Of a stretch of 7,900 bases of DNA, positions 1 through 7,900 are shown one piece after another (within the stretch, counting starts at the first letter, position 1; every line of letters starts with the position of its first letter). The notes under the pieces were generated by a model. That model did no database searches. It was given only the letters and a program-made list of their open reading frames with translations, and was not told the DNA's origin. The translations under genes and the position numbers were made by a program. The stretch comes from a virus. Lineage: Duplodnaviria > Heunggongvirae > Uroviricota > Caudoviricetes. Location of the stretch: IMG/VR virus record IMGVR_UViG_2778261030_000021, positions 1 through 7,900 of that record; one strand, given 5' to 3'.

Positions 1-744
1 GGAAGGTTTAATTACCTGCAACGTACCAAAATCACGCTCTTTGTCGTTCTTCTCTGCACGGGGTACGGATAAAAAGCCTTTTGCTTTTTTGTCACCGTCG
101 CCCACAACCAGATCGCTTTCTTCGGTTTCCGTGAAGGTGTCGCCAATCTCGCCCGTCAGCCATGAAAGGATGTCCACATCGGAAAAATCCACGATTTCCT
201 GCGTGGTGCGCGGGTACGCATAGACCGGATACAGCTTAATGCTCACCTCGTTAATCTGCGGGGTGCTGGTCTGTTCGCGTGCCTTACCCTCTTCACCGTG
301 GTTAACGGTCGCACCGCCAGCGGAAACAAGCTGCTTAAACTCGTTGCTGCTGATTTTCTTCACGGTACAGATGCGGCGCATGGTGGATTCATCCGTCAGC
401 ATTCGCATGATTTCGGTGTTCAGTTCGGGGATAACGGTATAACCACCATCAGCGGGAACGCCTGTACTCAATGCGCGGGTTTCACCTGTCAGAATGTAGT
501 GACGTAGTTCGGCGGGGTCAGTGGTCTGGCTGTTTTTGCCTGGTTTACTGCGCTCTTCGTCAGCAACGGCCTCAAGGCGGGAGATGTCTTTATCGAGTGA
601 TTCAGCTTTAGCGCGTAATTCGTCAAATTTTGCGCCCTCAGCATCGTTAAGGCTGCGGTTTTCTTTTTCCGCGTTCTCCAGCATGTCGCGCATCTGATTT
701 TTAATGGCGGTTTTCTGCTGGCGTAATTCGATTATTCTCGGCAT
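1..744 (-). CDS. Major capsid protein, HK97-fold family (N-terminal ~248 codons; 3' end beyond window start)
   Basis: Minus-strand frame is open from ATG 744..742 to position 1 with no stop, so it is absent from the ORF track. Own translation: MPRIIELRQQKTAIKNQMRDMLENAEKENRSLNDAEGAKFDELRAKAESLDKDISRLEAVADEER... then ...GGYTVIPELNTEIMRMLTDESTMRRICTV...INEVSIKLYPVYAYPRTTQEIVDFSDVDILSWLTGEIGDTFTETEESDLVVGDGDKKAKGFLS. An N-terminal coiled coil followed by these motifs matches my recollection of HK97-type capsid proteins. AGGA lies 8 nt upstream of the ATG. Confidence 0.65.
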   Translation of the reverse strand, partial: MPRIIELRQQKTAIKNQMRDMLENAEKENRSLNDAEGAKFDELRAKAESLDKDISRLEAVADEERSKPGKNSQTTDPAELRHYILTGETRALSTGVPADGGYTVIPELNTEIMRMLTDESTMRRICTVKKISSNEFKQLVSAGGATVNHGEEGKAREQTSTPQINEVSIKLYPVYAYPRTTQEIVDFSDVDILSWLTGEIGDTFTETEESDLVVGDGDKKAKGFLSVPRAEKNDKERDFGTLQVIKPS

Positions 745-781
745 AAAAAAAGTCCTGGGGTTAAGTAAGGAACTCCAGGAC
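745..781 (-). promoter_or_regulatory. Hairpin (stem 752-758 / 775-781, GTCCTGG/CCAGGAC) followed on the minus strand by U7 (751..745) and then the capsid ATG; the capsid Shine-Dalgarno AGGA lies inside the 3' arm
   Basis: Directly read inverted repeat plus T-run. The geometry is that of an intrinsic terminator, but it ends 1 nt before the start codon and sequesters the RBS. Confidence 0.45.
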
Positions 782-956
782 GCGGCAAAAACTCAACCGT
801 TTTTCATAAGGAAATCAGCAATCGCACCGATCGTTTTCCCGCCTGGTAATGAATATTGGCGAGAACATTAACAGGCGGAAAAGTGGCCCCAGCGTCCTGG
901 CACCACGGGCGAGAATAATCATGATTCAGTTCGGGTAAAATATGCCGATCCGCTCA

Positions 957-986
957 GTGAACAACGTGGAACAACCACGAACAAAT
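957..986. repeat. Three 10-bp-phased direct repeats: gtGAACAACg / tgGAACAACc / acGAACAAAt
   Basis: Directly read; copies begin at 959, 969 and 979. Lies in the ORF-poor region upstream (minus-strand sense) of the capsid gene. Confidence 0.5.
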
Positions 987-1003
987 AATTTACAAAAAAT
1001 GAC

Positions 1004-1025
1004 AAAAAGCCGGATTTCTCCGGCT
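1004..1025 (-). terminator. Intrinsic terminator after the 74-aa gene (7-bp stem AGCCGGA/TCCGGCT, 4-nt loop, U-rich tail on minus strand)
   Basis: Hairpin 1008-1025 and A-run 1004-1008 on the plus strand give hairpin-then-U on the minus strand, 11 nt downstream of the stop at 1036-1038. Confidence 0.6.
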
Positions 1026-1035
1026 GTATGGGTGC

Positions 1036-1260
1036 TCAGTCCCTGATCCCTTTCAGAAATTCTATCAATGCATCTATCTGTTCAGGATTTACCGCCAGCA
1101 TTTCACCGGATAGAGCACATCTCACAAAACCATGCTGATCCTTTTCAATCAGTGCGCCCGTCTCCAGGAATGCGCGGTAATCATTGATGCTCATCGTCTC
1201 CATGTTGTCAGCATGGTATTTATCACGCTGTTTTAATATCTCATCAAATTTCATCGGCAT
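1036..1260 (-). CDS. Hypothetical acidic protein, 74 aa
   Basis: ATG at 1260 with AGAGGA about 9 nt upstream; own terminator downstream. No family recognised. Confidence 0.5.
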   Translation of the reverse strand: MPMKFDEILKQRDKYHADNMETMSINDYRAFLETGALIEKDQHGFVRCALSGEMLAVNPEQIDALIEFLKGIRD

Positions 1261-1356
1261 TGTTTTTTTCCTCTGTTGTGTCTGTTTGTTTCAGATAGTA
1301 ACTATGCCTGACCGTGACGAAAACCCGGTAATGCGCCATACCGTTTCAACTGGTGC

Positions 1357-1380
1357 AAAAAAAGCCGGATTTCTCCGGCT
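1357..1380 (-). terminator. Intrinsic terminator after the PerC-like gene; near-identical copy of the 1004-1025 terminator
   Basis: Same AGCCGGATTTCTCCGGCT hairpin (1363-1380) followed on the minus strand by U7 (1357-1363). A 24-bp core is shared between 1004-1027 and 1360-1383. Confidence 0.65.
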
Positions 1381-1386
1381 GTTTGA

Positions 1387-1659
1387 TTAGCTGTCCTGGT
1401 AATTGCGCCATATTTCATCACCAGCACCATCTATACCCATTTCGGCATAAGTGCGATCGACTGCCTTTTTCAGGTCTCCGAAATTATCCGGCGGCTCCGG
1501 TGCCCTCTGTGCCTTCCTTGAACATTCCAGCCGTCGCATCGTGATGTGATGCCGTTCCTTGTCTGTCTCCACCAGCTGCATGACTTCACCCCATCGCGCC
1601 GCCGCCCTCCGGTAAAAGCCTTTCGCCTCCAGTTCCTCCGCTATGCGGTCATGTACCAT
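1387..1659 (-). CDS. PerC-family-like small transcriptional activator, 90 aa (start moved to ATG 1659; the track ORF begins further upstream at a non-ATG codon)
   Basis: MVHDRIAEELEAKGFYRRAAARWGEVM... resembles the AEKLExKGLWRRAA signature I recall for PerC/Pch proteins. Strong SD GAGGGGGGG immediately upstream of ATG 1659. Confidence 0.5.
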   Translation of the reverse strand: MVHDRIAEELEAKGFYRRAAARWGEVMQLVETDKERHHITMRRLECSRKAQRAPEPPDNFGDLKKAVDRTYAEMGIDGAGDEIWRNYQDS

Positions 1660-1669
1660 CGTCCCCCCC

Positions 1670-2080
1670 TCAGAACGAAATATCATCACCGTAAGGGTCA
1701 TCGCCTCCCGCTGGTGGCTGATTACCCTGTGTGCCTGTGGTTTTGCGTCTGTTCCCGCCTGGACGTGCCGCGCGGGCACTGATTACGCTGTCTGCGATAA
1801 CCTGCCAGCCCTGCCGCGTTTCTCCGTTCTGTCCGGCCCACTGGCTTACCTGCATCGTGCCGGATACGCTGGCAACATCGCCTTTTTGATGTTTAGCCAG
1901 GAAGTCGGCCTGTTTGCCAAATGCGATGACCGATAACCATAACGTCGCCTGTCCGTCCTGTGCCTGGCTGCATGGCAACGATACCGCCATACGCGCCAGC
2001 GTCATCGGTGTGCCCTTGCTGGTCTGTTTTACCTGCGGGTCGTCCACCAGCCGCCCGTAAGCGGCTATCTGTGCCGTCAT
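1670..2080 (-). CDS. ssb: Single-stranded DNA-binding protein (SSB-like OB fold), 136 aa
   Basis: Pattern GRLVDDPQV...TLWLSVIAFGKQADFLAKHQKGDVASVSGTMQVSQWAGQNGETRQGWQVIADSV aligns by eye with E. coli SSB (G.L..DPE...W..V.FGK.AE...KG..V..G....W.D.G.R), and the acidic tail DDPYGDDISF resembles the SSB C-terminal DDDIPF tip. ATG 2080 with GAGAGGTGG SD; start overlaps the upstream stop (ATGA). Confidence 0.75.
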   Translation of the reverse strand: MTAQIAAYGRLVDDPQVKQTSKGTPMTLARMAVSLPCSQAQDGQATLWLSVIAFGKQADFLAKHQKGDVASVSGTMQVSQWAGQNGETRQGWQVIADSVISARAARPGGNRRKTTGTQGNQPPAGGDDPYGDDISF

Positions 2081-2322
2081 AATTCCACCTCTCCGGTTTT
2101 AACGTTGATGGTTGTTACCTGTTCCGCTTCGGCAATCTCCCGTTCTGTCAGCGTGGCAAAGTTTGCCGCTGCTGTGGTCATGAATGCGCTTATCAGTTCG
2201 GGATGTGCTTTCGCGTATCCTTCCCCGGCGTTGCGGTCGATGATTTTTATCGCCACCCTCAGCCAGTGTTCTGTCAAATCAAGGGCGTGAGATTGTGGTT
2301 TTTTGGCGTGCTTCGTTGTCAC
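2077..2322 (-). CDS. Hypothetical protein, 81 aa (GTG start)
   Basis: Codon at 2322..2320 is GTG with GAGGT about 9 nt upstream; stop overlaps the ssb start. No family recognised. Confidence 0.45.
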   Translation of the reverse strand: MTTKHAKKPQSHALDLTEHWLRVAIKIIDRNAGEGYAKAHPELISAFMTTAAANFATLTEREIAEAEQVTTINVKTGEVEL

Positions 2323-2367
2323 AGGCTTTACCTCACAGCAATAAAATAAAATTTTTGCATTTCAACC

Positions 2368-2597
2368 CTTCACCTGTTCACCTTTTGCAATTTTCCCTTT
2401 TTATTCATGATGTTAAGGGGTGAACAGTTTCACAAAAACTATTCACCAACTGTTCACCACTGTTCACCCTTAAAGCTCAATAAAGAATCAAAAAGGTGAA
2501 CAGTGAATAGTTTGGTGAACAGTTCATAAATAACTGTTCACCCTATAATATACTGATATAAAAGACATTTATTGCAGGCTGAACAGTGGTGAACAGT
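2368..2597. repeat. Iteron array: at least 9 full copies of the octamer TGTTCACC / GGTGAACA in both orientations plus partial copies; putative replication origin (P4 ori/crr type)
   Basis: Directly read: TGTTCACC at 2375, 2451, 2461 and 2536; GGTGAACA at 2419, 2495, 2514 and 2589; partials at 2368, 2441, 2503 and 2579. The array starts 13 bp beyond the primase stop. As I recall, TGTTCACC is the type I iteron bound by P4 alpha protein. Confidence 0.7.
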
Positions 2598-2609
2598 TAT
2601 TCCATAAGT

Positions 2610-4427
2610 TTAATTTTTTCCATCGTCATTTGTGACCGATGCACATGATGGCATCCAGTCTTCTGAATCCTCTGTCAGGGTCACATTTGAACGCAAACCG
2701 TGCTTCGTTTTCCGTTTCATATACTCCCTGCCATATTCCGCCATTGCCCCCGGCATATCTTTACCGAAGCGCGTCAGTGTTACAGGTTTACCGAATCCGT
2801 GTGCCCTCATATATGCCAGATAGGCGTGATAAAGATACCTGCGCGGACTGAACGGAATAATTTCGGCATTACCCACTAACAGACCATCACACATTACCGA
2901 CGACATGAGATAGCCGCAGAAGTCCACCAGCGAATCGCCCTCGCGTTTTATCACCAGAGCTTCTTCTGATTTCTGCTGCTCATACAGCAGGCGTTTAGCT
3001 TCGTCCTGGTCAGAAAAACGAGTAAGCAGGTGGCGAATCACAACCGCCAGCTCTCCTTCTATTTTTTCTGCCAGCATGGGGTCGCGTTCGTTTTCCGGTA
3101 CAACCTCCGAAAAATTGAATATCACCCGACGACGTGAAATCCCCCCGCTGCGGTCACTGAATGACATGGCGTTATTGTTCACCGCCAACACTACCGCCTG
3201 AATGCGTGTTGAGTAGGGGGCTTTATGCTTCGGGTCGATTGCCACCTTGTCACCGCCTGTAATGGCCTTAATTCCTGCGCCATCACCAGCGTAACGGGTC
3301 ATATCCGGCATGATAATCAGCGAAAAGCCAACCACTAACGCGCGTTCCCTGGCATCTTCCAGCGCCTTCATGCTTGCCGATACCGTGTTGGCCTTACCCG
3401 CCAGCATGGTGCAAATCTCCGCCATCACGCTTTTACCACTTCCCCCTGGACCTGTTACCTCAATGAATAACTGCCAGTCGTACCGGTTCGCCAGCACCAT
3501 GAATAATGCAGCCAGTACGCGATCCGCCTTGCGGTCATTCTCAGCCACCGAACGGCGTAACCACTTCCAGAAATTCGGCGCATGTGTTGCCAGCGTTTCC
3601 CCCTCTGCTGGTGGGCTGAAAGGTAATTCACTGGCAATTAACAACCAGTCGTTTTTGTTATGCTCCCGAAAATTACCTGTTCTGGTATCAAATACCCCGT
3701 TACTGAATCCAATCAGGTTACGGGCTGTATTCCCCATTACAGGCAAACTTAACTTCATGGTATCGACCGCCGATTTAATGGCGTTCTGCGAATAGCTGAT
3801 CTCCGCATCAATGAAAATCTGTGCCATAGCTCGCTGTAATTCTTTATCCTGTACTGGCTCCCATACAACGCCGTTGTAATGGTGAACAGTGTCAGAGTCA
3901 GCATGAATCGCCAGTTCACCGCCATAATGTGCCAGGAGAACTTCGCCGCGTTGACTTGCTCCCATCTGGTTAAGCGCCAGTGATGAAGCGTTATCGTCTT
4001 TTACCCGCTCTTTTTTCTTTACAGGCAGTTCAACTACCTTTTTCTTTTCCGCCTGCTCTGCCCGTTCACGTTCCAGATATTCGCGCCAGTTCTCCCGTTT
4101 CTGGCTGTGCATTCCTTCAGGGTAATAATCAGCATCCCTGACACCTGCCGCTGCCAGTTTCTGCCCGATGGTATTAACAAGCCCCGGACGCAATAACCCC
4201 GCCTGGTAGAGACGCACCCGATAGCGTCCGTCCGGTACGATTTGCAGCTTATCCAGTTCGGCAAGTTGTTGTTCTCCAAGCCAGACAGGAGGCACGCTGT
4301 CGCCAGCCAGTCGCCCGTCCTGTTCCTGCCACTGCTTCGCATGTGCCCACGCATCATTACCCGCAAAAATGATGACTTCCGTCATTTTGTCACGCGGCTG
4401 GTGTTTTAAATTTGGCGCTTTTTTCAT
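2610..4427 (-). CDS. Replication primase-helicase of the P4-alpha / D5 (SF3 helicase) family, 605 aa (start moved from track position 4442 to ATG 4427)
   Basis: Walker A TGPGGSGKS within a D5-like region. The track ORF begins at a GTG (4442); the first ATG (4427..4425, MKKAPNLKHQ...) has GGAGAGAG upstream and overlaps the stop of the preceding gene (ATGA). Confidence 0.85.
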   Translation of the reverse strand: MKKAPNLKHQPRDKMTEVIIFAGNDAWAHAKQWQEQDGRLAGDSVPPVWLGEQQLAELDKLQIVPDGRYRVRLYQAGLLRPGLVNTIGQKLAAAGVRDADYYPEGMHSQKRENWREYLERERAEQAEKKKVVELPVKKKERVKDDNASSLALNQMGASQRGEVLLAHYGGELAIHADSDTVHHYNGVVWEPVQDKELQRAMAQIFIDAEISYSQNAIKSAVDTMKLSLPVMGNTARNLIGFSNGVFDTRTGNFREHNKNDWLLIASELPFSPPAEGETLATHAPNFWKWLRRSVAENDRKADRVLAALFMVLANRYDWQLFIEVTGPGGSGKSVMAEICTMLAGKANTVSASMKALEDARERALVVGFSLIIMPDMTRYAGDGAGIKAITGGDKVAIDPKHKAPYSTRIQAVVLAVNNNAMSFSDRSGGISRRRVIFNFSEVVPENERDPMLAEKIEGELAVVIRHLLTRFSDQDEAKRLLYEQQKSEEALVIKREGDSLVDFCGYLMSSVMCDGLLVGNAEIIPFSPRRYLYHAYLAYMRAHGFGKPVTLTRFGKDMPGAMAEYGREYMKRKTKHGLRSNVTLTEDSEDWMPSCASVTNDDGKN

Positions 4428-4723
4428 TTCTGCTCTCTCCACGCGGCAATCATGTTTTTCAGTTCCTGTAGTTTTTTATCAACATCCATACATGACACAT
4501 GGTTATTTCTGGAAAGCGGGATTTCCCGCCTGAATCTGCTAATAAAGATCTCCACGTTCAGCGAACTATGAAATGAATAGCCATCACGAATAAAATACAC
4601 ACGGTCAAACATCAGTTCTTTTACCGTTACTCTGTTACCGTTCTTATCCAGATAAATAGCGCCGGGGATAATTTTGGGGTGTGCATAACCGCTGGCAGTC
4701 AAGCCAGATAAATACGTTCTCAT
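4424..4723 (-). CDS. Hypothetical protein, 99 aa, translationally coupled to the primase
   Basis: ATG 4723; stop TGA overlaps the primase ATG. No family recognised. Confidence 0.55.
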   Translation of the reverse strand: MRTYLSGLTASGYAHPKIIPGAIYLDKNGNRVTVKELMFDRVYFIRDGYSFHSSLNVEIFISRFRREIPLSRNNHVSCMDVDKKLQELKNMIAAWREQK

Positions 4724-4729
4724 GATTAT

Positions 4730-5050
4730 TTATCTCAGATTTGAATCAGTATTCGCTTTCTCTATGGCATTTAATGCATCTGTGGCATTTTCAATGGTGC
4801 ACCGTAACGAAATATCAAACTGCCCAAGCATTGCCAGTAACAAGCCAATATTACCCATGTCAATGCGCATAGCCTTTTCGTCATATTCCTCATTTTCTGA
4901 CGCATGCCACATCAGGCTACCAATTGACGAAACAGCCATTGATATATTGTCAGTAGCCCCATCCGCAGCGGAATAAACCTTTTTAGCAATATCATGCTCA
5001 CAGTTAAAATGCGGATTAATCAGGTACTGGTAATTGGTCATGTCAGGCAT
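4730..5050 (-). CDS. Hypothetical acidic protein, 106 aa
   Basis: ATG 5050..5048 overlaps the end of the upstream small gene. Strongly acidic composition (about 17 D/E against 7 K/R). Confidence 0.55.
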   Translation of the reverse strand: MPDMTNYQYLINPHFNCEHDIAKKVYSAADGATDNISMAVSSIGSLMWHASENEEYDEKAMRIDMGNIGLLLAMLGQFDISLRCTIENATDALNAIEKANTDSNLR

Positions 5051-5246
5051 GGAACACCCCCTGACGAATACGGGCGGCGAATACCATCACGCAGCCATCA
5101 GGAGATTGCTGACGCGCGTCCTGTTCGCTGGTGGCCTCAATGGTAATCACGCGCGGTTGTGCCGTGCTCAGGGCGATAAAACGCCAGATGTATTTATTCA
5201 GGTTGTGCGAGTCCCGCCCTTGCGGGTGTGTGGTATGATTTAACAT
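5043..5246 (-). CDS. Small first gene of the leftward operon, 67 aa (possibly Icd/Kil-like; function uncertain)
   Basis: ATG 5246..5244 with GAGGT 5-6 nt upstream; MLNHTTHPQGRDSHNLNKYIWRFIALSTAQPRVITIEATSEQDARQQSPDGCVMVFAARIRQGVFHA. It is the C-terminal 67 codons of the 341-aa track ORF, which I reject as a whole. The Icd-like guess rests on position only. Confidence 0.5.
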   Translation of the reverse strand: MLNHTTHPQGRDSHNLNKYIWRFIALSTAQPRVITIEATSEQDARQQSPDGCVMVFAARIRQGVFHA

Positions 5247-5342
5247 AGCTACCTCGATATTCTTGCTATCGTTGGTGGTTAGACGCCCGGTTAGTGTTAG
5301 CGCACTGCCGGGTTTCGTCGTTTCTGCACCTTGCATCAACAA

Positions 5343-5396
5343 GGTGTTTAACACCAATTTAAGCCCTGGTGTTAAACACGTCAAGTGTTGAACACT
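5343..5396. promoter_or_regulatory. Three 13-bp palindromic operator-like sites (G/A)GTGTT-N-AACAC(C/T) in the divergent promoter region
   Basis: Directly read: 5343-5355 GGTGTTTAACACC (perfect), 5368-5380 GGTGTTAAACACG (one mismatch), 5384-5396 AGTGTTGAACACT (perfect). The third overlaps a plus-strand -35-like TTGAAC (5388-5393), with a weak -10 CATACT at 5411-5416. Confidence 0.55.
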
Positions 5397-5445
5397 TATT
5401 TTTTTTCCTGCATACTGCATTTGTTTTTTGTAAGGGGTACACAAC

Positions 5446-5625
5446 ATGGCGACAAAAGCAGTAAACGCAAAATCACAAACAGTTGCGGCAAGGGTTCCGC
5501 ATGAAGTTATGAACAATGTTGAGGCGGTAAAAATGCCTGGTGAAAGTACAGGGCAGTTTGTAACAGCAGCATTAAAGCGAGAAGTTGAATACCGCCAGCG
5601 TCGCAAGGCCAAAGAGCAGGAATAA
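5446..5625 (+). CDS. Small DNA-binding protein, probable ribbon-helix-helix fold, 59 aa
   Basis: Below the track's size cut-off. ATG 5446 with AAGGGG 8 nt upstream; MATKAVNAKSQTVAARVPHEVMNNVEAVKMPGESTGQFVTAALKREVEYRQRRKAKEQE. Beta-strand (TVAARVP), helix, Gly turn, helix pattern typical of Arc/CopG-type proteins. Confidence 0.5.
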   Translation: MATKAVNAKSQTVAARVPHEVMNNVEAVKMPGESTGQFVTAALKREVEYRQRRKAKEQE

Positions 5626-5682
5626 CCATCACCAGCGCCGTGGTGTAAGGTATTACGGCGCATTGCTATGCAGGACAACACA

Positions 5683-5856
5683 ATGACCGATAAAGAATTG
5701 ACCAAAACATTATCACCGGCACGGAAAAGACGGCGCAGAAAGATAGAGCATGAATCAGAAAGATTCGCGCCATGTGCTTTTGCCCTTGAGCAATTCCTTA
5801 AAGAGTACAGGGAAAAGCGCTCATTGCAGGTATGGCAACGAACTGAACCAGACTGA
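5683..5856 (+). CDS. Hypothetical Arg-rich small protein, 57 aa
   Basis: ATG 5683 with AGGA 7 nt upstream (the track's longer ORF starts at 5668). Contains ARKRRRRK; rare AGA/AGG/CGG codons. Confidence 0.4.
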   Translation: MTDKELTKTLSPARKRRRRKIEHESERFAPCAFALEQFLKEYREKRSLQVWQRTEPD

Positions 5857-5950
5857 TAGCATTGCCCACCAGCCTGATAGCGACTATCATTGCCGTTCTT
5901 ATGTTTGGGATCACACACACAAACGGCGCAGCGGGTTATCTGTTCAGAAA

Positions 5951-5979
5951 GGCGGCTCCATTTCGGGGCCGCTTTTTTT
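5951..5979 (+). terminator. Intrinsic terminator of the plus-strand two-gene unit
   Basis: Stem 5952-5959 GCGGCTCC pairs with 5965-5972 GGGGCCGC (one G-U), 5-nt loop, then T7 at 5973-5979. Confidence 0.7.
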
Positions 5980-6120
5980 ATTCCTGAAAAACCCCAATTT
6001 TGTTGTTTTTCAGTTTCACCAGGGCGAACGAATCCCCGCCCACGTTCGGGCGCATATTCAATCTTCATGGTTATATCTCTGTATTAGTGGATGTGTGGCG
6101 GCTGCGTGCCGCCAGCGTGA

Positions 6121-6309
6121 TTAATGAACTGCCTTGCAGCTATCCTTCCAGGCCAGAACCTCGGATAAAGACCAGCCAACGGAACGACCGCCAAGTTTAC
6201 GACGTGATGGGAATTGTCCGGCCTTTTCCAGGCGGTAGCGGCATGAGCGGCTAAGGCCTGTTAGCTTTTCGCATTCTTTTTCACGTATAAACCGATCAGT
6301 GCTTAACAC
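6121..6309 (-). CDS. alpA: AlpA-family phage transcriptional regulator / excisionase-like HTH protein, 62 aa (GTG start)
   Basis: EKLTGLSRSCRYRLEKAGQFPSRRKLGGRSVGWSLSEVLAW matches the AlpA signature I recall (TG.SRST.Y......FP....LG.R.V.W...E...W). GTG at 6309..6307 with AAGGGG 5 nt upstream; no in-frame ATG is available. Confidence 0.8.
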   Translation of the reverse strand: MLSTDRFIREKECEKLTGLSRSCRYRLEKAGQFPSRRKLGGRSVGWSLSEVLAWKDSCKAVH

Positions 6310-6590
6310 TATTGCCCCTTTCGTTTCTTAAAGAGTTATTTCGTGTTCTATTGCGTTGGGATGTGTCTGATTGTGTCAGGATGATTCAGAGTTGGCAAAT
6401 GTTGAGGACGTATGGTTTACAGAAAGAGGAATAATCAGGATAAAATCATTTAAATTCATGTTAATACAAAGGCATAAAATATTGTTTCATGCCTTTTTTC
6501 TCGCTATTTAAAGAGTGATTCGCTAGTGTATAAAAAACCAGTAACACATTAAAAATCAGCCACTTATAAATCTGTACACTTTTTCGCCTC

Positions 6591-6640
6591 TTGTTCGTAG
6601 TTGTTCCGCATTGTTGCTCATTGTTGCACGTTGTATCTGT
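6591..6640. repeat. Five 10-bp-phased direct repeats beginning TTGTT (TTGTTCGTAG / TTGTTCCGCA / TTGTTGCTCA / TTGTTGCACG / TTGTATCTGT)
   Basis: Directly read, exact 10-bp register, between the integrase stop and the alpA upstream region. Confidence 0.5.
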
Positions 6641-6649
6641 TCGCATATC

Positions 6650-6665
6650 CAGTATGCGCATACTG
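6650..6665. repeat. Perfect 16-bp palindrome CAGTATGCGCATACTG
   Basis: Directly read. Lies 18 bp beyond the integrase stop and is flanked by A/T runs. Confidence 0.55.
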
Positions 6666-6682
6666 AAAAAATACGAAAAAAA

Positions 6683-7900
6683 TTATTTTCTTCTGGCTAC
6701 TGGTAGCGTGGTTACGTTTTCATGTGTTCCCGCCAGTATCCCTAACCGCTCCATCCACATATCCAGCGCATTGCGTTTAGCATCCAGATAACGGGAATGA
6801 TTATAAACTCGCTGCATTCCTGGCATCTGGTGGCCTGTAAGCTGCTCCACGACATGCGGATCAACGCCTAAATCGTTCAGCATGGTTGTAAAGGTGCGCC
6901 GGATGTCATGCAGTGACCAGTGAGGGTGATTAAGCCTCCTGTGCGCTAATCTTCCATACTGCGATACGCTGGCCTCCTGTTTCACTGCCCCCAGCAATAA
7001 GCCCGTGTGCCTGTTCTGCTCCACCAGCTGCGTGACGAACGGCAGGATCGCTTCCGGTATGGGCCGGAATATTGCGACCTTCGTTTTGCTGTGCTCCTTC
7101 GGAACGGTCCATAGCATTTCCGTAAAATCCCACTCCCCGATCTCTGATAACCTCAGTTCTACCGTTCTGGCTCCGAAGACAATCAGGAGGCGGATTAACG
7201 CGACGTAGTAAGGGGAAAATATTTTTTTATCCAGCGCCTGCAATAACTCGCCCAGTTCTTTGGTGCTTAAGACACGTTCGCTTATATCCGGTTTTTTCCC
7301 AACGTCCGCCACGTTCAGATCGTCCAGAACGTTGCTGATTGCATAGCGCCGCCTACGGCAGAACTTAAGCGCCTGTTTGCACGCCTGTAGCACGAATCCG
7401 GCAGTAACAGGCGTTCGCTTTGCCACCTGGTCAAAACAGGCCAGCCAGTGCCGTAGCTCGCATTTATCCAGCGGCATAGCACCAATCTGCTGTATTACGT
7501 GATTATTAAGTCGCCTTTTCAGGGCGATATAATCCACGCGGTTTTCCTTTACGTAAGACTCAAGCCAGTAGGTGAGCGCATCGCCAACCGTTACGGGCTT
7601 TAACGCTTCCTGTACGGTGTAATTCATCTCATGACGTGGATTTTTCCCCTCAGCCAGCCATGCGCGGCACTGGGCGGCTTTTTCCCTGGCTGCTTTCAGA
7701 CTCAGATCAGGATAATTTCCCAGCTTAATACGTTCCGGTCGTGTCTCTCTTCCCGTTCCTGCCCTGTAAGTGAAATACCAGGTTAATTTCCCTGATGTTA
7801 AATATTTCACGCTCAGATTTCCGCCATCGCTATAAAACGTGTTTTTCTCCGCTGGCTTACCATGAAGTTTCCTTAGCAATGTGTCGCTCAGTTTGTTCAT
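6683..7900 (-). CDS. int: Tyrosine recombinase / phage integrase (P4-type), 405 aa
   Basis: 405-aa ORF starting with ATG exactly at the window edge (the true start could lie upstream). Integrase-like C-terminal region including HDIRRTFTT and the tail ...MQRVYNHSRYLDAKRNALDMW with candidate catalytic Tyr. Confidence 0.88.
   Translation of the reverse strand: MNKLSDTLLRKLHGKPAEKNTFYSDGGNLSVKYLTSGKLTWYFTYRAGTGRETRPERIKLGNYPDLSLKAAREKAAQCRAWLAEGKNPRHEMNYTVQEALKPVTVGDALTYWLESYVKENRVDYIALKRRLNNHVIQQIGAMPLDKCELRHWLACFDQVAKRTPVTAGFVLQACKQALKFCRRRRYAISNVLDDLNVADVGKKPDISERVLSTKELGELLQALDKKIFSPYYVALIRLLIVFGARTVELRLSEIGEWDFTEMLWTVPKEHSKTKVAIFRPIPEAILPFVTQLVEQNRHTGLLLGAVKQEASVSQYGRLAHRRLNHPHWSLHDIRRTFTTMLNDLGVDPHVVEQLTGHQMPGMQRVYNHSRYLDAKRNALDMWMERLGILAGTHENVTTLPVARRK

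Follow-up and report, generated by a model that had tools for sequence, protein, structure and literature searches.

The integrase-proximal 7.9 kb of what is very probably an E. coli cf-PICI, with a P4-alpha-type replication cassette

The window analysed here is the whole stretch of 7,900 nucleotides, positions 1 to 7,900 of IMG/VR record IMGVR_UViG_2778261030_000021. It opens inside a capsid gene and closes inside an integrase gene whose start, as annotated in relatives, lies 12 bases past the window end; a single gene, of the YlcI/YnfO family, is on the plus strand and all the others are on the minus strand. The features are listed below.

744 to 1, minus strand: major capsid protein, HK97-type, first 248 of 385 codons
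744 to 469 (residues 1-92), minus strand: N-terminal scaffold-like delta region, after the EcCIEDL933 structure paper
S93 to D99, minus strand: SxGxxAD maturation motif, after the same paper; mature part from about 468
745 to 1035, minus strand: intergenic region 5' of the capsid operon, with AGGA site, repeats and terminator
1036 to 1260, minus strand: 74-aa protein, phrog_1957, no function assigned
1387 to 1659, minus strand: PerC-family transcriptional activator, 90 aa
1670 to 2080, minus strand: single-strand DNA-binding protein (SSB), 136 aa
2077 to 2322, minus strand: 81-aa protein, phrog_1231, no function assigned
2375 to 2595, no strand: putative replication origin, eight exact TGTTCACC octamers
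2610 to 4427, minus strand: Rep, 605 aa (D5_N, SF3 helicase, Pox_D5)
4424 to 4723, minus strand: DUF4222 protein, 99 aa (Pfam)
4730 to 5050, minus strand: 106-aa protein, phrog_15327, no function assigned
5043 to 5318, minus strand: Icd-like domain gene (PHROG and NCBIfam searches; annotations in relatives)
5446 to 5625, plus strand: YlcI/YnfO-family gene, 59 aa, in the variable region downstream of alpA
6121 to 6309, minus strand: AlpA regulator, 62 aa (PF05930, E 5e-18)
6683 to 7900, minus strand: tyrosine integrase (Arm-DNA-bind_3 and Phage_integrase domains)

The capsid frame starts at an ATG (744-742, minus strand) preceded by an AGGA ribosome-binding site, begins with MPRIIELRQQK and runs for 248 codons to the window edge without a stop. 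A plus-strand gene at 1-760 was rejected: the plus-strand frames of this interval are closed, with no long ORF, and the long ORF is found on the minus strand only. The 248-aa fragment matches PF05065 Phage_capsid in Pfam (E 6.8e-27), TIGR01554 major_cap_HK97 in NCBIfam (157.8 bits for a cut-off of 27.5), phrog_10, major head protein, in PHROGs (E 3.6e-49) and, over all its 248 residues, chain B of PDB entry 9GYI (E 1.1e-157); against the RcGTA capsid 6TB9, the E-value is 1e-20. Given the four independent reference matches (Pfam, NCBIfam, phrog_10 and 9GYI), the gene is real and of HK97 type, as the initial annotation had proposed for 1-744, and is cut only by the window edge. Its 744 bases occur in 361 of the 5,426 complete E. 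coli genomes searched and are 100% identical in at least five genomes; since the gene has 385 aa in genomes with the identical 744 bases, the end at residue 248 is the edge of the window and the gene itself is unbroken.

Entry 9GYI is the capsid protein of EcCIEDL933, solved by cryo-EM (T=4), and the window fragment is identical to it at 244 of 248 residues (98%). A check of the fold, which had been asked for at the outset, thus comes down to near-identity with a solved HK97-fold capsid, and the protein is, judging from its sequence families and this solved homologue, a member of the HK97 family. The EcCIEDL933 capsid is described as a T=4, 47.5-nm shell of canonical HK97 fold, with cleavage at SxGxxAD and an extra connector loop at residues 227-248 (10.1101/2025.02.11.637232); the last residue of the window fragment, 248, matches the end of this loop. 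With the HK97 gp5 and RcGTA capsids (PDB 1OHG and 6TB9/6TSU), the protein has in common the HK97 fold, an N-terminal delta region taken off by the prohead protease and the SxGxxAD motif; the differences, as reported for EcCIEDL933, are a shell of T=4 and not T=7, no K-N crosslink and the additional loop.

Upstream of the capsid gene, the region 745-1035 contains three TTGTTC repeats 10 bp apart, an exact CAACGTGGAACAA at 962-974 and, at 1025-1008, an intrinsic-terminator hairpin that ends the 74-aa gene, so the capsid operon sits behind an intrinsic terminator. A second terminator hairpin, at 1380-1363, lies 3' of the PerC gene. Only small non-structural genes (74-aa, PerC, SSB and 81-aa) separate the capsid gene from rep. 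With the capsid start at 744, the iterons at 2375-2595 and the Rep stop codon at 2610, the layout given by the initial annotation, i.e., a capsid gene about 1.6 kb from iterons and an alpha-like primase with no large structural gene between, was correct.

The same region shows 27-bp direct repeats at 1004-1030 and 1359-1385 (26/27 identical), each holding a terminator hairpin (GCCGGAGAAATCCGGC, then a T run, on the minus strand). Two relatives, L006 and L011, are without exactly the 355 bp between the repeats, the 74-aa gene included, which suggests a deletion by recombination between them. As for the PerC-family gene, PerC homologues of EPEC and EHEC are regulators of the LEE pathogenicity island. 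The PerC-carrying island is common among the STEC genomes listed as best matches.

As the window stops inside the capsid gene, we turned to relatives for the other half of the element. By megablast against the 5,426 complete E. coli genomes, 60 genomes cover 80% or more of the window; for strain 2313 (L001), the match runs from end to end at 97.6%, and for strain 10153 (L002), it reaches 99.6% over 1-5312 and 99.3% over 5595-7900. In both, the 385-aa capsid gene is followed by an HK97-family prohead protease, a portal, a head-closure protein, a head-tail connector and an HNH endonuclease, then by a 60-aa gene, a P27-family TerS, TerL and a 93-aa gene, after which host genes begin. Four further elements of this kind (L006, L007, L009 and L011) were retrieved from public assemblies by means of the exact 605-aa Rep. 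Each of the six elements either carries the identical Rep or is 97.6-99.6% identical to most or all of the window, and all six have the full packaging operon and then host genes; presumably, the copy in the window continues in the same way. The per-gene Pfam lists of the relatives contain no tail or holin family.

The host genes that follow the 93-aa gene are either tqsA/mdtJI or ETT2 type III secretion genes. In L002 and L009, tqsA (AI-2 exporter gene) is left split by the element, and the att cores TGCTGTTAT are 14,838 bp apart; in L001, the element lies between ETT2 genes, with a one-base core variant, TGCTGATAT. Near-identical islands are thus found at two chromosomal sites (5334 and 20088 in L001; 5375 and 20213 in L002). 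We also observed a 23-bp tandem motif, TGACTACACCAGTGACTACACCG, identical just inside both element ends (5458-5480 and 20063-20085 in L002; 5417-5439 and 19938-19960 in L001), for which the EcCIEDL933 counterpart is a variant, TAACTACACC; from its sequence and position, it looks like a pair of candidate arm-type integrase binding sites.

These flanks bear on one alternative, an ordinary or decaying prophage in which a head module happens to stand beside an integrase/primase block. One has to admit that the capsid and packaging genes are phage-type and that RefSeq gives them generic phage names; against this, all the near-identical copies examined pass into host genes after the 93-aa gene that lies beyond terL, the element measures 14.8 kb, tail and lysis families are absent, and all the ORFs of the window are intact. 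Moreover, capsid identity to genuine phages is at most 40%; among the few matches at 58-66%, some of them short records, the single one opened, vB_KppS-Ant (16.5 kb), has int, primase and head genes. We, therefore, consider the prophage explanation extremely improbable.

The window is, in our opinion, very probably the integrase-proximal 7.9 kb of an E. coli cf-PICI of about 14.8 kb, a sibling of the prototype EcCIEDL933. A capsid-forming satellite (cf-PICI-like) was one of the two alternatives put forward in the initial annotation, with three checks to be made (left flank, fold and att sites with element size); all three agree with it, as does the near-identity to EcCIEDL933. We compared the element with the definition of cf-PICIs given in the Methods of 10.1101/2025.02.11.637232 and in SatelliteFinder (PMC10085698). 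An integrase stands at one end (6683-7900), a regulation module is present (AlpA in Proteobacteria; here, at 6121-6309), as is a replication module (Rep at 2610-4427, iterons at 2375-2595 and SSB), and the element has its own major capsid protein, with 248 of 385 residues within the window. Protease, portal, head-tail adaptor and connector, HNH, TerS and TerL genes are found in the six relatives and would be expected in the window's copy; the flanks of the relatives contain neither lysis genes nor a complete tail module, and the size of 14,838 bp in L002 and L009 falls within the range of about 10-18 kb.

The prototype was located in E. coli O157:H7 EDL933 (NZ_CP008957.1, about 1,680,329-1,694,760), and gene order is the same in the two elements. 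At the DNA level, positions 1-2257 of the window are 95.9% identical to EcCIEDL933, a segment that includes SSB, PerC and the 74-aa gene, and positions 5633-7897 are 92.4% identical; the central block, 2258-5632, has no DNA match to it. The proteins of the two outer segments are equally close: in addition to the capsid, AlpA is identical at 61 of 62 residues (98%) and Int at 372 of 405 (92%). The relatives have the packaging operon of the prototype, with identical accessions for TerS, the 60-aa protein and the 74-aa protein (a single RefSeq accession at this position in EcCIEDL933, L001 and L002), and several other protein accessions are common to EcCIEDL933 and one relative or the other; the capsid of L001, for example, has the same RefSeq accession as that of EDL933. 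The integration sites differ, roxA-phoQ for EcCIEDL933 versus tqsA or ETT2 for the relatives. Sequence comparison, thus, establishes which genes are present and in what order, that the element is nearly identical to the prototype, and that there is homology with P4 alpha and the P4 iterons.

This last homology is concentrated in the central block. After an N-terminal part of 145 aa, the domains of Rep follow in the order D5_N, SF3 helicase (DUF5906, with Walker A GPGGSGKS) and Pox_D5 C-terminal DNA-binding domain, and residues 150-605 are 50% identical to residues 320-776 of P4 alpha (E 2e-162). Residues 1-145, an alpha/beta domain, match no Pfam or NCBIfam model, and a single-sequence model of this domain gave nothing decisive; they do, however, share 69% identity with the N-terminus of the EcCIEDL933 Rep, a DUF927 protein, and the two Rep proteins, otherwise unrelated, have only these first ~145 residues in common. 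In P4 alpha, Zn_Ribbon_Prim and Toprim domains occupy residues 30-299; domain searches found no such Zn-ribbon/Toprim primase domain in Rep. The name "alpha-like primase" used initially overstates Rep, since no primase domain is present.

Directly downstream of rep, A+T-rich DNA contains the TGTTCACC octamers in both orientations together with degenerate copies. The whole window has 10 copies (8 at 2375-2595 and 2 inside the rep gene) for 0.31 expected, a number reached by none of 200 shuffles. In the GenBank record of P4 (NC_001609), the 8-bp "ori type 1 repeat" annotated in crr and ori is exactly TGTTCACC, in 11 exact copies, and the iteron region of the window is 71-81% identical to the P4 ori iteron region. 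EcCIEDL933 has not a single copy. As its Rep is of the DUF927 type, while the one described here is of the P4-alpha type (D5_N/SF3/Pox_D5) and comes with TGTTCACC, Rep type and iteron type go together, and the element is a replication-module variant of a known family. A full-text literature search for the octamer by itself yielded nothing but primer sequences of no relevance.

How P4-like is the element, then? The likenesses to P4 are the alpha helicase and ori-binding region, the identical 8-bp iteron, the position of the iterons immediately 3' of rep, comparable to that of P4 crr, and the presence of a Vis/AlpA homologue and of an arm-type tyrosine integrase. The P4-like core consists of Int, AlpA, alpha, epsilon, Sid, Delta and Psu (SatelliteFinder, PMC10085698). 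With the 13 P4 proteins as queries, tblastn (E <= 0.01) against the window and against L002 and L009 in full matched only Int (23% identity), the C-terminal part of alpha, and Vis (ORF88; 47% identical to AlpA); Sid, Psu, Delta, epsilon, cI, cII, gop and beta gave no match. The capsid-size and hijacking genes sid, delta and psu, the helper derepressor epsilon (Ash) and the cI region are, thus, absent; alpha is represented by its helicase/ori-binding two-thirds, with identical iterons and without the primase domains, and the element makes its own capsid instead of resizing that of P2. The integration and replication module had been called P4-like, which is right for the helicase/ori-binding part of Rep, the iterons and AlpA, but not for Int at 23% identity.

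The other alternative proposed initially was a mosaic between the P4 and PICI lineages; in its strict form, a P4-lineage satellite would have gained an HK97 head module and would constitute a lineage separate from the published cf-PICIs. The resemblance of Rep to alpha, the shared octamer and origin region, and the resemblance of AlpA to Vis are what such a history would leave behind. Yet, nothing else of P4 is seen than the three proteins named above; Int, AlpA, SSB-PerC and the capsid share 92-98% identity with their EcCIEDL933 counterparts, and only the central block differs from the prototype. In addition, gene flow of this kind has already been described: Int, AlpA and primase-type genes are common to different satellites, and primase-replicase genes move between satellite families (SatelliteFinder, PMC10085698). 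We, thus, find a true mosaic lineage very improbable, although somewhat less so than a prophage; mosaicism holds for the replication module only, on a backbone that is EcCIEDL933-like and has no P4 hijacking gene. Considering the Rep and iteron homology, the lack of P4 hijacking genes and the lack of TGTTCACC in EcCIEDL933, the element is, as far as sequence comparison goes, a cf-PICI with a P4-alpha-type replication cassette (2258-5632) and not a P4-lineage satellite.

A comparison with classical Gram-negative PICIs (EcCICFT073 type) is also instructive. They have the same int-alpA-rep left arm; the window differs by its HK97-type capsid gene, and its relatives by their portal, connector and TerL. 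The PICI model forbids portal, connector and adaptor components (SatelliteFinder, PMC10085698), and reliance on the helper capsid goes with it; the relatives with this capsid do carry such components. Two loci, L008 (13644-16964; contig RRKQ01000003.1) and L010 (13663-16982; contig JAOVLY010000003.1), link a classical PICI packaging module of lambda type (Phage_cap_E, HDPD and Nu1-like) to a 605-aa Rep that is 100% identical to that of the window. Their left arm has the gene layout of the window, including SSB, PerC and the 74-aa gene, and they have no HK97-type operon; the two module types meet immediately 5' of the capsid gene. One cannot, therefore, deduce the right arm from the left arm alone, and the element type could be settled here because the start of the HK97-type capsid gene is itself in the window.

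In the prototype, mutagenesis has shown that transfer of the island, unlike that of the phage, requires the island's capsid, protease, portal, connector, HNH and terminase genes, that the helper phage tail genes alone are required from the phage, and that alpA is essential for induction (Alqurainy et al., 10.1101/2022.09.08.507074); EcCIEDL933 makes its own small capsids (10.1101/2025.02.11.637232). From the prototype, we infer the cf-PICI function of the Rep variant, for all the functional steps as for Rep-iteron binding, and the following life cycle can be proposed. The island would sit in the chromosome, inserted by its own tyrosine integrase at a short core (TGCTGTTAT in relatives), until a helper siphophage switches on alpA; this would trigger excision and turn on the genes of the island. 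Rep, which combines an SF3 helicase with a C-terminal DNA-binding domain of the P4-alpha type, would bind the TGTTCACC iterons just downstream of rep and replicate the island with the help of the island's SSB; priming would probably come from outside Rep, which has no recognisable primase domain. The packaging operon, beginning at the capsid gene (744), would yield a precursor capsid protein whose N-terminal 92 residues would be cut off by the island's HK97-type protease, and the mature protein would build a small T=4 shell holding about 15 kb. The island's HNH, TerS and TerL would then package its DNA through its own portal, and its head-closure and connector proteins would accept tails made by the helper.

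A Rep derived from P4 alpha together with exactly the P4 octamer makes replication cross-talk with co-resident P4-like satellites conceivable. P4-like elements and cf-PICIs co-occur in 379 genomes (SatelliteFinder, PMC10085698), and we found no description of such cross-talk in the cf-PICI and satellite literature examined. In this cf-PICI subgroup, with its primase-less Rep, P4 alpha might fire the cf-PICI origin, or Rep might bind P4 ori or crr; the island might also need a primase from elsewhere, brought in by the shared N-terminal domain of 145 aa. We put this forward as a speculation, unlikely as it stands.

The capsid gene beside P4-like genes is, thus, real but already explained: a satellite integration/replication block next to a capsid gene is exactly what defined the cf-PICI family published in 2022-2023. 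With a capsid 98% identical to one solved by cryo-EM, the discovery value is small. The practical value lies in correct annotation, as RefSeq labels are generic ("phage major capsid protein", "DNA primase family protein"), and the genomes carrying the capsid DNA include STEC lineages such as O26, O111 and O157. The replication module is interchangeable, of P4-alpha type here and of DUF927 type in the prototype, and the identical left arm is found with packaging modules of both kinds, cf-PICI and classical PICI.

Some features of the left arm deserve a mention. The 341-aa ORF at 5043-6068 (minus strand) matches a family only in its last ~90 residues, which are Icd-like; the rest is Cys-rich and overlaps the YlcI/YnfO gene on the opposite strand. 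This ORF is open in the window and in L006, and split or an annotated pseudogene in other relatives; most of it is, therefore, probably non-coding. The interval 5313-5594, the sole block that differs from the 99.5% relatives, agrees with the variable region noted downstream of alpA (10.1101/2025.02.11.637232). Comparison of the Icd-like and 106-aa genes with the P4 cI ORF and P4 ORF106 revealed no similarity. In an Rfam scan (E <= 1), the window produced sub-threshold matches only, with no C4- or CI-type immunity RNA; miRNA matches were rejected, the models matching the inverted iterons, as was a symR match (28 bits for a cut-off of 61 bits). A tRNA/tmRNA scan of the window found none.

The 13-mer CAACGTGGAACAA, allowing up to two mismatches, occurs at 962-974, 6601-6613 and 6621-6633 of the window; one copy precedes the capsid operon, two lie between int and alpA, and the motif is also present in both att arms. 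Its positions are conserved in EcCIEDL933, and its occurrences in L009 include 6301-6323 and 20916-20928, with the same positions in L004. The counts (3 in the window for 0.30 expected; 6 in L009 for 0.78 expected) are reached by about 1 shuffle in 100-200, and the enrichment is, thus, only suggestive; CAACGTGGAACAA may be a putative AlpA or Int binding site linking excision with operon control.

Finally, the record mentioned above, "Escherichia phage vB_KppS-Ant" (LR881103.1; 16,548 bp), was deposited as a phage from an induced prophage. Its genes are int, primase, capsid (66% identical), portal, connector, TerS and TerL, as well as a 765-aa gene annotated as a tape measure protein, and the ends of the linear record fall immediately 5' of terS; it resembles a packaged element of the cf-PICI type.

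Follow-up and report, generated by a model that had tools for sequence, protein, structure and literature searches.

A conserved capsid-gene leader with two mutually exclusive predicted folds in capsid-forming PICIs

The island and the capsid control region

The window, i.e., the whole stretch of 7,900 nucleotides that was analysed (positions 1 to 7,900 of IMG/VR record IMGVR_UViG_2778261030_000021), was assigned by its gene content to a capsid-forming PICI (cf-PICI), an E. coli phage satellite. By Pfam domain search and RefSeq annotation, the island genes were recognized as int, alpA, and primase, together with HK97-type capsid, protease, portal, HNH, TerS, and TerL. The genes expected of a cf-PICI, i.e., int, alpA, primase/rep, and a complete HK97-type head and packaging module including connectors, were all present (Pfam; NZ_AP027191 annotation). 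The definition of cf-PICIs also includes the lack of tail or lysis genes and an island size of approximately 10-15 kb (10.1101/2022.09.08.507074). The island in NZ_AP027191, inserted in tqsA, was identical over the queried 801 bases (window 600-1400), and all cf-PICI genes are annotated in it. The capsid gene is the first gene of the packaging operon, and the window ends within this gene. AlpA is the master activator of Gram-negative PICIs (PMC6092414). Origin-type iterons were observed at 2370-2602, away from the capsid leader. The genes and the elements upstream of the leader were located as follows.

1..744, minus strand: 5' part of the HK97-type major capsid gene (Pfam Phage_capsid, E=6.8e-27; RefSeq annotation of the NZ_AP027191 island)
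912..917, minus strand: predicted -10, TATTCT (conservation relative to hairpin P1)
934..939, minus strand: predicted -35, TTTACC (conservation relative to P1)
959..984, minus strand: three TTGTTC hexamers with 10-bp phasing (motif count against shuffles)
985..999, minus strand: conserved upstream motif TTTTTTGTAAATTAT, single copy in the window
1003..1025, minus strand: T2, AGCCGGAGAAATCCGGCT and a T-run, intrinsic terminator that ends the 74-aa gene upstream (terminator scan)
6121..6309, minus strand: alpA, 62 aa (Pfam Phage_AlpA, E=5e-18)
6591..6626, plus strand: four TTGTTS hexamers with 10-bp phasing between int and alpA, in the opposite orientation to the capsid array

T2, the 5' limit of the capsid control region, is a 27-nt repeat of another terminator, T1 (1359-1385), and a mosaic junction of E. 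coli islands falls at the same place. For comparison, approximately 165 related capsid loci were fetched, and three alignable leader types were distinguished, i.e., the window's E. coli subtype, type 2, and type 3. The sequence TTTGTAAAT was found in 115 of 141 unique leaders. The upstream motif was placed 87-89 nt 5' of P1, the first hairpin of the leader, and this spacing was fixed in all three types.

A promoter-like element with fixed geometry, TTTAC-16 nt-TATnTT, was conserved between the hexamer array and the leader. In 84 unique upstream regions, each T of the -35 (TTTAC, -33 to -29 of P1) was conserved at 0.99 and the C at 0.82. The -10, at -11 to -6 of P1, was conserved as T(0.99) A(0.99) T(0.94) n T(0.87) T(1.0), and the spacer was conserved in part, i.e., at A-16, T-15, and G-14. 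In locus L014, the homologous TTTACA-16-TATGTT was picked by the promoter scan. From this conservation, we infer that the capsid and packaging operon has its own sigma-70-type promoter, with a predicted start at approximately 906-904, the first bases of P1.

Phased TTGTTS pairs were confined to 959-984 and 6591-6626 (5 versus 0.28 expected; at least 5 in none of 200 shuffles). The array at 959..984 is suggested as a putative binding array for an island-encoded regulator, and AlpA is a candidate. The 6591-6626 array would link capsid-promoter control to the alpA control region. The same comparison in a second island (locus L176) was suggestive but fuzzy. Winged-helix regulators of the P2 Cox and P4 Vis type bind phased direct repeats. 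The likeness, which concerns the promoter region and not the RNA, lies in the 10-bp-phased short repeats, which are found upstream of a late promoter and in the control region of the regulator. AlpA is in the same Pfam family as Vis-like excisionases and regulators, and its binding to the arrays is putative.

The folded leader and its conservation

The leader, a predicted 5' UTR of approximately 162 nt, is a conserved folded RNA, which consists of P1, P2, and the P3 hairpin proximal to the Shine-Dalgarno (SD) sequence. Its elements were assigned as follows.

883..906, minus strand: P1, 5'-terminal hairpin GUGGUGCCAGGACGCUGGGGCCAC with a GACG loop (MFE; RNAalifold de novo; alignment)
892..900, minus strand: X, CCAGGACGC, proposed anti-terminator and anti-anti-SD segment (inverted repeat; alignment; shuffles)
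835..882, minus strand: P2, long spacer hairpin, UUUUCCGCCUGUUAAUG...CAUUACCAGGCGGGAAAA (MFE; relatives)
815..922, minus strand: 35-codon ORF, judged to be no functional leader peptide
775..783, minus strand: Y, GCGUCCUGG, covering the 5' arm of P3, with either X or the SD arm as partner
752..781, minus strand: P3, 7-bp GC-rich stem (5 G-C pairs) with a 16-nt loop (folding, alignment)
745..751, minus strand: U7 tract directly after P3, with the capsid ATG (744-742) next

On the minus strand, GUCCUGG (781-775) pairs with CCAGGAC (758-752), and the capsid SD, AGGA (756-753), is in the 3' arm. This hairpin, followed by U7 and the ATG, had been described in the initial annotation, and all of its coordinates hold. 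The U7 tract doubles as the spacer between SD and AUG. In the predicted fold, P3-U7 has the anatomy of an intrinsic terminator, i.e., a GC-rich stem-loop and directly after it a U-tract of at least 5. It was not called by the terminator scan because the scan allows loops of 3-8 nt, and the 16-nt loop of P3 exceeds that of typical strong intrinsic terminators. The folded terminator is predicted to be stable, as the initial annotation required. The 49-nt hairpin segment gave -14.1 kcal/mol with z=-4.2, and none of 200 dinucleotide shuffles folded as well. Both P3 arms and 7-8 T abutting the ATG were kept in all 29 loci of the window subtype; a C to U change in two of them retained the pairing as G-U. 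The P3 stem of locus L046 was lengthened by paired changes. The terminator U-tract was found only in the window's E. coli subtype (29/29) and was absent in types 2 and 3.

Sequestration of the capsid SD, as had been claimed, agrees with the predicted ensemble. The probability that AGGA is unpaired was 0.007 in the window and 0.03 in type 2, and in subtype 2b, e.g., L014, the SD was only partly masked (0.45). Where the leader of a cf-PICI is short and lacks structure, this probability was >0.9 in three of the seven cases tested and lower in four, two of which were mis-anchored.

The exact reverse complement of 775-783 reported at 892-900 was recovered independently by an inverted-repeat search as a 9-nt repeat, with X and Y approximately 110 nt apart. 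When the 218-nt upstream leader was shuffled 20,000 times with dinucleotides preserved, the 5'-arm region found a complement of at least 9 nt at a frequency of 0.00095. Thus, a 9-mer complement by chance is unlikely (P about 0.001). X is composed of the inner 5' strand of P1, the loop, and one further base. No second copy or complement of P1 was found elsewhere in the window, and no trans partner of P1 or X was found within it. An 11-nt exact inverted repeat between 920-910 and capsid codons 2-5 (740-730) appeared in the first MFE fold and was rejected, because uncompensated changes break the pairing in many relatives and its 5' arm precedes the predicted start. CsrA-type GGA sites and ANTAR/RAT-type hairpins were dropped on inspection, as the relevant motifs were not common to the leader types.

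P1 and Y were very strongly conserved in sequence across genera. The X/Y/SD logic was found in all three alignable leader types, with an invariant GACG/CGUC core and compensatory flanks. X pairs with Y as CCAGGACGC with GCGUCCUGG in the window subtype, as AGACGUGAGCC with GGUUUCACGUCU in type 2, and as GACGGGA with UCCCGUC in type 3. A fourth leader type is unrelated in sequence, yet has three mutually complementary segments including the SD.

Pair counts were made on 46 representatives. In P1, 99% of cells were paired, and both sides were changed in five of nine pairs. The sequence of P2 was highly variable in relatives, and both sides were changed in nine of its ten outer pairs. The core of the alternative X:Y helix was complementary in all 46 representatives, and slid-partner controls were paired only in 27-49%. 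Column 22, a position of X, was counted with column 17, its partner in P1, as AU 38, CG 4, and GC 3, and with column 144, its partner in Y, as UA 39, GC 4, and CG 3. Since column 22 covaries with both partners, the P1 inner stem and X:Y are both maintained. This dual covariation through three nucleotide states fits two mutually exclusive folds, i.e., an attenuator-type switch, although the compensatory changes arose independently only a few times, in roughly 3-5 lineages. G-U pairs were found on the sense strand only, e.g., in 43 of 46 at columns 25/141, which points to a structure of the RNA in the sense of the mRNA. Inside each leader type, the sequences of X, Y, and the SD arm were nearly invariant. 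Conservation sits in the dual-partner helices and not in the junctions, and P2 varies freely. The complementary segments of the initial annotation are thus conserved in related elements, and the competing segment shows compensatory changes in every alignable type.

In energy comparison, the fold with P1 and P3 (OFF) was favoured over the fold with X:Y (ON) by 6.8, 3.3, and 8.7 kcal/mol in the three leader types. By prediction, P1 together with P3 was the ground state of 15/15, 66/81, and 5/5 leaders in these types. X:Y was incompatible with the 5' arm of P3 in every type, and it was in the MFE fold of nascent transcripts ending past Y but short of the SD arm. When X:Y was forced, the terminator was lost, as had been proposed. 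The accompanying claim was that the SD would be freed; in the window, the SD opened only slightly and stayed mostly paired in a weaker local hairpin (P(unpaired) 0.08), and in locus L003 it opened (0.52).

The leader type of the window was found in approximately 360 of 5,426 complete E. coli genomes. Related types were found in Citrobacter, Erwinia, Rosenbergiella, and many metagenomic contigs, and among the related loci some cf-PICIs lack the structured leader. In BLAST against 50,697 phage records, the window's leader subtype had no match. The type-2 leader matched three records, i.e., vB_KppS-Ant (a complete cf-PICI of 16.5 kb deposited as a phage), a 3.8-kb Salmonella fragment without annotation, and a Klebsiella phage record of 106 kb. 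No Rfam match (Rfam 15, E<=10) was found in the leader of the window subtype or of type 2, and the whole window was also scanned. Neither an Rfam family nor a publication describing the capsid leader was found, and in the cf-PICI and PICI literature searched, no promoter, terminator, or antitermination was mentioned for the packaging module. The leader is a candidate new family of cis-regulatory RNA.

Neighbouring genes were also compared. The conserved 74-aa protein encoded upstream (phrog_1957) was detected within 1.5 kb in 71 of 117 type-2 loci and 15 of 29 window-subtype loci, and it did not accompany the structured leader consistently. PerC accompanied the window subtype in 28 of 29 loci, an association that is non-independent because the 29 loci are close relatives.

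Proposed mechanism and alternative readings

In the proposed mechanism, the promoter (-35 at 939-934, -10 at 917-912) would start transcription near 906. In the OFF fold, which is the equilibrium fold, P1 (906-883), P2 (882-835), and P3 (781-752) would form together, and the SD would be buried by P3. As U7 follows P3 in the E. coli subtype, transcripts would tend to end there, 1-7 nt before the AUG, and read-through mRNA would be poorly translated. In the ON fold, X (900-892) would pair with Y (783-775), and the inner stem of P1 and the terminator would dissolve. The choice would be co-transcriptional, with X:Y as the best fold of the nascent RNA once Y has emerged and while the SD arm is still to be transcribed. 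Whether Y invades P1 in that interval would set the outcome, and the invasion would be open to influence by polymerase speed or pausing, or by a P1-binding factor. A leader peptide would play no part in the choice. It is reasonable to consider, with moderate confidence, that the capsid leader combines its own promoter with such an attenuator-type RNA switch, and as its trigger the kinetic choice during transcription is favoured.

The initial annotation had called the 35-codon ORF reminiscent of attenuation. In leader-peptide attenuation, ribosomes on this ORF would open P1, and X would be freed to pair with Y. The open frame at 922..815 does exist, without an SD, and it spans P1 and P2; its 35-codon frame was kept in 20 of 22 unique leaders of the window subtype. 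However, its ATG is at -16 to -14 of P1, between the conserved -35 and -10 and upstream of the predicted start, and this ATG was missing in 22 of 99 type-2 leaders. Across leaders, the ORF length was 10 codons, 35/44 codons, 15-17 codons, or run-through; where the ATG is present, the ORF has 10 codons in type 2 and is variable or run-through in type 3. Indels in loci L046 and L107 shift the frame. The ORF has no run of regulatory codons, and no conserved translatable ORF with its own RBS and regulatory codons was found across the leader types. A role of the ORF in attenuation is thus very improbable.

The preference for P1 with P3 as the ground state in all three types (15/15, 66/81, and 5/5 leaders) would also be expected of a static fold. 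P1 would then be a 5'-terminal stabiliser, P2 a spacer, and P3-U7 a fixed leaky terminator and translation damper by which the capsid operon is shielded from transcription arriving from upstream. X:Y would be a tertiary contact, i.e., a pseudoknot in which the outer stem of P1 persists, or a trace of shared ancestry of X and the SD arm. In the type-2 alignment, X lies directly next to the 3' strand of the outer P1 stem, which is H-type pseudoknot geometry, and T1 and T2 already punctuate the region upstream. This reading is unlikely, because column 22 covaries with both 17 and 144, so that two helices are maintained which cannot coexist, X:Y excludes the P3 5' arm in every type, and X:Y is the MFE fold of the nascent transcript.

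Three terminator-like elements, i.e., P3-U7, T1, and T2, follow one another on the same strand, and they might be ordinary terminators overridden by a promoter-loaded processive antitermination factor, with the alternative RNA pairing secondary. Such factors act in lambda PR'-6S RNA-tR' with Q and in P. aeruginosa PalpB-tB with AlpA, which likewise have a late or structural operon, a promoter followed by a leader terminator, and a short RNA as default (PMC7969949, PMC9371919). Modules of this type also have a factor-binding element between the -35 and -10 of the target promoter; at this place, the predicted capsid promoter has a spacer of partial conservation (A-16, T-15, G-14). The island encodes AlpA, so that a regulator of this name is in the same element, and the capsid promoter region is linked to that of alpA by the phased repeats. 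In P. aeruginosa, AlpA acts as an antiterminator on targets that have terminators just 5' of the first ORF (PMC7969949). However, it has eight helices, with an N-terminal 21Q-like ring and a C-terminal HTH (PMC9371919), whereas the AlpA of the window is a winged-helix protein of only 62 aa in which the Phage_AlpA domain was found and no Q-like N-terminal ring. In phmmer of the window AlpA against PDB chains, P. aeruginosa AlpA was not hit at E<=1, and for the AlpA of EcCICFT073, activation of its own promoter has been described (PMC6092414). The size and architecture of the window AlpA weaken its reading as a Q-like antiterminator. Moreover, the anti-terminator of the capsid leader appears to be written in RNA, and the X/Y/SD logic is kept in types 2 and 3 without a U-tract. 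Control by antitermination is quite improbable on these grounds.

The predicted promoter, the stem-loop at the 5' end, and the Rho-independent terminator are also the anatomy of a small RNA gene. On termination, a trans-acting sRNA of approximately 160 nt, from P1 to P3-U7, would be the main product and would have host, helper, or island targets. In some related islands, a ProQ/FinO-domain gene is encoded two genes upstream. Types 2 and 3 lack the U-tract and would therefore release no such RNA; no target and no other P1 copy or complement was found in the window, and no Rfam match was obtained. The sRNA reading is even less probable than antitermination. It is compatible with a cis-acting switch. 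The very strong conservation of P1 and Y across genera could be taken for a role at the DNA level, i.e., a cos/pac site, an origin, or a protein-binding palindrome. This is the least probable of the readings, as G-U pairs occur on the sense strand only, the complementary segments are approximately 110 nt apart, and origin-type iterons are placed elsewhere. The packaged linear genome of vB_KppS-Ant begins beside terS, and since its ends adjoin terS, cos is not in the capsid leader.

Relation to known systems and meaning for cf-PICIs

The preferred attenuator-type switch was compared with known leaders. In the trpL/hisL/pheL attenuators, four segments form the pairings 1:2 and 3:4, with a terminator at 3:4, against 2:3; in the capsid leader the mutually exclusive counterparts are P1, P3 with its U-run, and X:Y, and the decision would likewise be due while polymerase is between segment 3 and the U-tract. 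Unlike these attenuators, the capsid leader has no conserved translatable peptide or regulatory codons, and a long variable P2 parts its segments 2 and 3. Its terminator abuts the AUG, the SD of the gene under control is provided by the 3' arm, and the U-tract is found in one subtype only. In ermC/cat leaders and translational riboswitch platforms, a hairpin likewise holds the SD, and its 5' arm can pair with an upstream segment instead, but the capsid leader lacks a leader peptide, a conserved ligand-binding junction, and an Rfam match. The MS2 Min Jou interaction and the translational activation of Mu com-mom are long-range RNA pairings that gate ribosome binding. The MS2 pairing is opened by translation of the upstream cistron, and that of Mu by the RNA-binding protein Com. 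As proposed for the capsid leader, pairing over a range of approximately 100 nt decides access to the start, and phage morphogenesis or late functions are concerned.

The initial annotation had considered the helper phage as a possible trigger. cf-PICIs are reported to make DNA-filled tail-less capsids without any helper phage, and capsids of EcCIEDL933 were produced by alpA overexpression (10.1101/2025.02.11.637232). Because capsid production is helper-independent, a helper-phage trigger is unlikely. The capsid is needed in large amounts and is reported to be made spontaneously, so the leader cannot be a tight off-switch. The leader probably gates the amount of capsid made by the satellite.

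The cf-PICIs have been described only recently, and because their DNA-filled tail-less capsids are released even without a helper phage, what sets the capsid output is a live question. The locus offers a concrete and widely conserved control region, i.e., a predicted dedicated promoter, island-specific phased repeats, and a leader with two exclusive folds. More tentatively, the leader may be a factor-independent co-transcriptional timer, or a sensor of an island or host factor, which sets the rate of helper-free capsid production; the E. coli subtype may release an abundant RNA of approximately 160 nt with its own function, and AlpA may control the promoter through the arrays. If this is true, capsid output would need two decisions within the island, at the DNA and at the RNA level.

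Island identity and gene content

All substantial ORFs of the window were placed on the minus strand, with the following genes.

7900..6683, minus strand, tyrosine integrase
6309..6121, minus strand, AlpA (Pfam Phage_AlpA, E=5e-18)
4442..2610, minus strand, D5-type primase
1670-2080, minus strand, SSB gene
1387-1779, minus strand, PerC-family protein (mechanical ORF of 130 aa, GTG start)
1260..1036, minus strand, 74-aa protein (phrog_1957)
from ATG 744, minus strand, HK97-type major capsid protein

Positions 600-1400 showed 100% identity to an island of E. coli 10153 inserted in tqsA. This island encodes, 3' of the capsid gene, prohead protease, portal, head-closure and connector proteins, HNH, TerS, and TerL, and no tail or lysis genes were found in it. 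It is organised like capsid-forming PICIs (cf-PICIs), e.g., EcCIEDL933 (10.1101/2022.09.08.507074). The capsid leader, i.e., the RNA before the capsid ATG, was present in 433 of 5,426 complete E. coli genomes, and 360 of those carried at least 80% of its length.

Two 27-nt copies (96%) of one terminator, AGCCGGAGAAATCCGGCT plus a T-run, were found at 1004-1030 and 1359-1385, one after the PerC gene and one after the 74-aa gene. The E. coli genome matches break exactly at the 1004-1030 copy (query 1-431 or 405-801 covered), so this terminator seems to be a point at which island modules recombine. RefSeq assigns 90 aa to the PerC-family protein of the matching island, the Pfam match begins at residue 41, and the 130-aa form and the SSB gene overlap.

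In the 288-nt gap that follows the primase gene, the iteron GGTGAACAGT / ACTGTTCACC occurs at least nine times (2370-2602), in both orientations around an AT-rich core. This region is almost certainly the replication origin of the island, and its iterons account for the microRNA-like Rfam hits at 2424-2537. A Rfam match to the SymR antitoxin sRNA at 5247-5319 (plus strand) was weak and sub-threshold (28.4 bits, gathering score 61, E=0.036). The matched stretch is inside the long ORF 5043..6068 and antisense to it; in place of this ORF, the matching RefSeq island has several small genes, one of them Icd-like.

A related island, L176 (LR881103.1, 'Escherichia phage vB_KppS-Ant', 16.5 kb), was deposited as a phage and is a complete cf-PICI with a capsid leader of type 2 (see below). 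It has GTGAACA iterons at the equivalent position, and its linear ends adjoin terS, which places cos there. Its ORF 2036-4333 carries the annotation tail tape measure protein, a surprising one in a cf-PICI.

Alternative pairings in the capsid leader

The minus-strand sequence at the capsid start is GCCGCGUCCUGGAGUUCCUUACUUAACCCCAGGACUUUUUUUAUG. As the initial annotation had proposed, GUCCUGG (781-775) pairs with CCAGGAC (758-752), the SD (AGGA, 756-753) lies inside the 3' arm, and U7 (751-745) adjoins both the stem and the AUG (744-742). This hairpin, P3, is predicted to be stable (-14.1 kcal/mol, z=-4.2), and 0 of 200 shuffles folded as well. The 5' arm also has the exact upstream complement described there, i.e., the 9-mer CCAGGACGC at 900-892. 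Complements of at least 9 nt to the 5'-arm region arose in only ~0.1% of dinucleotide shuffles of the upstream leader.

Related loci were retrieved with the capsid protein and alignment A1 of six homologues as queries. Twelve genome, 80 metagenome, and 80 IMG/VR loci were fetched, and two E. coli islands were added via BLAST; the whole set gave 141 unique 320-nt upstream regions. Three leader types are alignable between the ATG and a conserved box preceding the RNA, i.e., type A, the type of the window (29 loci, 22 unique), type 2 (~117 loci), and type 3 (5 loci). Other classes, i.e., type 4, a Gilliamella-like type, and others, were not alignable with these, and one such class is short and unstructured. 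Type-4 leaders (capsid loci L039, L128, L131, and L133) have no sequence in common with the three alignable types; three mutually complementary segments were again found in them, one covering the SD.

The three alignable types have a common architecture. P1 (906-883 in the window) is a hairpin with a GACG tetraloop, i.e., GUGGUGCCAGGACGCUGGGGCCAC in type A, GUGGCACUCAGACGUGAGCCGCCAC in type 2, and GUGACACUCCGACGGGAGCCGUCAC in type 3. P2 (882-835) is a long hairpin whose sequence and length vary freely. Segment Y (783-775), downstream and containing CGUC, forms the 5' side of the SD-proximal P3. Segment X (900-892), the P1 loop with one flank, is complementary to Y in every type: CCAGGACGC with GCGUCCUGG plus GGC with GCC in type A, AGACGUGAGCC with GGUUUCACGUCU in type 2 (11 pairs, one bulge), and GACGGGA with UCCCGUC in type 3. 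The duplex energies are -16 to -25 kcal/mol. Because X:Y takes the 5' arm of P3 in all types, it is incompatible with the P1 inner stem and with P3.

Among 46 representatives, P1 was 99% paired with 5 of 9 pairs altered on both sides. Nine of the 10 outer pairs of P2 were likewise altered at both positions, and up to five pair types were seen. Pairing fell to 36-49% when partners were slid by 1-3 columns, and RNAalifold predicted P1 and P2 de novo. The four core X:Y pairs (columns 18-21 with 145-148) were complementary in 46/46 sequences. Column 22 pairs with column 144 in X:Y (UA 39, GC 4, CG 3) and with column 17 inside P1 (AU 38, CG 4, GC 3). It thus keeps two partners through three states, as would be expected if two helices that exclude each other were both under selection. 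Independent compensatory events are few, however, since X, Y, and the SD arm hardly vary within a type. Because G-U pairs (e.g., 43/46 at columns 25/141) would turn into A-C mismatches on the opposite strand, the structure is that of the sense RNA. The competing complement is conserved and covaries in types A, 2, and 3, and the leader is probably a functional, selected structure with two alternative pairings.

In all 29 type-A loci, GTCCTGG is followed by a 16-nt loop, (C/T)CAGGAC, T7-8, and the ATG; two loci carry a C->U change that retains a G-U pair. In L046 (metagenome contig SKEG01003675.1), a divergent member with terminator hairpin and T8, the loop is changed and the stem lengthened to 10 pairs. 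Its capsid gene is only 69% identical to that of the window, so recombination of the promoter-leader module seems not to be tied to the capsid gene. In types 2 and 3, P3 is GGUUUC/GAAACC, which still covers GGA of the SD, and no U-tract follows. Since the U-run occurs only in type A and the SD is covered in all three, what the family as a whole shares is a masked SD plus an upstream partner that competes. In the E. coli lineage of the window, the terminator was added to this, and the chances that P3-U7 terminates in vivo are about even.

Predicted promoter and possible trigger

Upstream of P1, 84 unique regions were anchored on its first G. They showed T(0.99) A(0.99) T(0.94) n T(0.87) T(1.0) at -11 to -6 and TTTAC at -33 to -29, with a 16-nt spacer. 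By its sequence, this box is predicted to be a sigma-70 promoter starting at the first bases of P1 (~906-904). The homologous TTTACA-16-TATGTT of capsid locus L014 was picked by an independent promoter scan; the window copy, with 8/12 matches, is slightly under the scan threshold.

939-934, minus strand, predicted -35 TTTACC, conserved box
917-912, minus strand, predicted -10 TATTCT, conserved box
984-959, minus strand, three TTGTTS copies just upstream of the predicted capsid promoter
6591-6626, plus strand, inverted relative to the capsid array, four TTGTTS copies between int and alpA

In each of types A, 2, and 3, the motif TTTGTAAAT keeps a constant distance of 87-89 nt on the upstream side of P1. 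In all related loci, TTTTGTAAATTAT (985-999 in the window) lies 87-89 nt upstream of P1 whatever DNA intervenes, i.e., phased repeats only, as in the window, or also a terminator hairpin overlapping the -35 (L003-type islands).

A 35-codon ORF (922..815) had been proposed as a leader peptide. Its ATG (922-920) is A-16/T-15/G-14 of the promoter box, inside the spacer, and is missing in 22 of 99 type-2 leaders. Where present, the ORF has 10 codons in type 2, 35 or 44 in type A, and 15-17 or a run-through in type 3, and no SD was found for it. The leader-peptide model is therefore not supported. Separately, 920-910 and capsid codons 2-5 (740-730) form an exact inverted repeat of 11 nt, which was judged to be chance, because it is broken without compensation in relatives and its 5' arm is probably not transcribed.

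The helper phage had also been suggested as the trigger. This is probably wrong, as even in non-lysogens cf-PICIs produce DNA-filled capsids without tails (10.1101/2025.02.11.637232), so a helper-encoded factor acting on the leader RNA is not required. Expression of PICI AlpA, an activator, is switched on by the helper phage (PMC6092414), and alpA overexpression was used for producing EcCIEDL933 capsids (10.1101/2025.02.11.637232). AlpA could act as a processive antiterminator like its Pseudomonas namesake, whose target operons have terminators shortly before the first ORF (PMC7969949). However, the Pseudomonas protein has a Q-like N-terminal ring plus HTH (PMC9371919), whereas PICI AlpA has only 62 aa and gave no match to it in PDB, which weakens this reading.

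Activation of the capsid promoter by AlpA is suggested. In the window, TTGTTS hexamers with 10-bp phasing are confined to two sites (5 phased matches against 0.28 expected; 0 of 200 shuffles reach 5), and the inter-hexamer bases of the two arrays are similar by eye. Both arrays probably bind the same island regulator. As AlpA activates its own promoter, it may also activate the capsid promoter. In L176, repeats near the capsid promoter resemble, as a fuzzy match, phased repeats upstream of an alpA-like gene. A 66-aa ORF (6661..6461) overlapping the second array is probably spurious.

PerC lies alongside 28 of the 29 type-A leader loci, which are close relatives. In some cf-PICIs, its slot, two genes upstream of the structured leader, holds a ProQ/FinO-domain RNA-binding protein (capsid locus L015, 5192-5734; eight type-2 loci).

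Folding choice and the proposed switch

In full-length leaders, the P3 ensemble is favoured over the X:Y ensemble by 6.8 (type A), 3.3 (type 2), and 8.7 (type 3) kcal/mol, and P3 was in the MFE of 15/15, 66/81, and 5/5 leaders, respectively. The probability of an unpaired SD was 0.007 in the window and ~0.03 in type 2; among seven short-leader cf-PICIs it was >0.9 in three and 0.39-0.61 in the other four, two of those mis-anchored. When the transcripts of the window and L003 were grown base by base, X:Y was in the MFE once Y was complete and stayed for ~16-20 nt, until most of the SD arm was added; P1+P3 then took over. Equilibrium thus favours the OFF fold, and the nascent RNA passes a stage with the ON fold optimal. 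Reaching ON would be set by the speed at which Y invades the pre-formed P1.

The leader is classed as attenuator-type. In topology it matches a trp-type attenuator that lacks the leader peptide, and its masked SD is reminiscent of translational attenuators and of the expression platforms of riboswitches, with no sensor recognisable. Lambda PR'/tR' has a similar order of promoter, short RNA, terminator, and late operon, but a Q-like protein is absent here. No family of Rfam 15 matches the leader, and full-text literature searches found no paper on the regulation of the cf-PICI packaging module.

The competing structures of the initial annotation thus stood, and the small ORF and probably the helper phage did not. 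On balance, the leader would work with its own promoter as an attenuator-type switch, in which OFF (P1+P3) or ON (X:Y) is chosen co-transcriptionally. The observation behind it is confirmed and more interesting than a single-sequence coincidence.

Follow-up and report, generated by a model that had tools for sequence, protein, structure and literature searches.

Ten-base-pair-phased GAACAA arrays of a capsid-forming phage satellite from E. coli are most likely AlpA docking sites rather than replication-origin repeats

Introduction

Which protein reads two distant arrays of the hexamer GAACAA (TTGTTC on the other strand), one upstream of a capsid gene and the other between int and alpA, is the question raised by the 7,900-nucleotide stretch of viral DNA analysed here (hereafter, the window). 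In Gram-negative phage-inducible chromosomal islands (PICIs), capsid-forming ones included, AlpA serves as the key switch, and capsid-forming islands have been reported across multiple species and genera. The literature that we searched yielded no mapped AlpA operator, and the study of HE-PICIs explicitly did not decide between Int and AlpA as the protein that binds the motif in its att arms. Here we report that both arrays are real, are conserved and belong to a larger set carried by a capsid-forming phage satellite of E. coli, and we infer that these previously unmapped sites are most likely docking sites for AlpA rather than replication-origin repeats.

Results

Two 10-bp-phased arrays in a capsid-forming island

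The window is an E. coli capsid-forming PICI of the EcCIEDL933 type, in which the arrays have the following neighbours.

1-744, minus strand: 5' part of the capsid gene, HK97-type major (Pfam PF05065 and PHROG 10)
955-995, plus strand: array A, three perfect GAACAA units at 959-964, 969-974 and 979-984, in 10-bp steps
1008-1025, minus strand: intrinsic terminator, AGCCGGAGAAATCCGGCT and then a T run, directly upstream of array A in terms of transcription
6121-6309, minus strand: alpA, encoding a 62-aa winged-helix protein of the AlpA family (Pfam PF05930, E=5e-18)
6591-6636, minus strand: array B, units GAACAA (6596-6591), GAACAA (6606-6601), CAACAA (6616-6611), CAACAA (6626-6621) and ATACAA (6636-6631)
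6683-7900, minus strand: int, encoding a tyrosine integrase of P4 type that has an arm-binding domain (Pfam PF13356 and PF00589)

The capsid gene heads a packaging operon downstream of array A, visible in full in locus L001, and the window also encodes two regulators, a PerC-like protein and RgdR (DUF4222, found in most E. coli loci). As the preliminary description had it, the arrays occupy opposite strands in 10-bp phase, array A upstream of the capsid gene and array B in the interval from the int stop (6683) to the alpA start (6309); its phased repeat at array A holds, with three perfect units rather than the two it quoted. Within each array (three units in A, five in B), all units share one orientation at exactly 10 bp, and relative to transcription the two arrays are oppositely oriented. 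Array A lies 215 bp upstream of the capsid ATG (744) and is followed, at an 11-bp step from its third unit, by a degenerate TTACAA (990-995). Array B keeps its strict register 282-327 bp upstream of the alpA start codon; TRF independently calls a period-10 array at 6601-6634, and a GAACAG at 6642-6637 falls out of register. No clear sigma-70 promoter adjoins array A or array B.

The pair GAACAANNNNGAACAA (GAACAA-N4-GAACAA) has 3 matches against 0.01 expected, and none of 200 dinucleotide shuffles gave as many as 3. The GAACAA hexamer alone is not enriched (9 versus 5.7 expected), so it is the phasing that constitutes the signal. The unit consensus is cgtG-[G/A]AACAA, with ACAA invariant; the information sits in 7 of the 10 positions (1.8-2.0 bits in ACAA, 0.3-0.4 in the spacers), and degenerate units such as ATACAA, ACACCA and AAATAA remain in register. 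A scan of related elements finds the arrays kept and phased: five diverged versions of array B retain the register and the ACAA core, while spacers and flanks vary. In L125 (AlpA 66% and Int 76% identical), phased CGAGCT/CGAACC/CGAACA units keep the same orientation and stand about 125-155 bp upstream of alpA, a site that scores near background with a matrix trained on E. coli.

Arrays A and B are the strongest in-window members of the larger set, which exceeds 20 motif units in the whole element. Matrix scans for further members involve some circularity, since the arrays being scanned also supplied the matrix. They point to two weaker sites in the window:

1275-1290, minus strand: orf74 doublet, AAACAA and ACACAA, directly upstream of the ribosome-binding site of a 74-aa ORF (orf74, 1036-1260)
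6341-6377, minus strand: array B2, degenerate phased units GACACAA, GACACAT, AACGCAA and AACACGA, just upstream of alpA

Array B2 overlaps a promoter-like TTGCCA-17-CACAAT, is kept in two sequence versions and has a three-unit matrix score of 12.3 versus a shuffle maximum of 8.3; it is a weaker call because the matrix was trained on strong arrays. The orf74 doublet (two-unit score 19.7 versus a shuffle maximum of 16.4) also accompanies the 74-aa ORF in L015, which hints that it may be a member of the set.

Array A accompanies the capsid module

The stretch around array A (window positions 940-1035) is matched in 413 of 5426 E. coli genomes. Array A lies upstream of every capsid homologue retrieved and spans two leader families; in L004, whose capsid allele is 63% identical in protein, it stands out as a conserved stretch (TTTTGTAAATTATTTGTTCGTGGTTGTTCCA) where the upstream region has otherwise diverged. 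It sits between the terminator and the capsid operon, and the terminator precedes it in all aligned variants, even those with a different upstream gene. Array A is missing from elements with identical AlpA but lambda-E-type or ClpP-capsid packaging modules, indicating that AlpA control of late genes is not general; the array travels with the capsid module, not with alpA.

Array A strictly follows the HK97-type capsid/terminase module whatever the type of int and alpA, and small terminases often recognise phased repeats, two points in favour of reading array A alone as a cosB- or pac-like packaging signal for the satellite's small terminase, with its motif shared by coincidence. We consider this very improbable. 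Array A has extended units (CGTGGAACAA) in common with arrays of elements that lack such a terminase, EcCICFT073 for one, and this 10-mer is identical in array A, in the distal att arm and in one array B variant. Moreover, array A comes at the front of the operon and in L001 is about 4.5 kb away from terS, whereas HNH-type cos phages are expected to have their cos site beside terS, where L001 has a 123-bp gap; the paper on capsid-forming PICIs gives no cos position.

Motif arrays and candidate integrase-site doublets share the att arms

Motif arrays also lie beside TGACTACACC x2 doublets in both att arms of L001, L012, L015, L016, L125 and EcCICFT073, just beyond the window (past position 7900 on the int side); the arrays in both arms of L125 read TTGTTCG. 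An att-arm location is expected of an excisionase, and the presence of the array motif there fits one.

The same location could suit Int, with the arrays as arm-type sites for its N-terminal arm-binding domain and arrays A and B as extra Int regulatory sites. Int has an Arm-DNA-bind_3 domain, the motif arrays are co-oriented on both att arms like arm-type sites, and lambda-type arm sites can be tandem at about 10 bp; int and alpA are, in addition, always linked in the loci retrieved, so that covariation cannot cleanly separate the two proteins. Int, one of the binders first suggested for the arrays, is nevertheless unlikely to be the protein concerned, since the separate doublet fits this role better. 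Doublets are found in L001 and 20 other loci, in the att arms only and never at arrays A or B; they have a 12-bp period and occur once per arm, giving four half-sites. Their layout is that of the annotated P4 'attP arm sequence repeat', a 12-bp tandem pair per arm close upstream of int, and is also seen in CP4-57. The doublet appears to be the better candidate for the Int arm-type site because it matches the P4 arm repeats and the doubled motif of HE-PICIs. It also tracks the Int clade, changing to TGCAATACACA in L162, whose Int is 40% identical and whose array A is unchanged. The arrays, by contrast, are neither confined to the arms nor covary with the Int clade, so that the doublets and not the arrays answer to the definition of integrase arm-type sites. 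The core is 1.3-7 kb away from arrays A and B, the more than 20 units of the element are too many for an Int tetramer, and the promoter fragment described below responds to AlpA with Int absent.

AlpA activates a fragment that carries arrays B and B2

The window's AlpA has the PHROG annotation 'excisionase and transcriptional regulator'. Its model (pLDDT 87) finds its best structural match in the GIsul2 excisionase 8c3t (TM 0.79/0.86), followed by RdfS, Pukovnik Xis and TorI, and the protein is predicted to be a winged-helix excisionase. It shares only its name with Pseudomonas AlpA, a protein of more than 140 aa with eight helices and a 21Q-like fold that acts as a Q-like antiterminator loading onto RNA polymerase; the binding element of the latter, GGGACG between -35 and -10, was rejected as a candidate, PICI AlpA being a 62-aa winged-helix protein.

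The AlpA of EcCICFT073 is 95% identical to that of the window. When expressed from pBAD in DH5alpha, without Int or the PICI, AlpA activates a PalpA-lacZ fragment (PMC6092414). This 456-bp fragment upstream of alpA maps to L256 3128-3583 and holds arrays B and B2 and no doublet; the only arrays of EcCICFT073 that reach the shuffle maximum are those in both att arms and in this fragment. AlpA is sufficient for EcCICFT073 excision and replication and essential for EcCIEDL933 induction. Pint-lacZ expression in EcCICFT073 is unchanged by AlpA, although a four-unit array lies upstream of int in that element, where the Pint primers did not map onto L256; the AlpA of PICMI is an excisionase without transcriptional effects.

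A host or helper-phage protein, be it an OmpR/PhoB-type regulator, a nucleoid protein or the helper inducer of alpA, might bind the arrays instead. Winged-helix response regulators bind 10-11-bp direct repeats, the region around array B is AT-rich and alpA of related prophages is under H-NS/Hha control, and the helper-dependent inducer of alpA was still without a known identity in 2018. We judge such a protein improbable, if slightly less so than Int, given that AlpA alone suffices to activate the PalpA fragment. The arrays stand beside Int doublets in the att arms, where an element-specific recombination directionality factor (RDF) is expected; runs of five to six units are atypical of response regulators; P4 and CP4-57 share the host yet have no arrays; and the sites of lambda Xis mismatch the motif (score -6.8).

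The PerC-like protein and RgdR are both regulators encoded in the window, the latter of a family common among the E. coli loci, and either could in principle read the arrays. The distribution of the arrays makes this a very slim prospect, and the PerC-like activator, proposed earlier as a binder, is an unlikely one: arrays A and B are present in L008, where PerC is absent, and array A is absent from L015, where PerC is present. Likewise, L018 has att-arm arrays without a DUF4222 match, DNA binding by RgdR is non-specific in vitro, and neither family is known at att sites.

The arrays are distinct from the replication iterons

The window carries one more set of short repeats:

2370-2600: iterons TGTTCACC (P4 ori/crr type I), by the primase gene

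TGTTC is common to these iterons and the arrays, the first unit of array A (GTGAACAA) is one mismatch from an iteron, and P4 carries a distant crr, all of which would agree with the arrays being degenerate replication-initiator sites in a second ori or crr-like locus. This idea, put forward in the preliminary description as degenerate alpha-binding sites, is refuted by the comparison of elements, and we give it almost no credence. The arrays are not primase iterons, because they persist in elements with three unrelated replicases (DUF927, RepA-helicase and D5-primase types). The iteron region scores 2.4 with the array matrix, below the shuffle maximum, and the iteron-like first unit (GTGAACA) is lost in L004 (CACCGAACAA) and L009 (CAGCGAACAA). 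By consensus and by co-occurrence with a cognate initiator, the arrays do not qualify as P4-type iterons.

A model for AlpA at the arrays

RDFs bind tandem repeats one DNA turn apart, head-to-tail and cooperatively, with Apl and Cox acting at both att and promoters (PMC7498355) and RdfS doing likewise (PMC11963761). The arrays have the features of such operators, namely one-turn direct repeats, att-arm sites by candidate Int sites, a cognate small winged-helix RDF, and a short core with degenerate units. We regard it as probable that the arrays are cooperative operator sites of the element's own AlpA. Of the readings offered at the outset, that of cooperative binding on one DNA face, with AlpA as the binder, is thus supported as an interpretation, while that invoking alpha/crr sites is refuted and those invoking PerC and Int are unlikely. 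Points that weigh against AlpA are the opposed orientations of arrays A and B relative to transcription, the want of a clear sigma-70 promoter beside them, the absence of array A from elements with identical AlpA, the unchanged Pint-lacZ expression and the behaviour of the PICMI AlpA.

In our model, AlpA monomers would bind cgtG-(G/A)AACAA units head-to-tail, one per helical turn, forming a short cooperative filament that bends DNA. At the att-arm arrays, next to the Int arm-type doublets, AlpA would direct excision. At array B, and at the weaker B2, it would activate its own gene, a positive autoregulation that has been measured for AlpA of this type. At array A, it would probably switch on the HK97-type capsid/packaging operon once AlpA accumulates. 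What the evidence shows is the arrays with their phasing, conservation and distribution, the fold class of AlpA, and the published response to AlpA of a fragment with B and B2; which protein is bound, how the filament is shaped and what regulation follows at array A are inferred.

A bolder extension, that a single 10-bp-phased operator code makes AlpA a master switch that runs from self-amplification (arrays B and B2) through excision to the capsid/terminase operon (array A), is conceivable but somewhat doubtful. If true, array A would supply the missing regulatory connection from the sensing of the helper phage to the production of satellite capsids. That array B is the site through which Gram-negative PICIs respond to their helper-phage inducer is, to our minds, a long shot.

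Discussion

With a defined 10-bp unit and a map of its arrays, excision by AlpA, its autoactivation and any control that it has over the capsid operon become simple experimental questions, and the motif offers annotators a cis-element for spotting PICIs of this lineage and their att arms.

Several known systems resemble the arrays in part. The P4 ori/crr type I iterons are short repeats that share TGTTC, and some of those in the window are also 10-11 bp apart; they differ in consensus, in their mixed orientations, in being tied to the replicase and in their single locus by the primase gene. The 'doubled motif' of HE-PICIs, tgTGTATTGCantgTGTATTGCa, and the attP arm repeats of P4 are co-oriented 12-bp tandem pairs, one per arm, at a fixed distance from the core. 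Doublets of this type adjoin the att-arm arrays but are distinct from them. The HE-PICI motif is reported to be unique to HE-PICIs; the doublet found here is analogous but of different sequence (TGACTACACC), with centre-to-centre distances estimated at roughly 90 and 140 bp, versus 81 and 132 bp in HE-PICIs.

Also comparable are the sites X1-X1.5-X2 of lambda Xis and I1-I5 of KplE1 TorI, tandem RDF sites that lie by Int arm-type sites in the int-proximal arm and overlap the int promoter region (PMC2951348). Unlike these, the arrays described here occur on both arms and kilobases inside the element, and lambda Xis sites do not fit the array motif.

Further parallels are 186 Apl, P2 Cox, P4 Vis and ICEMlSym RdfS, in which a small winged-helix protein binds direct repeats of about one turn head-to-tail and cooperatively (PMC7498355; PMC11963761). 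The (G/A)AACAA motif is particular to this AlpA clade, and neither P4 nor CP4-57 has it; Apl and Cox act mostly as repressors, whereas PICI AlpA switches on the promoter of its own gene, and among these four systems we found no counterpart of an array that heads a capsid/packaging operon. What they share with the arrangement proposed here is that the sites lie in both att and promoters, such that one protein couples excision to transcription.

Gene organization and late modules of the element

The major genes of the window all lie on the minus strand. E. coli 2313 carries a locus (L001) with 97.6% identity to the window that extends into protease, portal, connector, HNH, terS and terL genes, and this continuation into packaging genes identifies the window, by gene content, as a capsid-forming PICI of the EcCIEDL933 type. 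EcCIEDL933, alias CP-933C/OI-51 (PMC3378721), is a capsid-forming PICI (10.1101/2022.09.08.507074).

Features of the window (top to bottom in the direction of transcription)
6683-7900, minus: int, P4-type with arm-binding domain
6591-6636, minus: array B, units GAACAA, GAACAA, CAACAA, CAACAA, ATACAA at exact 10-bp steps
6341-6377, minus: array B2, degenerate four-unit array just upstream of alpA, found with an array-trained matrix
6121-6309, minus: alpA, 62 aa, PF05930
minus: Icd-like gene
4424-4723, minus: DUF4222 gene, 99-aa protein
2610-4442, minus: D5-type primase
about 2370-2600: iteron-rich origin, TGTTCACC
minus: SSB gene
minus: PerC-like gene
1275-1290, minus: two-unit doublet upstream of the 74-aa ORF, found with an array-trained matrix
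1036-1260, minus: 74-aa ORF
959, 969, 979, plus: array A, three perfect GAACAA units, followed by a degenerate TTACAA at 990
1-744, minus: HK97-type capsid gene, 5' part

The DUF4222 protein corresponds by length, family and island position to RgdR (ECs1581) of CP-933C/OI-51, a published regulator that in O157:H7 turns on LEE1/type III secretion and represses motility (PMC3378721). Two copies of one terminator hairpin (AGCCGGAGAAATCCGGCT and a run of Ts) lie on the minus strand, at 1363-1380 after the PerC-like gene and at 1008-1025 after the 74-aa ORF. Several relatives run from PerC through the terminator directly to array A, so that the 74-aa ORF and the terminator behind it have the look of an inserted cassette.

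The int-alpA-replication backbone is joined to at least three different late modules in loci whose AlpA is identical or 95% identical to that of the window (L012, L015, L016 and L256, the last being the CFT073 stretch with EcCICFT073): HK97-type capsid with HNH and terminase, as in the window; lambda-E-type capsid with a gpD-like decoration protein and Nu1-like TerS; and a ClpP-protease-capsid fusion. Among the three, only the HK97-type module brings array A, which is absent from elements with identical AlpA and either of the other two. On this distribution array A is part of the capsid module, and any AlpA control of late genes is not universal.

Phased arrays are a conserved cis-element

The two 10-bp-phased GAACAA arrays reported in the preliminary description are confirmed. 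The phased GAACAA pair pattern occurs 3 times against 0.01 expected, a count reached in 0 of 200 shuffles, and TRF independently called a period-10 array; the bare hexamer shows no enrichment. The motif scan proposed at the same time finds the arrays present and phased in related elements. Across at least five sequence versions, array B keeps the 10-bp register and the ACAA core while the flanks and 4-nt spacers vary. The consensus of 33 distinct pooled units is c-g-t-G-(G/A)-A-A-C-A-A, with 1.8-2.0 bits at each ACAA position and 0.3-0.4 bits at the first three positions. All the capsid homologues retrieved, which are as little as 62% identical and have leaders of two families, are preceded by array A; in L004, whose downstream capsid allele is 63% identical in protein, it forms a perfectly conserved 31-bp island (TTTTGTAAATTATTTGTTCGTGGTTGTTCCA) in a diverged region. 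Of 5426 complete E. coli genomes, 413 have a match to the segment 940-1035, which carries array A. The arrays are a real, conserved cis-element. Array-B versions v1-v3, but not v4 or v5, have a perfect 16-bp palindrome, CAGTATGCGCATACTG, between the int stop codon and array B (6649-6664).

Because periodicity detection de novo gave noisy results in GC-rich loci, the scans relied on motifs and matrices. The matches at 6341-6377 and 1275-1290 are only suggestive of weaker array members, the matrix having been trained on the strong arrays. Few intermediate AlpA relatives emerged from the homologue search, and no interpretable arrays were seen in P0018/L021. A scan of genome contigs with AlpA gave three loci, two of them distant and uninformative.

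Composite att arms carry candidate integrase doublets beside phased arrays

Just past the window end, the int-proximal att arm of L001 contains, in order, two copies of TGACTACACC with a 12-bp period (hereinafter the doublet), a phased array (GCACAA/CTACAA/AAACAA/GAACAA), an AAACA-type array and the junction. The far end of the element repeats this composite, with a doublet followed by AAACAA/GAACAA/ACACAA. Comparison of copies at four chromosomal insertion sites places the core at about TGCTGTTAT, with doublet centres an estimated 140 and 90 bp away in the alignments. The TGACTACACC (or TTAACTACACC) doublets, at 16938-16960 and 2417-2439 of L001, are co-oriented on both att arms; they also occur in L002-L018, L125 and L256, and they are confined to att arms, never appearing at array A or B.

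Three comparisons tie the doublets to Int. In the P4 record each arm has a 12-bp tandem pair of TTGGGGGCAT annotated as "attP arm sequence repeat", with a start 16 bp upstream of int; CP4-57 has two copies of TAGGCCCA at the same position; and helper-embedded PICIs (HE-PICIs) carry a "doubled motif", tgTGTATTGCantgTGTATTGCa, in one orientation at distances of 81 and 132 bp from the attP centre, for which the choice between Int and AlpA as binder was left open (PMC10111431). L162 carries exactly the HE-PICI doublet and an Int 40% identical to that of the window, and keeps a perfect array A, which indicates at the level of sequence comparison that the doublet follows the integrase clade and the phased array does not. 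The doublets, with four half-sites per attP, suit an Int tetramer, and the arrays, with more than 20 units per element, suit a filament-forming accessory protein. The earlier proposal that Int binds the arrays accordingly loses ground, since the doublets are the better fit to the arm-site role and array A persists where Int is only 40% identical. In its favour, int and alpA are linked in every locus with identical AlpA and only L162 partly separates them, so that covariation gives no clean Int-versus-AlpA result; overall, we regard arrays as Int arm sites as quite improbable.

In L162, itself a helper-embedded PICI, two tandem AlpA-family genes separated by a terminator directly follow int (6640-7215), one encoding 77 aa (48% identity to the AlpA of the window) and the other a 102-aa ORF (60% identity). 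A second AlpA-family gene, 35% identical, lies near the distal end in L125 and L104.

Replication, PerC and external factors

The preliminary description also raised degenerate alpha-binding (ori/crr-type) sites and a PerC-like activator. Both arrays are kept alongside unrelated replicases, namely DUF927 (O157, L002), RepA-type helicase (L003, L004) and other D5 types; the array-built matrix gives the iteron region a score short of the shuffle maximum; and the iteron-like first unit of array A is not conserved. That the arrays are replication initiator iterons can be practically dismissed. PerC presence likewise does not follow the arrays, which occur without PerC in L008, while PerC occurs without array A in L015; PerC or RgdR sites are very unlikely. 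Binding by a host or helper-phage factor is unlikely too, though the least so of these alternatives, and the X1-X2 region of the lambda Xis system scores -6.8 with the array matrix. For array A alone, a terminase site has very little probability.

AlpA as the candidate array-binding protein

Cooperative AlpA operators are the probable identity of the arrays, and AlpA is the one binder of the preliminary description that finds support, the Int, PerC and iteron readings being far less probable. The Int and AlpA of EcCICFT073 are the same proteins as those of L003, its AlpA being 95% identical to that of the window. The shuffle maximum is reached in that island only by arrays on the two att arms and ahead of alpA, and the B2 equivalent is just short of it. 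Fillol-Salom et al. reported that AlpA activates its own promoter, that induction and transfer need AlpA, and that over-expressed AlpA is enough for excision and replication (PMC6092414). They assayed the PalpA-lacZ plasmid pJP2038 together with pBAD-alpA in DH5alpha, a background without Int or the island (PMC6092414). The pJP2038 primers delimit a 456-bp fragment, L256 3128-3583, in which arrays B and B2 are present and the doublet is absent. Hence some AlpA-responsive cis-element must be located in this fragment, where the arrays are the only conserved repeats. Pint-lacZ showed no AlpA effect (PMC6092414), despite an array upstream of int; its primers have no match on the CFT073 stretch analysed.

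The modelled AlpA (pLDDT 87) is predicted to be a winged helix. Its best structural match is the GIsul2 excisionase (8c3t; TM 0.79/0.86, 39% identity), followed by RdfS, Pukovnik Xis and TorI.

Proposed mechanism and leader hairpins

AlpA monomers would occupy successive units and bend the DNA. Together with doublet-bound Int, AlpA on the att arms would drive excision; from B and B2 it would raise alpA transcription, and at A it would switch on the HK97-type packaging operon. A point against this scheme is that arrays A and B have opposite orientations relative to transcription. Since the intrinsic terminator at 1008-1025 directly precedes array A and the last unit of A lies 16 nt upstream of TATTTT, we conjecture that array A supplies the -35 region of an activator-dependent promoter (TTGTTC-16-TATTTT). 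For array B, a conserved block, ACTGGTTTTTTATACAC, would give a position of roughly -70 to -125; TATACA near 6527-6532 is likewise a conjectured promoter element. Scans for sigma-70 promoters around A and B gave nothing convincing adjoining the arrays.

The alpA leader contains a conserved hairpin at 6466-6501 (minus strand), GGCATGAAA-caata-TTTTATGCC then TTTGTATT; in L004 and L059 its 9-bp stem has G-C in place of an A-T pair and stays intact. Situated between array B and alpA, the hairpin resembles an attenuator or terminator and could bear on how helper phages raise alpA expression. In the capsid leader, a hairpin at 745-795 (minus strand; GTCCTGG-16 nt-CCAGGAC, then T7) extends exactly to the capsid start codon. 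Farther upstream, at about 855-880 (minus strand), a second hairpin has a GACG tetraloop (GTGG..CCAG-GACG-CTGG..CCAC in the leader of the window, GTGGC-ACTCA-GACG-TGAG..GCCAC in the other leader family), and conserved CCGCCTG comes after it; with two leader families only, this covariation is weak.

Comparison with known systems

No description of the arrays or of an AlpA operator was found in the PICI literature searched, nor any AlpA-site data in the Shewanella CP4So and Pf4 XisF4 papers. The nearest published item, the HE-PICI doubled motif, is the neighbouring element and not the arrays. Its authors called it unique to HE-PICIs, but the lineage of the window has an analogous doublet of different sequence, laid out like the annotated P4 attP arm repeats, the CP4-57 pair and the HE-PICI motif itself. 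A Pseudomonas AlpA-type antiterminator was rejected as a model although hairpins resembling terminators lie downstream of B and ahead of the capsid ATG: that AlpA, a Q-like protein with more than 140 aa, is not homologous, and its "AlpA binding element" is unrelated to the candidate operators.

P4 (L024) and CP4-57 (L146) were rejected as carriers of the same motif, a matrix scan finding no GAACAA arrays in either. They show the same layout with other motifs, doublets of TTGGGGGCAT or TAGGCCCA with TCCGA-type units in a 10-bp phase between doublet and core (TCCAAG/TCCGAG/TCCAAA at L024 4040-4069 and 3966-4010; TCCGAA/TCCGAT at L146 about 150-290). These units may be the Vis/AlpA sites of the P4/CP4-57 clade. 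The three 10-bp units that the P4 annotation calls 'ori type 2 repeats' (9176-9205) are intergenic and lie upstream of vis.

The PICMI AlpA is an excisionase only. RDFs (recombination directionality factors) bind tandem repeats spaced by one helical turn in a cooperative, head-to-tail fashion, with little specificity for any single site, and Apl, Cox and RdfS act at both att and promoters (PMC7498355; PMC11963761; PMC2951348). By analogy, the anatomy of the arrays agrees with RDF operators feature by feature. The arrays make the mode of action of AlpA and the control of satellite capsid genes directly testable, and their sequence features place them with the operator arrays of dual-purpose RDFs, like which they would work.

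Follow-up and report, generated by a model that had tools for sequence, protein, structure and literature searches.

What is a single small gene doing between two copies of the same terminator, and did it arrive there as foreign cargo? The question is raised by a window of 7,900 nucleotides (positions 1 to 7,900 of IMG/VR virus record IMGVR_UViG_2778261030_000021), in which an initial sequence-only reading had described a 74-codon gene, here called orf74, bracketed by two near-identical intrinsic terminators and equipped with a promoter of its own, and had interpreted this arrangement as an independently acquired moron.

The cassette sits between the early and late operons of a capsid-forming satellite

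All genes of the cassette region lie on the minus strand. Read from right to left, the window begins with an integrase at its far end (6683-7900, minus strand; a 405-aa ORF of the P4-type tyrosine integrases), followed by AlpA (PF05930), DUF4222, a D5/P4-type primase (D5_N/Pox_D5), an iteron field of GGTGAACAGT repeats (2397-2611), an 81-aa ORF, SSB and a 90-aa PerC-family gene (1387..1659; PF06069, E 3.9e-43), with which the early/replication operon upstream of the cassette ends. After PerC come one terminator copy (T2), orf74, the other terminator copy (T1), and a late-operon leader of 259 nt (745..1003, minus strand) that runs from T1 to the start codon of an HK97-family major capsid gene (1..744, minus strand; PF05065, E 6.8e-27), the first gene of the packaging module, of which the window holds the 5' part before its end cuts the gene. 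The late leader forms the downstream boundary of the cassette and lies outside it; it carries a 5' motif, TTTGTAAATTATT, that is conserved across genera, and ends in a hairpin plus U7 abutting the capsid ATG.

Positions 700-1800 of the window are 99.9% identical to a locus in Escherichia coli O26:H11 that has an HK97 prohead protease next after the capsid gene, and 96.6-97.4% identical to loci in O157:H7; the annotation of these relatives names a PerC family regulator, a phage major capsid protein and, after it, an HK97 prohead protease. Capsid-forming PICIs (cf-PICIs), phage satellites that move from one species to another, have been recognised as a class only recently, and to our knowledge only their packaging genes have been studied so far. 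The window contains an integrase, alpA, a primase/rep gene with an origin and an HK97 capsid gene of its own, the rest of the packaging module lying beyond its end, and by this gene content it is a cf-PICI of E. coli of the EcCIEDL933 type. It shares with EcCIEDL933, which typifies the cf-PICI architecture (bioRxiv 10.1101/2022.09.08.507074), the int, alpA and primase/rep genes, a PerC-like gene, its own HK97-type capsid module and an E. coli STEC host. The EcCIEDL933 paper characterises packaging genes only (bioRxiv 10.1101/2022.09.08.507074), and PerC-like genes are common in Gram-negative PICIs (PMC11773190); neither of these two papers describes the small gene or the terminators, and the cf-PICI papers make no mention of the gene, of PerC function or of the terminators. 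No correspondence could be established between orf74 and the "hypothetical gene 1792" of EcCIEDL933.

Two copies of one terminator-like hairpin flank orf74

The 24-mer AAAAAGCCGGATTTCTCCGGCTGT occurs exactly twice on the plus strand of the window, at 1004-1027 and 1359-1382, an outcome obtained in 0 of 200 dinucleotide-preserving shuffles. The initial reading was thus right that the 24-nt core is present twice, but had placed the second copy at 1360-1383, one position off. The repeat can be extended to 27 nt with one mismatch (T1, 1004..1030, vs. T2, 1359..1385), with a start-to-start spacing of 355 bp. Read on the minus strand, each copy consists of AGCCGGA-GAAA-UCCGGCU followed by U5-U7, that is, an 18-nt hairpin with a 7-bp stem containing five G-C pairs and a 4-nt loop (dG -12.0 kcal/mol); the U-run is U7 (UUUUUUU) at the PerC copy, T2, and U5GUCAU6 at the orf74 copy, T1, where the stem-loop is followed by UUUUUGUCAUUUUUU.

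Both copies were called on the minus strand by a terminator scan, and their local folds are more stable than those of shuffled sequences (z -2.6 for T1; z -4.3, with -17.7 kcal/mol, for T2). The gap from stop codon to hairpin is 4 nt for PerC and 8 nt for orf74, and these short gaps, together with terminator-like anatomy on the coding strand, bear out the earlier statement that one copy follows the PerC-like gene and the other follows the 74-aa gene. Each site combines a G+C-rich stem-loop, a U-tract, the coding strand and a position after a stop codon, as in a Rho-independent terminator. Among 16 distinct cassette alleles the stems are invariant, with a single loop base accounting for the only variable site (1/18) in each stem-loop, and 14 of the 19 sites in the spacer between the orf74 stop codon and T1 vary. 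On these grounds T1 and T2 are predicted intrinsic-terminator-like hairpins. An Rfam search returned no match at or near the cassette.

orf74 encodes a conserved protein of a satellite-specific family

The orf74 product (1036..1260, minus strand; identified as an ORF and by a profile match) is acidic, as had been noted, with a pI of 4.87 and a net charge of -5.3. It had also been described as lacking any recognisable family, which holds for Pfam, NCBIfam and PADLOC, where our searches found no family for it, but not for PHROG, where residues 1-74 align to the 82-position profile of phrog_1957 (E 7.1e-42), annotated as function unknown. Close homologues, with at least 92% identity, are essentially confined to E. 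coli, and according to one source 16 Enterobacterales entries contain the identical protein. An exhaustive HMMER search recovered 21 representatives at E<=1e-3, most of them 66-106 aa long and 35-43% identical; a match to a 1,383-aa repeat protein through seven weak stretches was discarded as a repeat-driven artefact. In the alignment of homologues Y28 and Q61 are invariant, the motifs DHHGF and LSGE..A.N.EQ.D.LIE.L are common, and nearly all members are acidic. A tblastn search of 50,697 phage genomes with orf74 gave no match.

The profile and structure predictions that had been suggested for this protein thus yielded a family, and they also yielded a confident model: AlphaFold run with the alignment (pLDDT 85.8) predicts three helices, a three-stranded sheet and a C-terminal helix (alpha3-beta3-alpha), superseding a poor prediction from the single sequence (pLDDT 57). 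Fold searches with this model found no PDB or viral fold match, so that no known structural relative emerged.

Comparison of orf74 with an allele of 93% identity revealed 7 synonymous and 6 non-synonymous differences (dN/dS 0.22, pS 0.155), a sign of purifying selection that answers the question of ORF conservation in the affirmative, and across the 16 distinct alleles variable sites are concentrated at codon position 3 (16/75, vs. 10/150 at positions 1 and 2 together). The idea that orf74 is a chance ORF in a non-coding spacer between two terminators could appeal to its small size and to the lack of a curated family; we find it hardly credible, and consider it effectively refuted by the conservation data, given the low dN/dS and the third-position excess of variation, a good SD 9 nt upstream, full-length homologues of 35-45% identity with conserved motifs, the confident alignment-based model and the phrog_1957 match. 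As judged by these patterns, orf74 is a real gene of an uncharacterised, satellite-specific family. With low confidence, we suggest that its product most likely binds a host or helper-phage protein, and not DNA or one particular partner within the satellite, since it is small and acidic, has no nucleic-acid-binding signature and occurs with several unrelated replication and capsid modules.

The leader of orf74 contains a constrained segment

The 98-nt leader of orf74 (1261..1358, minus strand) is where the gene had been expected to have a promoter of its own. A strict consensus scan of the coding strand across 600-2700 found no sigma-70 site, and the best permissive match, TTTTCG (1323-1318) and TACTAT (1300-1295) separated by a 17-nt spacer, is weak (7/12); the candidate -10 is followed by an A/C-rich stretch and then by the SD, GAGG (1273-1270), 9 nt before the ATG. 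Among the 16 distinct alleles, variable sites number 3/63 from the candidate -35 to the ATG (1261-1323) and 8/39 in the part that follows T2, such that the 63-nt segment is significantly less variable than both the 5' part of the leader (Fisher p 0.02) and the third positions of the ORF (16/75; p 0.006). This low variation indicates that a constrained non-coding element extends well beyond the RBS. The constraint is compatible with a weak or factor-dependent promoter plus 5'UTR, and could instead reflect a 5'UTR or translation signal; what survives of the earlier claim is an intergenic leader with a candidate promoter and 63 constrained nucleotides before the ATG. The orf74 leader and the late leader share no motif, their best local alignment being no better than that of shuffles, and so provide no evidence of co-regulation.

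Relatives lack the unit to the base

The sequence-only reading had asked whether related elements lack the cassette precisely between the terminator copies, and such relatives exist: E. coli C3, EC-1639 and 2012C-4502 are without exactly the 355-bp unit, which comprises the 98-nt leader, the 74-codon ORF and one terminator copy. PerC, a terminator and the late leader are contiguous in these three as well as in strain 48, CFT073 and KY208. In E. coli C3, for instance, the late leader is 99.6% and PerC 95% identical to the window, a single terminator is present, and the 355-bp unit is missing to the base. The tightest comparison is between 2012C-4502 (empty) and the filled elements of JNE132847 and 94-3024, which have identical PerC and capsid protein accessions; here the single terminator of 2012C-4502 combines the 5' flank of the upstream copy with the 3' flank of the downstream copy of its filled partner. 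Since the cassette is bracketed by direct terminator repeats, filled and empty elements differ by exactly one repeat unit.

In a set of 5,426 complete E. coli genomes, 539 contain the cassette (592 places) and 726 contain the PerC backbone (821 places), counts that are inflated by heavily sequenced O157:H7 clones. The cassette is joined to a window-type PerC end in 518 genomes, and the remainder fit a diverged allele class. In IMG/VR, all 38 of the 38 full loci found through orf74 have the order PerC, terminator, orf74, terminator.

A neighbour-joining tree built from PerC shows a mixture of filled and empty elements in each of its three major clades, and empty elements have their nearest filled relatives at 95.7-99.6% PerC identity. 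With both states mixed in all three clades, the state must have changed at least three times. The G+C content is approximately 42% across 1101-1400, compared with 54-61% in PerC/SSB and 52-56% in the capsid gene. Terminator loop variants (TTTC/TTGC) do not separate insertion from deletion, and the pattern of presence and absence would be explained by repeated deletion between direct repeats at least as well as by insertion.

The terminator marks module boundaries and mosaic breakpoints

This hairpin stands after PerC in elements whose capsid modules are of three unrelated kinds, namely HK97, a major capsid plus decoration protein, and a ClpP-capsid fusion. Homology between the window and elements with a different capsid ends exactly at the 3' (U-tract) side of T1, and the identity breakpoint against O157-type elements falls at T2. 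Compared with the window, for instance, an element in O157 strain 3384 is 98% identical in the late leader, 99.6-100% in the cassette, 93% in PerC and 94% in SSB and has a homologous late module (95%), and one in strain 7784 has a cassette of 99-100%, PerC of 100% and SSB of 99% identity, with no homology in the late leader and an unrelated late module. The linkage of the cassette thus varies at the breakpoints, so that it can travel with PerC or with the late module, and its identity of 99-100% between diverged backbones indicates exchange as well as loss. Interspersed states and breakpoints at either terminator together point to an optional cassette that has been repeatedly lost or exchanged by recombination at the repeats.

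Among 80 viral contigs, sampled by the terminator motif itself, the gene immediately before the terminator is PerC in 32, SSB in 25 (gap 18 nt), the 81-aa ORF in 7 (gap 21-30 nt) and the primase in 3, and alternative-capsid elements have a third terminator copy after a late gene. Judging from these positions, the hairpin is the standard early-operon terminator of the lineage, of the Rho-independent type, closing the operon whatever its last gene. The cassette co-occurs with D5-primase, DUF927 and RepA-helicase replication modules, and a single genome can hold up to five related places.

Homologues occupy the same slot in other genera

Using a 5-sequence sub-alignment, the full 18-sequence alignment being too diverse for this search, we located 13 loci in Gilliamella, Serratia, Enterobacter, Phytobacter, Leclercia, Kluyvera, Citrobacter, Erwinia, Pectobacterium and Rahnella. 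In 12 of the 13, the homologue lies between a replication module and an HK97 capsid gene approximately 60% identical to that of the window. Several of these loci are without PerC, SSB and an upstream terminator, and in them no other gene separates the homologue from the iteron origin, and it lies in line with the primase. Such an arrangement fits a gene of the early operon better than an autonomous unit. Between the homologue and the capsid leader these other genera have diverse, reverse-oriented cargo, such as the PADLOC candidate system PDC-M18A/B in a Citrobacter freundii MAG. The variety of cargo at one slot suggests that this position is an accessory hotspot of the satellites, with the orf74 homologue as the conserved gene beside the cargo.

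The occurrence of the gene in the same slot of about ten genera, together with the lack of a match in the 50,697 phage genomes, argues that it is native or endemic to the satellite lineage. In E. coli-type elements, orf74 was found only after PerC and its terminator, as would be expected if it spread by homologous recombination in which PerC supplied the flanking homology. Both terminators are intact around the 93% allele, which belongs to the most diverged PerC clade, so that the arrangement of orf74 between two terminators is not recent, and the proposal of a recent acquisition fails on this point. The broader claim of an independently acquired moron divides: an optional, single-gene, terminator-bracketed unit of distinct G+C content is what we find, but homologues in the same slot of about ten genera, and none in the 50,697 phage genomes, speak against a foreign origin.

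Competing explanations for the polymorphic unit

The explanation that we favour, and regard as probable, is that the 355-bp unit is an optional accessory-gene cassette at the junction of the early (replication/regulation) and late (capsid) operons of an EcCIEDL933-type cf-PICI, flipping between presence and absence by recombination at the terminator repeats. On this account T2 would end the AlpA-dependent early operon, and orf74 would be transcribed, probably from the weak promoter candidate (TTTTCG-17-TACTAT, TSS near 1288) within the 63 constrained nucleotides; once the early operon is induced, transcripts reading through T2 would contribute as well. T1 would insulate the late (capsid) operon, the conserved leader of which begins directly behind T1. 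The unit would be lost by recombination or replication slippage between the 24-27-nt direct repeats and regained by homologous exchange between co-resident satellites. We infer that the product, small and acidic, is an alpha/beta protein and that its family is long established in the lineage.

A tenable though somewhat less than even prospect is that orf74 is the ancestral tail gene of the early operon, expressed on induction only through partial read-through of T2 acting as an attenuator, with the empty elements as its deletion derivatives. The co-oriented homologues of other genera, directly after the origin and primase with no terminator upstream, speak for this, as do the lack of a consensus promoter and the nesting of empty elements among filled ones with up to 99.6% PerC identity. 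Repeats in direct orientation and 24-27 nt long also suffice as substrates for deletion through short homology or slippage. What it accommodates less readily is that T2 is a good predicted terminator (7-bp stem, dG -12, U7) and that both copies are kept invariant, that constraint in the 63 nt before the ATG reaches well beyond the RBS, and that a cassette of 99-100% identity in diverged backbones calls for exchange in addition to loss. We consider it unlikely that orf74 is a moron in the classical sense, that is, a foreign gene acquired recently and independently, with its own promoter in the uninduced island and a host benefit of the lysogenic-conversion type. The cassette does lie between genes that are adjacent in relatives, has a terminator downstream, a G+C content below that of its neighbours and a weak -35/-10 match within a constrained upstream segment of 63 nt, and its 99-100% identity extends across backbones whose PerC differs by 7%; against this stand a family endemic to one slot of cf-PICI-like satellites in about ten genera and absent from the 50,697 phage genomes, the age of the arrangement, implied by the presence of both terminators around the 93% allele of the most diverged PerC clade, and the failure of the strict scan to detect a strong promoter.

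It is very improbable that the hairpin repeats are recombinase sites that move ORF-plus-hairpin units in the manner of integron cassettes, even though such a unit is present or absent with exact boundaries and the same hairpin is found after several different genes. Integron cassettes are characterised by an attC site of approximately 57-141 bp whose core sites are paired, by an IntI integrase and by their arrangement in arrays. The repeat here measures only 24-27 nt and has the anatomy of a terminator, an 18-nt simple hairpin plus U-tract; the sole recombinase in the window is the P4-type tyrosine integrase at its far end, which is not of the integron type; no multi-cassette arrays were seen; and the restriction of orf74 to the position after PerC and its terminator is as expected for linkage through homologous recombination. 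We therefore rejected an integron-type gene cassette, finding no attC-like site, IntI or arrays in the window.

Relation to known systems

The term moron is said to go back to Hendrix and Juhala, from comparisons of HK97 and HK022. Like phage morons, orf74 is an extra small gene between genes that are adjacent in relatives, with a (predicted) factor-independent terminator downstream, atypical G+C content and a candidate promoter. Unlike them, it is carried by a satellite (a cf-PICI) instead of a phage, it is flanked by two copies of the element's own early-operon terminator, and its family is endemic to one slot of the satellite lineage instead of imported, with homologues in that slot across about ten genera and a 93% allele that has co-diverged with its PerC clade, a distribution at odds with foreign origin.

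The slot can also be compared with the variable accessory and defence hotspots of phage satellites, such as those of P4-like elements (Rousset et al. 2022, PMC9122126). As in P4-like and PICI hotspots, the position between conserved modules is fixed and its cargo varies among similar satellites; unlike P4-like and PICI defence cargo, orf74 matches no defence model and is co-oriented with the operons, and in other genera its homologue is the conserved neighbour of the variable cargo. A further parallel lies in the modular theory of Susskind and Botstein and in comparisons of HK620 and other lambdoid phages, in which modules are reportedly exchanged at short conserved boundary sequences. Here too, mosaic breakpoints fall on a short conserved sequence between genes, but, unlike in the lambdoid case, the cassette boundary is a functional-looking terminator, duplicated around a single gene to give an on/off polymorphism. 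The cassette therefore illustrates one form of variation in cf-PICIs, in which a reused terminator serves as both module boundary and recombination joint and a single gene is switched between presence and absence.

Were the protein dispensable cargo, the locus would be an ordinary example of phage-type mosaicism. A more speculative view, to which we give little credence at present, is that the orf74 family (phrog_1957 and its relatives of 35-45% identity) may be an unrecognised satellite-specific factor with a new fold that acts in satellite-helper conflict, kept for that reason at the early/late junction of cf-PICIs across Enterobacterales and Orbaceae. As a small acidic protein it could, for example, inhibit a protein of the helper phage or of the host, with a part in interference, anti-defence or control of capsid switching, and the terminator-bracketed E. 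coli form, being easily deleted, would then be a way of toggling that function. As a conserved, satellite-only small protein with no known fold, the orf74 product is a tractable candidate for satellite-helper or satellite-host interaction, and near-isogenic natural pairs of filled and empty elements, such as JNE132847 and 94-3024 vs. 2012C-4502, provide ready material for studying its function.

Late-operon leader and capsid start

The late leader (window 745-1003, minus strand), which lies between terminator copy 1 and the HK97-family capsid gene, shows conservation extending from E. coli as far as Gilliamella, and a comparison with Rfam returned no family match for it. Within the leader we identified an invariant motif, TTTGTAAATTATT (981-997; ACAAATAATTTACAAAA on the plus strand), placed right after terminator copy 1, with the capsid ATG following approximately 250 nt further downstream. 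The leaders of other genera contain an additional internal hairpin with compensatory changes. The leader could combine a late promoter/operator with a structured leader RNA.

At its capsid-proximal end, the leader carries a strong minus-strand hairpin, GUCCUGGAGUUCC...CCCCAGGAC (745-790; dG -17.9, z -3.5), followed by a U7 tract that directly abuts the capsid ATG (744-742, minus strand of the window). The sole Shine-Dalgarno (SD)-like AGGA sits within the 3' arm of this hairpin, and other genera have a hairpin of other sequence (GGUUUC...GAAACC) that ends 4-6 nt 5' of the ATG. The hairpin may be an SD-sequestering or attenuator element governing the late operon.

Iteron-like repeats in the leader and iterons at the probable origin

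We also found three direct repeats of 9-10 bp each in helical phase, GTGAACAAC, GTGGAACAAC and CACGAACAA (957-984, plus strand), located within the late leader just downstream of terminator copy 1; other E. coli genomes contain short, unannotated matches to this stretch. These repeats resemble the GGTGAACAGT iterons, which are densely packed, in direct and inverted orientation, at 2397-2611, downstream of the D5/P4-type primase, in what is the probable replication origin. P4 has an ori/crr pair of TGTTCACC iteron clusters, and the leader repeats and origin iterons of the window are reminiscent of this arrangement. Weak Rfam microRNA matches at 2397-2611 were rejected as artefacts because of the inverted repeats there.

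Module junctions and cargo

Three related satellite loci (L033, L042 and L054), whose capsid module is of the alternative type with major capsid and decoration, contain a third copy of the terminator core (GCCGGAGAAATCCGGC plus T-run; 5515-5538 in L033), located 3' of a 137-aa late gene and before the 144-aa ORF that opens the next gene block. Several module junctions therefore share a single, reused terminator sequence.

In L018, a satellite locus from a Citrobacter freundii MAG, the slot that separates the orf74 homologue from the capsid leader contains a candidate defence system of two genes identified by PADLOC, on the minus strand (PDC-M18A/B; 3085-4642; E 2.9e-71 and 7.8e-23). In other genera the same slot is occupied by unrelated, reverse-oriented ORFs.

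Doubtful and ambiguous coding calls

A RefSeq 42-aa 'hypothetical protein' (WP_001301569.1; 1302-1430, minus strand) covers the 3' end of the PerC gene and terminator copy 2, a stretch annotated in O157 strains as a frameshifted 'trigger factor' pseudogene. Its frame is disrupted by 1-nt indels between alleles, so the call is probably spurious.

Coding assignment is ambiguous at 5043-6120, between alpA and the 106-aa ORF. This region includes a sub-threshold SymR-like Rfam match (5247-5319, plus strand; 28 bits, gathering score 61; E 0.036), and can be read either as a 341-aa minus-strand ORF without a tested family or as small plus-strand ORFs, of 59 aa (5446-5625) and 62 aa (5668-5856).

Follow-up and report, generated by a model that had tools for sequence, protein, structure and literature searches.

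Introduction

The closest described relative of the locus analyzed here is EcCIEDL933 of Escherichia coli O157:H7, the prototype of the capsid-forming PICIs (cf-PICIs). It is induced by a helper phage and is transferred in PICI capsids with helper tails (bioRxiv 10.1101/2022.09.08.507074). EcCIEDL933 is the same island as O-island 51 (OI-51), CP-933C, and Sakai Sp7 (PMC3378721), and the published contents of OI-51 list a putative ssDNA-binding protein and PchE (Flockhart et al. 2012, PMC3378721). In O157:H7, RNA-seq and 5'-RACE revealed a polycistronic RNA over ECs1586, ECs1587, and pchE (Andreozzi et al. 2020, PMC7369912), and its 5' end is a G located 10 nt upstream of ECs1586 (PMC7369912). 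The steady-state expression of pchE is low in uninduced O157:H7 and drops upon SOS induction (PMC6265319, PMC7369912). For EcCICFT073, the cloned rep gene and ori are enough for plasmid maintenance (PMC6092414).

Some E. coli PICIs encode PerC variants (Fillol-Salom et al. 2018). The group 1 Pch proteins (PchA/B/C) relieve silencing by H-NS, StpA, Hha, and YdgT (PMC4764244). Anti-H-NS action has been demonstrated for group 1 Pch only, not for PchE. Overexpression of PchE lowers csgD/curli and biofilm formation, raises flhDC/fliC and motility, and reduces adhesion; these phenotypes come mostly from plasmid overexpression, and the effects on deletion are small (PMC6265319, PMC7369912). The PchE type is reported as not activating LEE1 (Porter 2005, cited in PMC11773190; PMC6265319), LEE1 fusions were unaffected by the PICI PerC homologues of EDL933 and CFT073, and LEE expression does not need the group 2 and 3 Pch proteins (PMC11773190, PMC6265319).

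Results

The window is part of a capsid-forming PICI

We analyzed a stretch of 7,900 nt, hereafter the window, in which all genes of the ORF list lie on the minus strand. The ORF list and the profile searches placed int at 6683-7900 and alpA at 6121-6309. The pri-rep gene (2610-4442), directly upstream of the origin, encodes a primase/helicase that matches the D5_N, DUF5906, Pox_D5, and P4-family primase C-terminal domain profiles. The repeat search revealed an iteron replication origin at 2370-2602, between the primase-helicase gene and the operon, with copies of GGTGAACAG / CTGTTCACC in both orientations around an AT-rich core. This organization agrees with that of the PICI origins (PMC6092414). 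The Rfam search returned only sub-threshold 'miRNA' matches, which were caused by the inverted iterons. At the other end of the window, an HK97-type major capsid gene (744-1, PF05065) is cut by the window end, so that its N-terminal part, the first 248 codons, is present.

The matches of the 1.65-kb region were confined to E. coli chromosomes, the best being strain 10153 at 99.7% identity. No phage genome gave a megablast match to this region, which is consistent with a satellite and not a phage. The 10153 island sits within a split tqsA gene. It starts with int, alpA, an icd-like gene, DUF4222, the primase gene, the 81-aa gene, ssb, perC, and the 74-aa gene, and continues with the HK97-type major capsid, protease, portal, head closure, connector, HNH, TerS, and TerL genes. 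Parts of the window are common in the species: 1943 of 5426 complete E. coli genomes, about a third, match some part of it.

Two features that define cf-PICIs were found. First, int, alpA, and pri-rep, then the iteron ori, follow one another in a single transcription direction. Second, the 10153 island has its own full set of capsid and packaging genes and is devoid of tail or lysis genes, with no further genes between the tqsA halves. The window is part of a cf-PICI of the EcCIEDL933 / O-island 51 / Sakai Sp7 type, and the architecture bears out the earlier view of the element as a phage satellite.

Organization and transcription signals of the operon

Three genes follow the origin on the minus strand, and about 45 nt separate the last GGTGAACAG iteron from the start of the block. 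The first, at 2077-2322, was identified by its ORF and its PHROG match (phrog_1231); it encodes the 81-aa orthologue of ECs1586 and starts with GTG, which is replaced by ATG at the identical start position in relatives. The second, ssb (1670-2080), encodes a 136-aa bacterial-type SSB (PF00436, TIGR00621), and its start overlaps the stop codon of the 81-aa gene in an ATGA, seen as TCAT at 2077-2080 on the plus strand. The third, at 1387-1659, begins with an ATG at 1659 after a 10-nt gap (1660-1669) and encodes a 90-aa PerC-family protein (PF06069) of the PchE type (group 3 Pch). A 130-aa form of this ORF, starting with GTG at 1779, was rejected because it overlaps ssb and because the Pfam match covers exactly the 90-aa form. 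The coordinates in the preliminary description, which had noted three tightly packed genes downstream of the origin with an ATGA overlap and a 10-nt gap, were exact.

An intrinsic terminator ends the operon at 1357-1380 on the minus strand. It was located by the terminator scan and by inspection of the sequence; it consists of the stem AGCCGGAGAAATCCGGCT followed by TTTTTT, and the G+C hairpin begins 6 nt past the PerC stop codon. The 74-aa gene (1036-1260, minus strand; the ECs1589 orthologue, phrog_1957) follows this terminator, and the repeat search found the hairpin a second time at 1008-1025, beyond the 74-aa gene.

The consensus promoter scan called no minus-strand promoter upstream of the operon. 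Reading the sequence by eye, we noted a candidate weak sigma-70-like promoter that is non-canonical and would, together with the operon 5' end, occupy 2332-2365 on the minus strand. It has a -35 element TTGAAA (2365-2360) that abuts the last iteron (2382-2366), a 16-nt spacer, and a -10 element TATTGC (2343-2338). The operon 5' end is expected at about 2332-2334, which agrees in its distance from the start codon with the RACE end in Sakai. Over the promoter stretch, the window and Sakai have unrelated ori types, and the RACE analogy crosses different ori types. The terminator scan found no terminator-like site on the minus strand from 2610 to 2322, i.e., from the primase stop to the 81-aa start. 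A transcript that starts at alpA can therefore continue past pri-rep into the operon.

The gene order recurs in Sakai Sp7 and in more than 100 IMG/VR contigs, with PerC directly after ssb in 22 of 121 sequence versions. The pairwise dN/dS among related loci was 0.22 for the 81-aa gene, 0.18 for ssb, 0.25 for perC, and 0.14 for the 74-aa gene. All three operon genes are under purifying selection, and the three-gene arrangement is not due to chance. The proposal that the block is an operon is supported by the tight packing and the terminator in the window and by the polycistronic RNA detected by RACE in O157:H7 (PMC7369912).

The 81-aa gene is constantly paired with ssb, and PerC occupies an exchangeable slot

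The SSB matched PF00436 with 60.1 bits (cutoff 26, E=2.5e-16, residues 5-99) and TIGR00621 with 56.8 bits (cutoff 53.95). It also matched phrog_44 and, in the PDB sequence search, 25 solved SSBs. The 136-aa protein comprises an OB fold, a short linker, and an acidic C-terminal tip ending in GDDISF. A D-x-I-P-F tip is present in 136 of about 156 related island SSBs; the window allele, DDISF, has Ser for the penultimate Pro, and this form was carried by four sequences, namely the window, strain 10153, and two IMG/VR loci. A Pro-to-Ser change at this position is that of E. coli ssb-113, which weakens partner binding, and the ISF tip of the window SSB may likewise bind partners more weakly than an IPF tip.

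The preliminary description had proposed a co-occurrence analysis across satellites. We collected 160 IMG/VR loci with the 81-aa motif pattern and screened their ORFs using profiles of the window proteins. The gene directly after the 81-aa gene was ssb in 118 of 121 distinct sequence versions, and the 4-nt overlap was kept at 127 of the 147 loci with ssb directly downstream. PerC directly followed ssb in 22 of the 121 versions (about 18%); it was found elsewhere in 2 and was absent from 94 within the available 6-7 kb. Among the islands devoid of PerC, ssb was followed either by a 75-aa gene and then a 629-aa protease-capsid fusion or by capsid proteins of 351, 375, or 404 aa and their partners. 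Given 118 of 121 as against 22 of 121, the 81-aa gene and ssb are a fixed pair attached to the ori, and PerC sits in an exchangeable slot. PerC is an optional cargo, not a core satellite function. The co-occurrence survey sustains the pairing of the 81-aa gene with ssb and not the association with PerC, which the preliminary description had taken for a plausible device for cross-activating helper or host genes. The near-universal presence of ssb next to the ori also fits the replication-accessory role that had been proposed for the SSB.

These counts bear on the idea that the operon is a defence or anti-defence cassette, for example one in which the SSB is a decoy against SSB-sensing immunity, or one that interferes with the helper phage. 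Satellites often carry such cargo, and the authors of the cf-PICI work expect immune systems in the variable regions flanking the packaging module. However, ssb and the 81-aa gene are a conserved core rather than variable cargo, the SSB is of the canonical bacterial type, most of its relatives have the usual tip, and none of the proteins had a PADLOC match. We consider a defence function highly improbable.

The PerC-family protein is of the PchE type

The PerC-family protein matched PF06069 with 146.1 bits (cutoff 22.6, E=3.9e-43), residues 1-89 aligning to positions 1-89 of the 90-position profile. Together with the PF00436 match of the SSB, this upholds both family assignments made earlier from the letters. 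The protein is 90% identical to Sakai PchE (ECs1588) and about 42% identical to the plasmid PerC-family genes; by sequence it belongs to the PchE subgroup and not to group 1 Pch/PerC. Membership of the ANR (AraC negative regulator) family was rejected, as the NF033650 match was distant and below the cutoff (20.4 bits against a cutoff of 32, E=3.3e-4, residues 7-52 only).

The AlphaFold2 model of the protein is all-alpha with five helices (pLDDT 84). The fold search with this model gave only insignificant TPR/MIT-like helical matches and no DNA-binding fold, and the PDB sequence search gave no meaningful match. The predicted fold would fit a mode of action that involves protein partners or nucleoid proteins, but proves nothing in this respect.

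We considered whether the island uses the PerC-like protein as its late activator, one that relieves silencing or termination for the downstream capsid and packaging module. Its gene directly precedes the 74-aa gene and the capsid module, and two terminator-like hairpins are found in between; its group 1 relatives anti-silence H-NS-bound horizontally acquired DNA (PMC4764244); and the profile searches made no other dedicated late regulator evident in the window. The survey of islands points the other way, since only 22 of 121 have PerC after ssb and many capsid-forming relatives have none within 6-7 kb, whereas PICIs devoid of capsid genes, EcCICFT073 and EcCIMP1, do carry PerC. In addition, pchE is expressed without induction and falls on SOS induction, and the reproduction of EcCIEDL933 is driven by alpA overexpression, which has been used for this purpose. 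A late-activator function is quite improbable in our judgement, although in those islands that do have PerC the protein may contribute to late expression.

The function of PerC proteins as activators of virulence regulons did not carry over to this member either. The PchE type is reported to leave LEE1 without activation, to repress csgD/curli, and to raise flhDC/fliC, and the PerC of EcCIMP1 represses LEE1. With a presence in about 18% of the related islands, PerC is not a general satellite device. We favor reading PerC in these satellites as a passenger that modulates the host and takes no part in the life cycle of the satellite.

The 81-aa protein belongs to a widespread family

The 81-aa protein matched phrog_1231 (E=3.9e-50). 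Pfam and NCBIfam have no family for it, and a Pfam scan of 71 members likewise returned none. An exhaustive HMMER search (E<=1e-3) gathered a family of 199 clusters at 50% identity. In the 71-member alignment, I28, D29, G33, G35, A37, H40, P41, and L43 are near-invariant. They define the motif IDxxxGxGYAKxHPEL, of which the window protein carries GEGYAKAHPEL in its loop. AlphaFold2 predicts a two-helix hairpin (helices 9-32 and 41-76, mean pLDDT 85.8) with the motif in the loop. The possibility that the ORF is spurious was rejected on the basis of the 199-cluster family and the dN/dS of 0.22. The ORF is conserved as coding, as the earlier account had supposed, and the 81-aa gene is a real conserved gene.

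Searches for a function were less productive. Apart from uncharacterised phage proteins, the fold searches with the model (PDB, BFVD) yielded only helical matches that were not significant, and the PDB sequence search gave no match; no fold or family match hinting at DNA or helicase binding was found. In the literature searched, ECs1586 is mentioned only by the RACE paper (PMC7369912). In other integrative elements, genes of distant homologues (about 40% identity) directly follow alpA and precede a DUF927 primase-helicase gene, and a Methylovulum phage-like region has one close to a primase; most contigs with distant homologues were too short for an informative reading of gene context. The scan of species-representative genomes with the 81-aa protein returned two loci only.

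A joint between replication-module types lies within the 81-aa gene

The 81-aa gene abuts the last iteron in all four unrelated iteron types, GGTGAACAG, GGTAGACAAGG, AAGTGGGCA, and ATAACCCGC. In a set of 123 distinct primase / 81-aa / ssb triples, from which the locus pairs are non-independent, the identity of the 81-aa protein correlated with that of the primase (Spearman 0.62) and hardly with that of the SSB (0.17), despite the overlap with ssb.

The preliminary description had suggested by position that the 81-aa protein could be a copy-number or alpha-interacting factor. These observations raise the possibility of an ori-specific partnership with Pri-Rep, in which the 81-aa protein would be a loading, copy-control, or SSB-coupling adaptor with helix 1 matched to the Rep/iteron type. 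The tracking of the primase type rather than the ssb allele, the place of the gene next to four kinds of iterons, the distant homologues in alpA-primase operons or beside the Methylovulum primase, the strongly conserved motif, and the confident model all speak for such a partnership. Aligning the window with Sp7, however, offered a simpler account of the covariation. The primase, the ori, and the 5' third of the 81-aa gene show no homology; homology reaches 80% at 2248-2189 and is then 90-100% through most of the capsid-gene segment. The joint between the replication-module types therefore lies inside the 81-aa gene (about 2190-2250), at the conserved motif. Because such a joint links the 5' third of the gene to the ori, it largely explains the covariation of the 81-aa protein with the primase. 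The position of the joint fits a simple linkage of helix 1 to the ori and a functional matching of helix 1 to Rep/ori alike.

Three further points weigh against an ori-specific Pri-Rep partner: the non-independence of the locus pairs in the covariation, the lack of any fold or family match pointing to DNA or helicase binding, and the replication of EcCICFT073 with Rep and ori alone (PMC6092414). As rep and ori suffice in EcCICFT073, the SSB and the 81-aa protein are accessory, not essential, to ori firing. On balance, we regard an ori-specific Pri-Rep partner as doubtful.

A broader version makes the 81-aa protein a core component of PICI-type replication modules, with helix 1 matched to Rep and the iterons, the loop and helix 2 going with the SSB, and the core of the gene serving as the recombination joint. 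It would describe the protein as a helical-hairpin adaptor whose invariant loop has the co-translated SSB as its partner, and the islands would swap replication modules through the conserved core of the 81-aa gene. We hold this version to be unlikely.

Discussion

We think it probable that the block is the known cf-PICI operon, in which the 81-aa protein and the SSB serve the replication module and PchE is an exchangeable host-modulating cargo. The assignment to the replication module is based on the 81-aa gene abutting the last iteron, on ssb being the next gene in 118 of 121 versions, on the IPF tips, and on the distant homologues in alpA-primase operons. PerC is regarded as cargo because of its 22/121 adjacency, the passage from ssb straight to capsid modules in other islands, the PchE phenotypes, and the anti-H-NS mechanism of the Pch proteins.

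The operon might work as follows. The SSB would coat the ssDNA that becomes exposed as Pri-Rep opens the ori, and its acidic C-terminal tip would engage host replisome proteins; the island-encoded SSB could provide an extra supply for the runaway replication that follows AlpA induction. The 81-aa hairpin protein would be made in a fixed ratio with the SSB and would act with the Pri-Rep/ori/SSB set. The PchE-type PerC would act on host gene expression (curli down, flagella up) and not on the island's own cycle, probably by modulating nucleoid-protein silencing as PchA/B/C do. Read-through of the AlpA-driven transcript could add to operon expression on induction.

The gene identities, the operon, and the satellite nature of the element in the preliminary description stand; the activator or device role of PerC does not, and all but the 81-aa family had already been published. 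For annotation, the block is settled as the ssb-pchE operon of an OI-51-type capsid-forming PICI. The conserved and widespread small protein ahead of ssb is an uncharacterised partner of satellite replication modules.

Comparison with known systems

The window SSB has in common with the chromosomal SSB of E. coli and the plasmid and phage SSBs the OB-fold family, the short linker, and the acidic tip. It is shorter than the E. coli protein (136 versus 178 aa) and distant from it (about 29 bits), and it has Ser instead of the penultimate Pro. Unlike the E. coli gene, the window ssb adjoins a satellite ori and is translationally coupled to the gene of the small 81-aa protein.

EPEC PerC and the group 1 proteins PchA/B/C of EHEC are, like the window PerC, full-length PF06069 matches, small, all-alpha, and borne on mobile elements. 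The two types differ in action, in that anti-H-NS action is shown for group 1 PerC/Pch, whereas the PchE type is reported to act on csgD and flhDC and not to activate LEE1. EcCIMP1_025 of the PICI EcCIMP1 is another PerC-family cargo gene in an E. coli PICI. Its authors noted a weak ANR-family resemblance, and the window PerC has the same sub-cutoff match. EcCIMP1_025 has about 40% identity to the PICI PerC proteins of EDL933 and CFT073 and silences LEE1 in Citrobacter rodentium (PMC11773190).

The closest system is the ECs1586-ECs1587(ssb)-pchE operon of Sp7/OI-51/CP-933C (EcCIEDL933) in E. coli O157:H7, whose gene order and spacing are identical in the window. In Sp7, as in the window, pchE is followed by the 74-aa gene (ECs1589) and then by the HK97-type capsid module. 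At the protein level, identity to the Sakai counterparts is 76% for ECs1586, 97% for ECs1587, and 90% for PchE, and the DNA is 92-100% identical from the middle of the 81-aa gene on. The differences lie in several places. The Sp7 iterons are ATAACCCGC and those of the window GGTGAACAG; the Pri-Rep type differs, with primase homology over about 20% of the length; and over its first third the 81-aa protein departs from ECs1586 in step with the ori/Pri-Rep type. The SSB tip is ISF in the window and IPF in ECs1587, and the island of the nearest genome is in tqsA, whereas Sp7 lies next to roxA/phoQ. The feature is already known and represents another allele of the Sp7/OI-51 operon, one that is joined to a different replication module. 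What is new here is the description of the 81-aa family, which is broad and unannotated, with its constant place between the last iteron and ssb and the optional nature of PerC; the remainder is already published.

Exchange of modules at the two ends of the operon

We compared the window with Sp7, the related element of E. coli O157:H7 Sakai, and found that homology breaks off inside the 81-aa gene (2322-2077, minus strand), at about position 2190-2250. The two elements are unrelated in the primase gene, in the ori and over the first third of the 81-aa gene; downstream of the break the identity is 92-100% throughout. On this alignment, the conserved core of the 81-aa gene is the predicted joint that links exchangeable replication modules to the remaining island.

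The slot 3' of ssb was also variable. Related IMG/VR loci (L006-L084) fill it with alternative modules, which lie downstream of the 81-aa gene at a distance of 0.4-2.5 kb. One consists of a 75-aa gene followed by a 629-aa fusion of a ClpP-like protease and a capsid protein; others encode capsid proteins of 351, 375 or 404 aa together with partners of 113 and 127 aa. The same primase/81-aa/ssb core is therefore combined with several distinct capsid modules.

In the window, the stretch from the operon to the capsid gene contains two 27-nt hairpin/terminator copies (1004-1030 and 1359-1385), 96% alike, which flank the 74-aa gene (1036-1260) on either side. The pair could act as a gate on transcription of the capsid module, or it could mark the boundary of a cassette.

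Genes of the operon and fold of the ori

A PerC product 100% identical to that of the window is encoded on two large E. coli plasmids of 171 and 187 kb (CP061267.1, 161329-161598; NZ_CP031350.1, 36408-36677). These copies suggest that plasmids can harbour all or part of the island. The 42-aa hypothetical protein annotated by RefSeq at 1302-1430 (minus strand) spans the terminator hairpin, overlaps the 3' end of the PerC gene and is probably a spurious call.

The window SSB ends in GDDISF (1670-1687), an allele shared with E. coli 10153, compared with an IPF tip in 136 of the approximately 156 related island SSBs. The penultimate proline is replaced by serine, the change known from E. coli ssb-113.

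Rfam "miRNA precursor" matches at 2392-2569 were sub-threshold and were rejected as an artefact of repeat symmetry, since the inverted iterons of the ori fold there as a long hairpin.

Genes upstream of the primase

A 341-aa ORF (5043-6068, minus strand) overlaps the opposite-strand YlcI/YnfO-family gene (5446-5625, plus strand) and the icd-like gene region; in the nearest genome, the RefSeq call there is a truncated pseudogene. Directly upstream of the primase lies a DUF4222 gene (4424-4723, minus strand). In Sp7, this position is held by RgdR (ECs1581), a published regulator of LEE and motility. The two products are only 31% identical, and the RGD motif is absent from the window product, which has IPG in its place.

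Follow-up and report, generated by a model that had tools for sequence, protein, structure and literature searches.

A mirror-symmetric array of P4-type octamers as the probable replication origin of a capsid-forming phage-inducible chromosomal island

A dense array of short repeats lies next to a gene annotated as encoding a "DNA primase family protein" in a 7,900-nucleotide stretch of viral DNA (hereafter the window, meaning this stretch at its full length). We estimate at about 85% the probability that the array serves a capsid-forming phage-inducible chromosomal island (cf-PICI), integrated in Escherichia coli, as its origin of vegetative replication. The assignment draws on homology, on comparative data, and on a published assay of a relative that is 48% identical and uses a different octamer. 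An origin had been proposed at this place in the initial annotation, and the comparative sequence data together with the assay on the homologous element support that interpretation. The array is a well-supported but ordinary addition to an origin type already known, with the 8-base site of P4 being reused here, and the accepted view of how such origins work is unchanged. The novelty is modest, and consists of a cf-PICI origin that carries the exact P4 octamer, its construction from two inverted units resembling P4 ori, and matched switches of iterons and binding domains among relatives.

The octamer TGTTCACC occurs exactly 10 times on the two strands of the 7.9-kb window, where 0.31 copies are expected, and none of 200 dinucleotide-preserving shuffles of the window attained this number. 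Eight of these copies fall within positions 2375 to 2595 (Table 1). Two more octamers in the array have a single mismatch (TATTCACC and TGTTCAGC), and another two have two mismatches (CCTTCACC and TATTCACT) and stand in register with good sites in relatives. The array thus comprises 12 sites in 229 bp, of which eight are exact and four degenerate. The initial annotation had counted at least nine exact octamers plus partial copies, so its exact count was too high, whereas the partial copies are present. Its description of about 230 bp of AT-rich DNA with sites in both orientations is accurate, given that the G+C content is 35% in the array versus 49% in the window. Lone exact copies of TGTTCACC inside the helicase ORF (3176-3183 on the + strand and 3881-3888 on the - strand) were considered as additional sites and rejected. 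They probably arose by chance, because the copy at 3881 is missing in a 97.6% identical relative and because relatives have no conserved intragenic copies.

Table 1. Window coordinates of the iteron array, its parts, and the neighboring replication genes
Feature	Position	Strand	Sequence or remark
Whole iteron array, proposed replication origin	2367..2595		12 sites, dyad axis at about 2480.5
Site 1 (gene orientation +15)	2588..2595	-	TGTTCACC, exact
Site 2	2578..2585	-	TGTTCAGC, 1 mismatch
AT-rich spacer, 35 bp	2543..2577		23% G+C; counterpart of the AT-rich gap within P4 ori
Site 3	2535..2542	+	TGTTCACC, exact
Site 4	2514..2521	-	TGTTCACC, exact
Site 5	2502..2509	-	TATTCACT, 2 mismatches; 1-nt overlap with site 6; relatives have TATTCACC in register
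Site 6	2495..2502	-	TGTTCACC, exact
Central AT-rich spacer, 26 bp	2469..2494		23% G+C; on the symmetry axis; candidate melting site (after PMC6092414)
Site 7	2461..2468	+	TGTTCACC, exact
Site 8	2451..2458	+	TGTTCACC, exact
Site 9	2440..2447	+	TATTCACC, 1 mismatch
Site 10	2419..2426	-	TGTTCACC, exact
AT-rich spacer, 36 bp	2383..2418		28% G+C; mirror of the spacer at 2543-2577
Site 11	2375..2382	+	TGTTCACC, exact
Site 12	2367..2374	+	CCTTCACC, 2 mismatches
SSB gene	1670..2080	-	Element-encoded; replication module; two genes downstream of the array
Initiator gene	2610..4442	-	Annotated as "DNA primase family protein"; ORF from GTG, 610 aa
C-terminal origin-binding domain	2649..2939	-	aa 502-598; homologue of the P4 alpha origin-binding domain (PDB 1KA8); Pfam Pox_D5
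Origin-binding domain segment	2673..2726	-	aa 573-590 (EYMKRKTKHGLRSNVTLT); co-varies with iteron class; proposed specificity determinant
D5_N and SF3 helicase core	3078..3944	-	aa 167-455
N-terminal module of about 150 aa	3993..4442	-	Sequence-unrelated to the P4 alpha primase domain

The array occupies a 287-bp gap between the stop of the initiator gene and the next - strand ORF (2077-2322), and its first site begins 15 bp past the stop codon (2610-2612). Small ORFs that overlap the array, such as a 42-aa ORF on the + strand at 2295-2423, were set aside as mechanical. Although the sites had been described as irregularly spaced, their spacing is in fact ordered. Neighboring sites are 8-11 bp apart, and three AT-rich spacers (36, 26, and 35 bp; 23-28% G+C) divide the sites into groups, with six sites on either side of the central 26-bp spacer and an additional spacer of 35-36 bp within each arm. 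When read in the direction of the gene, site orientations are +, +, -, +, +, + before the central spacer and -, -, -, +, -, - after it. The array is therefore mirror-symmetric: the midpoints of all six site pairs fall at 2480-2481.5, and the AT-rich center lies near 2480. The ungapped identity of the array to its own reverse complement is 108/229 positions, as compared with 79.5 +/- 5.0 (maximum 98) in 1000 shuffles, which places it about 5.7 standard deviations above the shuffled mean.

This layout closely resembles that of P4. The P4 record (NC_001609) annotates TGTTCACC as "ori type 1 repeat" and has six exact copies in ori as well as five exact and five degenerate copies in crr, which is located directly 3' of the alpha gene. 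The P4 parallel drawn in the initial annotation therefore holds at the level of the octamer, and an extended consensus, (A)CTGTTCACC, is also common to the two elements. The array takes the position of P4 crr, 3' of the initiator gene. Its arms, on the other hand, are laid out like ori. The P4 ori sites have the orientations -, -, -, +, -, - at offsets 0, 10, 21, 43, 86, and 96. Outward from the center, the left arm of the window array has the same orientations at offsets 0, 10, 21, 42, 86, and 94, and the right arm has them at offsets 0, 7, 19, 40, 83, and 93. Because both arms copy the order, orientation, and spacing of the P4 ori sites, the array can be described as an inverted repeat of two P4-ori-like units.

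The two systems nevertheless differ in several respects. In P4, ori (6 sites) and crr (two direct 120-bp repeats) are 4.5 kb apart and both are required, whereas the two ori-like units of the window element are fused in one place. No second octamer cluster is present in the complete 97.6% identical element or in the 16.5-kb genome of vB_KppS-Ant (see below), and thus the P4 ori/crr organization does not apply to this single array. P4 also has a terminator between alpha and crr, whereas our terminator scan found no terminator-like site between the gene at 2610-4442 and the array, so transcription probably passes through the array. Full-text searching of the literature for the octamer retrieved nothing but unrelated primer sequences, and in the open-access P4 literature we found nothing on contacts between alpha and DNA.

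The initiator ORF is numbered here from its GTG codon, although homologues and RefSeq place the start at M6 (window position 4427), which yields a protein of 605 aa. Pfam searches identified D5_N, DUF5906 (SF3 helicase), and Pox_D5 in this protein. A match to the solved origin-binding domain of P4 alpha (1KA8; E 2.3e-24) covers residues 502-598, and its helicase core weakly matches the SaPI5 primase-helicase (7OLA; E 1.3e-10). Over the helicase and binding domain, residues 150-605 are 50% identical to residues 320-776 of P4 alpha. The N-terminal 320 residues of alpha, which contain its primase, gave no alignment with the window protein in a full-length comparison. Given that the gene product is without this domain, the label "primase" is doubtful. 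The earlier placement of the array immediately 3' of the gene is correct, but the naming of that gene is not secure.

In P4 alpha, the N-terminal primase region has zinc-binding and TOPRIM parts. This region of about 320 residues is replaced in the window protein by an unrelated module of about 150 residues, which matches no Pfam family and in which we saw no DxD motif. Structure prediction suggests a fold that is weakly TOPRIM-like, and either this module or the host primase may do the priming. Other E. coli proteins carry the module in fusion with RepA-type (PF13481) helicases. In some E. coli proteins it is joined directly to an SSB domain, and these resemble products of deletions that removed the helicase and binding domain along with the iteron array. 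Elements of this kind are therefore probably replication-dead copies. More distant homologues (33-38% identity) are found in the Pasteurella element Pmp7 and in Serratia phage Scapp. In the Scapp protein, the helicase and binding-domain core is the same but is preceded by a third kind of N-terminal module, which is much longer, and Pmp7 has at most degenerate TnTTCAC-like repeats 3' of its gene (1213-1385).

The window extends from the integrase gene (6683-7900) through genes for a DUF4222 protein, the "primase," an unknown 81-aa protein, SSB, and a PerC-family regulator to the 5' part of a capsid gene. In E. coli strain 2313, a 97.6% identical element of about 13.8 kb by annotation continues with genes for the major capsid, protease, portal, head-closure, connector, and HNH proteins and for the small and large terminase subunits. 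Genes for tails or lysis are absent from its annotation, as are the P4 genes sid, psu, delta, and epsilon. cf-PICIs have been defined as elements of 10-18 kb that carry an integrase, a replication module, and their own capsid, portal, protease, connector, HNH, and terminase genes, and that lack tail and lysis genes (bioRxiv 10.1101/2025.02.11.637232). The annotation of the E. coli 2313 element has all of these characteristics. Likewise, the gene content matches that of EcCIEDL933-type cf-PICIs (bioRxiv 10.1101/2022.09.08.507074, Alqurainy et al.), which comprise integrase, regulation, and replication genes followed by those from capsid to large terminase in about 14 kb, without tail or lysis genes. 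Judged by its gene content, the host element is a cf-PICI with capsid genes of its own, unlike P4-like satellites, which use the capsid genes of a helper, and the suggestion that it is a P4-like satellite has to be given up. The cf-PICI literature that we checked mentions neither iterons nor a replication origin, and thus the origin of this family apparently has not been described there.

Origins of E. coli PICIs lie immediately 3' of pri-rep, with sets of iterons flanking AT-rich DNA (PMC6092414). A rep-ori fragment of one such island, EcCICFT073, maintains a temperature-sensitive plasmid, and deletion of rep or ori impairs this maintenance (PMC6092414; Fillol-Salom et al. 2018, ISME J). We located EcCICFT073 in the CFT073 genome and found a Pri-Rep that shares 48% identity with the window protein from end to end. 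Its array, which likewise sits immediately 3' of pri-rep with iteron sets around AT-rich DNA, comprises ten TGTCTACC/TATCTACC sites (0-1 mismatch) at 15-233 bp past the stop. The scaffold ++ - +++ -- (+) -- is common to both arrays, and the distances from the stop are similar (15, 24, 72, 92, 103, 112... in EcCICFT073 versus 15, 25, 68, 89, 101, 108... in the window). The neighboring genes also correspond, in the order DUF4222 gene, pri-rep, [ori], hypothetical gene, SSB, and PerC. The islands differ, however, in the iteron core (TGTCTACC/TATCTACC versus TGTTCACC in the window) and in a segment of the binding domain (RKVKGVTQTN versus KRKTKHGLRSN in the window). In addition, EcCICFT073 is largely without capsid and terminase genes of its own, whereas the window element has them. 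From the homology and the shared scaffold, we consider the window array to be the counterpart of a functionally tested origin written with a different DNA word.

SaPI origins (SaPI5 Rep, PDB 7OLA; PMC9371898) offer a more distant comparison, in that the origin is 3' of rep, iterons surround AT-rich DNA, and the initiator doubles as a helicase (self-loading Pri/Rep) whose structure is weakly matched by the core of the window protein. The iteron sequences, the site scaffold, and the DNA-binding domain are unrelated, and the likeness is thus one of organization and not of close homology. Initiator-origin specificity that varies between islands is a familiar theme among SaPIs.

A search for relatives of the initiator locus yielded 427 in all. 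The sample analyzed comprises 80 loci from Enterobacterales with 61-86% identity, obtained from a scan of one genome per species. For each locus, the best of six class octamers was chosen, and the same pattern was then applied to the flanks. All 80 loci have at least four class sites in the 330 bp past the gene, with a mean of 8.1 sites, whereas the flanks average 0.29 per 330 bp. Site order and distances are near-constant. The initial annotation had made its origin proposal depend on conservation of the octamer in homologous elements, and an array is present in the same place in 80 of 80 relatives, with a different octamer in some of them. Among 11 TGTTCACC loci, invariant columns are far more frequent in iterons (57/96) than in spacers (30/147; Fisher p = 9e-10). 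Of 5426 complete E. coli genomes, 668 contain the 287-bp intergenic region, at up to 6 places per genome, and none of the matches listed carries an annotation of the array. When a phage collection was searched by megablast, the sole match was vB_KppS-Ant, an induced 16.5-kb element whose initiator is 74% identical to the window protein. Eight exact and three near octamers are located directly 3' of its gene, and their flanks have diverged (GTGTTCACC in place of CTGTTCACC).

The 80 loci are distributed over six octamer classes, namely TGTTCACC (62 loci), TCTCCACC (6 loci), TGTCTACC (5 loci), TGTCCGCC (3 loci), TGTCCACC (3 loci), and TATCTACC (1 locus). Two of the TGTCCACC loci are mixed TnTCCACC arrays that have a binding-domain segment of the TCTCCACC type. 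Positions T1, T3, C7, and C8 are invariant across all six class octamers. As the initial annotation had suggested, the array is useful for classifying these elements, with iteron class providing a simple means of typing them.

Outside a single segment (window residues 573-590) that changes with the octamer, the binding domain is well conserved. The motif (K/R)(K/R)(K/R/H)-(T/S)KxG(I/L/M)(R/Q)(S/T)N is present at 56 of 59 TGTTCACC loci, P4 included. It also occurs at 6 of 9 unclassed loci, all six of which come from Xenorhabdus and have degenerate TGTTCACC-type sites. By comparison, none of the 18 loci that use TGTCTACC, TCTCCACC, TGTCCGCC, TGTCCACC, or TATCTACC has a motif of the KRK-TKxG(I/L)RSN type. 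Most of the non-TGTTCACC loci instead have class-specific replacements (for example, RKKS-TKGNMRSN, KRKQCTRGPDKGRTISN, and KKAESKKKATRGRIQSN), or insertions of 1 or 5 residues, at this position. Relatives in which the octamer has switched therefore have an altered binding domain too. The helicase domains of the other classes are 72-93% identical to that of the window protein, which is within the span of 52-100% seen in the TGTTCACC class. We infer that TGTTCACC came first and has persisted through deep divergence, with the other octamers arising by later switches. The covariation appears to be the best comparative evidence assembled here that this domain reads the sites, with a small number of independent switches because the covariation is confined to few clades. 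Placing the co-varying segment in the "wing" of a winged helix is an assumption, as the predicted structure of the C-terminal domain had a pLDDT of 39 on a shallow alignment.

These comparisons lead us to offer, tentatively and at somewhat less than even odds, a broader proposal. The 12-site scaffold may be fixed while the octamer core is rewritten at all sites together into at least six variants (TGTTCACC, TGTCTACC, TATCTACC, TCTCCACC, TGTCCACC, and TGTCCGCC), each accompanied by a small substitution or insertion in the loop-like segment of the binding domain. Such a specificity-switch series would amount to a recognition code and would yield mutually orthogonal replicons. If so, P4, P4-like prophages, and cf-PICIs that share TGTTCACC could fire one another's origins. 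Co-resident elements with a common iteron specificity could thus be cross-activated, and because an E. coli genome can hold up to six TGTTCACC arrays, induction of one satellite might amplify another in place.

A working model of initiation can be drawn from these data. Upon induction, the adjacent gene would be expressed to give a protein in which domain searches reveal the N-terminal module, an SF3 (D5-type) helicase, and the C-terminal origin-binding domain. The latter, being of the P4 alpha type, would recognize the TGTTCACC sites. The two inverted six-site units, each with the layout of P4 ori, meet at the AT-rich 26-bp center, and this mirror arrangement would place two helicase assemblies head to head. 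These assemblies would then melt an AT-rich spacer and unwind DNA in both directions, as other SF3 initiator-helicases do. P4 replication involves bidirectional unwinding and does not need DnaA. Initiation in the window element would likewise be independent of host DnaA, which fits with the lack of DnaA boxes (at most 1 mismatch) and of GATC sites in the region 2323-2609. Finally, as the covariation suggests, the segment at residues ~573-590 would dictate which octamer core is read, such that initiator and origin would evolve as a matched pair.

Other roles for the array must be weighed against that of an origin. In P4, crr has exactly the same position 3' of alpha, contains the same octamer, and is an auxiliary cis element rather than the start site of replication. 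By analogy, the window array might bind the initiator and stimulate replication that begins elsewhere in the element. We regard this as improbable because there is a single octamer cluster, both in the complete 97.6% identical element and in vB_KppS-Ant, and because each arm is laid out as P4 ori, unlike the crr repeat. Moreover, rep and its 3' region from EcCICFT073 sufficed for plasmid replication (PMC6092414). The same result, in which the homologous region works as an origin, also speaks against the array being mainly an operator or promoter for the downstream genes (those for the hypothetical protein, SSB, and PerC, and the capsid operon), to which the helicase protein or another regulator would bind. 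An array of 12 sites with dyad symmetry and AT-rich spacers goes well beyond an operator, the sites co-vary with the origin-binding domain of the initiator, and our promoter scan found no sigma-70-like promoter on the - strand. The single weak + strand match (2318-2347) was no better than chance. An operator would suit a 287-bp intergenic gap without a terminator-like site, as well as the conserved T/A tract that follows the last site pair in relatives. Iterons of other replicons can also act as operators. Regulation as the main function is nonetheless quite unlikely in our estimation, although a secondary role of this kind is possible.

Short repeats can accumulate in AT-rich intergenic DNA, and the element encodes its own terminase, so the array could in principle have no part in replication and be a repeat due to chance or low complexity, or else a packaging (cos/pac) site. 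Chance does not account for a count that no shuffle reached, for a scaffold kept at 80 of 80 Enterobacterales loci, or for iteron columns that are more conserved than spacers. The P4 record places the same octamer in the replication elements ori and crr, whereas P4 packaging uses its own separate cos site. We rejected the packaging-site reading on the basis of the conservation data and because, in the relative, about 6 kb separates the array from the terminase genes. Conservation and covariation together effectively refute both the chance and the packaging readings.

If the array is indeed an origin, then we have located the origin of a satellite family commonly found in E. coli. The comparison further indicates that cf-PICIs and P4 have in common one initiator-recognition module and the same DNA word despite a different N-terminal (priming) module and a different lifestyle. 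The covariation singles out a segment of about 18 residues as a candidate specificity determinant. The helicase gene together with about 230 bp should make a compact replicon module that is independent of host DnaA, and the octamer classes might be mutually orthogonal.

Several minor observations pertain to the array and the remainder of the element. A T/A tract just past the final iteron pair (window 2330-2362; TATTTTTTAATTTTAT in relatives) is conserved among relatives, and conserved non-iteron blocks occur within the array, with GTTAA(T/G)GG before site 3 and TAAC..ATGAA after site 10. The tract and the blocks could be an unwinding element, a site for a bending protein, or a promoter for the downstream genes. 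An Rfam scan of the whole window returned no matches. The - strand region 5043-6068 is a single 341-aa ORF without a Pfam match, and the same stretch in the 97.6% identical relative is annotated as an Icd-like gene, a truncated pseudogene, and a YlcI/YnfO gene on the opposite strand. This ORF is either an intact longer gene or a mechanical run-through. The PerC-family ORF (1387-1779, - strand) has 130 aa when read from its first GTG, versus 90 aa in RefSeq for a close relative, and the longer form, which overlaps the SSB gene, is probably not real. In E. coli 2313 (NZ_AP027159.1 3879315-3903214), the element is inserted within the ETT2 type III secretion cluster, many genes of which are frameshifted.

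Follow-up and report, generated by a model that had tools for sequence, protein, structure and literature searches.

The window, that is, the whole stretch of 7,900 nucleotides analysed here, is, judged by its sequence, the left half of a capsid-forming phage-inducible chromosomal island (cf-PICI) of the EcCIEDL933/Sp7 type, an Escherichia coli phage satellite. The cf-PICIs are defined by int, alpA and replicase genes combined with their own genes for capsid, protease, portal, connectors, HNH and terminase, within about 15 kb (10.1101/2022.09.08.507074). Among these, int, alpA and the replicase gene are found inside the window, and the others are annotated in the flank of a locus that is 97.6% identical to the window (L001) and in Sp7. 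The flanks of L001 encompass genes for integrase, AlpA, replicase, SSB, PerC, capsid, protease, portal, connector, HNH and terminase, and the architecture of Sp7 is the same as that of L001. Sp7 (O-island 51) is equated here with EcCIEDL933 from matching size and gene content, not from a source that states their identity.

Layout of the early operon

Three small genes on the minus strand head the replication operon, in the order gene 1 (67 aa, 5043-5246), gene 2 (106 aa, 4730-5050) and gene 3 (99 aa, 4424-4723), followed by the replicase gene. All three are present as listed in an earlier note on this sequence; homologues exist for each, so these are real genes, and as members of an operon type already known they are unremarkable. 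The earlier note also described stop/start overlaps at all three junctions and took them to imply a fixed stoichiometry with the replication protein. Two of the overlaps can be read directly from the sequence, namely, the 8-nt overlap ATGCCTGA between genes 1 and 2 (5043-5050) and the ATGA overlap between gene 3 and the replicase gene (4424-4427), which is annotated identically by RefSeq in sister elements. At 4723-4732, however, there is a gap of 6 nt instead: the stop codon of gene 2 (TAA, 4730-4732) and the start codon of gene 3 (ATG, 4721-4723) are separated by the spacer ATAATC (4724-4729), so that the two genes abut without overlap. Overlapping stop and start codons fit translational coupling but do not demonstrate fixed stoichiometry.

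The cassette is present, at a coverage of at least 80%, in 466 of the 5426 complete E. coli genomes (about 9%), and 20-21 distinct alleles of this same cassette were used to count variability by codon position. For a broader comparison, 120 related loci were gathered by means of the leader motif and accordingly make up a related, non-independent sample; because the loci were collected with this motif, the motif region itself is unusable as evidence of conservation. Across 100 related loci, the operon consists of an Icd-like gene, a slot occupied by shuffled cassettes, a DUF4222 gene and the replicase gene. The slot between the Icd-like and DUF4222 genes is hypervariable, with 7 families in 23 architectures among 96 operons, the pattern expected of accessory or arms-race genes.

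Although the earlier note left all three small genes unassigned, this holds for the 106-aa protein alone, which belongs to an uncharacterised family. Gene 1, the first gene of the early operon, is a member of the Icd-like family (NCBIfam NF033153, phage_ICD_like; 68.1 bits against a cut-off of 25, E 5e-19, residues 19-62) and also matches PHROG 6196 and 1743; its Shine-Dalgarno (SD) sequence, GAGG, is found 5 nt ahead of the ATG. Matches to this Icd-like gene occur in about a quarter of complete E. coli genomes. Among the alleles of the cassette, variable sites in gene 1 are distributed over the three codon positions as 14/15/19, without an excess at the third position. A longer open reading frame of 341 aa (5043-6068) and the long 'Icd-like' calls in RefSeq were rejected, given that the promoter, the operators and a divergent YlcI gene all lie upstream of the ATG at 5246 and that leader variants differ by indels of 1 and 2 nt.

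The replicase, its probable origin and the RgdR-like gene

The replicase gene, for a 'DNA primase family protein' (2610-4427, minus strand), starts at the ATG at 4427, although the list of open reading frames gives a GTG at 4442. The protein contains the D5_N, DUF5906 and Pox_D5 domains from residue 167 onward and is 50% identical to the alpha protein of P4, across residues 320-776 only; residues 1-150 have no Pfam match at E <= 10, and no primase domain is recognisable anywhere in the protein. It can be described as a P4-alpha-type helicase and origin-binding module placed behind an unassigned N-terminal domain of about 145 aa. Of 100 operons, 98 encode this N-terminal domain, and the C-terminal module varies. 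Next to the replicase gene, there is a probable origin of replication (2375-2595), where the octamer TGTTCACC occurs 8 times without mismatch, in either orientation; with at most one mismatch, the octamer has 18 matches in the window compared with 6.5 expected, clustered in the same interval. The P4 record annotates 8-bp 'ori type 1 repeats', the sequence of which we take to be TGTTCACC as well. Matches to microRNA families at 2424-2537 were dismissed as RNAs since their positions are those of the origin iterons.

Gene 3 encodes a basic protein (pI 9.7) of the DUF4222 family (PF13973; 61.1 bits against a gathering score of 27, E 7e-17, residues 16-67), with variable sites distributed as 14/8/26. 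Among the 100 operons, DUF4222 genes lie directly upstream of the replicase gene in 96 and overlap it in 95 of these; one in-frame DUF4222-replicase fusion was found, which may be a homopolymer sequencing error. The partnership is not universal, since Serratia, Pantoea and Gilliamella have a different small gene in front of the replicase gene. The co-variation between the type of DUF4222 protein and the type of replicase N-terminal domain is weak (AMI 0.32) and is therefore not used as evidence of interaction.

A member of the DUF4222 family is RgdR, the product of ECs1581 in Sp7 (also named CP-933C or O-island 51), a prophage-like element of E. coli O157:H7. RgdR has been published as a regulator of the virulence island LEE, with phenotypes that are transcriptional, not replicative (Flockhart et al. 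2012, PMC3378721). The product of gene 3 shares 31% identity with ECs1581 across its full 99 aa and, like RgdR, is a basic protein of this length encoded by the last small gene before an island replicase of the same kind, with overlapping stop and start codons (the ATGA shared by ECs1581 and ECs1582 is at 5101-5104 of L025). By family and gene order, gene 3 can be identified as the positional counterpart of RgdR. The two differ in that identity is limited to this 31%, in that the window variant accompanies the 106-aa gene whereas RgdR accompanies a cassette of the ECs1578-1580 type, and at residues 20-22, where gene 3 has no RGD tripeptide but P-G-A. In RgdR, residues 20-22 are RGD and are reported to be important for LEE activation; LEE1 activation, repression of motility and DNA binding have been demonstrated for ECs1581 and C1493 only, and in EMSA, RgdR bound DNA non-specifically (PMC3378721).

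The AF2 model of gene 3, built from a shallow alignment, is a small beta-barrel followed by a C-terminal helix (pLDDT 67, moderate confidence only), and in Foldseek it comes closest to barrels of the KOW, Tudor and PWWP types (E 0.02-0.1). Gene 3 would be an RgdR-family SH3-like barrel with a C-terminal helix and the constant gene that is translationally coupled to the replicase gene; it most likely serves the replication module, either as a nucleic-acid-binding cofactor or as a regulator of the replicase, much as Cnr regulates P4 alpha. Cnr (orf106, DUF5375) and gene 3 yield no alignment, and all they have in common is that their genes immediately precede the replicase gene. If gene 3 has the proposed role, what RgdR is reported to do to LEE and motility would be a side activity.

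The acidic protein of the variable slot

Gene 2 fills the variable slot. Its product, which matches phrog_15327 (unknown function), is acidic, as the earlier note had observed, with 16 D+E against 7 K+R, a net charge of -9 and a pI of 4.46. By sequence similarity it belongs to an uncharacterised protein family (about 100 residues) from satellites of Enterobacterales and Gilliamella; Klebsiella, Serratia, Erwinia, Pantoea, Rahnella and Gilliamella have homologues, 95-106 aa in length. The variable sites of the gene are distributed as 15/10/24. It is one of several mutually exclusive slot fillers, found in 27 of 100 operons and as the sole occupant in 24; among the 96 operons, it never co-occurs with families 0, 1, 3 or 5. 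The AF2 model is a two-helix hairpin (helices 19-51 and 58-105, pLDDT 84), for which Foldseek searches of PDB and BFVD returned generic helical hairpins only (E > 0.3, none at E < 0.1). A single-sequence search of 1.84 billion representatives yielded few genuine relatives; matches to three long proteins with repeats (TPR-like and others) were discounted as spurious and inflated by the repeats. Searches of PDB sequences with the profiles of both families had no match, and neither did searches of 50,697 phage records with tblastn (106-aa and 99-aa proteins) and blastn (the region).

The comparison with P4, on which the earlier note drew, holds at the level of gene order. The region is syntenic with the left operon of P4, (kil/eta ORF)-epsilon-orf151-orf106-alpha, with the same style of 8-nt overlaps between the small genes that precede an alpha-type replicase, and the origin repeats are, presumably, also shared. 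The differences are that the alpha protein has a primase domain, which the window replicase lacks; that the window element, as a cf-PICI, has capsid and terminase genes of its own; and that neither the 106-aa nor the 99-aa protein has detectable similarity to epsilon, orf151 or cnr of P4. For the 106-aa protein and epsilon/Ash, specifically, BLASTP produced no alignment, the hhalign probability was 0.1%, and there was no Pfam Ash match; the profile of its family had no similarity to orf151, ECs1580 or the alternative cassette families 0, 1/5 and 3.

These comparisons bear on the proposal that the small proteins are effectors directed at the helper phage, the 106-aa protein being an antagonist of the helper repressor, like P4 epsilon, or a DNA-mimic anti-defence protein, and the 99-aa protein an induction or interference factor. 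The 106-aa gene does follow an Icd-like gene with an 8-nt overlap, in the place of epsilon in P4, and lies in a hypervariable slot typical of arms-race genes; its product is acidic; and helical-hairpin proteins such as TraM, which is among its non-significant structural neighbours, are anti-activators. Set against DNA mimics of the Ocr/ArdA kind, the protein has a net charge of -9 but is predicted to be a plain two-helix hairpin, and there is no fold match to a known DNA mimic or anti-defence protein. With no match to epsilon/Ash, orf151 or cnr, none in PADLOC, NCBIfam or Pfam (E <= 10) and none by fold, it is from charge that the labels 'anti-repressor' and 'DNA mimic' derive. Furthermore, the 99-aa protein is a constant, not a variable, member of the operon, and in cf-PICIs it is the helper that induces the island, through AlpA, and not the island that induces the helper (10.1101/2022.09.08.507074). 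We consider this proposal unlikely. Gene 2 would instead be one of several small helical proteins that fill an accessory slot shuffled by recombination, and it most likely binds a host or helper-phage protein via the conserved tip of the helical hairpin.

The leader and proposed control of the early operon

Upstream of gene 1, a putative sigma-70-like promoter of the early operon, a consensus match only (TTGACG, 17 nt, TAAATT; 5356-5384, minus strand), is bracketed by three putative palindromic operators, GTGTTnAACAC (5344-5354, 5369-5379 and 5385-5395); this palindrome has 4 matches compared with 0.12 expected. The divergent gene on the plus strand (5446-5625, 59 aa) belongs to the YlcI/YnfO family (NF041551, E 2e-16), and in a sister element, a different YlcI variant is accompanied by GTGTCnGACAC at the same place. 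The YlcI/YnfO-family protein is a candidate repressor of the early promoter.

The earlier note proposed searching the leader for an antisense element like the CI RNA of P4. C4/CI RNA is not there: the covariance model of C4 (RF01695) has no match in the window at E <= 1, and isrK (RF01394) is absent too, whereas in the positive controls C4 scores 75 bits in P4, 82 bits in L005 and 75 bits in L007. The sibling locus L005 carries both C4 and isrK ahead of the same cassette, as an insertion that separates its leader from the Icd core; control of the window leader in trans by sibling C4 RNAs was dropped because RNAduplex pairing was no better than with shuffles. What the leader does contain is a conserved RNA element of a different kind, on the opposite strand. 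This candidate cis-antisense small RNA of about 80 nt (5243-5326, plus strand, with a probable start near 5247) is complementary to both the SD and the 5' UTR of gene 1 and consists of a 5' hairpin that carries the anti-SD, a terminator hairpin and a U-rich tail. The score of 89 bits that the covariance model R1 gives in the window is circular, the near-identical L001 sequence having gone into building the model, but loci of Serratia, Pantoea and Gilliamella that were left out of model building also have matches to R1 on their antisense strand, at 48-81 bits. Of 19 consensus pairs, 6 show compensatory changes; 97% of the cells are paired, compared with at most 52% with slid partners; and the covariation score was reached by 0 of 500 shuffles.

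An extended -10 element, TGgTATGAT (5231-5239, plus strand), is located inside codons 3-5 of the Icd-like gene, and TATGAT, TATCAT or TAGACT motifs occur at an equal distance in Serratia, Pantoea, Gilliamella and Sp7, even as the encoded amino acids differ. The promoter of the antisense RNA is putative, a match to the consensus only. The candidate RNA has no match at threshold in Rfam 15, and no description of it was found in the literature searched; the model of SymR (RF01809) scores 28.4 bits at 5247-5319 on the plus strand (E 0.036), far below the gathering threshold of 61. As in SymR/SymE and other type I toxin-antitoxin pairs, this would be a cis-antisense RNA of about 77-84 nt, built of two hairpins, that starts beside the ATG of a small protein with toxic potential and covers the SD of that protein; with the SymR model it aligns over the full length and has a common GUGUUnGCGCAC loop. 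The differences are that the target is Icd-like, not SymE, and heads a long operon instead of standing alone.

Could the structure belong to the mRNA, as a 5'-UTR element, or to the DNA, as an inverted repeat bound by a protein such as AlpA, with the three genes co-transcribed without any RNA control? Inverted repeats fold on both strands, the antisense promoter was called by consensus match, and the Rfam match is weak. Nevertheless, in all 80 leader variants, the antisense strand folds better (mean -36.8 vs -22.9 kcal/mol); 155 of the 800 pair cells are G.U on the antisense strand, systematically, and would be mismatched C.A on the mRNA strand; the U-rich tract follows the 3' hairpin on the antisense strand only; and the spacing of the -10 motif is constant from genus to genus even as the codons that overlap it vary. 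An mRNA or DNA element is, accordingly, quite improbable.

In P1, P7 and P4, a trans-acting c4/CI RNA controls the genes that correspond to gene 1, and in type I toxin-antitoxin pairs, the antitoxin RNA plays this part towards its toxin gene. The Icd-type genes of P1, P7 and P4 resemble gene 1 in being the first gene of the early operon and in having an RNA regulator aimed at the translation start region; there, the regulator acts in trans, whereas here the candidate RNA is encoded in cis on the opposite strand. By homology to P1 Icd, gene 1 would be a cell-division inhibitor or growth-arrest effector, and its expression would be doubly gated, by the three palindromic operators on the promoter and by the cis-antisense RNA over the SD and 5' UTR.

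Growth arrest caused by a related operon has been reported for ECOR61, where an Icd-like gene, small genes and a primase arrest growth once a phage gene is expressed; the effect is abolished without the Icd-like gene, and transposon suppressors were also obtained in two adjoining small genes (10.1101/2023.04.06.535777). The ECOR61 locus, with all six linked genes including the primase needed for reconstitution and with suppressors mapped to the Icd-like gene and two small neighbours (10.1101/2023.04.06.535777), might suggest that the Icd-like gene, small genes and replicase form an abortive-infection or superinfection-exclusion module, in which a phage protein is the trigger and the products kill or arrest the cell, protecting the population; there is little to recommend this for the window, given that the ECOR61 small genes (about 62-64 aa) are an alternative cassette type and not the 106-aa family, that there are no PADLOC matches, and that ordinary satellite induction, with the trigger gene as inducer, explains ECOR61 too. 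This account overlaps the explanation we prefer without excluding it.

That explanation, to which we give somewhat better than even standing, is that the three small genes lie closest to the promoter in the early (replication) operon of a cf-PICI, which the helper induces. This operon is arranged like the left operon of P4 and would comprise a gated Icd-like effector, a shuffled helical protein and a replicase partner as proposed above for genes 1, 2 and 3. More tentatively, and with clearly less than even confidence, we propose that a conserved cis-antisense RNA that pairs with the ribosome-binding region of the Icd-like gene heads the early operon in cf-PICIs and in satellites of the P4 kind, in Enterobacterales and Orbales, and acts there as a gate similar to a type I toxin-antitoxin pair, with variable hairpins that amount to 'immunity' groups, and that RgdR is in origin a replicase cofactor. 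Under this proposal, the sequences of the terminator hairpin, which are highly variable but always compensated, would define specificity groups among co-resident islands.

The cf-PICIs and their relatives are very common, and how their early operon is silenced and fired is poorly understood. RgdR has for more than a decade been regarded as belonging to a 'cryptic prophage' and regulating virulence; its placement here as the constant, replicase-coupled gene of a functional satellite alters the way in which its phenotypes are to be read. The shuffled slot suggests a compact place in which to seek proteins of satellite-helper or satellite-host interaction. The antisense RNA, if expressed, provides a testable silencing mechanism for a toxic first gene and may govern cross-talk between islands that share a cell.

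An operon of small genes ahead of the replicase

The three small genes encoded on the minus strand upstream of the replicase (2610-4427), namely an Icd-like gene of 67 aa (5043-5246), a gene for an acidic 106-aa protein (4730-5050) and a DUF4222 gene of 99 aa (4424-4723), are real. All three ORFs are confirmed in the sequence at the positions assigned to them in the earlier note, and homologues were found for each. In substitution counts by codon position (1/2/3) over about 20 alleles, all of the same cassette, third positions are in excess in the 106-aa (15/10/24) and 99-aa (14/8/26) genes; no such excess is seen in the 67-aa gene (14/15/19). Of 5426 complete E. coli genomes, 466 contain the cassette at a coverage of at least 80% and 1401 have a match to its Icd-like part.

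The junctions had been described as a series of overlaps that fix the stoichiometry with the replication protein. Overlaps are indeed present at two of them, the stop of the 67-aa ORF (5043-5045) and the start of the 106-aa ORF (5048-5050) lying within an 8-nt overlap (ATGCCTGA) and the ATGA at 4424-4427 being common to the 99-aa ORF and the replicase, but the middle junction is a 6-nt gap between the 106-aa stop (4730-4732) and the 99-aa start (4721-4723). A purine-rich stretch within the upstream gene precedes each start. Phage operons typically have stop/start overlaps, which permit translational coupling and are insufficient to establish a fixed stoichiometry.

E. coli chromosomes match the 7.9-kb window at 95-99.5% identity. 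The best full-length match encodes, on the minus strand and in this order, an integrase, an AlpA-type regulator, the Icd-like protein, a hypothetical protein, DUF4222 and a 'DNA primase family protein', followed by a small ORF, SSB, a PerC-family regulator, major capsid protein, prohead protease and portal, and, at the end, head closure, connector, HNH and the small and large terminase subunits. Capsid-forming PICIs, as described with EcCIEDL933, have this set of genes (10.1101/2022.09.08.507074), and the same architecture is found in the prophage-like element Sp7 of strain Sakai. From size and gene content, we infer that Sp7, CP-933C and O-island 51 are EcCIEDL933. The three ORFs and the replicase are a further example of an already known operon type. 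The synteny with P4 noted previously stands, but the genes are not all unassigned, the first being Icd-like and the third DUF4222, and the specific functions proposed for them found no support.

From 120 IMG/VR loci gathered by the conserved leader motif, a sample related by construction, 100 operons reaching a replicase were obtained by following ORF chains off the leader ATG. Their pattern is an Icd-like gene (64-69 aa), a variable middle, a DUF4222 gene (~99 aa) and the replicase, with no gene between DUF4222 and the replicase in 96 of the 100 operons and an overlap of the two in 95 of these 96. The variable middle comprises 7 families in 23 arrangements. The 106-aa gene is its sole filler in 24 operons, travels with the window-type DUF4222 allele and was never seen among these operons together with the ECs1578/1579/1580-type families, to which no similarity was detected. 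Beyond E. coli and Klebsiella, other small genes stand ahead of the replicase. An N-terminal domain of the window type (~145 aa) heads the replicase in 98 of the 100 operons, combined with C-terminal helicase modules of several kinds (P4-alpha-like; DUF927-type, ~710 aa; ~465 aa). In a single case among the 100 (locus L006, 3235-5337), an RgdR-type DUF4222 is fused in frame to the replicase, giving 700 aa; the junction lies at an A-run, and the fusion may be a sequencing error.

The 106-aa and DUF4222 proteins

The 106-aa protein has no family match in Pfam, NCBIfam or PADLOC. HMMER, run exhaustively against 1.84 billion representatives, yielded about 10 true relatives, each of roughly 100 aa, a profile search extended the family to more than 100 clusters from Klebsiella, Erwinia, Raoultella, Serratia, Phytobacter and others, and further members turned up in Rahnella, Pantoea and Gilliamella when one genome per species was scanned. 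NCBI and UniRef label many of these homologues (proteins P0075-P0162; Klebsiella, Erwinia, Serratia and others) 'ubiquinol-cytochrome C reductase', a name that is unsupported by any family match found for this family and is probably a propagated misnomer. At every examined locus, the gene lies within a chain of small overlapping ORFs adjoining an Icd-like gene. It is also flanked by an integrase, AlpA and a D5/P4-alpha-type replicase at all of these loci but the two from Rahnella, which have a cI-type repressor and a convergent integrase and in which no replicase was found within 5 kb. In Klebsiella pneumoniae contigs (loci L007-L009), a block of ~7 kb with phage capsid genes on one side and tail (Dit-like) genes on the other carries an integrase, a second integrase-like gene, isrK, C4, a 106-aa-family gene, DUF4222 and a replicase, and looks like a minimal satellite inserted within the structural region of a prophage.

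AlphaFold models the 106-aa protein as an antiparallel hairpin of two helices (19-51 and 58-105, pLDDT 84), with the near-invariant residues G44, L46, M47, Y56, D64, M65, G69 and L72 grouped around the predicted tip. The protein is acidic (net charge -9, pI 4.46), as would suit a helper antagonist or a DNA mimic; Foldseek comparison with the PDB and viral models returned generic hairpins only (E > 0.3), P4 epsilon, orf151 and cnr showed no similarity to it, and we consider such a role unlikely.

The 99-aa protein belongs to DUF4222 (PF13973, 61 bits against a cut-off of 27). This family includes RgdR (ECs1581), the 99-aa protein of Sp7/OI-51 that activates LEE1, represses motility and binds DNA non-specifically in EMSA (PMC3378721; PMC10877973). 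In Sp7, ECs1581 is likewise directly upstream of the replicase, with a 4-nt overlap, and the two proteins align end to end at 31% identity, but the window protein lacks the RGD tripeptide, with PGA at residues 20-22. From a shallow alignment and at a pLDDT of 67, AlphaFold predicts a small beta-barrel (23-56) and then a C-terminal helix (78-97), and the closest structural neighbours of the model are SH3-like barrels of the KOW, Tudor and PWWP types (E 0.02-0.1). The predicted barrel fits a nucleic-acid- or protein-binding module and is not diagnostic.

Candidate promoter and operators, and a probable origin

The candidate operon promoter (5384-5356, minus strand) is bracketed by three GTGTTnAACAC palindromes (5344-5395) that cover the divergent promoter region, the divergent gene being of the YlcI/YnfO family (5446-5625, plus strand). 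In a sister island, this position is taken by GTGTCnGACAC and the YlcI/YnfO allele is a different one, suggesting that the small YlcI-family protein is the island repressor, with allele-specific operators. A fourth near-copy of the palindrome (GTGCTTAACAC, 6299-6309) coincides with the alpA start codon; this may be a coincidence, or it may connect the repressor to the expression of alpA.

The replicase aligns with P4 alpha over the helicase and origin-binding part only (alpha 320-776, 50% identity); it differs from alpha in having no counterpart of the primase domain and instead a ~145-aa N-terminal domain (residues 1-150 have no Pfam match). The region at 2375-2595, between the downstream side of the replicase gene and the next ORF, contains the octamer TGTTCACC in eight exact copies, in both orientations, and is probably the origin. 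P4 has annotated 8-bp type-1 ori repeats, the sequence of which we take to be TGTTCACC, and such repeats are in keeping with a replicase that shares identity with alpha in its helicase and DNA-binding part. The same repeats produce the Rfam microRNA-family hits at 2424-2537, which were rejected.

The Icd-like gene and a candidate antisense RNA

PHROGs names the Icd-like family 'transcriptional repressor', a label probably inherited from P4, where an old 'cI gene product' ORF, still named a transcriptional repressor by RefSeq, overlaps the real CI/C4 RNA. A prophage-like locus of ECOR61 combines an Icd-like gene and its small neighbours with a primase. Expression of a phage accessory gene leads there to a growth arrest for which the Icd-like gene is needed, with transposon suppressors also in the two adjoining small genes (Silas et al., 10.1101/2023.04.06.535777). 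Such a locus could be read as an abortive-infection module; that reading overlaps with satellite induction, and we regard it as quite unlikely for this operon.

The same study speaks of a 'long N-terminal extension' (10.1101/2023.04.06.535777). In the window, a 341-aa ORF (5043-6068, minus strand) continues into the Icd-like gene in the same reading frame and lies opposite two genes on the plus strand, and sister genomes have long 'Icd-like' RefSeq proteins or pseudogenes at this place. All these long forms are most likely annotation artefacts, given the promoter, operators and divergent YlcI gene upstream of the ATG at 5246 and the 1- and 2-nt indels among leader variants. A GC-rich inverted repeat (CCCGCCCTTGCGGG, 5213-5228) within codons 7-12 of the Icd-like gene is conserved at the nucleotide level in E. 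coli variants and lies just upstream of the candidate antisense -10 described below.

The earlier note had proposed looking for a P4 CI-RNA-like element in the leader. No CI/C4-type RNA was found in the window by Rfam at E <= 1; the leader is structured, but on the opposite strand. C4 and isrK were found in a Klebsiella element, in P4 and in locus L005 of E. coli strain 167 (82 and 75 bits, respectively), which has the same three-gene cassette. In the alignment, the window equals L005 minus ~330 bp, a stretch that separates the conserved leader from the Icd core and carries isrK and C4 (6857-7045); codons 1-18 of the Icd-like gene in the window have as their counterpart in L005 a short upstream ORF, and L005 has both the leader structure and the C4 system. 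A Pantoea satellite (L022, 468-536) matches the Rfam int-alpA RNA (RF02996, 42 bits), for which the window has no match.

The leader structure belongs, on sequence evidence, to the strand opposite the operon, making an antisense RNA of ~80 nt (~5247-5326, plus strand) over the SD and 5' UTR of the Icd-like gene a candidate. The antisense strand folds better in 80 of 80 distinct leader variants (mean -36.8 vs -22.9 kcal/mol), and 155 of 800 consensus pair cells are G.U on this strand, that is, C.A on the mRNA strand. RNAalifold of 34 diverse variants gives a 5' hairpin with an anti-SD and a GC-rich 3' hairpin followed by a U-rich tail; 6 of the 19 pairs have compensatory double changes, 97% of cells are paired (at most 52% with slid partners), and no shuffle reached the observed covariation. 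An extended -10 motif match, TGgTATGAT (5231-5239), lies 7 nt before the predicted start at ~5247, and Serratia, Pantoea, Gilliamella and Sp7 retain a comparable -10 with this spacing despite differing overlapping codons. A covariance model of E. coli-type variants scores 48-81 bits in Serratia, Pantoea and Gilliamella loci outside the model, antisense to the operon every time, and has no hit in P4. A DNA- or mRNA-level element with no antisense transcript would also give a conserved leader structure, and appears quite improbable. In Rfam, the candidate RNA resembles only SymR, which acts as antitoxin RNA in the SymE type I system; the two align at full length but below threshold (28 bits vs 61). 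No description of an antisense RNA over the Icd start was found in the literature searched.

The picture that we favour, of an early operon with an antisense-gated Icd, a slot protein between the Icd-like and DUF4222 genes, and DUF4222 made with the replicase, has in our judgment slightly better than even chances; we infer all of its functions. Helper-triggered AlpA expression and loss of repression would fire the early promoter, and the Icd-like protein would arrest division; in the uninduced state, the antisense RNA would prevent its leaky translation. The 106-aa hairpin, as the slot protein of this operon, would bind a host or helper protein, and the DUF4222 protein, produced in step with the replicase, would aid or regulate initiation at the TGTTCACC origin. 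This last role is modelled on Cnr, which assists or regulates P4 alpha; the LEE and motility effects of the DUF4222 protein would be a by-product of DNA binding. The conserved candidate antisense RNA over the Icd start was an unplanned result and is the one most deserving of experiment.

Follow-up and report, generated by a model that had tools for sequence, protein, structure and literature searches.

A candidate ribbon-helix-helix repressor switch with co-varying operators and a SymR-like antisense RNA in an EcCICFT073-type phage satellite

The control region of an Escherichia coli phage satellite carried three exact palindromes, to which the small ribbon-helix-helix (RHH) protein encoded beside them most likely binds. 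In an initial annotation of the stretch of DNA analyzed here (the window, 7,900 nucleotides), a repressor switch with several operators had been read in this region, flanked by a leftward operon and a plus-strand RHH gene, and this reading held up: the sites overlapped both predicted promoters, kept their positions in about 70 related loci and co-varied with the linked protein. We consider it probable that the explanation holds as a whole, comprising RHH operators, repression of the leftward promoter (PL), autoregulation, specificity set by the protein's beta-strand and a second lock formed by an antisense RNA. Binding itself, its repressing and not activating effect, and the way in which induction comes about are inferred from sequence. 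The switch would be of an ordinary type, in a place where none was recognized, with an unusually clear series of strand-operator co-variation. Whether Gram-negative satellites of this kind have a repressor at all was called unclear in 2018 (PMC6092414), and we found no assigned repressor in later open-access papers or preprints mentioning EcCICFT073. Our searches of open-access papers and preprints likewise returned no RHH repressor in satellites and no function assigned to YlcI/YnfO proteins, the family to which the small protein belongs. EcCICFT073 carries the same module as the window, and this model element itself would gain a concrete repressor candidate with mapped candidate operators. 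The natural series of strands and operators could serve as a data set on RHH recognition and a source of orthogonal parts and, if the proposal is true, exchangeable immunity cassettes would let several islands share one cell.

By gene order and identity, the window is part of an E. coli phage satellite, a Gram-negative PICI of the EcCICFT073 type. The element has the int-alpA-(regulatory zone)-pri/rep-ori order, the length of about 11 kb and the capsid-related late genes of a PICI, without a full virion gene set. An 11-kb island inside tqsA of strain PM4-5 was 99.9% identical to the window and contained PerC, major capsid, head decoration and terS genes, the last three forming the end of the island. 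EcCICFT073 was collinear with this island gene for gene and 93-100% identical on either side of the cassette, which places the dyads in the regulatory zone of an element of a familiar kind. Helper-phage-dependent induction, excision and packaging are experimental findings for EcCICFT073 itself only (PMC6092414). The following features of the window frame the control region:

6683-7900, minus strand: int (ORF list and profile searches)
6121-6309, minus strand: alpA, AlpA-family regulator (Pfam PF05930, 65 bits), convergent with the RHH gene
5946-5979, plus strand: predicted intrinsic terminator of the rightward transcript (predicted fold, then U7)
5683-5856, plus strand: small basic ORF, 57 aa from its second ATG (62 aa from 5668), predicted to be co-transcribed with the RHH gene
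5446-5625, plus strand: 59-aa YlcI/YnfO-family RHH gene, the proposed repressor (ORF list and NCBIfam)
5043-5246, minus strand: Icd-like gene, 67 aa, first gene of the leftward operon and predicted target of the antisense RNA (NCBIfam NF033153, 68 bits)

The predicted terminator folded strongly on the plus strand (-21.7 kcal/mol, z -5.4) and weakly on the minus strand (z -0.1). The small basic ORF was absent from many loci, among them those of Xenorhabdus. The leftward operon ran from the Icd-like gene through a hypothetical gene, DUF4222, a D5-type primase and SSB to a PerC/ANR-like gene. The Icd-like ATG at 5246 was preceded, six bases upstream, by a Shine-Dalgarno sequence (GAGG, 5255-5252), and the stop codon of the gene overlapped the start of the next (4730-5050). 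PGAP annotated a longer Icd-like CDS beginning at GTG 5354, within the first dyad; judged on this context, ATG 5246 and not GTG 5354 is the credible start. A tblastn search of the phage collection with the Icd-like protein (E ≤ 0.01) returned only one satellite-like record.

Both a reading of the sequence and a pattern search recovered the three GTGTT-N-AACAC dyads of the initial annotation, as exact copies of GTGTTNAACAC at 5344-5354, 5369-5379 and 5385-5395, with centers at 5349, 5374 and 5390 and spacings of 25 and 16 bp exactly as first read. A repeat search grouped the three copies as one family, and exact GTGTTNAACAC occurred nowhere else in the window. Allowing up to one mismatch gave four matches against 0.33 expected, a count reached by 0 of 200 dinucleotide shuffles. 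The fourth match (6299-6309) was made up of the first codons of alpA; because the same coding sequence is common to elements that use other operator types, we regard the match as a coincidence and rejected it as an operator. The three dyads overlapped back-to-back sigma-70-like promoters, both predicted from consensus matches:

5343-5355: putative operator O1, GGTGTTTAACACC, a perfect 6-1-6 palindrome directly after the leftward -10
5356-5384, minus strand: predicted leftward promoter PL, with -35 TTGACG at 5384-5379, a 17-nt spacer and -10 TAAATT at 5361-5356 (9/12 consensus match)
5368-5380: putative operator O2, GGTGTTAAACACG, inside the leftward 17-nt spacer and abutting the leftward -35
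5384-5396: putative operator O3, AGTGTTGAACACT, a perfect palindrome that covers the rightward -35 and touches the leftward -35
5388-5416, plus strand: predicted rightward promoter PR, read by eye, with -35 TTGAAC at 5388-5393, a 17-nt spacer and -10 CATACT at 5411-5416 (8/12 consensus match, just under the threshold of the promoter scan)

Transcription from PL was predicted to start at about 5349, the center of O1, upstream of the Icd-like, hypothetical, DUF4222, primase and further genes, and predicted PR would drive the RHH gene and the small ORF. As first proposed, the third dyad overlapped the plus-strand -35, with O3 covering the -35-like TTGAAC at 5388-5393. Repeated sites thus lay over core elements of the predicted promoters, at the PL start (O1), in the PL spacer (O2) and on the PR -35 (O3), a placement that would suit repression of both divergent promoters. 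The PL -35 (CGTCAA on the plus strand) was kept in 11 of the 12 loci chosen to represent every cassette type, the twelfth (L003) having TTCAA. A PR -10-like hexamer (CATACT, TATACT, TATATT, TACAAT or TATGAT) was present at the same distance in most cassette types, and Klebsiella locus L014 had no clear -10 match at that distance. We found no LexA box in the region.

The 59-aa protein matched the YlcI/YnfO family profile (NCBIfam NF041551) with 59.7 bits against a cut-off of 30, its residues 9-50 aligning with profile positions 1-42, and had no match in Pfam-A. It showed the features of the RHH (Arc/MetJ/CopG) fold, namely an N-terminal beta-strand and two helices, the second preceded by a turn of the G-x-S/T type; the predicted elements were a beta-strand at residues 11-17 (QTVAARV), helix A at 19-28 and helix B from residue 35. 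RHH proteins form dimers in which a two-stranded antiparallel sheet enters the major groove and strand residues set specificity. In the small protein the variable residues 11-15 lay within the predicted strand and, over eight strand classes, changed along with the inner 5-6 bp of the operators. A family-profile sequence search of solved structures gave no match, a Foldseek search of the PDB gave nothing significant, and no sequence relation to Arc or Mnt was detected. YlcI and YnfO (DUF3950) of the cryptic prophages DLP12 and Qin share their NCBIfam family with the window protein, and a Klebsiella variant of the small protein resembled YlcI in sequence. K-12 ylcI, unlike the window gene, adjoins nohD/cos and has no repeated operator-like sites upstream; with this other context and without operator repeats, it was ruled out as a model of the same switch.

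Relatives were gathered by three routes. A search with the small protein, restricted to a single genome for each species, gave 15 loci; a scan of 2.9 million viral contigs for the dyad pattern alone gave 73 loci with two dyads each; and diverged homologues were reached by their protein identifiers. The shared layout comprised int, alpA, the small gene convergent with alpA, the intergenic region and the leftward operon, with locus L095 lacking a convergent alpA. In about 70 related loci the sites held their positions relative to the small-gene ATG, at -77 (abutting the -35 motif), at about -100, and at either -32 (just past the rightward -10) or -61, as their sequence shifted in step with residues 11-15 of the small protein. 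The series comprised eight strand types and seven operator types, all of the form GTG-N5/6-CAC:

Residues 11-15 QT(V/I/L)AA, in the strand KSQT(V/L)AARVP: operator GTGTTNAACAC (GTGTT-N-AACAC)
Residues 11-15 (K/R)KLEA, in the strand KS(K/R)KLEARVP: operator GTGTCAGCCAC
Residues 11-15 AQKKI, in the strand KSAQKKIRFP (Klebsiella): operator GTGyACCCyCAC
Residues 11-15 QSVTA: operator GTGTAAGACAC (locus found via protein identifier)
Residues 11-15 QSLKS: operator GTGTGGCCCAC (locus found via protein identifier)
Residues 11-15 QALKA: operator GTGTGGCCCAC (EcCICFT073)
Residues 11-15 KRFDV: operator GTGTCGGACAC (locus found via protein identifier)
Residues 11-15 QALRA: operator GTGTAGACCAC (locus found via protein identifier)

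Conservation of the dyads in related elements, on which the initial annotation had staked its proposal, was complete within the window's own strand type, with three upstream copies in 47 of 47 loci sharing the strand KSQTVAARVPH; this cassette type was present in 494 of 5426 complete E. coli genomes (9%). A site equivalent to O1 occurred in every cassette type, at -98 to -103 from the RHH ATG (-112 in L097), and O2 lay at -76 to -78, directly before CGTCAA, in all aligned cassette types except that of Klebsiella L014 (-63). O3 was an extra site seen only in the QT(V/I/L)AA class. A fourth site just past the rightward -10 was present in L031, L046 and L066 and lost in the window lineage; an operator in this PR-proximal place occurred in all other classes, and its loss here counts against the proposed explanation. 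The association also held in the reverse direction: 55 of the 73 two-dyad viral contigs encoded the small protein about 50 nt away, all with an SQT(V/I/L)AAR strand. The co-variation is partly confounded by linkage of DNA and protein within the swapped segment, and the argument for the RHH protein as binder is drawn from the agreement of the 3-4 sites in each cassette and from the RHH N-terminal half being the only protein-coding determinant of that segment. Since many of the loci are closely related, the independent evidence lies in the eight strand classes and four mosaics and not in the number of loci.

The binder had originally been left open among the RHH protein, AlpA and a helper-phage repressor; natural mosaics favored the first, opposed the second and lent the third no support. 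The window and EcCICFT073 shared near-identical AlpA (59 of 62 residues) and Icd-like proteins (62 of 67), an identical small ORF and flanks of 93-100% identity, yet from 5300 to 5600 identity fell to 43-77% and the EcCICFT073 operators were GTGTGGCCCAC. The Icd-like protein and the small 57-aa ORF were on this account ruled out as binders, the small ORF being identical in EcCICFT073 and so not a specificity determinant. In L017 a window-like AlpA (61 of 62 residues) accompanied an unrelated and unannotated Arc-like RHH ORF placed after two GGTAATTACC palindromes. L018 had another integrase and another AlpA (38 of 69 aligned positions) and the same RHH protein with three exact dyads. In the fourth mosaic, P0027, the small protein was identical to the window protein over residues 32-59 and differed in its N-terminal half and in its operators. 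The cassette was also present in L095, where the leftward operon began with KilA-N, without the Icd-like gene and the antisense RNA. Across the loci compared, no protein determinant other than the N-terminal half of the small protein went with the site sequence in every case.

These comparisons make it extremely unlikely that the dyads are AlpA sites from which the operon is activated or repressed, even though AlpA is known to regulate these islands and to activate genes downstream (PMC6092414). Near-identical AlpA proteins occurred with three operator sets (GTGTTNAACAC in the window, GTGTGGCCCAC in EcCICFT073 and GGTAATTACC in L017), and an AlpA of only 55% identity accompanied the same dyads in L018. 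The one-mismatch dyad that overlaps the alpA start would fit such a role for AlpA, but it is coding sequence common to elements of other operator types. In L095, moreover, the cassette sat in another gene set whose only AlpA-like candidate was a single weak HTH_17 match within the leftward operon, with no convergent alpA. The natural mosaics therefore rule against AlpA as the binder. It is also highly unlikely that a protein of the helper phage or host, such as a phage repressor or Cro-like protein, binds the dyads and couples the satellite to the state of its helper, with the RHH protein irrelevant. Helper phages do induce such islands via an unidentified factor (PMC6092414), and short palindromes are generic operator shapes, but the site sequence followed the linked RHH strand in at least seven classes, which a factor supplied in trans by a helper would not track, and the region had no LexA box. 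The search for the same dyad in helper phages that was proposed with the initial annotation was made on phage records and viral contigs and likewise gave no support for such a factor: blastn of 5247-5445 against phages matched over the RNA hairpin part only, and the scan of viral contigs yielded satellites and environmental contigs. The 59-aa protein had no tblastn match in 50,697 phage records. The 55 viral contigs that carried the RHH gene were satellite-like, and the remaining 18, which lacked the small protein, were unrelated environmental contigs with GC contents of 31-68%. At least eight of these encoded other small RHH-like ORFs beside the dyads, which, if anything, supports the view that palindromes of this shape are RHH sites.

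If the RHH protein is the binder, it might still only autoregulate, in the manner of toxin-antitoxin or CopG-type proteins, or act as an activator, leaving control of the leftward operon to AlpA and the antisense RNA. We think this unlikely: two of the three sites lay on PL, in its spacer and at its start site, and their placement was the most conserved feature of the module. Sites inside the promoter core are repression positions and not activation positions, and there was no conserved toxin partner, the downstream small ORF being absent from many loci. The dyads could also act as RNA, O1 and O2 forming a perfect 13-bp hairpin (5344-5356/5367-5379) that terminates or stabilizes a transcript. 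This inverted repeat is 100% complementary and was listed by the scan as terminator-like on the minus strand, but the hairpin is placed at the predicted start of leftward transcription or upstream of it and has no U-tract, and in classes with asymmetric sites (GTGTCAGCCAC, GTGTGGCCCAC) O1 and O2 are direct repeats that cannot pair. On the strength of these direct repeats the hairpin or terminator was ruled out, and we give a role of the dyads as RNA almost no credence.

Next to the operators, the first reading had pointed to a GC stem (5286-5290/5308-5312) as a possible contributor within the leftward leader. The stem was real, but it is not primarily a feature of that leader: it is the core of a longer conserved hairpin (5282-5296/5303-5316), which forms the terminator hairpin of a predicted plus-strand antisense RNA.

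5246-5325, plus strand: predicted SymR-like cis-antisense RNA, about 80 nt (Rfam match, covariation and fold)
5231-5239, plus strand: extended -10 element of the antisense RNA, TGGTATGAT, within the first codons of the Icd-like gene (read from the sequence)

From its 5' end, the predicted RNA consists of a first hairpin (5248-5252/5274-5279 and 5255-5259/5267-5271), a UUAGA that is conserved and single-stranded, the terminator hairpin and a U-rich tail; its fold had a free energy of -34 kcal/mol (z -4.9). The extended -10 was kept in relatives, including variants that improve the -10 and alter Icd-like codons in doing so (e.g., TGGTATAAT in L020). It predicts an RNA start at 5245-5247, beside the Icd-like ATG at 5246, so the RNA would be fully complementary to the Icd-like leader, to the Shine-Dalgarno sequence of that gene and to its start codon. 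In an alignment of 24 diverse copies of the region, 96% of cells were paired and 12 of 24 pairs showed compensatory changes; none of 500 shuffles reached any of the measures, and slid controls gave 33-54% pairing. A tally of pair types counted about 80 of 573 cells as G-U pairs on the plus strand, which would be A-C mismatches on the minus strand, pointing to selection on the plus strand.

Rfam SymR (RF01809) matched 5247-5319 on the plus strand with 28.4 bits (E 0.036); as the gathering score of the family is 61, we call the RNA SymR-like and do not assign it to SymR. A covariance model (R1) built without SymR matched annotated K-12 symR in the correct place and on the correct strand (30.2 bits, E ~4e-6), scored 68.7 bits in EcCICFT073, and also had matches in the phages JEP4 and PS-1 and in one Klebsiella phage, each of them lying opposite a gene's 5' end in antisense orientation. 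The predicted RNA has the layout of SymR, with its 5' end at the target start codon, two hairpins and the 77-80 nt length class (about 77 nt in SymR). Both have a promoter within the target gene, and the linkers (SymR UUGUGAUUAG, window RNA UUGGUGGUUAG) and terminal loops (SymR GUGUUGGCGCAC, window RNA GUGUUAGCGCAC) are similar. SymR blocks translation of symE (PMC4147584); the window RNA differs in its target, an Icd-like gene heading an operon and not SymE, in the lack of a LexA box and in its sub-threshold Rfam score. Mageeney et al. described P4-type C4/isrK RNAs in some PICIs. Rfam C4/isrK (the P4-type CI immunity RNA) had no match in the window at E ≤ 1, which rules out that identity for the RNA described here. 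The RNA region was present in 1299 of 5426 complete E. coli genomes, roughly a quarter, and in 27 of 30 sampled rows it lay under over-extended Icd-like CDS calls, never annotated as RNA. A SymR-like antisense RNA family in satellites and phages may have been hidden by these calls.

In the scheme we consider probable, RHH dimers on O1, at the start site, and on O2, in the spacer and abutting the -35, would shut off PL and its replication operon from the Icd-like gene to the primase, and O3, covering the -35 of the RHH gene itself, would make synthesis of the repressor self-limited. Beta-strand residues 11-15 would set which operator is read, and strand and operators together would constitute a swappable immunity cassette with at least seven specificities. 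As a second lock, constitutively made SymR-like RNA (about 5246-5325, plus strand) would pair with the first gene of the leftward operon at its ribosome-binding site and start codon, so transcripts escaping repression would remain untranslated, and through coupling the RNA would also block the downstream genes. For induction, the most likely route would be helper-triggered alpA transcription that reads leftward through the convergent RHH gene into the operon, which the weak minus-strand fold at 5946-5979 could allow; alternatively, a helper anti-repressor may act on the RHH protein. Helpers switch on alpA, and over-expression of AlpA alone induces excision and replication of EcCICFT073 (PMC6092414), so the proposed RHH lock cannot be absolute and may be secondary to AlpA control.

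An additional open frame spanned the whole of this region:

5043-6068, minus strand: uncertain open frame of 341 codons that shares frame and stop with the Icd-like gene nested in it (ORF list)

Beginning about 50 nt past the stop codon of alpA, the frame crosses the RHH gene in antisense orientation and then the operators and the antisense RNA target. The Icd-like frame was open for 279 codons upstream of its ATG, its first ATG being at 6068. In most independent cassettes it was open for 137-383 codons, and the other two frames closed within 0-14 codons; we found no protein-level conservation of the long nested frame. It also changes within the swapped segment, and it recalls eta/kil of satellite P4. 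In P4, translation of the nested eta/kil genes from a late, Vis-linked transcript defeats immunity (PMC10111431). By analogy, ribosomes translating the nested ORF would cross the operators and the SymR-like RNA target and defeat both locks without inactivation of the repressor. A combined proposal, which we put forward tentatively as possible rather than likely, would be that the YlcI/YnfO RHH protein is the unrecognized master repressor of EcCICFT073-type PICIs, that its hypervariable strand and GTG-N5-CAC sites form a recombining cassette with at least seven specificities between conserved flanks, and that induction works by override, through AlpA read-through and eta-like translation of the nested ORF.

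The window has the gene order of P4, from int through an alpA homologue and a nested pair made up of a long ORF and a short one for killing or division inhibition to the primase, and in both an RNA-based lock, which is predicted for the window, acts on the leader of the replication operon (PMC10111431). In P4, unlike in the scheme proposed for the window, that lock is a sense-strand CI RNA that causes termination, and there is no protein repressor. The closest analogue in role would be Stl/Rpr of Gram-positive PICIs and, in logic, the immI region of phage P22. Stl proteins are larger helix-turn-helix proteins that are inactivated by binding helper proteins, and we know of no anti-repressor for a system of the window type. 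The SaPI repressors Stl/Rpr resemble the proposed silencer of the window in being divergent from the replication operon, between the int and pri sides (layout from PMC6092414). The window differs in that the candidate repressor is a 59-aa RHH protein with alpA placed between int and its gene, and in that, from the work on EcCICFT073, expression of AlpA is enough for induction.

P22 immI contains the RHH repressors Mnt and Arc, the divergent promoters Pant and Pmnt and the sar antisense RNA. As proposed for the window, its repressors are small RHH proteins with operators inside close divergent promoters, and a short cis-antisense RNA, with its promoter within the first gene, covers the ribosome site of that gene. 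The window has one repressor gene and not two, the module would control satellite replication and not an antirepressor, the 11-13 bp GTG-N5-CAC operators are present in 3-4 copies, and the RNA has no Rfam match to sar. In the P22-like phage JEP4 the match to model R1 was found in the equivalent place, antisense to the 5' end of a Rha gene.

In the related element of E. coli FDAARGOS_946 (L017), AlpA and the flanks were the same as in the window, and the position of the RHH gene and its operators was occupied by other features:

L017 3280-3289 and 3310-3319: two GGTAATTACC palindromes, upstream of the ORF below
L017 3320-3493 (+): unannotated Arc-like RHH ORF of 57 aa (MSTPLEKRSPPYQMRLPEDF...)

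In L017 the repressor-operator cassette is thus replaced by a non-homologous one. Relatives of the window's operator class also varied: L031, L046 and L066 carried a fourth site, TGTTGAACACC, immediately past the rightward -10 (CATACT), where the window lineage reads TGCATTTGTTT (5411-5430 compared with these three loci). Instead of the fourth site, the window has a 12-nt inverted repeat whose arms (5413-5424 and 5452-5463) lie on either side of the RHH gene's Shine-Dalgarno sequence and ATG. A dyad copy with one mismatch (GTGCTTAACAC, 6299-6309) overlaps the GTG start of alpA; we rejected it as part of the switch since it also occurred in L017 and in the model island EcCICFT073, both of which have other operator types.

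Beyond the satellites, two GGTGTT(A/T)AACACC dyads 23 nt apart were found in unrelated environmental viral contigs, where they adjoined a small RHH-like ORF (MPNKRHPTRKYIGFWGT...) different from that of the window; additional RHH-like ORFs adjoined such dyads in other contigs.

L049, L073, L074, L078, L091 (also L047, L079, L085): environmental contigs with the paired dyads

The same palindrome may have been put to convergent use here.

A long frame and a hairpin were also noted in and near the probable switch region:

5043-6068 (-): long open frame, made up of the 67-aa Icd-like gene and its upstream extension
5946-5979 (+): terminator of the rightward transcript, a strong hairpin followed by U7 (-21.7 kcal/mol, z -5.4)

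A further 279 codons are open upstream of the Icd-like gene in the same frame, whose first ATG (6068) lies some 50 nt past the alpA stop. On its antisense course the frame crosses the RHH gene as well as the operators and the target of the antisense RNA. In most independent cassettes this frame was open for 137-383 codons, with the other two frames shut within 0-14 codons; the exceptions were L002, L007/L009, L066 and L097. The arrangement is similar to the nested eta/kil genes of P4, and PGAP annotated parts of the long frame as 'Icd-like' pseudogenes. Read leftward, 5946-5979 forms only a weak fold (z -0.1), and folding predictions indicate that it is a one-way terminator separating the transcription units of alpA and RHH, which converge on it. 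Automated annotation hides the module, because in RefSeq L001 the Icd-like CDS (5043-5354) starts at a GTG (5354) within operator 1, the stretch matching 5627-6068 is called a pseudogene and the small ORF and antisense RNA lack annotation, as does the RHH gene of L017.

The model of the antisense RNA, for which satellite loci were used, also matched the following:

L099 1461-1550 (+): model match
L100 1464-1553 (+): model match
L101 1461-1538 (+): model match
L102 1831-1922 (+): model match

These four matches lie in phage JEP4 (an immI-like region, antisense to the 5' end of a Rha gene), in Pseudomonas phage PS-1, in a lambdoid phage of Klebsiella (directly past cII) and at K-12 symR, with identical geometry in every one. 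The matches suggest that SymR-like cis-antisense RNAs form a broader unannotated family across phages and satellites.

Elsewhere on the island, two features were found:

2424-2537: large hairpin, imperfectly paired, in which GTTCACC/GGTGAAC motifs recur, in the non-coding gap past the primase gene
1387-1662 (-): PerC-annotated gene, weakly matched in NCBIfam by negative regulators of the ANR family

The hairpin, to which Rfam returned spurious microRNA matches, is probably the island replication origin, as the origin is reported downstream of pri in such elements. The ANR-family match (20 bits, under the NCBIfam cut-off) echoes the suggestion that the PerC-like protein of the PICI EcCIMP1 is a possible ANR-type repressor.

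What the first reader, a model, noticed from the sequence alone, without database searches (positions are those of the whole stretch)
5446..5979. Two-gene plus-strand unit: RHH-like 59-aa protein plus Arg-rich 57-aa protein with its own terminator
Both genes are below the 60-aa cut-off and easily missed, yet have good SDs (AAGGGG, AGGA) and a clean intrinsic terminator. An RHH DNA-binder followed by a very basic small protein (ARKRRRRK) could be a repressor/antirepressor pair, an atypically small toxin-antitoxin-like module, or an RNA-binding antiterminator. The pairing is not one I recognise.
Basis: partly seen in the sequence, partly recalled or inferred. Interest (0 to 1): 0.5.

Follow-up and report, generated by a model that had tools for sequence, protein, structure and literature searches.

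The report
Satellite repressor operon inside antisense reading frame
The two small plus-strand genes are real and conserved: the first is very likely the DNA-binding repressor of an E. coli phage satellite, a regulator whose existence in Gram-negative satellites has been an open question. The pair sits antisense inside a long minus-strand reading frame that is kept free of stop codons.

Summary
There are two plus-strand ORFs, 5446-5625 (59 aa) and 5683-5856 (57 aa), each with a Shine-Dalgarno sequence, followed by a hairpin plus T-run at 5951-5979.

The window is a capsid-forming PICI/P4-like satellite of E. coli: int, alpA, this unit, icd-like, primase.

**Gene 1** belongs to the YlcI/YnfO family (E 2e-16) and has a ribbon-helix-helix (RHH) fold. 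Three GTGTTNAACAC sites overlap back-to-back promoters just upstream. In 25 related loci from five named genera, the repeated motif changes whenever the predicted DNA-reading strand of gene 1 changes. Gene 1 is therefore most likely the operator-binding repressor and autoregulator.

**Gene 2** is a narrow, mostly E. coli family. It has a basic disordered N-terminus and one long helix. It is probably translated, but its function is unknown. It is absent next to gene 1 in other genera, so a toxin-antitoxin reading is not supported.

**Unexpected finding:** the whole unit lies antisense inside a 341-codon minus-strand frame (5043-6068) that runs from alpA into icd. That frame has no stops where 3-10 are expected, in seven alleles. 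It shows no amino-acid-level constraint outside the plus-strand genes. This matches phage P4's nested eta/kil genes, where translation of eta prevents transcription termination.

All function is inferred from sequence only.

The parts
5446..5625 (+). Gene 1: 59-aa YlcI/YnfO-family ribbon-helix-helix protein, the candidate operator-binding repressor and autoregulator. Shine-Dalgarno AAGGGG at 5432-5437.
5344..5395 (.). Three 11-bp operator-like palindromes GTGTTNAACAC: O1 5344-5354, O2 5369-5379, O3 5385-5395.
   Evidence: Repeat family D1 and inverted pair I2. The motif co-varies with residues 10-18 of gene 1 across 11 motif classes, while the positions relative to the promoters stay fixed.
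5356..5384 (-). Internal promoter P(-) for icd-like and the replication genes: -35 TTGACG at 5384-5379, -10 TAAATT at 5361-5356. O2 fills the spacer and O1 covers the predicted transcription start.
   Evidence: Consensus scan, 9 of 12 matches. The TTGAC/TTGAA hexamer next to the middle operator, and in the two loci read through (L006, L008) the 17-nt spacing to a -10 hexamer, recur in other alleles (read from the sequences printed).
5388..5416 (+). Promoter P(+) for genes 1 and 2: -35 TTGAAC at 5388-5393 (inside O3), -10 CATACT at 5411-5416.
   Evidence: Read by eye. It has 8 of 12 consensus matches, which is below the scan threshold. A -10 of TATACT or TATATT sits at the same place in other alleles, with the third operator copy directly downstream.
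5635..5661 (+). Conserved stem-loop in the 57-nt spacer between gene 1 and gene 2.
   Evidence: The consensus fold of 12 loci gives 9 pairs with no compensatory double changes. One G-U pair is present in 10 of 12 loci, which favours the plus-strand RNA. Function unknown.
5683..5856 (+). Gene 2: 57-aa basic protein with core ERFAPCAFALEQFLKEY. Shine-Dalgarno AGGA at 5672-5675.
   Evidence: phrog_21027 E 1.6e-15. 36 protein clusters, nearly all E. coli/Shigella. AGG and ATG are invariant around a variable 8-nt spacer. Substitutions by codon position are 26/25/42. Diverged members keep the core motif. AlphaFold2 gives a disordered N-terminus and one helix with pLDDT 92. PGAP annotates it in L030 and L031.
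5860..5874 (.). Invariant box CATTGCCCACCAGCC immediately after the gene 2 stop codon. Function unknown.
   Evidence: Identical in 10 of the 11 aligned loci, with one substitution in L006, although the flanks vary. Unique in the window.
5951..5979 (+). Intrinsic terminator of the plus-strand unit. On the minus strand it is read through as codons of the long ORF.
   Evidence: RNA fold. The same or a substitute hairpin plus T-run is present in relatives.
5043..6068 (-). 341-codon stop-free frame from just below alpA, antisense through genes 2 and 1 and the promoter region, into icd-like. This is an eta-like translated leader. Its wobble positions coincide with those of genes 1 and 2.
   Evidence: ORF list. 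Open for 291-628 codons in all 14 E. coli loci. Stop counts across 11 loci in the three minus frames, for the stretches with no plus-strand gene (segments A, C and E): 11 against 146 and 120. Simulation expects 3.2-10.4 stops and 0 are observed, with P(0) from below 0.0005 to 0.03 in seven alleles. There is no wobble excess outside the plus-strand genes, 39/30/36.
5043..5246 (-). Nested icd-like gene (67 aa, Shine-Dalgarno GAGG), in frame with the long ORF. This is the kil-like short form, expressed from P(-).
   Evidence: NF033153 phage_ICD_like E 6e-18, covering only residues 293-336 of the long ORF. Gene callers give the 67-aa form in L004 and L008.
6121..6309 (-). alpA, the AlpA/Vis-family activator. 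It lies upstream of the long ORF and is transcribed convergently with genes 1 and 2.
   Evidence: PF05930 E 5e-18. Its role as activator of Gram-negative PICIs is taken from PMC6092414.
5246..5319 (+). Candidate cis-antisense small RNA opposite the icd ribosome-binding site: extended -10-like TGGTATGAT at 5231-5239, two hairpins and a U-rich tail.
   Evidence: Weak full-length SymR hits, all below the gathering score: window E 0.036, L006 E 0.0029, L012 E 0.011. Terminal hairpin has 14 pairs, 7 with compensatory double changes, and many G-U pairs on the plus strand, across 14 loci from four named genera plus one unclassified Enterobacteriaceae MAG.

Best explanation
The plus-strand unit is the 'quiescence' counter-operon of an E. 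coli phage satellite (a capsid-forming PICI, P4-like in its regulatory layout).

**Gene 1.** It encodes a ribbon-helix-helix protein that binds three GTGTTNAACAC operators. The operators overlap two back-to-back promoters. By binding them, the protein shuts the internal promoter that drives the icd-like and replication genes, and it limits its own promoter.

**Gene 2.** It is co-transcribed with gene 1 and makes a small basic one-helix protein. This is an accessory restricted to the E. coli lineage, with an unknown partner. My guess is that it binds nucleic acid or a regulator.

**Transcript end.** The transcript stops at its own terminator just before alpA.

**The opposing strand.** The whole unit lies antisense inside a long minus-strand frame that starts just after alpA and ends with icd. 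As with eta/kil in phage P4, translation of that frame on alpA-driven transcripts would protect them from premature termination and carry them into the replication genes. Transcription of the repressor operon and alpA-driven transcription converge and overlap. Induction through AlpA should therefore also silence the repressor, giving a switch.

**Shown here:** the ORFs, family membership, fold, operator/allele co-variation, the stop-free frame, and synteny.

**Inferred:** DNA binding, repression, translation of either strand, and the switch behaviour.
For: **Context**
- The annotated layout is int, alpA, unit, icd-like, DUF4222, D5-type primase, SSB, PerC, then capsid, protease, portal and HNH.
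- The 801-bp region matches 1291 of 5426 complete E. coli genomes.

**Gene 1**
- NF041551 E 2e-16.
- AlphaFold2 pLDDT 81.
- The substitution pattern 62/47/105 is typical of a plus-strand coding sequence.

**Operators**
- Three copies overlap the predicted -35 element, spacer and transcription start of P(-), and the -35 of P(+).
- In 25 loci the repeated motif changes together with strand residues 10-18:
  - SQTVAARVP pairs with GTGTTNAACAC, including an identical pair in Edwardsiella.
  - SQSVTARIA pairs with GTGTAAGACAC.
  - SQMTTVRIP pairs with GTGTATTTCAC.
  - SQLTTVRVP pairs with GTGTGTTTCA.
  - SQQLNARFP pairs with GGTATTCAC.
  - SAKKNIRFP pairs with TGTGCGCACA.
  - S(K/R)KLEARVP pairs with GTGTCAGCCAC, in Xenorhabdus and Pectobacterium.
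  - Arc-like alleles pair with GGTAATTACC or GTGTAATG.

**Gene 2**
- Conserved ribosome-binding site.
- Wobble excess of 42 against 26 and 25, while the overlapping minus frame shows none elsewhere.
- The core motif is kept in diverged members.

**Long frame**
-.
- In L012-L014 an AAGGGGAG Shine-Dalgarno (L004: GGGGGGG) lies 3 nt before its ATG, within the last ~25 nt before the alpA stop (read from the alignment).

**Literature**
[quoted passage not shown] 1999).
- PMC6092414 states that a global repressor in Gram-negative PICIs 'is unclear' and that AlpA is an activator.
Against: - There is no experimental evidence here for expression, DNA binding or repression.
- P(+) falls below the consensus-scan threshold.
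- Wobble positions of the two strands coincide, so periodicity alone cannot assign gene 2 to the plus strand. The test comparing codon positions 1 and 2 was a tie, 21 against 21.
- Most E. coli loci were found through gene 2 proteins, which biases the sample toward intact ORFs.
- Gene 2 is missing in other genera, so it is not needed for the core mechanism.
- In some Xenorhabdus and Pectobacterium loci the long frame is interrupted, at 90-128 codons.
- AlpA-dependent induction has been shown to be sufficient in EcCICFT073, so a repressor may only fine-tune the system.
Confidence: 0.6

Rival explanations
1. Gene 2 is not a protein-coding gene. Its open frame would be a by-product of the overlapping, selectively stop-free minus-strand frame. 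The conserved sequence would act as RNA, with the 3' part of the gene 1 transcript serving as an antisense RNA against the alpA-to-icd read-through transcript.
For: - Wobble positions of both strands coincide, so the 26/25/42 pattern fits either strand.
- Codon positions 1 and 2 are tied, 21 against 21.
- RefSeq does not annotate gene 2 in this genome.
- The family is tiny: 9 representatives among 1.84 billion proteins.
- The neighbouring hairpin and the CATTGCCCACCAGCC box are conserved as nucleotides, not as codons.
Against: - AGG and ATG are invariant while the 8 nt between them vary freely. This is the signature of a ribosome-binding site.
- The minus frame shows no wobble excess where no plus-strand gene exists, 39/30/36, so periodicity within gene 2 is best assigned to the plus strand.
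- Diverged proteins P0112 and P0114 keep the ORF and the core motif despite many flanking changes.
- A different 69-aa ORF occupies the same slot in L030.
Confidence: 0.25
2. The pair is a small type II toxin-antitoxin-like module, with an RHH antitoxin followed by a 57-aa toxin.
For: - The gene order (RHH first), the small sizes and an autoregulatory operator upstream all resemble type II toxin-antitoxin loci.
Against: - Gene 1 occurs without gene 2 in 12 loci from other genera.
- Gene 2 matches no Pfam, NCBIfam, PADLOC or PDB family.
- It is predicted as one helix plus a disordered tail.
- A 57-nt structured spacer separates the genes.
- The operators sit on the promoter of a different, divergent operon.
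- Gene 2 is constant while gene 1 alleles, including unrelated Arc-like ones, are swapped.
Confidence: 0.05
3. Gene 2 is an arginine-rich RNA-binding regulator, N-like or Tat-like. It would bind the conserved spacer hairpin or the read-through RNA to control termination.
For: - The N-terminal ARKRRRRK run sits in a disordered segment followed by a helix.
- A conserved hairpin lies directly upstream.
- The locus is one where termination control is expected, by analogy with P4.
Against: - The Arg run is not conserved. P0114 lacks it at the N-terminus and the L030 allele has none.
- The hairpin shows no compensatory changes and has no GNRA-type loop like boxB (my reading of the sequence).
- Gene 2 has no homology to N, Nun or Q.
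Confidence: 0.1
4. Only the minus strand codes here. A real 341-aa Icd-like protein would exist and both plus-strand ORFs would be its shadows.
For: - The 341-codon frame is far longer than chance allows.
- PGAP treats its upstream part as a fragment of an 'Icd-like' protein in related genomes.
Against: - Gene 1 matches an independent curated family that also occurs in lambdoid prophages.
- Gene 1 shows the position 3 > 1 > 2 pattern of the plus frame.
- Gene 1 co-varies with the operators.
- The upstream 237 residues of the minus ORF match no family and show no codon-level constraint.
- The Icd domain covers only the last 44 residues.
Confidence: 0.03

Closest known systems
Phage P4 late/immunity control region (PLL-vis-eta/kil-PLE-cI)
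   Same: - An AlpA/Vis-family gene is followed directly by a long ORF.
- That ORF contains an internal promoter and an in-frame nested short gene for a growth-inhibiting protein.
- Translation of the long form is reported to prevent termination (PMC10111431).
- P4 itself has such a frame, 8168-8812, overlapping the 3' end of vis.
- Ash-type relatives of this window carry the P4-type isrK (seqA-like) and C4 (CI-like) RNAs.
   Different: - The nested gene here is Icd-like rather than Kil/Ash.
- No C4 or isrK RNA is present in this window.
- The long frame is about 130 codons longer than in P4.
- It houses, on the opposite strand, a protein repressor operon with its own operators. The P4 record annotates nothing comparable.
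Stl/Rpr master repressors of Gram-positive PICIs (SaPIs)
   Same: A repressor gene is transcribed divergently from the replication operon, with operators in the shared intergenic region (described in PMC6092414).
   Different: - The fold is unrelated: a 59-aa RHH here against much larger helix-turn-helix Stl proteins (the Stl description is from my own knowledge).
- It lies downstream of alpA and convergent with it, not next to int.
- Nothing is known about de-repression by a helper-phage protein.
P22 immI (Arc and Mnt RHH repressors, sar antisense RNA) and P1 immI (c4 RNA-icd-ant); from my own knowledge, not checked in a paper here
   Same: - Small RHH repressors act on overlapping or divergent promoters.
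- An antisense RNA is directed at the first gene.
- In P1, an icd gene is the first, translation-controlled gene of the operon.
   Different: - Sequence similarity to Arc is sub-threshold and seen only for the L003 allele (PF03869 E 0.038).
- No ant gene is present.
- The element is a satellite rather than a phage.
- The antisense nesting in a translated frame is not a feature of immI as I know it.
E. coli K-12 prophage proteins YlcI (DLP12) and YnfO (Qin); Pfam DUF3950
   Same: They belong to the same NCBIfam family, NF041551. The L014 and L027 alleles also pass Pfam DUF3950.
   Different: Those proteins are uncharacterised: no paper in the library describes a function. The window protein does not reach Pfam DUF3950. 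The K-12 genes lie in lambdoid prophages, not between alpA and icd (my own knowledge).
SymR/SymE cis-antisense pair (for the neighbouring candidate small RNA at 5246-5319)
   Same: A roughly 75-nt RNA is encoded opposite the ribosome-binding site of a growth-inhibiting small protein. It has two hairpins, the second resembling a terminator. Full-length sub-threshold Rfam matches occur in three loci.
   Different: Scores of 28-36 bits are far below the gathering score of 61. The target is icd or ash rather than symE. No expression data exist.

Membership tests
YlcI/YnfO family (NCBIfam NF041551) | Whole-protein score above the curated cut-off of the family HMM | tested here: met
   59.7 bits against a cut-off of 30, E 2.1e-16, covering residues 9-50 over the full 42-position profile. 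RefSeq uses the same name for this gene.
Pfam DUF3950 (PF13132) | Score above the Pfam gathering threshold | tested here: not met
   No hit for the window protein at E <= 1. The L014 and L027 alleles do pass, at 28.3 and 29.9 bits against 25.
Ribbon-helix-helix (Arc/MetJ/CopG) DNA-binding superfamily | Strand-helix-helix fold of about 45 residues | tested here: met
Ribbon-helix-helix (Arc/MetJ/CopG) DNA-binding superfamily | Dimer whose paired N-terminal strands read repeated or palindromic operator half-sites | tested here: inconclusive
   Dimerisation could not be modelled with these tools. Indirect support: three palindromic sites whose sequence co-varies with strand residues 10-18 across 11 motif classes.
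Type II toxin-antitoxin module | Second gene belongs to a toxin family, and the two genes are inherited together | tested here: not met
   No Pfam, NCBIfam, PADLOC or PDB match for gene 2. Gene 1 occurs without gene 2 in 12 loci.
Lambda N-type arginine-rich antiterminators | Conserved N-terminal arginine-rich motif with a cognate boxB-type hairpin | tested here: not met
   The Arg run is absent from the N-terminus of P0114 and from the L030 allele. The spacer hairpin shows no covariation.
P4 eta/kil-type nested genes | Long ORF starting directly after the alpA/vis homologue and sharing frame and stop codon with a short gene that has its own promoter and ribosome-binding site | tested here: met
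   Frame 5043-6068 begins 53 nt below the alpA stop. The nested 67-aa icd-like gene has a GAGG Shine-Dalgarno. The internal promoter is predicted at 5384-5356.
P4 eta/kil-type nested genes | CI/C4 immunity RNA and its seqA-type target inside the long ORF | tested here: not met
   No C4, isrK or c4-a1b1 match in the window at E <= 1. All are present in the Ash-type relatives L006, L010 and L011.
P4 eta/kil-type nested genes | Translation of the long ORF suppresses transcription termination | not testable with these tools
   The only evidence is indirect: stop codons are absent far beyond chance, and there is no amino-acid-level constraint.
Icd-like cell division inhibitor (NF033153) | Score above the curated cut-off | tested here: met
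   64.6 bits against a cut-off of 25, covering residues 293-336 of the minus-strand ORF. This concerns the neighbouring minus-strand gene, not the finding's ORFs.
Gram-negative PICI / capsid-forming PICI | int, alpA and primase-replicase genes in one direction, plus own capsid, protease, portal and connector genes, with no tail or lysis genes | tested here: met
   Annotated region of the identical RefSeq locus and Pfam hits. The family definition is taken from 10.1101/2022.09.08.507074. Absence of tail and lysis genes was checked only within the 18.8 kb shown.

The most novel reading that the evidence does not exclude
Gene 1 is the long-sought repressor of Gram-negative PICIs. Its operon is genuinely double-coded: both strands are translated over about 0.35 kb, with wobble positions in phase. 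Convergent transcription between the repressor operon and the alpA-driven, translation-protected leader would form the bistable switch that decides whether the satellite stays quiescent or is induced. A SymR-like antisense RNA on icd would add a third layer of control.
Probability: 0.3. Interest if true: 0.8.

Novelty: new variant of a known kind. Interest (0 to 1): 0.6.

Why it matters
**An open question becomes testable.** Gram-negative PICIs and capsid-forming PICIs are widespread vehicles of gene transfer, and this module is found in about a quarter of complete E. coli genomes. The founding paper states that whether they have a global repressor 'is unclear' and that only the activator AlpA is known (PMC6092414). 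This locus supplies a concrete candidate. It comes with mapped operators and natural specificity variants, so the question can be tested directly by EMSA, reporter fusions and allele swaps.

**A case of two-strand constraint.** The locus is also a clean natural example of a regulatory operon nested antisense in a frame that is selected only to stay open. This is relevant to three things:
- how overlapping reading frames arise;
- genome annotation, since PGAP currently labels the frame an 'Icd-like pseudogene' and omits gene 2 in this genome;
- the way transcription-translation coupling is used to escape termination in satellites.

Tried and rejected
**Searches that found nothing**
- The search for related loci with gene 2: 513 pattern hits, none confirmed by tblastn.
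- tblastn of gene 2 against 50,697 phage records: no match.
- PDB sequence profiles for both genes: nothing meaningful.
- Foldseek of the gene 1 model against PDB: best E 6.4.
- PADLOC: no hits.
- Rfam: nothing inside 5446-5979.

**Tests that lacked power or were uninformative**
- Wobble-transversion test to separate plus from minus coding in gene 2: only 7 usable sites.
- Test comparing codon positions 1 and 2: tied for gene 2, at 21 against 21.
- Plus-frame against minus-frame similarity between the window and the divergent L030 allele: scores of 38 against 29, with controls of 21-32. Homology of that allele is therefore only suggestive.
- The consensus terminator scan did not list the plus-strand terminator, so folding was used instead.

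**Literature limits**
- Forti et al. 1999 (PMC94026) is not held. The P4 eta/kil facts are taken from the summary in PMC10111431.
- Searches for YlcI/YnfO/DUF3950 and for RHH plus PICI found no functional study.

**Ideas considered and dropped**
- A 6-nt complementarity (UGGUGG / CCACCA) between the invariant box and the icd leader: too short to distinguish from chance.
- A bZIP-like reading of gene 2: no test was available.
Full report
**What is there**

- Gene 1: ATG 5446 to TAA 5625 (59 aa), behind AAGGGG at 5432-5437.
- Gene 2: ATG 5683 to TGA 5856 (57 aa), behind AGGA at 5672-5675.
- Terminator: a G+C-rich hairpin at 5952-5972 followed by seven T at 5973-5979. It appears in the RNA fold of 5857-5990, although the simple consensus scan did not list it.

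ORFs this short are common. The window has 96 ORFs of at least 30 aa. The case for these two therefore rests on comparison with other sequences, not on their existence.

**Where it is**

The window is 100% identical to a chromosomal island of E. coli CFSAN027343. All the island's other annotated genes run on the minus strand:
- integrase (6683-7900);
- alpA (6121-6309);
- an Icd-like gene;
- a DUF4222 gene;
- a D5-type primase (2610-4442);
- SSB and PerC;
- further on, capsid, protease, portal, head-closure, connector and HNH genes.

This is the gene set of a capsid-forming PICI, as defined in 10.1101/2022.09.08.507074. The 801 bp around the finding match 1291 of 5426 complete E. coli genomes. 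The two plus-strand genes lie between alpA and icd-like and point against everything else.

**Gene 1**

- It passes the curated NCBIfam model for the YlcI/YnfO family (59.7 bits against a cut-off of 30, E 2e-16) and phrog_949. RefSeq annotates it.
- Homologues occur in Escherichia, Salmonella, Klebsiella, Pectobacterium, Serratia, Rouxiella, Proteus and Xenorhabdus.
- An AlphaFold2 model built on 30 homologues (pLDDT 81) has an extended N-terminal segment and two helices.
- Substitutions among alleles fall 62/47/105 on plus-strand codon positions 1/2/3. This is the usual pattern for a coding sequence on that strand.

**Operators**

Upstream of gene 1 lie three 11-bp palindromes GTGTTNAACAC, at 5344-5354, 5369-5379 and 5385-5395.
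- The scan predicts a minus-strand promoter with -35 TTGACG at 5384-5379 and -10 TAAATT at 5361-5356.
- The middle site therefore fills the spacer of that promoter, and the left site covers its predicted transcription start.
- The right site contains the -35 (TTGAAC, 5388-5393) of a plus-strand promoter whose -10 is CATACT at 5411-5416. I read this promoter by eye; it falls below the scan threshold.

The decisive observation comes from 25 related loci. The repeated motif sits at the same positions relative to the promoters, but its sequence changes whenever residues 10-18 of gene 1 change. Those residues form the strand that reads DNA in RHH proteins. I counted 11 motif classes.

| Strand residues 10-18 | Repeated motif | Where |
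|---|---|---|
| SQTVAARVP | GTGTTNAACAC | E. coli; also identical protein and sites in Edwardsiella hoshinae |
| SQSVTARIA | GTGTAAGACAC | E. coli |
| SQMTTVRIP | GTGTATTTCAC | E. coli |
| SQLTTVRVP | GTGTGTTTCA | E. coli |
| SQQLNARFP | GGTATTCAC | E. coli/Shigella |
| SAKKNIRFP | TGTGCGCACA | E. coli |
| S(K/R)KLEARVP | GTGTCAGCCAC | Xenorhabdus, Pectobacterium |
| SAQKKIRFP | GGTG(N7)CAC | Klebsiella |

Where gene 1 is replaced by an Arc-like RHH (L003, L004), the repeats become GGTAATTACC or GTGTAATG.

I take this as strong comparative evidence that gene 1 is the protein that binds these sites. Because the sites lie on both promoters, it would repress the icd/replication promoter and regulate itself. 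Binding and repression are inferences, not observations.

**Gene 2**

Evidence that it is a real plus-strand gene:
- It matches only phrog_21027, of unknown function.
- A search of 5.8 billion proteins found 36 clusters, essentially all E. coli or Shigella. A profile search of 1.84 billion representatives found nine.
- The alignment shows a conserved core, ER(F/Y)xPCxFALExFLK, with variable ends and in-frame indels.
- Diverged members (P0112, P0114) keep the ORF and the core, but not the N-terminal Arg run.
- The ribosome-binding region has AGG and ATG invariant around eight freely varying bases. The upstream ATG at 5668 is not conserved.
- Substitutions fall 26/25/42 on codon positions 1/2/3.
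- PGAP annotates the gene in some genomes, though not in this one.
- In L030 a different 69-aa ORF fills the same slot, between the same spacer and the same downstream box. Its similarity to gene 2 is only suggestive.

The AlphaFold2 model is a disordered basic N-terminus followed by one long helix, with pLDDT 92 in the helix.

Against an obligatory partnership with gene 1: in 12 loci from Edwardsiella, Pectobacterium, Xenorhabdus and Klebsiella, all found through gene 1, no such ORF follows it. Gene 2 also stays the same while gene 1 alleles are exchanged, including unrelated Arc-like ones.

This argues against a toxin-antitoxin pair and against a specificity partner of the repressor. I rate gene 2 as probably translated (about 0.7), with unknown function.

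**The minus strand**

The unexpected result is a single 341-codon frame (5043-6068). It starts 53 nt below the alpA stop, runs antisense through gene 2, the spacer, gene 1 and the promoter/operator region, and ends as the Icd-like gene.
- The Icd domain covers only residues 293-336 of this frame.
- The same stop-free frame of 291-628 codons is present in all 14 E. coli loci first examined. This holds even where gene 1 is a different allele, or where the downstream gene is Ash-type rather than Icd-type.
- Across 11 loci, the stretches with no plus-strand gene contain 11 stops in this frame, against 146 and 120 in the other two minus frames.
- I ran a simulation that keeps the proteins of genes 1 and 2 and the dinucleotide content elsewhere. 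It expects 3.2-10.4 stops and 0 are observed, with P(0) from below 0.0005 to 0.03 in each of seven alleles.
- Its wobble positions coincide with those of genes 1 and 2, which lets both strands vary at the same sites.
- Outside the plus-strand genes the frame shows no wobble excess, 39/30/36, and its first 237 residues match no family. Selection therefore appears to act only on keeping it open.
- In L012-L014 it starts with an AAGGGGAG Shine-Dalgarno 3 nt before the ATG (L004 has GGGGGGG), within the last ~25 nt before the alpA stop (read).

**Known precedent**

This is the arrangement described for phage P4. In P4, eta is a long ORF translationally coupled to the alpA homologue vis. It contains a constitutive internal promoter, and Kil is its nested short form. 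Translation of eta prevents termination, so late transcription reads through (PMC10111431, citing Forti et al. 1999, which I could not read). P4 has such a frame at 8168-8812.
- Ash-type relatives of this window even carry the P4-type isrK and C4 RNAs inside the frame.
- This window has neither.
- The P4 record annotates no repressor operon on the opposite strand.

**How I think it works**

- In the quiescent state, P(+) makes the RHH repressor and gene 2. The repressor keeps the internal icd/replication promoter shut. The terminator at 5951-5979 stops the transcript before it enters alpA.
- When a helper phage switches on alpA, transcription from the alpA promoter runs in the opposite direction across the unit. 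AlpA activation is shown for related PICIs in PMC6092414.
- Ribosomes translating the long frame would keep Rho off the transcript, so that transcription reaches the replication genes.
- The converging transcription should also lower repressor synthesis.

The last three steps are inference by analogy with P4 and from geometry.

**Comparison and novelty**

- The YlcI/YnfO family is named but uncharacterised.
- The PICI literature I could search names AlpA as activator and says a global repressor 'is unclear'. It does not mention this unit.
- The nested eta/kil logic is known.
- A protein repressor operon with allele-specific operators nested antisense within that frame appears to be a new variant.

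All functional claims remain to be tested.

Noticed in passing
window 5231-5319 (+); equivalents in L003, L004, L006, L008, L013, L015-L020, L026, L030: A candidate cis-antisense small RNA lies opposite the icd/ash Shine-Dalgarno and start codon. It has an extended -10-like TGGTATGAT, two hairpins and a U-rich tail. Sub-threshold full-length SymR matches occur in three loci. The terminal hairpin has 7 of 14 pairs with compensatory double changes, and many G-U pairs that fit only the plus-strand RNA.
   Followed up: partly
window 5860-5874: The box CATTGCCCACCAGCC lies directly after the gene 2 stop. It is identical in 10 of the 11 aligned loci (one substitution in L006) although its flanks vary, and in some alleles it falls inside an extended gene 2 ORF. 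It is unique in the window. Function unknown.
   Followed up: partly
window 5043-5354 (-): RefSeq starts the Icd-like gene at 5354 (104 aa), which is upstream of the predicted P(-) transcription start. The 67-aa form from ATG 5246, with a GAGG Shine-Dalgarno, is what gene callers give in relatives, and it leaves a conserved structured 5' leader of about 100 nt. PGAP also labels 5627-6068 (-) a pseudogene fragment.
   Followed up: partly
L006 1537-1725, L010 1702-1900, L011 1648-1846 (-): Relatives whose downstream gene is Phage_ASH carry isrK, C4 and (in L010 and L011, just below the gathering score) c4-a1b1 RNA elements inside the Ash ORF, in addition to the RHH gene and gene 2. RNA-based and protein-based control therefore coexist in those elements.
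   Followed up: no
L015 (Edwardsiella hoshinae) 2300-2700: Gene 1 (58 of 59 residues identical) and its three operators are essentially the same as in the E. coli window, but the DNA downstream of gene 1 is different and lacks gene 2. This suggests recent exchange of the repressor/operator cassette between genera.
   Followed up: no
window 2424-2537: A long imperfect repeat/palindrome rich in GTTCACC-like words lies just downstream of the primase gene. It drew spurious microRNA-family matches. It is probably the satellite's replication origin iterons.
   Followed up: no
window 6097-6118 (-): A G+C-rich hairpin (GGCGGC ACGCA GCCGCC) lies between the alpA stop and the start of the long frame, with no U-run after it. 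Read from the sequence; purpose unknown.
   Followed up: no
window 1387-1779 (-): A PerC-family regulator (PF06069, E 1e-42) is carried by the satellite. A PICI-borne PerC homologue was reported to silence the LEE pathogenicity island in PMC11773190.
   Followed up: no

Follow-up and report, generated by a model that had tools for sequence, protein, structure and literature searches.

We analysed a window of 7,900 nucleotides, the whole stretch of DNA considered here, which forms the int-to-capsid part (the left two-thirds) of a cf-PICI satellite of the EcCIEDL933/EcCICFT073 type. In E. coli 10153, a 14.8-kb element (L017), inserted in tqsA and bounded at each end by the core repeat TGCTGTTAT, is a near-identical copy (99.3–99.6% identity to the window). 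Its gene order of int, alpA, primase, SSB, PerC, HK97-type capsid, protease, portal, connectors, HNH, TerS and TerL is that of the prototype capsid-forming PICI, EcCIEDL933 (bioRxiv 10.1101/2022.09.08.507074). Such satellites are widespread, and AlpA is the master switch of cf-PICIs and Gram-negative PICIs. The genes of the window are as follows.

ATG at 744, minus strand: major capsid gene, its start lying within the window
Within the window, minus strand: DUF4222, D5-type primase and SSB genes
5446–5625, plus strand: YlcI/YnfO gene
6121–6309, minus strand: alpA, 62 aa, GTG at 6309–6307, with an AAGGGG Shine-Dalgarno sequence at 6320–6315 and a 5-nt gap to the GTG
6683–7900, minus strand: P4-type tyrosine integrase with an arm-binding N-domain, matching Pfam PF13356 (Arm-DNA-bind_3) and PF00589 (Phage_integrase); the annotated start is 12 nt past the window end (RefSeq, near-identical copy L017)

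The region between int and alpA is 373 bp long (6310–6682) and has a GC content of 30–38%, compared to 47–57% in the flanking genes, bearing out a first-pass annotation that had described an AT-rich spacer of about 370 bp here. Among 5,426 complete E. coli genomes, 878 contain this spacer, none of them with an annotation for it; the EDL933 version is 86.6% identical to it, and those of the EcCICFT073 lineage are about 72% identical. The GTG start of alpA and its AAGGGG Shine-Dalgarno sequence, both read earlier from the sequence, were confirmed, RefSeq calls an identical 189-bp gene, and the suggestion that a second gene shares this Shine-Dalgarno sequence was also correct, AAGGGG lying 8 nt ahead of the ATG (5446) of the plus-strand YlcI/YnfO gene. 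No spacer ORF is conserved across lineages in a comparison of coding potential, and an Rfam scan of the window returned no match in the spacer, the sub-threshold hits all being located elsewhere. The spacer contains the following features, in addition to a palindrome described below.

6328–6340, plus strand: direct repeat TTAAAGAGTnATT, copy 1, in the predicted alpA leader directly upstream of the Shine-Dalgarno sequence; invariant in the alignment
6370–6398, minus strand: predicted alpA promoter, with -35 TTGCCA at 6398–6393, a 17-bp spacer and a TG-extended -10 CACAAT at 6375–6370
6416–6424, plus strand: invariant block TTTACAGAA, at about -53 to -61 from the predicted alpA start
6468–6500, both strands: hairpin with a 12-bp stem, arms 6468–6479 and 6485–6496 (11 of 12 positions complementary), with a T-run to 6499 on the plus strand
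6508–6520, plus strand: direct repeat TTAAAGAGTnATT, copy 2, in a conserved block at 6507–6542
6591–6640, plus strand: five 10-bp-phased boxes, TTGTTCGTAG TTGTTCCGCA TTGTTGCTCA TTGTTGCACG TTGTATCTGT, a proposed AlpA operator array

An alignment of 12 spacers, spanning about 70–99% identity, supports several of these assignments. An alpA promoter had been expected in the spacer, and the conserved sigma-70-like TTGCCA-17-CACAAT is likely to be that promoter, with a score of 9/12, the TG present, and a predicted start at about 6363 that would give a leader of about 54 nt. Its hexamers are separated as in sigma-70 promoters (16–18 bp), lie upstream of the gene and are conserved: TGGCAAA, covering the -35 region, is invariant in all 12 spacers, and the EDL933 group carries a 10-bp deletion, yet retains TTGCCA-17-AACAAT. 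The two copies of TTAAAGAGTnATT, the only ones in 23 kb (0.12 expected), lie 180 bp apart and flank the promoter, copy 2 being placed past both promoter and terminator; they are possibly a second pair of operators, and TTTACAGAA is a possible activator or UP-like site.

The hairpin at 6468–6500, previously noted as a plus-strand structure with a T-run, is present, but its restriction to the plus strand did not hold up, as the minus strand folds at least equally well (dG -12.9, z -3.6, against dG -9.3, z -2.6 for the plus strand). The plus-strand tail, T6/U6, is invariant, and the minus-strand tail is UUUGUAUU. When each of the eight sequence variants was folded separately, all eight retained the hairpin, with one pair showing a series from A-U through G.U to G-C. 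The stem has three G-C pairs only, and a consensus scan gave no entry for it; the stem-loop, the U-tract and the pair-preserving changes are nonetheless those of an intrinsic terminator, and the hairpin is probably a conserved, bidirectional one between int and alpA. In this position it would probably stop transcription of int from running on into alpA, and antisense transcripts from entering int.

As had been reported, CAGTATGCGCATACTG (6650–6665) is a perfect 16-bp palindrome. By a rough estimate, about 0.006 such palindromes are expected by chance in 373 bp, and CAGTATGCGCATACTG occurs as a single copy in the element. It is the core of a longer, imperfect inverted repeat (about 6640–6677) immediately past the int stop codon, which could form a 15-bp stem in minus-strand RNA (dG -12.6, z -4.0). 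In EDL933 the palindrome has one mismatch, and spacers of the EcCICFT073 type have a sixth TTGT box and an 11-bp deletion in its place, which marks it, at the level of the alignment, as a lineage-specific extra.

The five phased repeats claimed for 6591–6640 are all present. Their TTGT starts fall at 6591, 6601, 6611, 6621 and 6631, in exact 10-bp steps, with TTGTT in four units and TTGTA in the fifth; on the int/alpA coding strand the array reads as AACAA. TRF also assigned it a 10-bp period. The array is not a product of chance, since none of 200 dinucleotide shuffles of the window reproduced the five-unit pattern. In the alignment, 17 of the 20 TTGT columns are invariant, compared to 5 of the 30 columns between boxes (Fisher p = 2e-6, 12 spacers), a pattern typical of short boxes that a protein recognises from one side of the helix, and one indicating that the spacer array is under selection. 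Of the two features whose conservation in related elements had been named as a test, the repeats are kept, and the palindrome is not conserved in the EcCICFT073 lineage. At the corresponding position EcCICFT073 has six boxes, and 46 distinct units, when pooled, give the consensus TTGTTyC followed by three variable bases. Relative to alpA, the array is located about 195–245 bp upstream of the predicted -35, and also upstream of the terminator.

The same boxes occur elsewhere in the element. A three-unit search located an array at 961–984 on the minus strand, which extends as follows.

955–1005, minus strand: second array, TTGTCATTTTT TTGTAAATTAT TTGTTCGTGG TTGTTCCACG TTGTTCACTG, just after a terminator and 211–261 bp upstream of the major capsid ATG (744); two units are at 11-bp spacing

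This capsid-leader array has TTGT on the coding strand, opposite in orientation to the spacer array, and is also present in EcCIEDL933 and in a cf-PICI at the yifB site, where the downstream leader is different. Short blastn matches in other elements were limited to the 50–60-bp piece holding the array, a distribution indicating that it moves as a 50–60-bp unit into elements whose flanking leader differs. The window does not reach the att arms, whose sequence was taken from copies 99.3–99.6% identical to it; arrays of three or four boxes are found in both arms of L017, L001, L018, L147 and L149, and both arms of the yifB-site cf-PICI likewise carry arrays. All four places (both att arms, the spacer and the region upstream of the capsid operon) carry arrays in L017, L147 and EcCIEDL933, and EcCICFT073 and L001 have arrays in arms and spacer. 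The spacer array is inverted in orientation compared to the other three. For the arrays in L017, 0.16 are expected by chance per 23 kb, and no TTGT array was detected in about 60 kb of scanned host flanks. The core TGCTGTTAT is located beyond int, outside the window, and the same boxes recur in both att arms, in agreement with the initial view of the spacer as a regulatory region rather than an att core. Strong promoters were sought beside the arrays, partly by hand, on the minus strand at 6500–6600, on the plus strand past the spacer array and in the capsid leader, and only weak or unconserved hexamers were seen.

Among more distant elements, relatives at the cspD site (Int 76%, AlpA 62% identical) keep the arm arrays and have a spacer without an array, and in a cf-PICI at the hpt site, where neither Int nor AlpA is the same, the doubled motif differs, the arms have no array and the capsid-leader array is degenerate in part. 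A de novo search for phased repeats upstream of alpA in P4, EcCIMP1 and the cspD-site and hpt-site elements returned no TTGT-type arrays, which suggests that the array ahead of alpA is specific to the int-alpA module of EcCICFT073 and EcCIEDL933. Wider searches were less productive: a pattern scan of IMG/VR for four phased TTGT units gave 120 tandem repeats, mostly unrelated, with three close PICI relatives only; a search of genome contigs for distant int-alpA loci gave three loci, two of them irrelevant; and a protein homology search gave 19 AlpA hits, of which two contexts were fetched, neither with an int-alpA spacer or clear arrays. One of these contexts was a PICI at the fis site, and the other had two extra genes between int and alpA.

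Each att arm also contains a second kind of site. The motif TGACTACACC is doubled at a 12-bp period, co-oriented in the two arms, at about 145 and about 90 bp from the core, and was not found in the spacer or the capsid leader. In P4, the annotated "attP arm sequence repeats" consist of ATGCCCCCAATT, likewise doubled, at about 134 and about 75 bp from the core, and EcCIMP1 has a doubled arm motif of like design. Doubled arm motifs are also described for HE-PICIs, where four half-sites for an Int tetramer are one of several suggestions made by the authors (PMC10111431). The comparison with P4, which had been proposed at the outset, was therefore informative, the 12-bp repeats being alike in period, doubling and distance from the core. 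By this analogy we assign the doubled TGACTACACC as putative Int arm sites, since it has the design of P4-type arm sites (12-bp doubled repeats about 75–145 bp from the core); the TTGT arrays depart from that design in having a 10-bp period and in occurring also away from att. Because Int would already have its sites in TGACTACACC, the TTGT arrays are left for an accessory factor, and the att arms would comprise two separable classes of site, doubled 12-bp Int sites and phased accessory sites.

A candidate for such a factor is encoded beside the spacer. AlpA matches Pfam PF05930 (E = 5e-18) and is 42% identical to P4 Vis. Its structural model (pLDDT 86.7) has excisionases as best fold matches (8C3T, 8DGL, 1Z4H and 4J2N), with a TM of 0.83–0.90 to the GIsul2 excisionase and further matches to RdfS, TorI and Pukovnik Xis, so that AlpA is predicted to adopt an excisionase-type winged-helix fold. 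Published genetics show that alpA is positively autoregulated and that AlpA alone, in a helper-free setting, leads to autoactivation and excision (PMC6092414), and overexpression of AlpA alone drives capsid production by EcCIEDL933 (bioRxiv 10.1101/2025.02.11.637232), which fits an array placed ahead of the capsid operon. No DNA-binding protein other than Int and AlpA is annotated in all of the array-bearing elements examined, YlcI being unannotated in EDL933 and PerC in L147. Among the papers searched, none defines AlpA sites in PICIs or how helpers turn alpA on.

Taken together, we propose, at a probability of roughly 0.6, that the phased TTGTTyC boxes are operator arrays for AlpA, as are the arrays of 186 Apl, P2 Cox and P4 Vis for those proteins. 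The geometry is a hallmark of RDFs, comprising at least three tandem direct repeats one helical turn (10–11 bp) apart, at att and at promoters; boxes of one type are also found in the att arms of the same element, and that element encodes a small winged-helix protein of the RDF family. Of the AlpA or Int binding to the spacer suggested in the first-pass annotation, the part concerning a transcription factor or RDF such as AlpA fits the boxes, and binding by Int is made less likely by the absence of TGACTACACC from the spacer. That AlpA is the binder, and what its binding does to transcription, we infer by analogy.

On the model of 186 Apl, P2 Cox, lambda Xis and P4 Vis, monomers of AlpA would bind head-to-tail, one per helical turn, cooperatively and with bending of the DNA. 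At the att-arm arrays, which adjoin the doubled Int arm sites, AlpA would aid excision by Int and could block the int promoter; the spacer array would provide the positive autoregulation of alpA, and the capsid-leader array would switch on the late operon. Direct class I/II activation of alpA is unlikely because the spacer array is inverted, about 195–245 bp from the predicted -35 and upstream of the terminator, and the array would probably act instead by bending or looping the DNA, or by countering silencing of this AT-rich region, without contacting RNA polymerase directly. The published EcCICFT073 PalpA reporter, when its primers are mapped onto the sequence, spans the whole spacer including the six boxes, so the AlpA-activated fragment holds the array but also the entire spacer. 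There is also evidence against AlpA as the binder: EcCICFT073 reporters detected no effect of AlpA on Pint (PMC6092414), despite the array next to int, and the cspD-site pattern described above fits Int-linked sites equally well.

That pattern bears on the first alternative, in which the TTGT boxes are arm-type sites for the N-terminal domain of Int and the spacer and capsid-leader arrays are extra Int sites serving autoregulation or acting as decoys. Int has the Arm-DNA-bind_3 domain that this requires, both att arms carry arrays, and in the cspD-site elements it is the well-conserved N-domain of Int, next to an AlpA of only 62% identity, that accompanies the persisting arm arrays. Because int and alpA always move as a single module, covariation cannot tell AlpA from Int. 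However, P4-type integrases (those of P4, EcCIMP1 and the HE-PICIs) use doubled 12-bp repeats, a role that TGACTACACC already fills; the 10-bp period, the 4–7-bp core and the five or six contiguous units are RDF-like, while an Int tetramer has four arm domains only; and Int sites upstream of the capsid operon would have no obvious purpose. We consider this alternative unlikely.

A helper-phage protein, rather than AlpA, might dock at the arrays: a Xis/Cox-like winged-helix inducer of alpA acting there or at other conserved spacer blocks (the TTAAAGAGTnATT pair or TTTACAGAA), in the manner of P2 Cox on P4. The sites of lambda Xis are not known to be 10-bp TTGT arrays, which counts against such a protein, and helpers that differ as much as lambda, phi80 and HK106 do would need a shared specificity. 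Transcription of alpA is helper-dependent (PMC6092414; PMC11773190), and P4 offers a precedent in Cox activation (cited in PMC7498355): it carries three copies of TTAAAGNCA at a 10-bp period, 146–175 bp upstream of vis, and P2 Cox activates P4 PLL through three 10-bp-phased Cox boxes upstream of vis. As these phased boxes of P4 belong to its helper, use of the PICI arrays by a helper factor is a further reading of lower probability. AlpA alone, on the other hand, is sufficient for autoactivation, excision and capsid production in the helper's absence, and it follows that the element encodes a protein acting at these places. A helper inducer is thus quite unlikely to be what the arrays serve; if it were, one short DNA code would couple helper sensing, excision, auto-amplification of AlpA and capsid-gene expression.

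Binding by a host factor, either an OmpR/PhoB-type response regulator or a nucleoid protein on the AT-rich spacer, is improbable. Response regulators of the OmpR/PhoB type use tandem direct repeats of 10–11 bp, a compatible geometry, but the boxes are not known to match any response-regulator consensus. The arrays are confined to the element, with none in about 60 kb of host flanks, they adjoin Int arm sites, and the strict conservation of TTGT favours a sequence-specific binder that travels with the element. The AT-richness of the spacer and the repression of alpA by H-NS in Shewanella CP4So (PMC5148205) speak for a nucleoid protein. Least credible is a role for the repeats as RNA in the int 3' UTR or in encoding a small protein. 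The array follows the int stop and precedes the terminator, and so is transcribed with int, and a 66-aa minus-strand ORF (6461–6661) spans it in the window. Related spacers largely refute this reading, as they have the ORF shortened to 33 aa or missing, with its frame broken by an 11-bp indel. The lack of an Rfam match in the spacer also counts against it, and the presence of boxes in both orientations, and in att arms that are not transcribed, points to recognition as DNA.

Two further candidates were rejected. Pseudomonas AlpA is a Q-like antiterminator whose residues 128–142 lie in the DNA-reading helix-turn-helix and which uses a single 6-bp GGGACG-type site placed inside the promoter, past the -35 and ahead of the -10, together with a pause site and a terminator further downstream (PMC9371919); the AlpA studied here is a plain winged-helix protein of 62 aa, and the array is outside the promoter spacer. 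Replication-origin iterons of the P4 type, GGTGAACAG, cluster at 2397–2611, downstream of the primase, and the TTGT arrays lie elsewhere.

If AlpA reads the arrays, the TTGTTyC boxes at four places would define an AlpA regulon that is open to point mutation and footprinting in EcCICFT073 and EcCIEDL933. Such a regulon would suggest how one small protein could coordinate excision, auto-induction and late gene expression.

Among the closest known systems, EcCICFT073 and EcCIEDL933, the characterised Gram-negative PICI and cf-PICI, have the same int-alpA module, spacer and arrays, the window element sharing the gene order of EcCIEDL933; it differs in its insertion in tqsA, compared to roxA-phoQ for the other two, and in part of the early region. 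In the literature searched on these two elements, cis elements of the spacer are not described.

P4 resembles the window element in having a P4-type integrase whose 12-bp arm repeats are doubled, point the same way on either side of the core and lie at comparable distances from it. Vis is said, in work by Cali et al. 2004 and Polo et al. 1996, to bind between int and the core and also at its own promoter. P4 has no TTGT arrays, unlike this element, and its array of three 10-bp-phased repeats upstream of vis is targeted by helper Cox instead of Vis. The two proteins also act in opposite senses, Vis as a repressor of PLL and PICI AlpA as an activator of PalpA, and the gene order of P4 differs too, int and alpA being adjacent and co-oriented in PICIs. 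RDF sites in P4 overlap the int promoter (PMC7498355).

In its architecture on DNA, AlpA may be compared with RdfS of ICEMlSymR7A, BldC and lambda Xis filaments, which share its predicted fold and assemble head-to-tail, a single protomer to each turn. RdfS binds at attP as well as at its own promoter (PMC11963761); it has no clear consensus motif, compared to the sharply conserved box described here, and its N- and C-terminal oligomerisation helices differ.

The candidate parallel for the arrays is found in 186 Apl and in P2 and HP1 Cox, small winged-helix proteins that are both excisionases and transcription regulators and that use direct repeats one helical turn apart, in arrays of three to seven, at attP and at a promoter (PMC7498355). 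Apl, for instance, has seven operators at pR-pL and five at attP (PMC7498355). AlpA belongs to the AlpA/Vis family rather than the Cox/Apl family, and the box, TTGTTyC, is different. The Apl and Cox arrays are placed between promoters that face each other, which they repress, whereas those described here are upstream of operons that AlpA reportedly activates, one array being more than 190 bp from the predicted promoter. In its mode of action the system proposed here would come nearest to 186 Apl, P2 Cox and P4 Vis, each a small winged-helix protein with phased direct-repeat operators at att and at promoters, but would stand apart in having its own box sequence, activation instead of repression, arrays in both att arms and an extra array ahead of the late operon.

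Just downstream of the primase gene, we identified a dense cluster of short repeats:

window 2397-2611: repeat cluster with direct and inverted copies of GGTGAACAG

This 9-mer is identical to the sequence annotated as 'ori type 1 repeat' in phage P4, and on the strength of that sequence match the cluster is very likely to be the replication origin of the satellite. Matches to Rfam microRNA families at 2424-2537 were sub-threshold, and we rejected them as artefacts of the inverted GGTGAACAG repeats present there. Also rejected was a 341-aa open reading frame (5043-6068, minus strand), which overlaps the YlcI gene on the opposite strand and is not a gene; in related copies, RefSeq records pseudogenes and gene fragments (Icd-like, ash family) over this stretch. 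Between 5313 and 5594, the window sequence also departs from that of its closest full copy.

In most related elements, the YlcI/YnfO gene (5446-5625, plus strand) is convergent with alpA (6121-6309, minus strand). Scanning part of the interval, 5900-6467, revealed no plus-strand terminator, and a YlcI/YnfO transcript could therefore read antisense across alpA and its promoter, ending at the conserved hairpin at 6468-6500, whose T-run is invariant on the plus strand. In the related satellite EcCIEDL933, the hairpin is retained, although a YlcI gene is not annotated. Upstream of YlcI/YnfO, a match to the Rfam SymR antitoxin RNA was detected at 5247-5319 (plus strand; E = 0.036), scoring 28 bits against a gathering score of 61 and thus sub-threshold; it is probably due to chance.

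The predicted alpA promoter and the probable terminator are flanked, one copy on each side, by a conserved direct repeat:

window 6328-6340 and 6508-6520: two copies of TTAAAGAGTnATT, 180 bp apart

Within the 23-kb E. coli locus that contains the element (L017), these are the only two copies of the repeat, and the pair could serve as operators at which either a looping repressor or the helper's inducer acts.

Two further features lie around a 74-aa open reading frame (1036-1260):

window 1004-1030 and 1359-1385: two copies, 96% identical, of the terminator-like hairpin sequence AAAAAGCCGGATTTCTCCGGCTGT
window 1266-1299, minus strand (L017 13489-13522): weak ACAA-phased stretch of two to three units, AACAAACAGACACAACAGAGG

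The hairpin copies are 355 bp apart with the reading frame between them, and the ACAA stretch overlaps the ribosome-binding region of this frame. Because the stretch was detected only when one mismatch was permitted, it may reflect chance or a minor site.

At the right edge of the window, the integrase reading frame looks as if it starts exactly at position 7900. In an annotated near-identical copy, the start codon is located 12 nt past this edge (MSRA-MNKLSD), which leaves the int promoter beyond the window, together with the att core and the proximal arm.

Comparing insertions in tqsA, roxA-phoQ and yifB (L017 and the loci L018, L147 and L149), we found that the att arms, arrays included, are near-identical, whereas the cores and target sites differ. 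The integrases of these elements look closely related, and protein identity is ~88% for two IMG/VR relatives, with int DNA identity of 86-92% for EcCICFT073 and EcCIEDL933. Target specificity seems to change while the arms change little. Just beyond the window, both arms carry a doubled repeat:

L017 5681-5702 and 20286-20307: doubled TGACTACACC, 12-bp period

The geometry of these repeats matches that of the doubled arm repeats of P4, EcCIMP1 and the HE-PICIs; by analogy, the integrase tetramer probably binds them through its four arm domains.
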